Origin: a virus
Lineage: Duplodnaviria; Heunggongvirae; Uroviricota; Caudoviricetes
Strand: one strand, 5' to 3'
DNA: 9,305 nucleotides
Virus record (IMG/VR): IMGVR_UViG_2711768006_000002
Shown: positions 1 through 9,305 of the stretch, piece after piece
How the letters are laid out: the number at the start of each line of letters is the position of its first letter
Position numbering within the stretch: position 1 is the first letter of the stretch
Notes under the pieces: generated by a model
Told to the model about the DNA's origin: nothing
What the model saw: only the letters and a program-made list of their open reading frames with translations
The model's database searches: none
Program-made: the position numbers and the translations under genes

Positions 1-12
1 TCCAATGTGCAT

Positions 13-46
13 AAAAAAATCCGGAAACAAGTGAGCGTTTCCGGAT
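13..46 (-). terminator. Intrinsic terminator immediately downstream of the portal gene
   Basis: On the minus strand a perfect 10-bp inverted repeat (plus 19-28 ATCCGGAAAC / 37-46 GTTTCCGGAT) with an 8-nt loop is followed by a T-run (plus A-run 13-18). The portal stop codon is at 80-82. Confidence 0.6.
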
Positions 47-79
47 TCTTACACAGCCACTGGATCGGTCAACTGATCC

Positions 80-1236
80 TTAACTGATCGGCATTACACC
101 ACCGGGACGCGGATTCATATCTTCCAGGTCGCGGCAGTCATTGGAAGAGTAAATTCCCCAGTTGATCCCGGTGGCGTAGGCTTCAAAACGGGACTTCATA
201 TCCCCGCGCAGTAACGCCCCGGCGTTAAATTTGGCGTAATAAACGCCCTGCTTACTTTTTCGTACCAGTCCGGTGTTGATCCGCTGTTCGATGCGGGTCA
301 GATACGGCACCAGTGAATAGTTGATAAATCCCAGCCCCAGCTCTTCGATATTGTTGAAGGTGGCGCGATCGGTGTTCTGCACCATGTGCAACGGCACCCG
401 GAACAGACGACAGATTTCTTCCAGCTGAAACTTGCGGGTTTCCAGGAACTGACTGTCCTCGGCGTTCAGCGCCATCGACTTCCAGTCCAGCCCCATTTCC
501 AGAATCATCGGGCGGTGAGCATTGCCAAGCCCCGTGTGACACTCCTCAAAATCTTTCTTCAGACGCTCGTAAGCATCCGGCGTGAGCTTTTGTTCCGTAC
601 GCAACACACCGGATGTCACCGCACCATTACTAAACAACCTGGCACCGTGCTCCTCGGTTGCCGCTGCCAGTGAAATGGCCTCACGCGCATACGCAATGGG
701 ATTCAGCCCGACAAGTCCATCCAGCGTCAGGGTGCGCACATGCCAGATTTCATTCTGGGTCAACACATCCACGGAACCATCCGGAAACGTCACCTGATAA
801 ACCGGCTGCCACTGGCTGTTCAGCTTCGGTTCCACACAGCCCGGATCTATCGGAAGAAGCTCCACCACTTCTCCCAGTGCCTTTACCTTGTAGGCGTAAA
901 AATTCCCCCGTAGACACAGGCAGACAATAACCAGCTCCCAGAATTCCTGCGGTGTCATGTAGCCATTAGGTTTTGCCGAAACCAACTTATGCAGTCGTTC
1001 ATCCACCGCCCGTGTTTTCAGGGTACCGCTGATTTTGTAGAGACTGCAGGGCAGCATACCAACAGACTCTGCCAGCACCCTGACGCAAGAATAGACCGCC
1101 GTCAGGCGCATGGCCCGCTGGCTACTGATCCGCTTTCCGGTATAGGTGTCGTATGACAGCCCGATAGCATCAGCAGTTCTGCTGGCGTGGTCACCGGCAC
1201 ATCGCTTTTTCGTTGAAATAATCCCGAAAAGAACAC
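80..1236 (-). CDS. Phage portal protein, HK97 family; 5' end apparently frameshifted, start uncertain
   Basis: The 415-aa ORF contains a portal-like core (AMRLTAVYSCVRVLAESVGMLPCSLYK near the N-terminus, NDCRDLEDMNPRPGG at the C-terminus). The ORF-track start at 1327 is a TTG in a TTG-TTG-TTG run with no RBS and overlaps the upstream small ORF by 92 nt. A GTG at 1236-1234 overlaps the upstream stop (TAGTG) and has GGAGGT 5 nt upstream, but it is in another frame that stops at about 1105. The first in-frame ATG is at 1111. Confidence 0.8.
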
Positions 1237-1418
1237 TATTTACCTCCGCCGACAGACTGCCGTGTACGGTCGAGATATCGCGCCACCAGCCACGACCAGA
1301 ACAGGCACAGCGCCCCGGCAACAACAAAACCCGCCGGGGGATAAATCAGCCAGGCACCATACGCCAGCAAAAGCGCACCCAGCACGCCCACCAGAGGCGC
1401 GAGAATCAGCATGATCAT
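1236..1418 (-). CDS. Small membrane protein (60 aa, two predicted transmembrane helices) between large terminase and portal
   Basis: ATG at 1418 with GAGGT 4-5 nt upstream, 11 nt after the large-terminase stop. The product [60 protein letters not shown] is hydrophobic with a basic C-terminus. No homolog recalled. Confidence 0.5.
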
Positions 1419-1429
1419 AATTACCTCAG

Positions 1430-3163
1430 TTAAAGCGAGCGGATCCCGTAGGACTCAATGTGGTCAGACAGCGTGTCTTCTTTCTCGTACAGCATGGCTC
1501 TGCCAACCGCCATAATCAGCGCAACTGCACCATCGATTTTGTTTTCCGCCTGCTCTTTGACGGGTTTCACCACATCATCGTTACCCGGCATGTTTTTGCC
1601 GACCACGTTGCCGATACACCAGGTCATGATGGGATTGCCGTCATGATGAAAACGTCCCGATTCAATCGCTGCTTCCAGCTCTTTCATCGGATCGGACATA
1701 TTGGTGAAGTTCTGGACGATAGTGACGGGATTCAGGTCTTCATCAGCAAGGTCATGTGACAACCCGGTCGCCCCGAAGGGGTCGATGGGTGACTCACTGA
1801 CCGGGCTGATTTTGTTCGCCGCTTTGGCCTCCTCGAGGATGTAGCGATAATCCACCTCCGCACCATCGGTAACGGTCAGAACGCCCATTTCCACCCATTT
1901 CTGAAAGCGTTCGGCTGTCCGTCGATCTTCATTTTTCTCGACGCTGTACACCGTGTCATACGGTACCCAGAAACGCGGGGCCACACTGTAGTAATGCGTT
2001 TTACCGTCAATCTCGCGGGTATAAAGTCGCGCCATGCTGTTCATATCCAGCTTACGCGCCAGGTCAAAGGCCAGAATGCACGGCTGCCCCTCGAACTGCT
2101 CAAGGGTCAGTGATTTATCCTCGCAGCTCTGCCAGCTCACCAAGTTGAAATACGCCGAACGCGCCGACACCCAGATATTGAGGTGTTTTGTTTTAAAGAC
2201 GTTTGCCAGACGGGCGTTATTTTTCGCACGCTGCTGCTGACTTAACAAAAATTCGCGATAAACCGACACGCCAATATTTGGATTGGCTTTTTCCAGCACC
2301 TGCGGGCCGGTCCAGTCGTCACCTTCATCAACGGTATAGATGATCCCGAACAGTTCATCGTTAGGCACCGAGCCGTTGAGCATCTCGATGACTTCCCGCC
2401 GCTTGTCGTAGCACGGCCCCTCAATGTTGTACCCGGCGGTGGTGATGGCCCACATCAGTGGCTGACGTCGCGCCCCCATCCCGGTAAGCATTGTGGTATA
2501 AAGCGCATCGGTGGCATGCTCGTGATATTCATCAACCACGGCACAGTGGGGTGATGAACCATCACCTGGGTTGCCGATCAGCGGTTCAAACCGCGCGCCA
2601 TCCTCCGGACGGTTCATGTTTGAGGCGTTAACCTCAATCCCGAACGCTTCCGTCAGCATGGGTGTGCGTTTACACATCAGTCGCGCCGGGCGAAAGACTT
2701 CCCACGCCTGTTTCTCTGTCGTGGCACCGGAATACACTTCCGCGCCAAACTCGTTATCACAGGCAAAACAATACAGGGCAACACCGGCAGAGATTGCTGA
2801 TTTGCCGTTCTTACGGGGGATTTCGGTGTACACCTCCCGGAAGCGGCGCAACCGGGTGCCTTTATTGACCCAGCCAAACGCACAGCAGATCACAAATAGC
2901 TGCCACGGCTCCAGCGTGATGGGCATCCGTTTGAATGCCCACTCCCCCTTGGTGTGCGGCAACAGCTGAATAAATTTCGCGGCCCGTTCAGCCAGGTCCT
3001 TGTCGAAGCGGTAACGAAACGACTTACTTTTTTCCGCCATCAGGTCATCAAGATGGCGCTGGCAGGCCTGAATCACAAACTGGCAGGCAACAATCTTTCC
3101 GCGCACGACATCCCGGGCATACTGATTTGCAGCATTTACGTTGGGGTAAGATTTCCGGCTCAT
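1430..3163 (-). CDS. Terminase large subunit (Terminase_1 / HK97-like)
   Basis: 577-aa ORF with an ATG at 3163 overlapping the upstream stop (ATGA). It has a Walker-A-like PRKNGKS motif and the overall architecture of large terminases. It lies directly after the small terminase and before the portal. Confidence 0.92.
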
Positions 3164-3654
3164 GATTCGATAATTTTCAGAAACGGGTTAGTGGCTTTCT
3201 TCTGCCCCGCCAGGCCAATCAGACGCTGGCGGCTGCTGGGGTCGAGTCCGAGCATTGCCCCCGTGCTGCTCATCTCGGACTCCTGTTCTTTTTTGGCGGT
3301 CAGCTCCGGATTTTTGACCCTGCCGCCCATTGCACCGGTGATGGTGTTGCCCTGTATGGCAATATTTTTCACGGCACGTCGCCAGAACTCATAGGCCACG
3401 CACCACCGCTCAAGTACCGCCAGGTCAGTCACGCACAGCAGGCCCTGACCGCAGAGTTCTTTGGTTGTCAGTTGCCACATGATCGTGGCGAGAGGGAGAT
3501 CTTCTTCAGCGAACCACTCTGGTGGCTCAACACCTTTGATGGGCGTAAAAACAGGTTCATCTTTGTTCAGGGCTCGCTTGCCGGGGTTTCCGGCCAGCGC
3601 CTTGCGCGCCGTTGGCTTGGGGCGACGCCCGGAACGCCCCGCCGTTCCAGCCAT
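3160..3654 (-). CDS. Terminase small subunit, P27 family
   Basis: The ORF track starts at GTG 3663, but that GTG lies inside the Shine-Dalgarno sequence AGGAGT. The ATG at 3654 is 8 nt downstream of AGGAG and gives [27 protein letters not shown], typical of P27-family small terminases. The stop overlaps the large-terminase start. Confidence 0.88.
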
Positions 3655-3693
3655 ATGCGGCACTCCTGGTTAAATTTCATTTTTCGCGGGTAT

Positions 3694-3753
3694 AAAAAAA
3701 CGATGGGGCGGGCAGTCCGGAAGACGTCAGGTCACAGGGATTTGCCCCGCCCC
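3694..3753 (-). other. GC-rich inverted repeat plus T7 run in the HNH-terS intergenic region; candidate cos/packaging site or terminator-like element
   Basis: Arms at plus 3705-3714 (GGGGCGGGCA) and 3743-3753 (TGCCCCGCCCC) are separated by 28 nt. On the minus strand they are followed by TTTTTTT (plus A-run 3694-3700). In HK97-type phages cos lies between the HNH gene and the small terminase gene. Confidence 0.35.
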
Positions 3754-3775
3754 TCCCTACAAGTGAGAATAATTA

Positions 3776-4126
3776 TCACCGGATTCGTTCGCGCGCTGTT
3801 TTCGCTTTATGGCAGGGCCAGCACAGACTCTGCAGGTTGCTGTCTGCGTCTGTTCCGCCATGCGCTTTCGGGATGATGTGGTCGACGGTTTTCGCCTCGC
3901 TCACCACACCGACACGCAGACACAACTGACACAGACCTTTATCGCGCTTCAGAATACGGGCACGAATCACCGTCCATTTTGAGCCATAGCCACGCTGGTG
4001 GCGGCTCAGTCCGCGCTGGTGCTGCACCCAGCCTTCACCGCGATGTTTATCGCAGTAACCCGAACTGTCTGTGGTTGTACCTGCACATCCACGCTTACGG
4101 CAGGCACGTGGGATTAGTGATGGCAT
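3776..4126 (-). CDS. HNH endonuclease (phage packaging-associated, HK97 gp74-like)
   Basis: 116-aa ORF with ATG at 4126 and GAGGT 5 nt upstream. It is Cys/His-rich with CxxC pairs and an HNH-type motif (DHIIPKAHGGTDADSNLQSLCWPCH). It sits immediately upstream of the small terminase. Confidence 0.88.
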   Translation of the reverse strand: MPSLIPRACRKRGCAGTTTDSSGYCDKHRGEGWVQHQRGLSRHQRGYGSKWTVIRARILKRDKGLCQLCLRVGVVSEAKTVDHIIPKAHGGTDADSNLQSLCWPCHKAKTARERIR

Positions 4127-4168
4127 AAATACCTCATACCCTGCGAAATGTTTACCACGATAAAAAGG

Positions 4169-4411
4169 CTACTTAATGCACTGAGTGCGGATATACTCCT
4201 GTGCCCCTTCCAGTTGCATCTGCATCGTCATCAGCCGCTCTCTGAGGGTGAAATAATCCCGTTCAGCGGTGTCTGCCAGTCGGGGGCTGGTTGCATTATC
4301 CACGCCGGAGGCGGTGGTGGCTTCACGCACTGACTGACAGACTGCTTTGATGTGCAACCGACGACGACCAGCGGCAACATCAGCGCGCAGAGTTTCATTT
4401 TCAGCTTTCGC
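4169..4411 (-). CDS. Rz: Rz i-spanin, C-terminal portion (5' part lost in N run)
   Basis: The visible 80 aa (AKAENETLRADVAAGRRRLHIKAVCQSVREATTASGVDNATSPRLADTAERDYFTLRERLMTMQMQLEGAQEYIRTQCIK) are near-identical to the C-terminal half of lambda Rz as I recall it. Stop TAG at 4169-4171. Confidence 0.88.
   Translation of the reverse strand, partial: AKAENETLRADVAAGRRRLHIKAVCQSVREATTASGVDNATSPRLADTAERDYFTLRERLMTMQMQLEGAQEYIRTQCIK
4231..4398 (-). CDS. Rz1: Rz1 o-spanin lipoprotein embedded in Rz in the +1 frame
   Basis: Product MKLCALMLPLVVVGCTSKQSVSQCVKPPPPPAWIMQPAPDWQTPLNGIISPSESG has a lipobox (VVGC) and a penta-proline tract, matching lambda Rz1. The true start may lie 1-5 codons upstream inside the N run (lambda Rz1 begins MLKLKMM). 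Confidence 0.85.
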   Translation of the reverse strand: MKLCALMLPLVVVGCTSKQSVSQCVKPPPPPAWIMQPAPDWQTPLNGIISPSESG

Positions 4412-4610
4412 NNNNNNNNNNNNNNNNNNNNNNNNNNNNNNNNNNNNNNNNNNNNNNNNNNNNNNNNNNNNNNNNNNNNNNNNNNNNNNNNNNNNNNNNN
4501 NNNNNNNNNNNNNNNNNNNNNNNNNNNNNNNNNNNNNNNNNNNNNNNNNNNNNNNNNNNNNNNNNNNNNNNNNNNNNNNNNNNNNNNNNNNNNNNNNNNN
4601 NNNNNNNNNN
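4412..4610. other. Run of 199 N (assembly gap or masked segment)
   Basis: Continuous N. The flanking reading frames cannot be joined: the endolysin N-terminus is above it and the Rz C-terminus below it, in different frames, with about 600 nt of expected coding sequence unaccounted for. Confidence 0.95.
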
Positions 4611-4700
4611 ACCACCTGGGCCAGTGATTAACACAGATGCTATAGCAACAGCCCCACCACCAATAGCAGCTGCAACAGCCTTGCGTAATGATGGCGACAT
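4611..4700 (-). CDS. R: SAR endolysin (phage 21 R21-like lysozyme), N-terminal 30 codons only
   Basis: ATG at 4700 with GAGGTG 4 nt upstream. The product [30 protein letters not shown] matches the signal-anchor-release domain of phage 21 endolysin. The stop of the upstream holin overlaps the start (TAATG). Confidence 0.8.
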
Positions 4701-4867
4701 TATTCACCTCTCGCAGCCTTACGCTTGTCTTCTCTTATTTTGAAATACAGATTTGTCAGATAAGTCAGAAGCCCCAGAAGCAGACTTCCCAGCACACCAA
4801 TCGCAGCCCACTGTGATGGACTGACCTGATCCAACCACTGCAAAAACCAGTAGCCGGCACTGCCGGC
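4700..4867 (-). CDS. S: Pinholin (phage 21 S21-like class II holin), C-terminal 55 codons; 5' end lost in N run
   Basis: The visible [55 protein letters not shown] is near-identical to the S21 pinholin as recalled. Stop TAA at 4700-4702. Confidence 0.82.
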
Positions 4868-5117
4868 NNNNNNNNNNNNNNNNNNNNNNNNNNNNNNNNN
4901 NNNNNNNNNNNNNNNNNNNNNNNNNNNNNNNNNNNNNNNNNNNNNNNNNNNNNNNNNNNNNNNNNNNNNNNNNNNNNNNNNNNNNNNNNNNNNNNNNNNN
5001 NNNNNNNNNNNNNNNNNNNNNNNNNNNNNNNNNNNNNNNNNNNNNNNNNNNNNNNNNNNNNNNNNNNNNNNNNNNNNNNNNNNNNNNNNNNNNNNNNNNN
5101 NNNNNNNNNNNNNNNNN
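4868..5117. other. Run of 250 N (assembly gap or masked segment)
   Basis: Continuous N lying between the tRNA array and the holin. It hides the holin start (about 16 codons) and roughly 200 nt or more of upstream sequence. Confidence 0.95.
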
Positions 5118-5180
5118 GAGTCAGACATTCCCACACAATATTGTGTCAGTGCAAATAACAACCTTCGTCTCAAATCTCGC

Positions 5181-5255
<75 letters not shown>

Positions 5256-5258
5256 ATA

Positions 5259-5334
<76 letters not shown>

Positions 5335-5336
5335 GC

Positions 5337-5413
5337 TGGCCCACCACCGAGGACTCGAACCTCGCACCGTCAACTTAGAAGGTTGATGCTCTATCCGGAT
5401 GAGCTAGTGGTGG
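5337..5413 (-). tRNA. tRNA-Arg (anticodon UCU, reads AGA/AGG)
   Basis: Reverse complement reads CCACCACTAGCTCATCCGGATAGAGCATCAACCTTCTAAGTTGACGGTGCGAGGTTCGAGTCCTCGGTGGTGGGCCA. Anticodon stem TCAAC/GTTGA, loop CUUCUAA, T-loop TTCGAGT, encoded CCA. Confidence 0.85.
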
Positions 5414-5414
5414 T

Positions 5415-5491
5415 TGGTGGCCCTTGCTGGACTTGAACCAGCGACCTGGCGATTATGAGTCGCTCGCTCTGACCAACTGAGCTAAAGGGCC
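5415..5491 (-). tRNA. tRNA-Ile2-like (anticodon CAU, ileX/ileZ type)
   Basis: Reverse complement reads GGCCCTTTAGCTCAGTTGGTCAGAGCGAGCGACTCATAATCGCCAGGTCGCTGGTTCAAGTCCAGCAAGGGCCACCA. Anticodon loop CUCAUAA. It closely resembles E. coli ileX (minor isoleucine tRNA) rather than tRNA-Met. Confidence 0.85.
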
Positions 5492-5500
5492 GGAGGCAGA

Positions 5501-5529
5501 ATAATAACCATATGTCATCACATCTGCAA
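5501..5529 (-). promoter_or_regulatory. Candidate sigma70 promoter for the tRNA array
   Basis: On the minus strand: -35 TTGCAG (plus 5524-5529), 17-nt spacer, -10 TATTAT (plus 5501-5506), with the tRNA-Ile 5' end about 9 nt downstream. Confidence 0.4.
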
Positions 5530-5579
5530 ACTCATCTGACCACCAGCACGTTTAACGTCCTGTGCCGTTTTTCAGGTAT

Positions 5580-5606
5580 AAAAAAACCCGCTCATCGGCG
5601 GGTTTA
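5580..5606 (-). terminator. Intrinsic terminator downstream of the ORF6N-domain gene
   Basis: On the minus strand: AAACCCGC-CGATGA-GCGGGTTT hairpin (8-bp stem) followed by TTTTTTTAT (plus A-run 5580-5586). Confidence 0.65.
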
Positions 5607-5680
5607 AGCTGTGTGGCGTAGTAACCACTCTTAACAGGATATTCAACTTTTTACGATCGTAAAGTTTTCGGAAAAAATTT

Positions 5681-6250
5681 TTAAAACCGCATCAACCGCT
5701 CCACCAGTTGCTCTTTACGGGCAACGATCCACCCGTGTTGCTCCAGATAAAATTTAAACCGTTCCAGAGTACATACCATCGCATCGGCGGGTACCTTTTC
5801 CGTGAACTCAACCTGACCGTGTTTATCGAAGTGGCTCAGTAATGCGCATCCATCATTTTCGATAGATGTGTTTTGTGCCGCTGGTGGCTGTTTCTGGTTG
5901 AAATAACAGTCTTCCAGTTTTTCGAACACTTCCCACGCCTGATCGGTTTCGAGCATTTTGGCGTGACGGGCTGCGCCACGTTCTGTCCAGAGGATGAGGG
6001 AGCGAACGTTACGGGCAATTTTCACAGAAACTCTTAAAGAGTTTTCGTTCTTCAACTCTCGTAACGCATCACCTTCTATCAGGAAAAAATGTTTACCTTC
6101 TATAAACCGTTCTTTGTTTCGATTGAAATTGTTTGTCAAACGCTGGCGCTCTGTTCCGTACAAATCAGCCAGCAGCTCTGTTGTCATGACAGGAAGATGG
6201 TTATGCGTAAGTGACGGGAGTTTTTCAATAGACGTGCGATTCATAGACAT
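5681..6250 (-). CDS. ORF6N-domain protein (KilA-N/Bro-N-like, phage antirepressor-like), cargo gene between Q and the lysis cassette
   Basis: The 253-aa ORF begins at a GTG with no RBS. The ATG pair at 6250/6244 is preceded by AAAGGA and gives MSMNRTSIEKLPSLTHNHLPVMTTELLADLYGTERQRLTNNFNRNKERFIEGKHFFL, which fits the ORF6N consensus as I recall it (LAELYGV..RLNE..KRN.ERFPEDFMFQL). The C-terminal half is not recognised. Confidence 0.6.
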   Translation of the reverse strand: MSMNRTSIEKLPSLTHNHLPVMTTELLADLYGTERQRLTNNFNRNKERFIEGKHFFLIEGDALRELKNENSLRVSVKIARNVRSLILWTERGAARHAKMLETDQAWEVFEKLEDCYFNQKQPPAAQNTSIENDGCALLSHFDKHGQVEFTEKVPADAMVCTLERFKFYLEQHGWIVARKEQLVERLMRF

Positions 6251-6605
6251 GTCCTTTCGAATATTTTGATTTACCCCTTTTGAGAGGGTGACCGGGCGCT
6301 CAAAACCGTCGAAAGTCGGCGGGCGTATTTCCATTGCTGGTATTGTATTAGCCGCACACCCGGTCATAAACCAAGAATTCTGGACACAAAAAAACCACAT
6401 GGCTATCGGGTGTGGATACCGCTTTCGAGGTGTTTTGAGCACCGCGGGGAAATGTAAACTGCAAACCTGAAACTGTCAACACCGTCAGGTTCCAATCATC
6501 GGGTGGTGAGACGCACAGGGTTGGAACTACCGGGAAACCGACCGGCGAGCTTTTCAGCTCCCCCATGCGCCCCACCATAATTCAGATGTGCGCGTGCATA
6601 CGACA

Positions 6606-6630
6606 ATAAAAAACACGCTCGCGGCGTGTG
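6606..6630 (-). terminator. Candidate tR' (late-operon terminator read through by Q-modified polymerase)
   Basis: On the minus strand: ACACGC-CGCGA-GCGTGT hairpin followed by TTTTTTATTG (plus A-run 6608-6613), about 75 nt downstream of the candidate pR' start site. Confidence 0.5.
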
Positions 6631-6690
6631 TCTGTCGCGGTCTCTATCCGGGGTTCCAATCCCGACGCCAGATTTTGCTGGCGCGTGAGG

Positions 6691-6720
6691 AATATAGCCC
6701 CGGACAATGTGTCTGGTCAA
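6691..6720 (-). promoter_or_regulatory. Candidate late promoter pR' with Q-utilisation region
   Basis: On the minus strand, 5 nt after the Q stop: -35 TTGACC (plus 6715-6720), 18-nt spacer, -10 TATATT (plus 6691-6696). Position immediately downstream of Q matches lambdoid pR'. Confidence 0.55.
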
Positions 6721-6724
6721 GCAC

Positions 6725-7111
6725 CTACATAATTCGTTCTACGTATCTGTCCATCTCCAGCCGGATATCAAGCATCATCAACATGCCATCAATAACCCCT
6801 TCCGCTTTCTGCAGGCGCTTGCCAATACAGGTATCCGAACACCCATGTTTCCGTGCCAGACTCATAAAAGTCATTCCACCTACGTAATAATCCACCAGCA
6901 AATCGTGCAAATCCTGATTTTTCTTGTTCAACCGGGCCATACAGCCACAAATTATCATTGCATCATCATCAGAACACTGAGGGCGTGATTTCACTTTCGA
7001 CGGAATTAACCCTTTAAAACCAGCAGCGATCGACGCCCAGGATACATCTTCATGAGTGTTTGCAGCCCAAGCCCCCCACCGTTCCATAACCTGCTGAATA
7101 TCACGCGCCAT
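6725..7111 (-). CDS. Q: Late-gene antitermination protein Q (phage 82/21-type)
   Basis: ATG at 7111 with AGGTGA 6 nt upstream, overlapping the rusA 3' end. Product [61 protein letters not shown] matches the Q family found in E. coli prophages. Confidence 0.9.
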
Positions 7112-7472
7112 CGTTATCACCTGTGATTTCATAAATCTTCACGCCCAGTCGCCCACCAGGAACGAGCTGACCGCGCACAATATTGATTTCATCAAACTGC
7201 TCGTCGTCTATGAGTAGTCCGGCATGCGTCAGCGCATCCAGTGGTGCTTTCAGGATATTGTCCAGGTCACGACGGCGCTTATCCGGTGGCTCTGCAATAA
7301 TCTTTATCGCCAGCCTTCCGGACAGGTTTAATTTCAGCCGCTGCTGGCGAACAATTAGCGTCACATCACGGCGATAACGCTCACCAACTTTTGATACAAA
7401 ATATGTGCTGCCACGACGTCGCCAGTAAGTATTCACCGTCGGCGGATAAGGTAAAATAAACTCATGGCGCAT
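7101..7472 (-). CDS. rusA: RusA-family Holliday junction resolvase
   Basis: 123-aa ORF with ATG at 7472 overlapping the upstream stop (TGATG). It has the RusA-like catalytic region [29 protein letters not shown]. Its position just upstream of Q is typical of the nin region. Confidence 0.88.
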
Positions 7473-7714
7473 CAGCGCAGCACCTCCTGCACCATTTTTT
7501 CAAACTTTCCAACTTTGGTTTCCAGCTCTGCCACACAATCAACGAGCTCATCCACCGCTTTTTGTGCGCGATGTTTCGCCTGCATCAGTTCCCTGAGCGC
7601 TGGCACCATATCCCGACGAATGGCATCTTTTGTTACACCTGTTTTTTCCAGTTGTTCCGCCTGTCGCAACATTTCCTGCGCGTGTTTACGCAATTGTTCA
7701 GAGGTAAAAGTCAT
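7472..7714 (-). CDS. Hypothetical 80-aa protein, predicted helical/coiled-coil, nin-region
   Basis: ATG at 7714 (the ORF track begins at an upstream TTG), 12 nt after the helicase stop. Product MTFTSEQLRKHAQEMLRQAEQLEKTGVTKDAIRRDMVPALRELMQAKHRAQKAVDELVDCVAELETKVGKFEKMVQEVLR is charged with heptad-like spacing. No family recognised. Confidence 0.6.
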   Translation of the reverse strand: MTFTSEQLRKHAQEMLRQAEQLEKTGVTKDAIRRDMVPALRELMQAKHRAQKAVDELVDCVAELETKVGKFEKMVQEVLR

Positions 7715-7725
7715 TGTCTGGTTGT

Positions 7726-9117
7726 TCAAAAGAAACGCTCCATCTTACTGCTGTCGGTACGTGTATTGCTGTATCTGCGCGGCTGGGGCTGCCGCATTGG
7801 GGTGGAAAGAACCTGTGCGCTTTCCTGGTCCACAGGCAGAAAATGTCCGTTATAAAAACGCCGGTAAATCGTCCCCAGAGAACCGTTACGTTGTTTCGTG
7901 ATATTAATTTCTGCTATGCCTGTAGCCTGTGTATCCGGGTTGTACACTTCATCCCTGTAAAGCATCAGAATGATGTCTGCATCCGCCTCTATTTCTCCGG
8001 AATTTTTCAGGTCTGAGTTCATGGGACGTTTATTGGGTCTGGACTCCACACCGCGGGAGAGCTGGCTCAGCGCAATCAACGGAAAACCACCGGATTTTGC
8101 CAGGCCTTTAAGCCCCTTTGAGATTTCACCCACGGCAAGGTCATGACGCCCCGTGGTTCGGGTTTTTATCAGCCCGAGATAATCAACCACCACCAGCGCC
8201 GTTTCCGGATGTTTAATCAGATGGTGTTTCGTTGTTGCGCATATCTCATCAATGGTCAGGTTCGCCTGGTCCACCATCCAGATATTGCGCCCGGTCATCC
8301 GCCCCACCCCTTGTGAGAAACGCGCCCAGTCTTCATCTTCAAAGTGAGCCACAGATTTCAGGCGTGATACTGGCATCCCTCCAGCCGCAGACACCATACG
8401 TTCACCAATCTGGATGTTCGCCATCTCCATGGTGAACAGAAGCACACCATGCCCCTGCTCAGTCACCTTGTCGATGATGTCCAGCGCAAGTTCGGTTTTC
8501 CCCATCGAAGGACGGGCGGCAATGAATACCAGGTCTCCGGGCTCCATACCGCCTGTTTTTGCGTCCAGTTCATCAATACCGGTCATCAACGTCCTGGATT
8601 TCTCCAGCCCCTGATTCCGGCATTCAACACGCTCAACCACTTCCGGAAGCACATCATCAATATGTACCGGCTGAATGACGCCCTTTCCTGTCGACAGTGT
8701 GACCATCATGTTCTGCGCATCCTTCAGGGCATCTTCAGCTGCTTCACAGGTATGCGCATCACGTAATTTCTGCAGCGCCTCATTCAGTGTTTTTTCTGCA
8801 TCGCGCAGTGCGGCATTGCGCCGCAACGCTGCAACATAGTGCTCCAGTGAAGACTTCACCCAGGTTTTACGCCCGGTATCAGTAATCACCGGGGCAAGTT
8901 CCGGCATCTCATTACACAACAGCACGGGGTCAATCACTCCTGAAACACGGGCCTGTCTGCAGATGCCTGTGTAGATATCCCGATACGCTCGTACAGAAAA
9001 AATGTCCGCCGGTAGTGTGATCAGAATATCCATCACTTCATGATCTGCCCCACGCAGAAAGAATGCGCCAATGACAGCGCCTTCCAGGTCATCATTACGC
9101 CAGACTGGTGTTGTCAT
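7726..9117 (-). CDS. Replicative DNA helicase, DnaB family (phage-encoded)
   Basis: The ORF track starts at GTG 9258. The ATG at 9117 is preceded by AGAGGTG and gives MTTPVWRNDDLEGAVIGAFFL, a DnaB-like N-terminal domain. Walker A (FIAARPSMGKTELAL) and DnaB-like C-terminal motifs are present. Confidence 0.9.
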   Translation of the reverse strand: MTTPVWRNDDLEGAVIGAFFLRGADHEVMDILITLPADIFSVRAYRDIYTGICRQARVSGVIDPVLLCNEMPELAPVITDTGRKTWVKSSLEHYVAALRRNAALRDAEKTLNEALQKLRDAHTCEAAEDALKDAQNMMVTLSTGKGVIQPVHIDDVLPEVVERVECRNQGLEKSRTLMTGIDELDAKTGGMEPGDLVFIAARPSMGKTELALDIIDKVTEQGHGVLLFTMEMANIQIGERMVSAAGGMPVSRLKSVAHFEDEDWARFSQGVGRMTGRNIWMVDQANLTIDEICATTKHHLIKHPETALVVVDYLGLIKTRTTGRHDLAVGEISKGLKGLAKSGGFPLIALSQLSRGVESRPNKRPMNSDLKNSGEIEADADIILMLYRDEVYNPDTQATGIAEINITKQRNGSLGTIYRRFYNGHFLPVDQESAQVLSTPMRQPQPRRYSNTRTDSSKMERFF

Positions 9118-9305
9118 GCAGCCACACCTCTGATACAAGAACGGTAGCTGGGCCAGTTGAACGACAACCAGTTGCGCCCCCCGTCTGTGATCCTGTCGGC
9201 AATGCGGGGGCTGATGAACGCTGGATTTGCCCCTATATTTCCAGACACCTGTTATCACTTAACCCATTACTGGCTTGCTGCCGTAGATATTCCCGTGGCG
9301 AGCGA

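Follow-up and report, generated by a model that had tools for sequence, protein, structure and literature searches.

The portal gene in the window, by which we mean the whole 9,305-nucleotide stretch of the viral record IMGVR_UViG_2711768006_000002, is very probably dead: frameshifted near its 5' end and truncated by an IS4 copy at its 3' end, it lies in a prophage remnant of Shigella sonnei that has undergone ordinary decay. This is nothing new in kind. An earlier note on the same letters had described the 5' end of the gene as split across two reading frames and had left three possibilities: the prophage is decaying and the frameshift is real, the draft assembly is wrong at this point, or the portal is a truncated one that begins with the ATG at 1111. 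The first of these is supported by the homologous genes, which are single-frame and compared with which the window lacks one base.

The translation of the portal frame (1174-80) matched the Pfam profile Phage_portal (PF04860) over profile positions 2-321 of 321 with a score of 359.4 bits, the gathering cut-off being 39.1, and thus shows the family match of an HK97-type portal. By its sequence, we assign the gene to the HK97-type portals (PF04860), as a pseudogene of that family, since neither an intact ORF nor a complete head module was found (see later in the text). Over ymfR and the portal gene, the window shares 93.7% nucleotide identity with phiP27; the values are about 89% for SfIV, SfII, SfI and ST64B and up to 93.6% for E. 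coli prophages. The annotated portal genes of phiP27, SfIV, E. coli A36 and E. coli C311 are all 1242 nt long (413 aa) and in a single frame; they begin at an aligned GTG that overlaps the stop of a ymfR-like gene, and they share 20 of the first 21 residues. As in the window, the phiP27 portal gene (NP_543090, L38) follows the genes for an HNH endonuclease, a small terminase (P27 family/Terminase_4), TerL and a 60-aa membrane protein in this order, and both phiP27 and the E. coli prophages of the same type have the GTG start overlapping the upstream stop. However, compared with phiP27 the window is missing a G at codon 22 as well as the final 33 codons, and the prohead protease and capsid genes that come after the portal gene in phiP27 and E. 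coli A36 are absent in the lineage of the window. Once the frame is repaired, the N-terminus in the window reads ...PAELADAIG exactly as that of the SfIV portal does, whereas SfIV, SfII, SfI and ST64B are complete phage records with intact 413-aa portal genes. The coordinates of the features discussed here are listed in Table 1.

Table 1. Features of the portal region and of the adjoining prophage remnant, in coordinates of the window
Feature	Position	Strand	Basis or remark
IS4 left end, starting TAATGCCGATCAGTTAAGG	1..96	minus	100% match to IS4 (InsG) copies
Rest of the portal CDS, codons 22-380 of about 413	97..1174	minus, -1 frame	Complete Pfam Phage_portal domain; homology to phiP27
Frameshift-derived 44-codon ORF	1102..1236	minus	21 native portal residues and 23 out-of-frame residues; TGA 1104-1102
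First ATG of the portal frame, M43 of the intact protein	1109..1111	minus	Start used by gene callers for a 343-aa product
1-nt deletion, true frame junction	1174..1175	minus	DNA alignments to intact homologs; re-insertion of G gives a single ORF
Native portal start GTG	1236-1234	minus	Aligned with annotated portal CDS starts of phiP27, SfIV, E. coli A36 and E. coli C311
ymfR-like gene, 60-aa membrane protein	1236..1418	minus	In E. coli A36 and phiP27 the homolog carries the annotation 'protein YmfR' or 'membrane protein'
Shine-Dalgarno sequence GGAGGT	1247-1242	minus	Sequence; 5-nt spacer to GTG; invariant across aligned homologs
TerL gene, intact, 577 aa	1430..3163	minus	Pfam TerL_ATPase and TerL_nuclease; identical protein in 4305 blocks, including Ss046 CP000038
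HNH endonuclease gene, appears intact	3776-4126	minus	Just upstream of the small terminase gene (Terminase_4, P27 family)
Four prophage-borne tRNA genes (Met-CAT, Arg-TCT, Thr-TGT, Gly-TCC)	5181-5491	minus	Flanked by the ORF6N gene and the lysis genes

The start region reads as the earlier note had it, with GGAGGT 5 nt upstream of the GTG and the TAG stop of the ymfR-like ORF (1238-1236) overlapping this start as TAGTG. The frame opened there does end close to the proposed position of about 1105, at the TGA 1104-1102. The resemblance of its peptide to a portal N-terminus holds for the first 21 residues, which, according to the alignments and the repaired ORF, are the only ones that belong to the portal; the last 23 (LMLSGCHTTPIPESGSVASGPCA) are out-of-frame read-through. 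The portal frame lies at -1 relative to the GTG frame and is open from TTG 1327 to the TAA 82-80, and neither an ATG nor a GTG start was found in it between TTG 1327 and ATG 1111. It was correctly seen that the portal core continues in a different frame, but its homology does not start at about 1125: it starts already at the codon GCT 1174-1172, from which this frame reads ADAIGLSYDTYTGKRISSQRAM.... The ATG 1111-1109 sits 4 nt upstream of the TGA that ends the 44-codon ORF, and a Shine-Dalgarno sequence before it is absent.

DNA alignments explain the change of frame by the loss of one G of an ancestral GG (CTGGCT to CTGCT) between positions 1175 and 1174. At the aligned site, the homologs read GA(G/A)CTGGC(G/A/T)GA and the window GAACT-GCTGA, the sole gap in the window and a one-base gap against all four intact homologs (phiP27, SfIV, E. 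coli A36 and E. coli C311). A single-base indel had been predicted near 1120-1130; one base is indeed missing, about 50 nt farther upstream. Set against intact portals, a comparison that the earlier note had proposed, the window is thus short by exactly one base, and the homologs begin at the equivalent GTG. The indel is not a multiple of three relative to single-frame homologs, as in a frameshift pseudogene, and because of the 1-nt deletion and IS4 the conserved start and C-terminus are not linked by one uninterrupted ORF. When the G is put back, a single ORF of 385 codons is obtained, in which 370 of 380 aa are identical to the phiP27 portal (97% over 380 aa). Since one restored base suffices for this identity, the two-frame pattern is not due to chance. 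The repaired gene differs from that of phiP27 by 68 synonymous and 10 non-synonymous codons, indicating that the portal gene was under purifying selection until recently. An exact look-up of the 44-aa frameshift peptide returned no record; gene callers probably omit it or record it as beginning with M.

To follow the deletion in other strains, a comparison that had also been proposed, we used two sets of loci from an assembly collection. An exact-protein look-up of the large terminase of the window gave 4305 blocks, of which ten loci were examined, and an exact look-up of the 343-aa product from ATG 1111 gave 1695 blocks, of which ten further loci were examined; as two assemblies were returned by both look-ups, the 20 loci represent about 19 different assemblies. 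The deletion allele, CCAGCAGAACTGCTGATGCTATCGGG (26 nt), was identical in all 20 of these S. sonnei loci, among them many complete chromosomes, short draft contigs and CP000038.1, which is S. sonnei Ss046 (PMC5447701, where the reference given for Ss046 is Yang et al. 2005). The lesion is therefore reproducible in independent assemblies, as in a frameshift pseudogene, and 16 of the 20 loci are identical to the window over the full 1440 nt that run from ymfR up to the IS4 end. A homologous segment was present in 1382 complete E. coli genomes, none of them more than 95% identical, and all 12 of the E. coli matches listed span 202 nt against 201 in the query, which means that the matches listed carry the extra base. 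The presence of the allele in the S. sonnei loci, as opposed to E. coli genomes that never exceed 95% identity, identifies the window as S. sonnei and the deletion as fixed in that lineage. An exact 40-nt pattern across the deletion was absent from the GTDB species representatives, which we take to mean that no species representative carries the S. sonnei allele, and this is not evidence against the allele.

At its other end, the portal frame is fused to IS4 after codon 380: ...NPRPGG is followed by VMPIS and the TAA 82-80, all contributed by the element. IS4 replaces the last 33 portal codons, and the C-terminal segment found in phiP27 and SfIV (DVYLTPMNMTT...) is gone. In one related locus (L007), the element is complete (7068-8493, 1426 bp); its right inverted repeat matches, and its right end reads ...CTTAACTGACTGGCATTA; the transposase in related loci has the Nterm_IS4 and DDE_Tnp_1 domains, so that both the terminal inverted repeats and the DDE transposase of an IS4 element were found. 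No target-site duplication was seen between the left flank CCCGGTGGTG and the right flank CAGCCCTTGAG (L007), which indicates that the junction is the endpoint of a deletion or rearrangement and not a simple insertion. Beyond IS4, L007 has raiA-pheL-pheA, and most other loci have an IS3-type element inside IS4 and then bamE, so the downstream region varies between strains. Phage protease and capsid genes were absent beyond IS4 in the loci fetched, and as chromosomal genes follow the element in related genomes, the protease, capsid and tail genes have been lost. From the head module of terminase, portal, prohead protease and major capsid genes, only the upstream half is kept, with TerS, TerL and ymfR. 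The IS4 truncation, which the earlier note did not mention, is a stronger sign of a dead prophage than the frameshift.

These observations suggest a simple course of decay. The ancestor was a phage of the phiP27/SfIV/ST64B type with an HK97-like head module. Loss of a G from the GG at 1175/1174 would make translation from GTG 1236 leave the portal frame after residue 21 and run into a stop after 44 codons, and an IS4-associated deletion or rearrangement would have removed the last 33 portal codons together with every head and tail gene that lay downstream. In the S. sonnei loci examined, both lesions have become fixed. We infer that no functional portal is made: at most, the 44-aa peptide would be produced, possibly with small amounts of a fragment from ATG 1111 that is truncated at both its N- and C-terminus; with the capsid genes gone, this fragment would have no assembly partners. 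Outside the two lesions, the portal frame is clean and the whole Pfam domain is kept, suggesting that the decay is either recent or slow.

Other explanations of the two frames fare badly against these data. An error of assembly or sequencing, with a portal 5' end that is in truth intact, might be suspected because the window is a draft with two N runs (4412-4610 and 4868-5117) and because single-base indels are a frequent assembly artefact. However, the allele occurs in all of the loci fetched, from the Ss046 reference and complete chromosomes to draft contigs, the site is a GG dinucleotide with no long homopolymer, and the resulting 343-aa product is recorded in 1695 blocks. A systematic error common to all platforms, at a GG dinucleotide and across many independent deposits, is implausible. 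The same allele in about 19 assemblies including Ss046 points to a fixed mutation, and the draft-error option of the earlier note, whose probability we consider negligible, is to that extent excluded. Hardly more credible is the idea that programmed -1 ribosomal frameshifting or transcriptional slippage joins the frames, so that a full-length portal is still made. The passage from the GTG frame to the portal frame does require a -1 shift, the frames overlap by about 130 nt, and a run of five A residues (CGA AAA AGC, from window position 1210) lies inside the overlap. Yet this run also occurs in the intact single-frame homologs and so is not a recoding signal, a shift there would swap out 11 conserved residues, and the 3' end of the portal gene and its partner genes are missing anyway. 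A run of five A residues is too short for efficient transcriptional slippage. In the 44-codon ORF, neither a homopolymer longer than A5 nor a slippery heptamer X XXY YYZ of any phase, the zero frame included, was found, and the two-frame arrangement is not conserved, all four annotated homologs being single-frame and all 12 E. coli matches listed having the extra base. With no slippery heptamer and with single-frame homologs, programmed frameshifting is unsupported.

It is very unlikely that the gene now encodes a truncated 343-aa portal (residues 43-380 followed by VMPIS) whose translation begins at ATG 1111, perhaps through termination-reinitiation, and which is preserved for some host or anti-phage role. 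The position of this ATG just ahead of the stop of a well-initiated ORF would suit translational coupling; the product has the Pfam Phage_portal domain in full, does not differ between the S. sonnei loci and is predicted by gene callers. On the other hand, the ATG has no Shine-Dalgarno sequence, intact homologs never use this start, the conserved C-terminal GGDVYLTPMN segment is missing and the protease, capsid and tail genes are gone downstream. Isolates of S. sonnei share a recent ancestor, so that their identical sequences are to be expected and do not point to selection. This third option of the earlier note is thus not favoured, the homologs starting at the equivalent of the GTG; homologs that begin at the equivalent of ATG 1111 and are unlike the GTG-frame peptide, which it had regarded as speaking against a split gene, did not turn up, given the 20 of 21 shared residues. 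A more elaborate version, in which the 44-codon ORF acts as a reinitiation leader and a domesticated 343-aa portal fragment is kept for an S. sonnei host function, is highly improbable; if it were true, the fragment could, for example, poison the portal rings of superinfecting phages of the phiP27/Sf type. A start at TTG 1327 would give a single-frame protein of 415 aa (414 aa in Ss046), and we see almost no chance of it. The portal frame is open up to this TTG, and a 414-aa product is called in CP000038 (L010), but the extension crosses ymfR in a frame other than that gene's own, the ~50 residues at its beginning have no counterpart in any intact portal and the homologs start at the GTG. We rejected this start as out-of-frame read-through of ymfR with an extension that has no homology.

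For annotation, a portal pseudogene means that the locus should be entered as one frameshifted and 3'-truncated gene and not as a 343-aa or 414-aa 'portal protein'. Both the deletion and the portal-IS4 junction occur in every S. sonnei locus examined and could therefore serve as lineage markers. A literature search for a description of the S. sonnei portal pseudogene gave nothing relevant. Gene decay driven by insertion sequences is characteristic of Shigella, and the Ss046 genome described by Yang et al. in 2005 is reportedly an example of such pseudogenisation. As in those pseudogenes, an IS copy, here IS4, truncates the gene, and there is nothing distinctive in the present case; the locus is a further example of IS-driven prophage decay in Shigella and matters little beyond annotation. 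In the cryptic prophage e14 of E. coli K-12, the beeE portal pseudogene lies just downstream of ymfR and the head genes are lost. The portal pseudogene of the window would be of the same kind, in another host and with independent lesions.

The rest of the remnant keeps genes for a DnaB-like helicase, RusA, a Q antiterminator and an ORF6N protein, four tRNA genes, lysis genes and the genes for the HNH endonuclease, TerS, TerL and ymfR. The pairing of an HNH endonuclease with the terminase is usual in HK97-like cos phages. Two N runs lie in the lysis region (4412-4610, 199 nt, and 4868-5117, 250 nt). Complete S. sonnei genomes have real sequence of 626 and 665 nt in their place (L010 2127-2752 and 1205-1869, for example); the runs, being shorter, are gaps or masks whose lengths do not reflect the true ones, and the ORFs spanning them (e.g. 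4700-5173 and 4169-4615) are artefacts. Some variation was also seen among the related loci. Over the 4.4-kb segment compared, CP021144.1 (L009) shows a further length difference of one base relative to the window, and no 60-aa ymfR product is called in its ymfR region; either a mutation specific to this strain or an error in long-read assembly could account for the length difference. Several recent assemblies (L017, L021, L022 and L023) call TerS and/or TerL as split fragments, owing perhaps to indels in the assemblies or to a remnant that has decayed further in some strains.

Follow-up and report, generated by a model that had tools for sequence, protein, structure and literature searches.

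ymfR, an already-named prophage gene between the large terminase and portal genes, belongs to a superfamily of predicted helical hairpins encoded beside HK97-type portals

The small open reading frame (ORF) that separates the large terminase (terL) and portal genes in the phage DNA analysed here, a stretch of 9,305 nucleotides that we call the window, is ymfR, a gene already named in Escherichia coli. Profile and locus searches show that its product is a member of a large superfamily, unnamed until now, of 45–90-aa helical hairpins, which are nearly always encoded beside HK97-type (PF04860) portals. We lean, by a small degree, toward the joint reading that ymfR would be expressed late and translated in coupling with the portal gene, that YmfR would insert into the inner membrane as a hairpin, and that it would serve the portal/head module during lytic growth and not the lysogen. 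The original prediction, which had proposed an inserted cargo gene at this junction, proved accurate on the ORF and its signals; the proposal of inserted cargo was not supported.

The ORF list and the sequence place ymfR at positions 1236..1418 (60 aa; ATG at 1418–1416, stop codon TAG at 1238–1236), exactly the extent first proposed, on the minus strand, as are all the genes and signals located below. The translation matched phrog_502 ("membrane protein") at E=2.8e-28, with residues 1–55 aligned to positions 3–57 of the 58 in the profile. We regard the ORF as an already-named gene because relatives, and also the cryptic prophage e14 of E. coli K-12 (b1150, "IPR020297 domain-containing protein"), carry an annotated ymfR at this junction. 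The junction DNA matched 1,604 of 5,426 complete E. coli genomes, in which the PGAP annotation runs [quoted passage not shown], and was also found in the phages phiP27 (L37), ST64B (Sb3), SfI, SfII, SfIV and 118970_sal3. In e14, ymfR is flanked by two remnants, terminase (ymfN/aaaE) on one side and portal (beeE) on the other. The e14 protein differs from the window copy at few residues and has the same 60-aa length, slot and 1-nt stop/start overlap; the window copy is unlike it only in its mosaic context (SfV-like small and large terminase genes) and in its portal gene, which is frameshifted and cut by IS4. The window YmfR is 88–97% identical to many E. coli proteins, and a protein search returned 166 clusters at 90% identity across the Enterobacterales. 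Pfam and NCBIfam scans gave only sub-threshold noise, both for YmfR and for 10 distant members of the superfamily. Searches of the literature found no functional study of ymfR, which came up only where the genes missing together with e14 are listed, and no experiment on any superfamily member.

The gene is tightly fitted between its neighbours. An 11-nt gap separates the terL stop codon (TAA, 1432–1430) from the ymfR ATG. The strong ribosome-binding site that had been proposed was confirmed as a Shine–Dalgarno sequence, GAGG, at 1424..1427, 5 nt before the ATG, and DNA alignment showed it to be identical in E. coli BS15R-A, ST64B and phiP27. At the distal end, the ymfR stop codon shares its final G with the portal GTG start at 1234..1236 (TAGTG), which is the annotated portal start in relatives, and a portal Shine–Dalgarno, GGAGG, lies at 1243..1247 within the ymfR codons for the C-terminal Gly-Gly, leaving a spacing of 6 nt between GGAGG (1247–1243) and GTG (1236–1234). 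The 1-nt overlap between the end of ymfR and the start of portal is annotated in E. coli BS15R-A and phiP27, and the TAGTG junction is likewise present in ST64B at the DNA level. The overlap, as the original prediction held, and the portal Shine–Dalgarno in the last codons of ymfR imply that translation of the two genes is coupled.

Comparison within the enteric family bears on whether the encoded peptide itself is maintained. The dN/dS of ymfR was 0.12–0.25 in divergent pairs whose dS, at about 1.2–1.9, was saturated; the corresponding values for terL and portal were 0.02–0.09. The length of the protein is constant at 59–61 aa down to 58% identity, and conservation within the helices is residue-specific. 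In the enteric clade residues 50–57 are free to vary and G58 and G59 are invariant; the constraint on this C-terminal Gly-Gly may act on the DNA, because its codons coincide with the portal GGAGG. Judged by these substitution patterns, the comparison shows ymfR to be a genuine protein-coding gene under purifying selection. An ORF that served only as a spacer or translational coupler, passing ribosomes from terL to the portal start with no function for the peptide, would suit the close fit to both neighbours and the placing of the portal Shine–Dalgarno within the 3′ end of ymfR. Such a role is extremely improbable in view of the dN/dS values and of a motif conserved across hundreds of divergent sequences from several host phyla, and HK97 couples terL directly to portal without any such ORF.

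The surroundings of ymfR were identified by Pfam searches and by comparison with relatives. Upstream of ymfR is terL (TerL_ATPase and TerL_nuclease; 1430..3163), and upstream of terL in the same late operon is the small terminase gene terS (Terminase_4, P27 family; 3160..3663), annotated as such in relatives. The neighbours also include an HNH endonuclease gene identified by Pfam and, upstream of HNH and terS, a lysis cassette (holin and Rz) at about 4169–5173. Besides this Rz and the holin, which is of the P21 type, the upstream part of the minus strand encodes an ORF6N protein, the antiterminator Q, RusA and a DnaB-like helicase, and the late operon runs, all on the minus strand, in the order Q, P21-type holin, Rz, HNH, terS, terL, ymfR, portal. 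This set of neighbours therefore places ymfR inside a lambdoid, Q-dependent late operon.

The window is also a mosaic. In a sliding comparison, the DNA was 95–100% SfV-like through terS and terL and then switched, at about 1460–1560, to a block comprising ymfR and the 5′ part of portal that was 91–100% P27/ST64B-like. The portal gene that follows is a remnant (Phage_portal, PF04860; 98..1236; Pfam E=3.3e-107), as established by Pfam, alignments and frame analysis. Relative to three relatives it carries a 1-bp deletion between 1175 and 1174, which breaks the GTG frame 62 nt downstream of its start, with a stop after 44 codons, at 1102. Portal homology ends at about position 98, 28 codons before the normal end, and positions 1–100 of the window are 100% identical to the end of IS4, which cuts the portal gene at about 98–100. 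Because the portal gene is both frameshifted and interrupted by IS4, the prophage is defective and its ymfR is an intact relic.

To place YmfR among more distant proteins, a profile of the enteric family was searched against 1.84 billion representatives (cut-off E≤1e-3; representatives at 50% identity). The search returned 411 proteins, nearly all of 45–90 aa and sharing one common core motif, which begins G.aG..L and carries the YPPAG-type turn; a small number, of about 110 aa, are duplicated in tandem. We found no Pfam family for these proteins. Loci were collected with a degenerate back-translated DNA pattern of the core (about 55 bits), which matched 69 viral contigs and 16 bacterial genomes, giving 85 loci that are by construction motif-selected. 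The bacterial genomes belonged to Alpha-, Beta- and Gammaproteobacteria and included one Solirubrobacteraceae MAG. Among 76 of these loci, the downstream ORF started at −1 nt relative to the small ORF stop in 54 and at −4 nt in 14. Within this motif-selected set, the downstream ORF was a Phage_portal gene in 59 of 60 non-redundant cases, and the upstream ORF was TerL in 32 of 33. A canonical Shine–Dalgarno inside the small ORF was present in only 20 of 55 overlapping loci. In Enterobacter, Klebsiella and E. coli, divergent members all showed the order HNH, terS, terL, small ORF, portal, S78 protease, capsid. A tblastn search of deposited phages with two distant small proteins gave no match, for which the low-complexity filter is probably the cause.

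The predicted structure of YmfR is simple. Of the 76 open frames in the window that encode 50 aa or more, that of YmfR has the highest hydrophobicity (GRAVY +1.16). Hydropathy analysis gave hydrophobic segments at residues ~2–25 and ~31–46, and AlphaFold2, run on a 99-sequence alignment, predicted a helical hairpin (H2–25 and H27–57; mean pLDDT 85.6), in agreement with the two hydrophobic helices of the original prediction. Helix 1 (residues 2–25; 1344..1415), delimited by hydropathy, AlphaFold2 and conserved columns, carries the conserved residues G11, G14, G21 and W23. It is followed by a tight turn, Y26-P-P-A-G30 (1329..1343), which alignments and representative sequences identify as the most conserved motif of the superfamily, and by the hydrophobic core of helix 2 (residues 31–46; 1281..1328), with conserved G35, C38 and W41-S-W43. 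Beyond this core lies a C-terminal tail that is basic and variable. Over 99 superfamily sequences, the net charge was +0.98 for the N-tail, +1.03 for the C-tail and about 0 for the turn. Since the tails are basic and the turn is uncharged, the positive-inside rule predicts an N-in/C-in hairpin with a periplasmic PPAG turn, and we infer that YmfR is an inner-membrane protein of this topology whose aromatic-flanked turn sits at the periplasmic face. The glycine-rich faces of the helices suggest that YmfR may oligomerise, and the tandem-duplicated forms in the superfamily hint at the same property. Foldseek returned no matches for the fold in the PDB, and its matches in BFVD, all at E≥0.047, were small phage proteins of the uncharacterised kind; the hairpin is too simple a fold for such matches to inform.

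A small protein of this design resembles class II holins and the pinholin S21, with which it has in common two TM helices, a basic cytoplasmic C-tail and late expression, the last inferred for ymfR. YmfR might accordingly be imagined as a holin-like or lysis-timing factor, a class II-like protein with two TMDs that acts late to permeabilise or depolarise the membrane or to modulate the true holin. Its size, its predicted N-in/C-in topology, its glycine-rich helices and its late-operon position all fit such a role, which we nevertheless judge improbable. No Pfam holin family was matched at E≤1, and S21 has no detectable sequence relationship to YmfR. The window has its own P21-type holin (Phage_holin_2_1, E=2.8e-27) upstream, in a lysis cassette that looks complete and outside which ymfR lies, and this holin scored only 1.6 bits against the superfamily HMM. 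The family as a whole was found beside portal in the 59 loci counted above and never beside an endolysin. A dual-start (Met1/Met3) motif of the antiholin kind in YmfR was considered and discarded, as Met3 is not conserved.

Phage SfV illustrates the linkage of the small ORF to portal. Its terL is near-identical to that of the window but its portal is different, and the gap between them holds an unannotated two-helix ORF of 53 aa (L003:2289-2450), whose ATG overlaps the terL stop codon. This ORF matched phrog_7105 at E=3e-22 and phrog_502 at E=6e-6, and scored 23.5 bits against the superfamily HMM; a BLASTP comparison with YmfR was not significant, the relationship being visible by profiles only. 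Across 39 loci, pairwise divergence of the small protein was associated with that of portal (partial Spearman 0.44, Mantel p=0.001) and much less with that of terL (0.11), and in the pairs where portal and terL disagreed, the small protein followed portal in 14 of 14. Together with the mosaic joint of the window, where ymfR goes with portal, these comparisons show that the small protein is co-inherited and diverges with portal, not with terL, across mosaic genomes. The linkage could reflect adjacency and overlapping coding instead of interaction, and genes of phage late operons are commonly coupled this tightly. In a small and phylogenetically non-independent sample, a short hydrophobic N-terminal motif (MFFxxLF-like; for example MFFSGLF, MLLDALF, MFLSKLL, VSFFSRIF and MLLERMF) was present in 9 of 12 portals with a partner and in about 2 of 8 without one.

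Co-inheritance and coupling with portal would suit a virion or ejection protein, a hairpin that enters the capsid or neck along with portal and leaves it on infection to help the DNA cross the host membrane, and YmfR is hydrophobic enough for insertion into a target membrane. HK97-type capsids are not known to contain a hydrophobic hairpin protein of this kind. The Omega protein gp12, a weak member of the superfamily (20 bits), was missing from the 17 proteins that mass spectrometry identified in the virion (PMC3706429). This counts against a virion role in a test that was nearly blind and so uninformative, because gp12 yields no usable tryptic peptides, its only sizeable one consisting of 51 hydrophobic residues. 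We give a place in the particle a slim chance.

The portal linkage also bears on the proposal from which this analysis started, that ymfR is a cargo gene. As such a gene, or moron, it would encode a small inner-membrane protein of benefit to the lysogen, for instance by superinfection exclusion that blocks DNA entry. Small inner-membrane proteins encoded inside structural operons can indeed be exclusion factors. HK97 gp15 is a small inner-membrane exclusion factor that blocks DNA entry and is encoded in the structural operon, and morons of this type resemble ymfR in specifying a small inner-membrane protein among head and tail genes. In PHROGs, phrog_502 is placed in the class "moron, auxiliary metabolic gene and host takeover", but sorting entries called "membrane protein" there is a convention and provides no evidence. 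The gene has also stayed whole in the defective prophage K-12 e14 and in that of the window; its integrity in the window needs no special explanation, because a target of only 183 nt beside a broken neighbour of 1.2 kb is expected to survive from its size alone.

Morons typically have their own promoter and terminator, a deviant composition and a sporadic distribution, whereas ymfR has none of these features and is deeply syntenic. A consensus scan of the minus strand found no terminator, and the sole promoter-like site was a weak 9/12 match about 500 nt upstream of ymfR, inside terL, so that no sigma-70-like promoter lies close upstream. The composition of ymfR (GC 0.607, GC3 0.672) is close to that of terL (0.542, 0.647) and terS (0.587, 0.655). 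Its distribution is not sporadic: it occupies the junction in all close relatives examined, and in SfV the slot is filled by another family member. The outcome that the original prediction had named as counting against itself, loss of the gene or a broken frame in close relatives with a like junction, was not observed. Searches of PADLOC-DB with YmfR, the SfV ORF, phiE125 gp3 and D3 orf3 gave no family at E≤1. Together with strict synteny beside portal across phyla and covariation with portal, these observations speak against inserted cargo, to which we assign a low probability.

The further premise that HK97-type packaging modules normally have no gene between terL and portal is right for HK97 itself, where the two genes overlap directly with no small ORF between them, and wrong in general. 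The gene gp3 of phiE125, annotated as a 61-aa "membrane protein", encodes a clear superfamily member (41.6 bits). The orf3 product of D3, with 54 aa and two helices in the same slot, was not counted as a member, having scored −1.9 bits with no detectable homology. For an estimate that does not start from the motif, a portal protein was searched by tblastn against deposited phages, and among the 2,059 matching records, 15 host-diverse junctions were inspected at an even spread of ranking, a small and non-random sample from which phage 2851 was left out, its match being preceded by a gene other than terL. Six of the 15 phages carried a member (Vibrio K302, Ralstonia YO107_1, E. coli 640R1, Pseudomonas IME307, Mycobacterium Baka gp7 and Bacillus phi105 gp03), and nine carried none. 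The six scored 13–27 bits, against at most 0.2 bits for all other ORFs in the slot. These scores are not compositional, as 0 of 500 shuffles reached the real values (z=7–25), and the controls (reversed sequences, D3 orf3 and the window's own holin) scored about zero. Since HK97 and 9 of the 15 sampled phages assemble without a member, the family cannot be essential for HK97-type portals.

Annotation of the family is inconsistent: its members are labelled "membrane protein", "hypothetical" or "head-tail joining protein W", or, as in SfV, are missed. The third of these labels is given to the YmfR homologue in some phage records. The gpW protein of lambda, encoded between A (terL) and B (portal), occupies the same slot and is of similar length to YmfR, but it is soluble and unrelated, scoring −1.2 bits against the superfamily HMM (for a gpW sequence entered by hand), and the label appears to have been given, wrongly, on the basis of position.

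Within our preferred reading, in which YmfR serves the portal/head module from the inner membrane, a dispensable membrane tether or chaperone could concentrate portal subunits or nucleate assembly of the portal ring at the cytoplasmic membrane. Taken on its own, this mechanism is speculative, and we offer it as a tentative possibility drawn by analogy. In T4, assembly of the gp20 initiator takes place on the inner membrane with gp40, and the initiator makes contact with YidC (PMC9958956). The feature that YmfR would share with the gp40/YidC system is that of a portal-dedicated, phage membrane-associated factor that is not universally required, and the comparison is one of analogy only. In the T4 genome, the gene for gp40 does not neighbour gene 20.

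A broader form of the same idea would make the superfamily an ancient and so far unrecognised accessory of the HK97-type head module, carried by about 40% of such phages in Proteobacteria, Actinobacteria and Firmicutes and anchoring or nucleating the portal dodecamer at the cytoplasmic membrane. We hold this to be rather doubtful. The window copy is an ordinary copy of a named gene, and the window itself adds nothing new; any interest for further work would lie only in the family pattern, a conserved, portal-linked hairpin found in phages of very distant hosts and without a Pfam family. Recruitment of the portal in scaffold-less HK97-like capsids is poorly understood, and a portal-dedicated membrane protein would offer a testable handle on how portal is recruited as the single nucleating vertex. 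If the proposed role is correct, initiation of procapsid assembly at the membrane, for which T4 is so far essentially the only documented case, would be widespread in tailed phages.

The coding sequence of ymfR, the gene for the two-helix membrane-type protein in the terL-portal slot, shares nucleotides with the translation signal of the portal gene. The portal Shine-Dalgarno sequence, GGAGG, encodes the C-terminal Gly-Gly that is invariant among enteric YmfR proteins (window 1239-1247; columns 58-59 of alignment A1), and this Gly-Gly is likely to be under a dual coding and regulatory constraint. Outside the enteric clade, a canonical Shine-Dalgarno sequence was found at that position in only 20 of the 55 overlapping loci. 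We also compared the portal N-termini of phage loci with a superfamily partner upstream of the portal gene (L001, L003-L005, L098, L100, L101, L105, and L107) and without one (L095, L104, L106, L108, L110, and L114). In this small and phylogenetically non-independent sample, a short hydrophobic N-terminal motif tended to be common in portals downstream of a family member (MFFSGLF, MLLDALF, MFLSKLL, VSFFSRIF, and MLLERMF), whereas most portals without a partner did not carry such a motif. In phage SfV (NC_003444), a 53-aa two-helix ORF without annotation lies between terL and portal (L003 2289-2450; protein MKSLIADVIGLAGFGLL...), and its ATG overlaps the stop codon of terL. For the SfV portal gene, the annotated start (2392) is probably placed too far upstream, and a GTG at ~2440 agrees better with homologues.

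The window has a mosaic joint at ~1460-1560, at the terL 3′ end. On the upstream side of this joint, terS and terL were 95-100% identical to those of SfV; on the downstream side, ymfR and the 5′ end of the portal gene were 91-100% identical to phiP27 and ST64B, phages whose terL is only ~60-85% identical to that of the window. By sequence comparison with E. coli BS15R-A, ST64B, and phiP27, the portal gene of the window was found to be missing 1 bp at 1174-1175 on the minus strand (AGAACT-GCTGATGC in the window, AGAGCTGGCGGATGC in the other three). The portal frame from GTG 1236 comprises 44 codons and then meets a stop at 1102; the long ORF listed as portal (80-1327) represents the post-frameshift frame, and its upstream extension is due to chance. 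Portal homology ends at ~98, with the normal stop 28 codons further on, and window 1-100 matches at 100% identity the end of an IS4 element found in 2,591 E. coli genomes. Together, these two features of the sequence indicate that IS4 inserted into the portal gene and that the prophage is defective. Two runs of N (4412-4610, 199 bases; 4868-5117, 250 bases) hide parts of the lysis cassette, and their flanks code for Rz (Phage_lysis) and a P21-type holin (Phage_holin_2_1; C-terminal 55 aa).

Among the proteins matched by profile search, P0153, P0177, P0187, and P0198 (~100-120 aa) carry the hairpin in two tandem copies, an arrangement suggesting that the functional unit of the superfamily hairpin is at least a dimer. 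YmfR homologues are labelled "head-tail joining protein W" in four phage records (ON470584, PQ793804, ON470603, and ON470580), a label apparently carried over from lambda on the basis of gene position. Lambda gpW is soluble and unrelated.

Small ORFs also occupy the terL-portal slot in other phages. For the 54-aa two-helix orf3 of D3 (L097 2107-2271), similarity to the superfamily was undetectable (-1.9 bits), whereas the 74-aa ORF of the D3-like phage IME307 (L109 2222-2446) scored 13.3 bits, a contrast reflecting either extreme divergence or independent recruitment. Unlike YmfR-type hairpins, the slot ORFs of a Streptococcus suis phage (L102 2073-2450; 125 aa) and Phrann (L110 2037-2246; 69 aa) are non-hydrophobic and of another kind. 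The position between terL and the portal thus repeatedly hosts small genes, and these belong to more than one type.

Follow-up and report, generated by a model that had tools for sequence, protein, structure and literature searches.

Six Chi octamers in a Shigella sonnei prophage remnant and the Chi-rich region between replication genes and cos in its relatives

The window (the whole analysed stretch of 9,305 nucleotides, IMG/VR virus record IMGVR_UViG_2711768006_000002) is 100% identical to Shigella sonnei Ss046 CP000038.1 at ~2.93 Mb, where ~10 kb of a lambda-like prophage survives, bounded by IS elements on both sides. The genes of this remnant are arranged in the order DnaB-RusA-Q-ORF6N-tRNAs-lysis-HNH-cos-TerS-TerL-portal (Table 1). 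Two runs of N, at 4412-4610 and 4868-5117, hide 626 and 665 bp of the source, so the readable length of ~8.9 kb given in an earlier sequence-only reading is here corrected: the unmasked stretch measures 10,147 bp. Judged from its sequence, the element in Ss046 is dead, because the portal gene is cut by IS4 and everything upstream of the helicase has been removed by an IS3-family element.

Table 1. Features of the window, in window coordinates, with the supporting annotation or context.
Feature	Position	Strand	Evidence or context
IS4 element end, left border of remnant	1..104		IS4-like annotation from source-locus position ~19997 onward
Portal protein gene, truncated at its 3' end by IS4	105..1327	-	Pfam Phage_portal, E=3e-107
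60-aa membrane protein gene, holds Chi no. 1	1236..1418	-	phrog_502 membrane protein, E=3e-28
Chi no. 1	1283..1290	-	Sense, Leu-Val frame (W-L-V-A), membrane ORF
Terminase large subunit (TerL)	1430..3163	-	Pfam TerL_ATPase and TerL_nuclease
Terminase small subunit (TerS), P27 family	3160..3663	-	Pfam Terminase_4, E=4e-20; "P27 family" annotation in E. coli genomes
cos core GGGGCGGGCA, gene strand TGCCCGCCCC	3705..3714		Aligned with phiP27 cos-site
HNH endonuclease, HK97/P27-type packaging accessory adjoining cos	3776..4126	-	Pfam HNH, E=2e-16
Chi no. 2	3994..4001	+	Antisense in HNH (codons R-H-Q-R); inactive for cos-end entry
Lysis cassette (Rz spanin, lysozyme, holin), mostly under two N masks	4169..5173	-	Pfam, unmasked source
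Four phage tRNA genes (Gly-UCC, Thr-UGU, Arg-UCU, CAU anticodon)	5181..5491	-	ARAGORN
Chi no. 3	5540..5547	-	Intergenic, ORF6N gene/tRNA array; active orientation
ORF6N/anti-repressor-like gene	5681..6442	-	Pfam ORF6N; phrog_2379 anti-repressor
Chi no. 4	5880..5887	+	Antisense in ORF6N (Q-P-P-A); inactive orientation
Antiterminator Q	6725..7132	-	Pfam Phage_antitermQ, E=3e-52
Chi no. 5	6892..6899	-	Sense, Leu-Val frame (D-L-L-V-D) in Q; active orientation
RusA Holliday-junction resolvase	7101..7472	-	Pfam RusA
85-aa ORF, unknown function	7472..7729	-	phrog_2565
DnaB-like replicative helicase	7726..9117	-	Pfam DnaB_C, E=1e-72
Chi no. 6	8190..8197	-	Sense, Leu-Val frame (A-L-V-V) in DnaB; active orientation
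IS3-family (IS2-like, 1.34 kb) element end, right border of remnant	9209..9305		99% match, annotated IS3-family transposase elements

The gene adjoining the IS4 end carries the Pfam domains Nterm_IS4/DDE_Tnp_1, with phage homology beginning at window 97-111, and the ORFs of the IS3-family element at the right border carry HTH_Tnp_1 and rve. The 60-aa membrane protein gene is also annotated in SfII and phiP27, and the lysis cassette is recognised in the unmasked source by the Pfam domains Phage_lysis, Phage_lysozyme, and Phage_holin_2_1. The helicase starts at the ATG at 9117 (MTTPVWRNDD), the PHROG match beginning at residue 48 of a longer, 510-aa ORF that overruns this ATG to 9258, passing through a truncated upstream gene into the IS. 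Cargo of the stx or gtr type is absent from the remnant.

The packaging module follows the P27/HK97-type order of HNH, cos, P27-family TerS, and TerL, with a conserved cos core, as judged from Pfam and alignment. The annotated cos-site of phiP27, CGCCCGCCCC (NC_003356.1 21806-21815), aligns with window 3705-3714; this homology bears out the candidate cos previously placed near 3700. The genome records of SfIV, SfI, and SfII start or end at this cos, the end of the SfIV record being ~10 nt away.

Exactly six GCTGGTGG octamers occur in the window, two on the plus and four on the minus strand, and the coordinates and strands listed in the sequence-only reading all proved exact on recount. None was found in either masked run of the source or in the ~11.5 kb of host and IS DNA that flank the remnant in the source locus. 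Five of the six fall in the stretch from cos to the helicase, 6.3 kb in source coordinates. The other, no. 1, is on the packaging side, 2,423 bp past cos, and nearly all relatives share it. Site no. 2 is common to phiP27 and eight IMG/VR loci; an enzyme coming from the cos end would reach no. 3 as its first Chi in active orientation, after 2.68 kb in the unmasked source; and no. 6 is orthologous to the phiP27 Chi at 13066, which has the same offset (920 nt) in the phiP27 helicase. Leu-Val codons of the plain form xxG-CTG-GTG-Gxx, read on the coding strand, account for three of the four active sites.

Measured against composition, six Chi are too many: dinucleotide shuffles of the window average 0.48, and Markov models predict 0.36 (mononucleotide), 0.92 (trinucleotide), or 2.2 (pentanucleotide), the trinucleotide model giving an observed/expected ratio (O/E) of 6.5. 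Relative to composition the surplus is real, but relative to host DNA it is weak. Chi density is ~0.6/kb in the remnant and 0.79/kb from cos to the IS, whereas host DNA has 0.19-0.22/kb; the remnant thus has roughly 2.7 times the host mean, in ~10 kb with four active sites surviving. At the host mean density, the Poisson probability of at least six sites is 0.012-0.023. Host Chi are over-dispersed, however, and two of 15 non-overlapping 10-kb windows of E. coli K-12 also carry six. When codons are shuffled with amino acids and codon usage fixed, the window has an O/E of 3.9, and 150 kb of K-12 has 2.19 under the same null. Calibrated on the host in this way, the excess in this window alone is not significant, P being ~0.12 from cos to the replication genes and 0.47 on the packaging side. 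The earlier expectation of an excess beyond the host background with codon composition controlled is therefore not established for the single window, but it does hold across the phage family.

Because the remnant is bounded by IS elements, it permits neither a whole-prophage Chi count nor a search for Gam, and the family-level evidence comes from its relatives. Under the codon-shuffle null, the region from the replication genes to cos holds 11 Chi against 1.24 expected in phiP27, nine against 1.65 in SfII, and six against 1.43 in SfIV; enrichment is not significant in the remaining regions of these three phages. Among IMG/VR loci with the same TerS, the 77 with an identifiable cos average 0.82 Chi/kb upstream of cos versus 0.28/kb downstream. 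The 47 for which all 10 kb upstream are available form a bimodal set, with 5-16 Chi in 37 and 0-3 in ten, which after de-replication becomes 0.52 versus 0.094 site families per kb. One of these loci, L087, has no Chi in 10 kb yet encodes DnaB, NinB, NinG, and Q, and thus codon usage for those functions does not force Chi. The exact replication-Q module of the remnant recurs in only two of the 77 loci. The packaging module DNA of phiP27, SfII, SfIV, and SfI is 87-95% identical to that of the remnant, with the same cos core and HNH-cos-TerS layout; phiP27 shares the DnaB helicase with its orthologous Chi, and phiP27, SfII, and SfIV share the regional Chi enrichment. Unlike the ~10 kb remnant, these phages are inducible and have whole genomes of 38-43 kb, and the Q-ORF6N-tRNA-lysis segment of the remnant is a different mosaic.

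With regard to orientation, the minus-strand sites at 5540, 6892, and 8190 do, as the sequence-only reading proposed, face a RecBCD enzyme that enters at the free cos end and traverses the lysis, Q, and replication genes. The strong active-orientation bias typical of the Chi-rich class is not seen in the window, where active and inactive sites divide 3:2 from cos to the replication genes and 4:2 in total (binomial P about 0.7-1.0), different neither from 50% nor from the host's ~75%. Upstream of cos in the family, 76% of Chi are active (379:119). Every gene in the window is encoded on the active strand, which is probably also the host leading strand, since the remnant genes run with the presumed fork direction in what K-12 synteny (csiD/glaH, ygaQ, ypjB) places on the left replichore. 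Three explanations of strand choice are therefore confounded. After de-replication, the family still has nine "inactive" site families in 69.8 kb (0.13/kb, versus a host antisense density of about 0.04/kb), and almost no "inactive" Chi downstream of cos. Chi in this terminase family might thus be enriched from the replication genes to cos in both orientations, implying a second guarded RecBCD entry route, a reading that we regard as doubtful. Were it true, RecBCD could enter at the free end of a rolling-circle tail that runs rightward, or at a break close to ori, and then head to cos, a route that the published cos-entry model would not cover.

Scanned against PHROG, early-left ORFs of phiP27, SfII, and SfIV give no matches to recombinase or Gam families, several of these ORFs being of unknown function. 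Nor do Pfam and PHROG detect a recombinase or RecBCD inhibitor (Gam/Abc2) in the surviving remnant, from which the early-left region has been deleted by IS, so that their absence cannot be shown for the Ss046 element itself. The six Chi are probably the inherited mark of a known lambdoid class that lacks a recombination module or RecBCD inhibitor and is rich in Chi from the replication genes to cos. The general idea of a Gam-less phage that uses Chi sits well with the intact relatives and with published work (PMC3784561, PMC12315714).

Lambda genetics and those two studies suggest how this would have worked in the live phage. Terminase and its HNH partner would cut cos and remain on the terminase-gene side, leaving the opposite end (the HNH, lysis, and Q side) open to host RecBCD. 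The enzyme would then unwind and degrade inward until it met 5'-GCTGGTGG-3' on the strand with its 3' terminus at that end, here the window minus strand, at 5540, then 6892, then 8190. Chi would turn RecBCD from degradation to RecA loading, and the rescued end could recombine with a sister copy, helping to build concatemers for packaging. In Ss046, the remnant Chi now serve only as ordinary chromosomal Chi, and four of the six probably have the leading-strand orientation that is usual for Chi in the host.

A host-like background could also yield such a window, as an upper-tail sample of Leu-Val codon usage (CTG-GTG) and patchy host-wide Chi over-representation with nothing phage-specific about it. 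The Leu-Val frame of three of the four coding-strand sites and the host-calibrated P values on the two sides of cos agree with this, as do the K-12 ratio of 2.19, a 50-kb K-12 segment that reaches 3.6 and contains two 10-kb windows of six Chi, and the 4:2 split, which matches the host leading/coding-strand bias. It is nevertheless unlikely, given that relatives sharing the terminase and a similar gene set divide into Chi-rich and Chi-free classes, with L087 in the latter. In these phages the structural genes, which lie on the same strand, have only host-like ratios (2.6; ~1.6-2.5), whereas the ratios upstream of cos are 4.4-8.8. Of the six sites, moreover, one is intergenic and two are antisense, where the codon shuffle predicts 0.26 antisense.

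If the host were instead responsible after the prophage had died, Chi would have been kept or accumulated for collapsed-fork repair, their orientation tracking host replication and not cos. With genes that follow the presumed fork, the four sites on the minus strand would count as leading-strand Chi, and IS-ridden cryptic prophages may, as Zheng and colleagues warn, gather Chi as chromosomal DNA does (PMC12315714). At least three of the six (in DnaB, HNH, and the membrane ORF), however, are common to free phages or other prophages and thus predate the remnant, and the flanking 11.5 kb of host and IS DNA has no Chi, making such a gain quite improbable. Pure chance clustering is scarcely credible even for a single window picked after the fact: none of 200 dinucleotide shuffles reaches six (maximum three), the codon-preserving shuffle gives P=0.003, and the pattern repeats in relatives.

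The Chi cluster is a real but already published feature, including its orientation and RecBCD-enhanced growth (PMC3784561, PMC12315714), and little is changed beyond one more natural example, a fossil prophage of Shigella whose packaging genes are of P27/SfII type. It exemplifies the published rule that lambdoids either carry a Rec or anti-RecBCD module and avoid Chi, or, without one, load the replication-to-cos region with Chi. Chi-rich prophage pieces are also extra recombination hotspots in IS-rich Shigella chromosomes, and the sharp Chi-rich/Chi-free divide under one terminase offers a handy natural panel for gauging Chi selection in phages.

Bobay, Touchon and Rocha (PLoS Genet 2013; PMC3784561), in a statistical study of 275 genomes in which orientation was not analysed, found that Rec- lambdoids over-represent Chi, mostly between ori and cos, with a median trinucleotide-model O/E of 3.1, against 2.3 in E. 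coli. The remnant, at 6.5, likewise has its cluster between the replication genes and terminase, as in the Rec- Inh- lambdoid prophages of that study, although a single locus cannot be classed as Rec+ or Rec-. Zheng, Casjens, Davidson, Amundsen and Smith (Genome Res 2025; PMC12315714) describe phage LLS, whose growth is enhanced by RecBCD and whose 23 Chi, 20 in active orientation, cluster at the right end; at least eight active-orientation Chi are present in 62 of the 68 lambdoids that lack a Rec module. The remnant differs from this class in being an IS-truncated piece of ~10 kb known from sequence alone, with four active and two inactive sites and relatives whose packaging and tail modules are of P27/SfII type (HK97-like terminase with HNH, contractile tail), not lambda type. 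It resembles the class in its lambdoid late-region gene order, its dense Chi on the cos-proximal (right-end) side, the placement of most sites on the late-gene sense (top) strand, active for RecBCD from the right cos end, and its intact relatives without detectable recombinase or Gam. Wild-type lambda has no Chi, and the lambda red gam chi+ laboratory mutants cited in the same paper (Lam 1974; Henderson and Weil 1975; Kobayashi 1982) have one or a few. The remnant sites, by contrast, are natural and multiple, two of them in inactive orientation; what they share with the mutants is the invoked mechanism, namely RecBCD entry at the free right cos end, a single active Chi orientation relative to cos, and rescue of growth by Chi without Gam or Red.

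The gene for the DnaB-like protein belongs to a locus of Shigella sonnei Ss046 (CP000038.1, 2,927,563–2,949,095) that matches the window with 100% identity. Each run of N takes up less length than the sequence it replaces; window coordinates therefore understate distances across the lysis region by 842 bp, and with the masks restored the stretch measures 10,147 bp. A whole prophage around the window was ruled out, the source locus having IS elements on both sides. About 10 kb of a defective prophage remain here, with every gene on the minus strand and without replication initiator, immunity region, early-left operon, integrase, head genes, or tail genes. The 510-aa "DnaB" ORF is artefactually long, with the family match beginning at residue 48.

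Features of the remnant in window coordinates; genes follow their own order, from high to low coordinates, and "active" is the orientation that RecBCD would read on entering at the predicted free cos end (distances from cos as in the unmasked source)
Feature	Position	Strand	Context
IS3-family element (IS2-like)	9209-9305
DnaB-like helicase	true ATG 9117	minus	first in gene order
85-aa ORF		minus	after helicase
RusA		minus	after 85-aa ORF
Antiterminator Q		minus	after RusA
ORF6N anti-repressor-like gene		minus	after Q
Four tRNA genes		minus	after ORF6N gene
Holin, lysozyme, Rz		minus	after tRNA genes; mostly masked
HNH endonuclease		minus	after holin/lysozyme/Rz
cos	3705-3714		between HNH endonuclease and small terminase
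P27-family small terminase, then large terminase		minus	after cos
60-aa membrane protein, then portal		minus	after large terminase
IS4	1-~104		cuts portal gene short
N run	4412-4610		199 N replace 626 bp of source
N run	4868-5117		250 N replace 665 bp of source
Chi	1283-1290	minus	membrane ORF, coding strand, frame xxG-CTG-GTG-Gxx (Leu-Val)
Chi	3994-4001	plus	antisense in HNH (R-H-Q-R); inactive
Chi	5540-5547	minus	intergenic; active; 2.68 kb from cos
Chi	5880-5887	plus	antisense in ORF6N (Q-P-P-A); inactive
Chi	6892-6899	minus	Q, coding strand, frame xxG-CTG-GTG-Gxx (Leu-Val); active; 4.03 kb from cos
Chi	8190-8197	minus	DnaB, coding strand, frame xxG-CTG-GTG-Gxx (Leu-Val); active; 5.33 kb from cos

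Upstream of the true ATG, within the overlong stretch 9118–9258, lies the 3′ stump of the gene preceding the helicase, cut at ~9209 by the IS3-family element; the corresponding gene in the Stx2e phage phiP27 is a DnaC-like loader. The tRNA at 5415–5491 (minus strand) is called as Met (CAU anticodon) by ARAGORN and shares 92% identity with a host tRNA (counterpart region 3612–3688 of the source locus, L001), which is ileY, tRNA-Ile(CAU), by K-12 synteny (ypjC–ileY–ygaQ). phiP27 has ileZ and argO annotated at the same genome position, and the phage gene probably encodes a tRNA-Ile2 that reads AUA codons; its neighbour is an Arg-UCU tRNA for AGA. A ~0.6-kb stretch that separates the tRNA array from the holin gene (L001 14142–14759, under mask 4868–5117) is without a convincing ORF; in phiP27 this slot is taken by the stx2e genes.

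A pattern search of both strands finds GCTGGTGG exactly six times in the window, twice on the plus strand and four times on the minus strand, just as the sequence-only reading had it, and no further copy occurs in the DNA under the masks or in the flanking ~11.5 kb of the source locus. The cos core, GGGGCGGGCA, is the reverse complement of TGCCCGCCCC, which aligns with the annotated phiP27 cos-site CGCCCGCCCC between the HNH and small-terminase genes of that phage; the genome record of SfIV, a Shigella serotype-converting phage, ends about 10 nt from the aligned cos. The candidate cos end that the sequence-only reading had placed near 3700 is thus borne out by homology. An imperfect inverted partner, TGCCCCGCCCC, lies about 30 bp from the core (3705–3750), and the interval between HNH and small terminase is conserved with phiP27, SfIV, and SfII (also serotype-converting).

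After cos cutting, lambda terminase remains on the terminase-gene side (cited in PMC12315714). Were the same to hold here, the HNH/lysis side would be the free end, and RecBCD entering there would travel toward higher window coordinates. Since the minus strand ends 3′ at this end, its Chi sites at 5540, 6892, and 8190 would stand in the active orientation, in agreement with what had been proposed for them.

Intact relatives are rich in Chi over the same region. phiP27 carries 17 sites in its 42.6-kb genome, 12 of them in the 12.4 kb from replication genes to cos (7 top strand, 5 bottom); for SfII the figures are 14 in the genome and 9 in 8.3 kb (7:2), and for SfIV 11 and 7 in 8.7 kb (6:1). Under a codon shuffle, in which synonymous codons are permuted with pooled codon usage and every encoded protein unchanged, this region shows 11 Chi versus 1.24 expected in phiP27, 9 versus 1.65 in SfII, and 6 versus 1.43 in SfIV, the observed count being reached by 0/300 shuffles in each phage, and no significant excess appears in their structural or integrase regions. 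phiP27 shares the DnaB site, there too at an offset of 920 nt, as well as the HNH site, which other loci also carry, and the membrane-ORF site occurs in nearly all relatives; at least three of the six window sites are thus older than the remnant. Most relatives also keep a portal-gene Chi 2,779 bp after cos, which is absent from the window and seems to be lacking in the remnant or its lineage; at the equivalent position, estimated by distance to cos and not by alignment, the minus strand (~928–935) reads GCTGGTTA.

A scan of IMG/VR for the small-terminase protein (at least 98% identity, up to 10 kb each side) yielded 80 loci, 77 with an identifiable cos. Upstream of cos these carry 0.82 Chi/kb (379 top, 119 bottom) and downstream 0.28 Chi/kb (186 top, 2 bottom). 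ORF-aware shuffles of 15 loci give, upstream, 101 top-strand sense sites versus 23.0 expected and 35 bottom-strand antisense versus 4.0; downstream, 39 sense versus 14.8 and 0 antisense versus 1.6. Counts in the 47 loci that have a complete 10 kb upstream form a bimodal distribution, with 0–3 sites in 10/47 and 5–16 in 37/47. Because many loci have modules in common, they were de-replicated, whereupon the Chi-rich class, with 69.8 kb of non-redundant DNA, has 36 distinct site families (0.52/kb), and the Chi-poor class, with 63.8 kb, has 6 (0.094/kb). A first, greedy de-replication of all upstream DNA had given 0.25 Chi/kb, and was dropped for this class-wise count since it is misleading: Chi-poor loci dominated the unique sequence and shared sites were masked. 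That Chi-poor loci are truncated prophages was also rejected; one Chi-free member, L087, has an ordinary late region (DnaB–NinB–Dam–NinG–phosphatase–Q), and encoding such functions in an enteric host is therefore not by itself a source of Chi. The Ss046 remnant, at 0.79 Chi/kb between cos and IS, matches the Chi-rich class, and one of the loci, L037, has an identical site pattern. Twelve loci (L044, L055, L064, L068, L071, L077, L078, and L086 among them) carry a palindromic double Chi, CCACCAGCTGGTGG, about 2–3.4 kb upstream of cos, with Chi on both strands overlapping by 2 nt.

Four explanations of the cluster can be weighed. Against pure chance, which is scarcely credible here, stand dinucleotide-preserving shuffles with a mean of 0.48 Chi and a maximum of 3, none of 200 reaching six; Markov expectations from the window sequence are 0.36 (mononucleotide), 0.92 (trinucleotide), and 2.2 (pentanucleotide), and the chance figure of about 0.3 in the sequence-only reading was sound. 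The codon shuffle likewise gives 5 observed versus 1.27 expected in the coding DNA of the remnant (P = 0.003, O/E 3.9), and 2 versus 0.26 for antisense sites in the window. The claimed excess holds against composition but is weak against the host: 150 kb of E. coli K-12 under the same shuffle has an O/E of 2.19 overall (sense 2.13, antisense 2.49) and 3.6 in one 50-kb segment, and once the expectation is scaled by the host O/E, P is 0.12 on the cos-to-helicase side and 0.47 on the packaging side. Of 15 non-overlapping 10-kb K-12 windows (2, 2, 2, 6, 6 / 1, 1, 0, 0, 3 / 0, 2, 0, 3, 0 Chi), two equal the six seen here. A simple Poisson test against host mean density (P about 0.01–0.02) was set aside as too generous, because Chi counts are over-dispersed across host windows. 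About 75% of host Chi lie on the leading strand, and the active:inactive split, 3:2 on the cos-to-replication side and 4:2 overall, is indistinguishable from 50% or from this share. The K-12 synteny markers at the locus (glaH/csiD, ygaQ, ypjB) suggest that the locus lies in the left replichore and that its genes run in the direction of the fork, in which case the cos-active, coding, and host leading strands would all be one. On its own, then, the window comes close to host background in Chi density and strand bias with codon usage controlled, the outcome that the sequence-only reading had named as its refutation.

The main rival, a host-like background combined with the picking of a window from the upper tail, fits these host figures, and is nevertheless unlikely when set beside the regional enrichment and bimodality in relatives. 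Host-driven gain of Chi after prophage death is less probable still: IS-laden cryptic prophages may collect Chi as ordinary chromosome does, a published caution (PMC12315714), but some of the sites also occur in free phages, which weakens it. The cluster probably descends from a lambdoid lineage that was rich in Chi and had no Rec module. In such a lineage host RecBCD, Chi, and RecA would have protected the free cos end and let it recombine, and this rescue may have aided concatemer formation; in the dead remnant, the cluster would now be a fossil, with its sites acting as ordinary chromosomal Chi. Gam, Abc2, and recombinase families are missing from the remnant, which is uninformative there as the early-left operon is gone, and none of them occurs among the early-left ORFs scanned in phiP27, SfII, and SfIV; several of these ORFs have no known function, so that only known families can be called absent.

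The enrichment of inactive sites finds no explanation in the cos-entry model. Upstream of cos in the de-replicated Chi-rich class, bottom-strand Chi reach 0.13/kb versus ~0.04/kb for host coding antisense, an enrichment resting on only ~9 independent sites, and downstream of cos they are almost absent from the IMG/VR loci. A second RecBCD entry route, hypothetically the end of a rolling-circle tail, is a possible cause.

The clustering of Chi is an already known pattern. In their analysis of 275 lambdoid genomes, Bobay, Touchon, and Rocha (2013; PMC3784561) found that recombinase-less phages over-represent Chi (median O/E 3.1 versus 2.3 for E. coli), that phages encoding a RecBCD inhibitor avoid it, and that sites concentrate between the replication genes and terminase/cos; orientation was left unanalysed. 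Zheng, Casjens, Davidson, Amundsen, and Smith (2025; PMC12315714) isolated LLS, a phage that lacks a Rec module, is enhanced in growth by RecBCD, and carries 23 Chi, 20 of them active for RecBCD entry at the right cos end and clustered near it. Together, these papers had already published the hypothesis, checks, and plaque test of the sequence-only reading, and both state, as it did, that wild-type lambda has no Chi (PMC3784561, PMC12315714). Among Enterobacteriales lambdoids without a Rec module, 62/68 have at least eight Chi in the active orientation (PMC12315714).

Follow-up and report, generated by a model that had tools for sequence, protein, structure and literature searches.

The spacer between the HNH endonuclease gene and the small terminase gene (terS) in the DNA analysed here, a 9,305-nt stretch from the IMG/VR record IMGVR_UViG_2711768006_000002 (the window), is very probably the cos site of a lambdoid prophage that packages its DNA like HK97, SfV and phiP27. 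The earlier note had placed cos in this spacer by analogy with HK97-like phages, and the mapped DNA ends of four relatives bear this out. A cos site of an SfV/phiP27/HK97-type prophage is already known and ordinary, and it is no new kind of element. Only two points are mildly new: the upstream module of the site is common across TerS types, and its conspicuous inverted repeat appears to be incidental.

Gene context of the spacer

The genes around the candidate cos site all lie on the minus strand, with the portal gene at 80–1327 and the following genes between it and the lysis region:

3776–4126, minus strand: HNH endonuclease gene (116 aa; stop codon at 3776–3778), the accessory nuclease of HK97-type packaging
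3160–3654, minus strand: terS, small terminase of the P27 family (164 aa; Shine-Dalgarno sequence AGGAG at 3668–3664)
1430–3163, minus strand: terL, large terminase (577 aa; Pfam TerL_ATPase and TerL_nuclease domains)

Read along the minus strand, the Pfam matches follow the order HNH, Terminase_4, TerL_ATPase with TerL_nuclease, and Phage_portal, which is an HK97-like gene context. The HNH gene matches Pfam HNH (PF01844, E = 1.6e-16) and PHROG 144 (HNH endonuclease), and its product is 34% identical to HK97 gp74 over 70 aa (E = 2e-10). TerL is 26% identical to HK97 gp2 (E = 8e-31).

The start of terS is given as GTG (3663) in the list of open reading frames and as ATG (3654–3652) in the annotations of SfI, SfIV and SfII. 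Because the annotated start in these phages is the ATG, the true HNH–terS spacer comprises 3655–3775. On the minus strand it reads ...GGGAGGGGCGGGG CAAATC CCTGTGACCTGACGTCTTCCGGAC TGCCCGCCCC ATCG TTTTTTT ATA CCCGCG AAAAAT GAAATTTAA CCAGGAGTGCCGCAT ATG. An Rfam scan of the window returned no family match in the spacer.

The packaging module (97–4004) is 93–95% identical to those of SfI, SfII, SfIV and related Escherichia and Salmonella phages, and about 87% identical to that of phiP27. The remainder of the window carries genes of the same prophage. The Q antiterminator gene occupies 6725–7132. Just downstream of it, 6282–6697 on the minus strand gives Rfam matches above the gathering score to isrK, c4-a1b1, C4 antisense RNA and sRNA-Xcc1, followed by an ORF (5681–6442) with an antirepressor-like ORF6N domain; together these resemble a regulatory module of the P1/P7 C4-ant type or the isrK type. 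A tandem array of four tRNA genes, Met(CAT), Arg(TCT), Thr(TGT) and Gly(TCC), occupies 5181–5491 on the minus strand between the Q/antirepressor region and the holin gene. A capsid-forming PICI satellite was rejected as the source of the window in view of its genes for Q, lysis, tRNAs and replication, a set characteristic of complete lambdoid prophages.

In the lysis region (4126–5173, minus strand), a holin domain is located at the end of ORF 4700–5173 and Rz/Rz1 at 4169–4615. No endolysin domain was detected with Pfam between the holin and Rz genes, and the holin stop and the HNH start are no more than about 570 nt apart. The lysis cassette thus looks incomplete and the prophage may be lysis-defective, in which case the cos site may be intact yet unused.

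The predicted cohesive end and position of the cut

Mapped ends of relatives place the predicted cut at 3705–3714. The ends of DNA from free SfI particles were sequenced directly by run-off. Set against the prophage, the reads were separated by a gap of 10 nucleotides, 5'-TGCCCGCCCC-3', that the authors interpret as cos (PMC3636060). The earlier note had proposed mapping virion ends as a check; in effect this has already been done on close relatives, and the SfI gap is the same 10-mer that occurs in the window as a single exact copy (3714–3705, minus strand):

3705–3714, minus strand: cohesive end (cosN-like), 5'-TGCCCGCCCC-3', identical to the SfI virion-DNA gap

Sequence records of the relatives converge on the same alignment column. 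The SfI record begins with GTCGTTTTTTT and its last bases are ...ACTGCCCGCCCC, with the 10-mer at the end. The phiP27 entry (GenBank AJ298298) annotates 21806–21815 as a misc_feature, 'cos-site', with the sequence CGCCCGCCCC. The HK97 record is bounded by the cos end and closes with ...AATGAC CGCCGCCAAA, the final 10 nt of which fall in this column. The record of Edwardsiella phage EPP-1, whose assembly its authors corrected with PhageTerm, finishes ...CCGTAC TGCCCGCCTC and starts at +1. TerS of EPP-1 matches window TerS at 146 of 164 residues, and the HNH proteins are 70% identical. Homology to SfI, phiP27, HK97 and EPP-1 therefore supports the position of the cut in the window.

The minus strand would be nicked between 3705 and 3704 and the plus strand between 3714 and 3715, and nicks so placed would give 10-nt 3' overhangs. 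This polarity is suggested for the window by the SfI data, since run-off reads from the two ends that leave a gap, and do not overlap, point to recessed 5' ends and thus 3' overhangs. Overhangs of 10 nt at the 3' ends are documented for HK97.

Some details of the published records bear mention. The SfI paper describes the SfV cos as one base off that of SfI at its 5' end (T versus A) (PMC3636060); contrary to this, the SfV record (U82619.2) reads TGCCCGCCCC, identical to SfI. In the SfV and SfIV records the linearisation point lies 7 nt upstream of the mapped 10-mer, not at it. In EPP-1, terS (48–653 of the sequence compared) encodes a 37-residue internal tandem duplication relative to the window TerS, apparently a repeat of approximately residues 19–55, and the phage forms plaques despite it.

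Conserved elements on both sides of the cut

We collected the regions upstream of terS from 80 IMG/VR contigs and 62 species-level genomes, with TerS proteins 47–100% identical to that of the window. Reduction to 49 non-redundant sequences yielded a nearly gap-free alignment (A2), in which the following elements stand out around the cohesive end:

3745–3757, minus strand: G-rich block, GGGAGGGGCGGGG, which includes the HNH-proximal repeat arm (3746–3753)
3739–3744, minus strand: CAAATC motif, directly 3' of the G block and conserved in A2
3715–3738, minus strand: 24-nt spacer of variable sequence and fixed length, with a conserved GAC (3717–3715) at its end, just before the cut
3694–3700, minus strand: T7 run, +5 to +11 from the cut
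3670–3700, minus strand: putative cosB-like block, TTTTTTT-ATA-CCCGCG-AAAAAT-GAAATTTAA, the most conserved stretch of A2

Upstream of the cut, columns G13–G15 and G18 of the G block are invariant or nearly so. A G block is also found in HK97 (as G10) and upstream of all five cosB types that we found in IMG/VR. The CAAATC motif appears as TCAAATC in most relatives and in HK97. The 24-nt length is maintained in HK97 and throughout A2, which gains a single column at each of two positions. Sequence varies in the 24-nt spacer and in the final bases of the 10-mer, and G.AC and.GCC are strongly conserved at the cut itself.

Downstream, T67–T69 of the T run are invariant and T70 nearly so. The T run opens a block of about 30 bp (+5 to +34) that is unique in the window, nearly invariant over the 49 relatives and retained from Enterobacterales to prophages of Comamonas and Acidovorax, in which it is still invariant. 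Within it, CCCGCGAAAAAT occupies +15 to +26. HK97 TerS has its minimal site at +15 to +29, where Arg128 reads a C/G block next to an A-tract that must remain A:T-rich, and the TerS nonamer holds ~28 bp of DNA (PMC11331095). The position of the downstream block and its C/G plus A-tract composition parallel this site, suggesting that the block, probably together with the T7 run, is the binding site of TerS (cosB-like). The roles that we assign to the G block and to the downstream block are suggested by conservation and by analogy to HK97.

Comparison with known cos sites

SfI, SfII, SfIV and SfV share their sequence with the window from a segment of the spacer through terS, and their T7 run and CCCGCGAAAAATGAAATTTAA block are identical to those of the window. 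They differ on the HNH side, where the window has GGGGCGGGGCAAATC and these phages have GGGGCGGGTCAAATC; the 3' end of the window HNH gene resembles that of phiP27, not that of SfV. In the Stx2e phage phiP27, cos likewise lies between an HNH-like gene (L34) and terS (L35), the 10-mer CGCCCGCCCC is one base off that of the window, and neither the G block nor the 24-nt spacing differs. In contrast, its downstream module is GTCAAATTTTTACACCCGCGAAATTAAAAA, and TerS proteins of the phiP27 type are only 49% identical to that of the window.

HK97 shares with the window the gene order HNH, cos, terS, terL, portal, and its cos needs gp1 (TerS), gp2 (TerL) and gp74 (HNH). A G-run and TCAAATC are followed by 24 nt, GAC and the cohesive end, a C/G block and an A:T tract lie at about +15 to +30, and the terS ATG is at +50 (+51 in the window). 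The comparison with the HK97 cos region that the earlier note had called for confirms a cut in the same column and divides the site in two. Over the 55 nt that precede the HK97 end, a mean of 30.7 of 55 positions match members of the family in register 0 (best 39/55) versus 13.5 ± 2.8 matches at other offsets, whereas the cohesive end differs (CGCCGCCAAA) and the 45 nt downstream lack similarity.

The proteins split as the DNA halves do: TerL and the HNH protein are homologous to HK97 gp2 and gp74, and TerS shows no detectable sequence similarity to gp1. BLASTP detected no similarity between window TerS and gp1, and gp1 matches no Pfam family and thus is not a member of Terminase_4. The window TerS likewise had no match among PDB sequences and no significant structural match in Foldseek. 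The resemblance between window TerS and gp1 is at the level of the fold only.

The cos site of lambda (cosQ-cosN-cosB) is similarly organized, with an upstream element, a nick site and a region on the first-packaged side that binds the small terminase, and late transcription crosses the joined site in lambda as well. Lambda has 12-nt 5' overhangs and a terminase of Nu1 and gpA, uses IHF and is not known to have an HNH protein. A lambda-type cos was rejected for the window, which has terminases of the Terminase_4 and HK97-type TerL families together with an HNH gene; the cohesive end of the relatives is 10 nt.

The inverted repeat and the T run

The most conspicuous feature of the spacer is an inverted repeat, which a repeat search defines as 8 perfect base pairs (3705–3712 / 3746–3753) with 33 nt between the arms. 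On the minus strand, GGGGCGGGGCA (3753–3743) is followed by 28 nt, TGCCCGCCCC (3714–3705), ATCG and TTTTTTT (3700–3694), so that the terS-proximal arm is the cohesive end itself and the T7 run begins 4 nt past the stem. The earlier note had described a 10-bp GC repeat with a 28-nt loop followed by T7. Repeat and T7 run do exist, but pairing is perfect over 8 bp only, and 10 pairs around a 28-nt loop require G3745 to be bulged (a 1-nt bulge).

Could the hairpin and U7 form an intrinsic terminator or attenuator that closes the lysis-HNH unit, possibly alongside the cos function? RNA polymerase lacking the Q modification would then halt before the head genes. We consider this unlikely. In its favor, the RNA of the G block pairs with the cohesive-end sequence to form a GC-rich stem that ends 1–4 nt before U7, with fold energies of –26.8 to –27.8 kcal/mol, and in 31 of 49 relatives, by raw count and with different stems, the structure of lowest energy also closes no more than 3 nt from the T-run. 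Yet the fold of the window spacer (–27.8 kcal/mol) is no more stable than those of shuffled sequences (–24.95 ± 3.2 kcal/mol; z = –0.89), its interior loop measures 28 nt, and a consensus scan limited to loops of 3–8 nt found no terminator in 3000–4800. Nor is the stem maintained by compensatory changes. No covariation was detected in the 49 non-redundant relatives of A2, where the score fell under the shuffle mean; the ten stem pairs show standard pairing in 68.0% of cells, compared to 69.2% after partners were shuffled among sequences.

A further point in favor of a terminator comes from Xenorhabdus relatives, in which a compact hairpin of 9–10 bp immediately precedes T7 and changes that appear compensatory distinguish L122, L123 and L124. 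A hairpin of this type gives a weak family-wide signal, as the observed pairing was reached in 7 of 500 shuffles, but controls slid by +1 and +2 score equally or higher and the signal is lineage-limited. The spacing of the T-run from the cut is constant and the run extends into the invariant block CCCGCGAAAAATGAAATTTAA, which termination would leave unexplained; a T-run also occupies the same place next to unrelated downstream modules. Finally, a consensus scan found no promoter-like site on the minus strand between HNH and terS, and the Q antiterminator gene lies upstream; without a terS promoter of its own, late transcription must read through the cos region.

The Xenorhabdus hairpin (prophages L117, L119–L124 and L134) is a local structure within the 26 nt that precede the T-run; it encloses the predicted cut and abuts T6–T7. 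The pairs that change between lineages are GCCCCAAGG/CCTTGGGGC, GACCCAAGG/CCTTGGGTC and CCCAC/GTGGG, and they have no equivalent in the window.

Less probable still is a role of the repeat as a DNA element, either a cruciform or symmetric sites for a dimeric nuclease or terminase, that is needed for cos recognition. One arm coincides with the cut site, and 8 bp of the arms pair perfectly in the window, SfI, SfII, SfIV, SfV and phiP27. However, an inverted repeat of at least 8 perfect bp arises in 8% of dinucleotide shuffles of the 112-nt spacer delimited in the earlier note (P = 0.08), and pairing in the 49 relatives is no better than in shuffles. In most lineages the G block and the cut region are perfectly complementary over a stretch of at most 3–5 bp, and complementarity of G block and cohesive end is the same within as between lineages (permutation p = 0.45 and 0.58). 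Changes in one arm leave the other unaffected: prophages with the same terS side as the window have GGGGGAGG in the G block, which lacks the C, and retain the cohesive end unchanged, as do relatives with G-only blocks, and HK97 is cut in the same column with a plain G10 run as its G block. In addition, the repeat and the cohesive end have centers ~24 bp apart, so the two nicks are not symmetric about the repeat.

The most plausible reading is that the inverted repeat results incidentally from a G-rich block and a C-rich cohesive end and would not itself be under selection. The two elements are complementary in composition, and their presence on one strand will always resemble a repeat. On one point the earlier note needs correcting, as the operative feature is not the repeat: one arm is the cohesive end, the other belongs to the separately conserved G block, and the pairing is not maintained in relatives. 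An alternative hairpin with TCAAATC as its loop gave no signal on A2, and a G-quadruplex reading of the G block was set aside; the strand carries only three G-runs in the window.

A common upstream half joined to different downstream halves

We scanned IMG/VR with the pattern GGNTCAAATC-N21-GACCGCC, which does not require the G block, and obtained at least 120 loci. In these, the same upstream half, G block included, is joined to at least five different downstream halves. The TerS proteins encoded next to the different downstream types are 49%, 31% or 28% identical to window TerS or have no detectable identity. All five downstream types, HK97 included, carry a T-run at about +4 to +11, which is followed by a type-specific GC core and further A:T tracts.

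These observations raise the possibility, which we put forward tentatively, that the G block, (T)CAAATC 24 nt before the cohesive end and the T-run (+5 to +11) are a core cos module common to HK97 and at least five TerS/cosB types. This core could be a cosQ-like termination or nicking element read by the TerL-HNH pair, and new packaging specificities would come from an exchange of just the TerS gene and the 25–30 bp next to it. We found no description of such a shared core in the literature searched, a search that lay outside the primary genome papers of HK97, SfV and phiP27.

One IMG/VR contig (L258) carries a natural hybrid cos in which an HK97-like upstream half, GGGCAGGGGGGGGATCAAATCTTCAAAACCTTTGCCCC, is fused to a downstream half of type C, CCTCTTTTCACATCGCCGCAGGTTAGAAAAC. 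This is the arrangement expected if upstream and downstream halves recombine independently. The window itself has a mosaic joint at the G block (about 3739–3790). The 3' end of HNH and the start of the spacer are phiP27-like (GGTGATAATTATTCTCACTTGT...), and from CAAATC on the spacer and terS are SfV/SfI-like. Other prophages with an identical terS side bear two other HNH 3' ends.

Discussion

Together, the mapped ends and the conserved elements suggest how the site may work. TerS and TerL, with the HNH protein, would nick concatemeric or circular phage DNA twice, 10 bp apart, around TGCCCGCCCC. The nicks would leave 10-nt 3' cohesive ends, and packaging would then begin from the terS side. TerL and the HNH protein would read the upstream module, comprising the G block, CAAATC, the 24-nt spacer to GAC and the C-rich 10-mer, which would act as cosN plus a cosQ-like element. 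The downstream module (+5 to +34) would be the binding site for its particular TerS subfamily.

The spacer was found in 1294 of 5426 complete E. coli genomes, and its assignment as cos would fix where the genome begins and ends in a very common type of enterobacterial prophage. Knowing where cos lies helps to annotate prophages, to predict which DNA is packaged or transduced and to design cos-based delivery particles. For HK97-type packaging the comparison is of modest value: it indicates which bases to mutate and separates a shared nick-site half from a TerS-specific half.

Follow-up and report, generated by a model that had tools for sequence, protein, structure and literature searches.

The window, that is, the whole stretch of 9,305 nt analyzed here (IMG/VR virus record IMGVR_UViG_2711768006_000002, Caudoviricetes), is a lambdoid prophage of the Escherichia/Shigella group with phage-21-type lysis genes and a P27-type terminase. 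All its genes are located on the minus strand, in the order of a lambdoid late region. The replicative helicase (9258..7726) is followed by RusA (7472..7101), a Q-like antiterminator (7132..6725), and an ORF6N-domain protein (within 6442..5681). Four tRNA genes (5181..5491; Gly-tcc, Thr-tgt, Arg-tct, and Met/Ile-cat) lie upstream of the lysis cassette, and the gene of an HNH endonuclease (3776..4126) is found immediately downstream of Rz. Past the HNH endonuclease, the gene order continues with the small and large terminase subunits and the portal.

The lysis cassette is interrupted by two runs of undetermined bases, neither of which is assigned to a strand. N run 1 covers positions 4412..4610 and consists of exactly 199 N, uninterrupted and with ordinary sequence on both sides, and N run 2 covers positions 4868..5117 (250 N). 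The pieces left by the two runs are 1-4411, an island of 257 nt (4611-4867), and 5118-9305. The island carries codons 17-71 and the stop of a class II (phage 21 S-type) holin (4700..4867, minus strand; PF04971), whose stop shares one base with the endolysin ATG, and the 30 N-terminal codons of the endolysin with its signal-anchor-release (SAR) segment (4611..4700, minus strand), read from the open reading frame. On the other side of N run 1, the 80 C-terminal codons and the stop of the i-spanin Rz are found (4169..4411, minus strand; PF03245), together with the o-spanin lipoprotein Rz1, which lies in the +1 frame of Rz (4231..4411, minus strand; PF06085). The ATG of Rz1 is cut by the edge of the gap, and only its G is left at 4411. 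The 80 Rz residues present in the window align with profile positions 47-125 of 126 of the Pfam family Rz PF03245 (E 6.7e-35).

Concerning the DNA that belongs at N run 1, gap-free copies of the same prophage gave a uniform result. Seven other assemblies agree with the window at each aligned non-N base (100% identity), and all seven carry exactly 626 nt at this position. Two of them, the IMG/VR contigs L045 and L094, align with the window over 8,835 and 8,777 non-N nt, respectively, with zero mismatches and no gap, and present 626 nt at N run 1 and 665 nt at N run 2. A further contig (L075) is identical to the window as far as it reaches. Other assemblies of the prophage were found by a look-up of the neighbouring HNH protein; among these, L146 (CP104423.1), L148, and L150 (CP022457.1) are located on records of 4.8-4.9 Mb (with CP-type chromosome accessions in two cases) and are again 100% identical, with 626 nt at N run 1 and 663-665 nt at N run 2. 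The flanks of the window are collinear with the gap-free copies in L045, L094, L075, L146, L148, and L150, and it is the N count that differs from the true distance. Moreover, the closest complete RefSeq genomes of E. coli (96% and 92% identity) carry 626 nt at N run 1 as well.

Distances between the flanks were also obtained from a wider set of loci. Exact words of 31 and 36 nt from both flanks led to 143 viral-contig loci, and in the four of them that contain both words these are exactly 626 nt apart. When the flanks were defined by BLAST, 93 related loci presented both sides, with distances of 625 (1 locus), 626 (23), 975, 1037 (17), 1081 (44), and up to 1743 nt, none of them near 199.

The 626 nt contain codons 31-165 and the stop of the endolysin, codons 1-74 of Rz, and the A and T of the Rz1 ATG, which is to say 408 nt of endolysin and 222 nt of Rz, less an overlap of 4 nt. 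An earlier examination of the window from its letters alone (the sequence-only reading) had proposed that 199 N are too short for the missing endolysin and Rz sequence, for which it considered roughly 600 nt necessary, and the 626 nt present in every assembly identical to the window bear out both statements. The limits that it gave, with a 30-codon endolysin N-terminus ending at 4611 and an 80-codon Rz C-terminus resuming at 4411, were also recovered exactly: the minus-strand open reading frame runs from the ATG at 4700 for 30 codons down to 4611, and the Rz frame (stop at 4169-4171) extends over 80 codons from 4411, reading AKAENETLRADV...RTQCIK. Its identification of a SAR endolysin and of Rz agrees with the Pfam and PDB matches. 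In contrast, the case by which it would have been refuted, an unusually short endolysin or Rz fitting into 199 nt, does not hold, as the identical prophages carry an endolysin of 165 aa and an Rz of 154 aa over the 626 nt. The frame conflict on which it also relied is real in so far as the endolysin and Rz frames differ (4700-4411 = 289 = 1 mod 3), but the frames of R and Rz differ in the intact cassette too, where they overlap by ATGA, and hence this difference alone is no sign of damage. The abnormal point at N run 1 is rather that 626-199 = 427, which is no multiple of 3.

Two further features of the locus had been overlooked by that reading: N run 2 shows the same defect, and the start of Rz1 sits exactly at a gap edge. 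In the identical prophages, N run 2 represents 663-665 nt, which comprise codons 1-16 of the holin and a non-coding stretch of about 617 nt located upstream of it. The shortfall is nearly equal in both runs (427 nt in run 1 and 415 nt in run 2). The length of this second hidden stretch is 663, 664, or 665 nt among the otherwise identical records L146, L148, and L150, a spread of 1-2 nt that may come from homopolymer error or from real indel variation in non-coding DNA. Rfam showed only the four tRNAs in the reconstructed region and gave no match in the hidden stretches.

The intact cassette could be followed in L045. There, a holin of 71 aa (4787-5002) is followed by an endolysin of 165 aa (5002-5499) and an Rz of 154 aa (5496-5960) that overlaps the endolysin stop by ATGA. 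The Rz1 of 60 aa (5716-5898), which begins MRKLKMKLCALMLPLVVVGC..., is wholly embedded in the +1 frame of Rz and has a lipobox Cys, as in embedded spanins. Pfam assigned the holin to PF04971 (phage P21 holin S; E 1.5e-35), the endolysin to PF00959 (residues 34-156), Rz to PF03245, and Rz1 to PF06085 (E 6.4e-20). Against the PDB, the full-length endolysin matched 4ZPU (RrrD, E 1.6e-109), 3HDE (E 1.2e-108), and 3HDF (E about 1e-108), the last two of which we take to be the SAR endolysin of phage 21. The catalytic residues E35, D44, and T50 can be read in the endolysin of the identical prophages. The whole catalytic domain, including these three residues, falls within the hidden stretch, and the window displays residues 1-30 only. 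The combination expected of a SAR endolysin, a Gly/Ala-rich and weakly hydrophobic N-terminus joined to a lysozyme domain with a Glu-Asp-Thr triad, is thus seen in the protein reconstructed from the identical prophages and not in the window by itself.

Hence, the underlying cassette is a textbook phage-21-type module of holin, SAR endolysin, and spanins, which is already well known. The reconstructed cassette has the same four gene families as that of phage 21 (the S21 pinholin, the R21 SAR endolysin, and Rz/Rz1), and its endolysin matches RrrD (4ZPU) over the full length, RrrD belonging to the homologous cassette essD-rrrD-rzpD/rzoD of E. coli DLP12. The DNA of Escherichia phage 21 (OL657228.1), with annotated SAR endolysin, i-spanin, o-spanin, and class II holin/antiholin, is 92% identical. 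The cassette differs from that of phage 21 by a few amino-acid substitutions only, although most of it is unreadable in the window. In contrast, the phage around the cassette is different from phage 21, with a P27-family small terminase, an HNH endonuclease, and a tRNA cluster.

Considering these results, we regard the 199 N as an ordinary gap of a draft scaffold whose length was underestimated, and thus as a technical artefact and not a biological feature, with a probability of about 0.8. Of the two alternatives offered by the sequence-only reading, it is the undersized scaffold gap that gained support, and a real deletion inactivating the cassette did not. The lysis cassette is near-identical to those of other prophages, and short reads may not have been assembled through it. 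The repeats would have caused the assembly to break, and the three pieces would then have been joined by N runs of estimated and not of measured length, with an error that probably comes from a paired-end estimator. Judging from the identical prophages, the content of N run 1 is most likely the same 626 nt, which would encode an intact endolysin of 165 aa and an intact Rz of 154 aa; that the source genome itself holds this intact sequence is what its identical relatives suggest. The locus resembles the gaps of estimated length (assembly_gap) that short-read drafts show at repeats, with an N run between collinear contigs and a poor N count. It also shares with typical scaffold gaps at repeats the presence of the true sequence in finished genomes, the multi-copy character of the hidden DNA, and the tiny, unique contig of 257 nt between the gaps.

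The repeated character of the hidden DNA is clear among complete genomes of E. coli, as the hidden 626 nt are present in 5,066 of 5,426 (93%); the number of places per genome has a median of 2 and a maximum of 8. Furthermore, in the closest cassettes that are not identical to that of the window, the hidden stretch has diverged far less than the retained island of 257 nt. The cassette of L001 presents 5 differences in the 626 hidden nt vs 20 in the 257-nt island, that of L153 has 5 in the 626 hidden nt vs 6 in 81, and L147 shows no differences in 665 nt of the second hidden stretch vs 8 in the 257-nt island. Hidden stretches more conserved than the island are the pattern expected if shared sequence is collapsed and the strain-specific island alone can be assembled.

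Contigs of other assemblies tend to break in this region. One locus that is 100% identical to the window and occurs in 5 samples (L155) ends 306 nt into the hidden stretch, and the longest contig with the adjacent HNH gene is shorter than 20 kb in 6,497 of the 6,686 index blocks (97%). Of the ends of 112 loci, a distance of 626 nt takes in 12 on the gap side vs 14 on the opposite (HNH) side, counts in which some of the ends may be storage limits and not ends of contigs. These counts fit a fragile region in general and are not specific to the hidden stretch.

Regarding the length of the runs, a naive paired-end estimator, which subtracts the contig bases observed from the mean insert, was simulated on the true layout, and with a mean insert of 500-600 and reads of 100 nt it returned about 200-250 for both gaps. 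The simulated estimate hardly depends on the true gap, since an island as short as 257 nt is reached only by inserts from the long tail. The estimator could in this way be the source of the length error, which is a plausibility argument and not a proof. A direct statement of this bias was not found in the parts of the literature at hand, in which the citing papers name Sahlin et al. 2012, so the argument is built on the simulation and on background knowledge.

The point at which the N runs depart from a typical scaffold gap is the position of their edges. All three gap edges that fall inside genes (4411|4412, 4610|4611, and 4867|4868) are on codon boundaries, between codons 74|75 of Rz, 30|31 of the endolysin, and 16|17 of the holin, for which the chance is about 1/27, and the edge at 4411 also splits the start codon of Rz1. 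Edges of this kind are not predicted by a scaffolder and hint at another origin of the Ns. Neither the comparison of k-mers and SNPs nor analysis by hand gave an explanation of them from the assembly graph. A de Bruijn-graph signature, in which each gap edge would lie k-1 from the closest SNP of a paralogous cassette, was searched for and discarded, as none was consistent: the common-variant SNPs are 45 nt from one edge of the island and 113 nt from the other, so no single k fits, and none of the fetched loci was identical across the hidden stretch while differing elsewhere. A model of a wobble SNP plus k-1 was likewise rejected by hand, as no single k brings the two edges of a gap to codon boundaries at once.

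The codon-boundary edges, unexpected for assembly breaks, are an argument for a different source of the Ns, namely a masking or data-preparation step that left runs of arbitrary length over an intact cassette. This possibility would also agree with the description of the genome contig collection as having a few masked stretches that read as N runs, and with the fact that the exact scaffold has no match in the viral, genome, and metagenome collections. Nevertheless, a mask normally keeps the length of the sequence, and here 626 nt became 199 and 665 became 250. Besides, the hidden intervals match no gene or domain, as one goes from the middle of the endolysin to the middle of Rz and the other from non-coding DNA into codon 16 of the holin; they contain nothing sensitive or unusual, and N runs of this kind appear in none of the 155 fetched loci. 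Masking is thus considered unlikely, and scaffold gap and mask lead to the same biology, which is probably that of an ordinary, intact phage-21-type lysis cassette. Another reading takes the N count literally, the Ns being bases of low quality but correct number. The prophage would then have lost about 427 nt from endolysin and Rz, as well as about 415 nt where the holin starts, and its lysis cassette would be dead. As 199 and 626 do not differ by a multiple of 3, such a loss would be frameshifting and inactivating; moreover, genuine decay of the cassette does exist in the relatives L149 and L153, where it was produced by IS66-/IS3-family transposase genes instead. However, N stands for an undetermined base and no junction is observed. 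A pattern of the left flank, 185-215 bases of any kind, and the right flank had no match in the viral, species-representative genome, and metagenome collections, although the same pattern recovered the window's own N run as a positive control, and an exact 31-mer from the left flank was likewise absent from the genome collection. A deletion allele joining the flanks through about 199 nt was therefore found in none of these three public collections, nor among the 93 related loci, where the minimum is 625 nt. Such a deletion would also need two independent and nearly equal losses, 257 nt apart and each exactly covered by Ns, in 8.8 kb that are otherwise 100% identical. Two deletions of similar size, each under Ns, are implausible in otherwise identical DNA and far less probable than a technical cause, and the deletion reading is given hardly any credence.

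It could also be thought that a true assembly gap hides content unlike that of the relatives, such as an IS element or a rearrangement in the endolysin and Rz genes. IS elements abut the cassette in L149 and L153, and contigs are well known to break at IS copies. Even so, a simple IS insertion would leave the contigs abutting at one position of the reference, and it was ruled out as the hidden content because the contig ends lack 626 nt of phage DNA between them. Furthermore, the pattern of missing sequence recurs 257 nt away, and the seven assemblies that are 100% identical at the flanks all carry the plain 626 nt, which makes differing content very unlikely. Slightly less credible still is that the Ns conceal a real rearrangement in this particular strain, such as a pair of deletions of about 420 nt each or an event mediated by an IS. 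If that were true, the window would represent a lysis-defective, domesticated prophage, as opposed to the intact copies in sister strains.

With an undersized scaffold gap as the preferred reading, the relevance of the locus is one of data hygiene only, in that N runs in draft scaffolds are not literal lengths. Truncations and frame conflicts at the edges of N runs are no evidence of pseudogenes, and a literal reading of the Ns would wrongly class this prophage as lysis-defective.

For comparison, the loss of the lysis cassette in L149 and L153 leaves a visible record. In both loci, at about 1-2500, in a region 98% identical to window positions 3707-4411, IS3-/IS66-family transposase genes replace the holin and the start of the endolysin. 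These are cases of genuine IS-mediated loss of the lysis cassette, with a signature quite unlike an N run.

The tRNA genes of the window form a cluster between the genes on the Q side and the holin. ARAGORN calls the tRNA with the CAT anticodon Met, and it is probably Ile2. In the closest RefSeq relatives the tRNAs are annotated as Gly, Thr, Lys, and Ile, so that the third tRNA of the cluster differs between relatives.

Finally, L045, an independent draft with a whole contig of 10,126 nt, extends to within 2 and 19 nt of the two ends of the window (window positions 3-9286). This suggests that L045 and the window are bounded by the same repeats, located in the portal and helicase genes.
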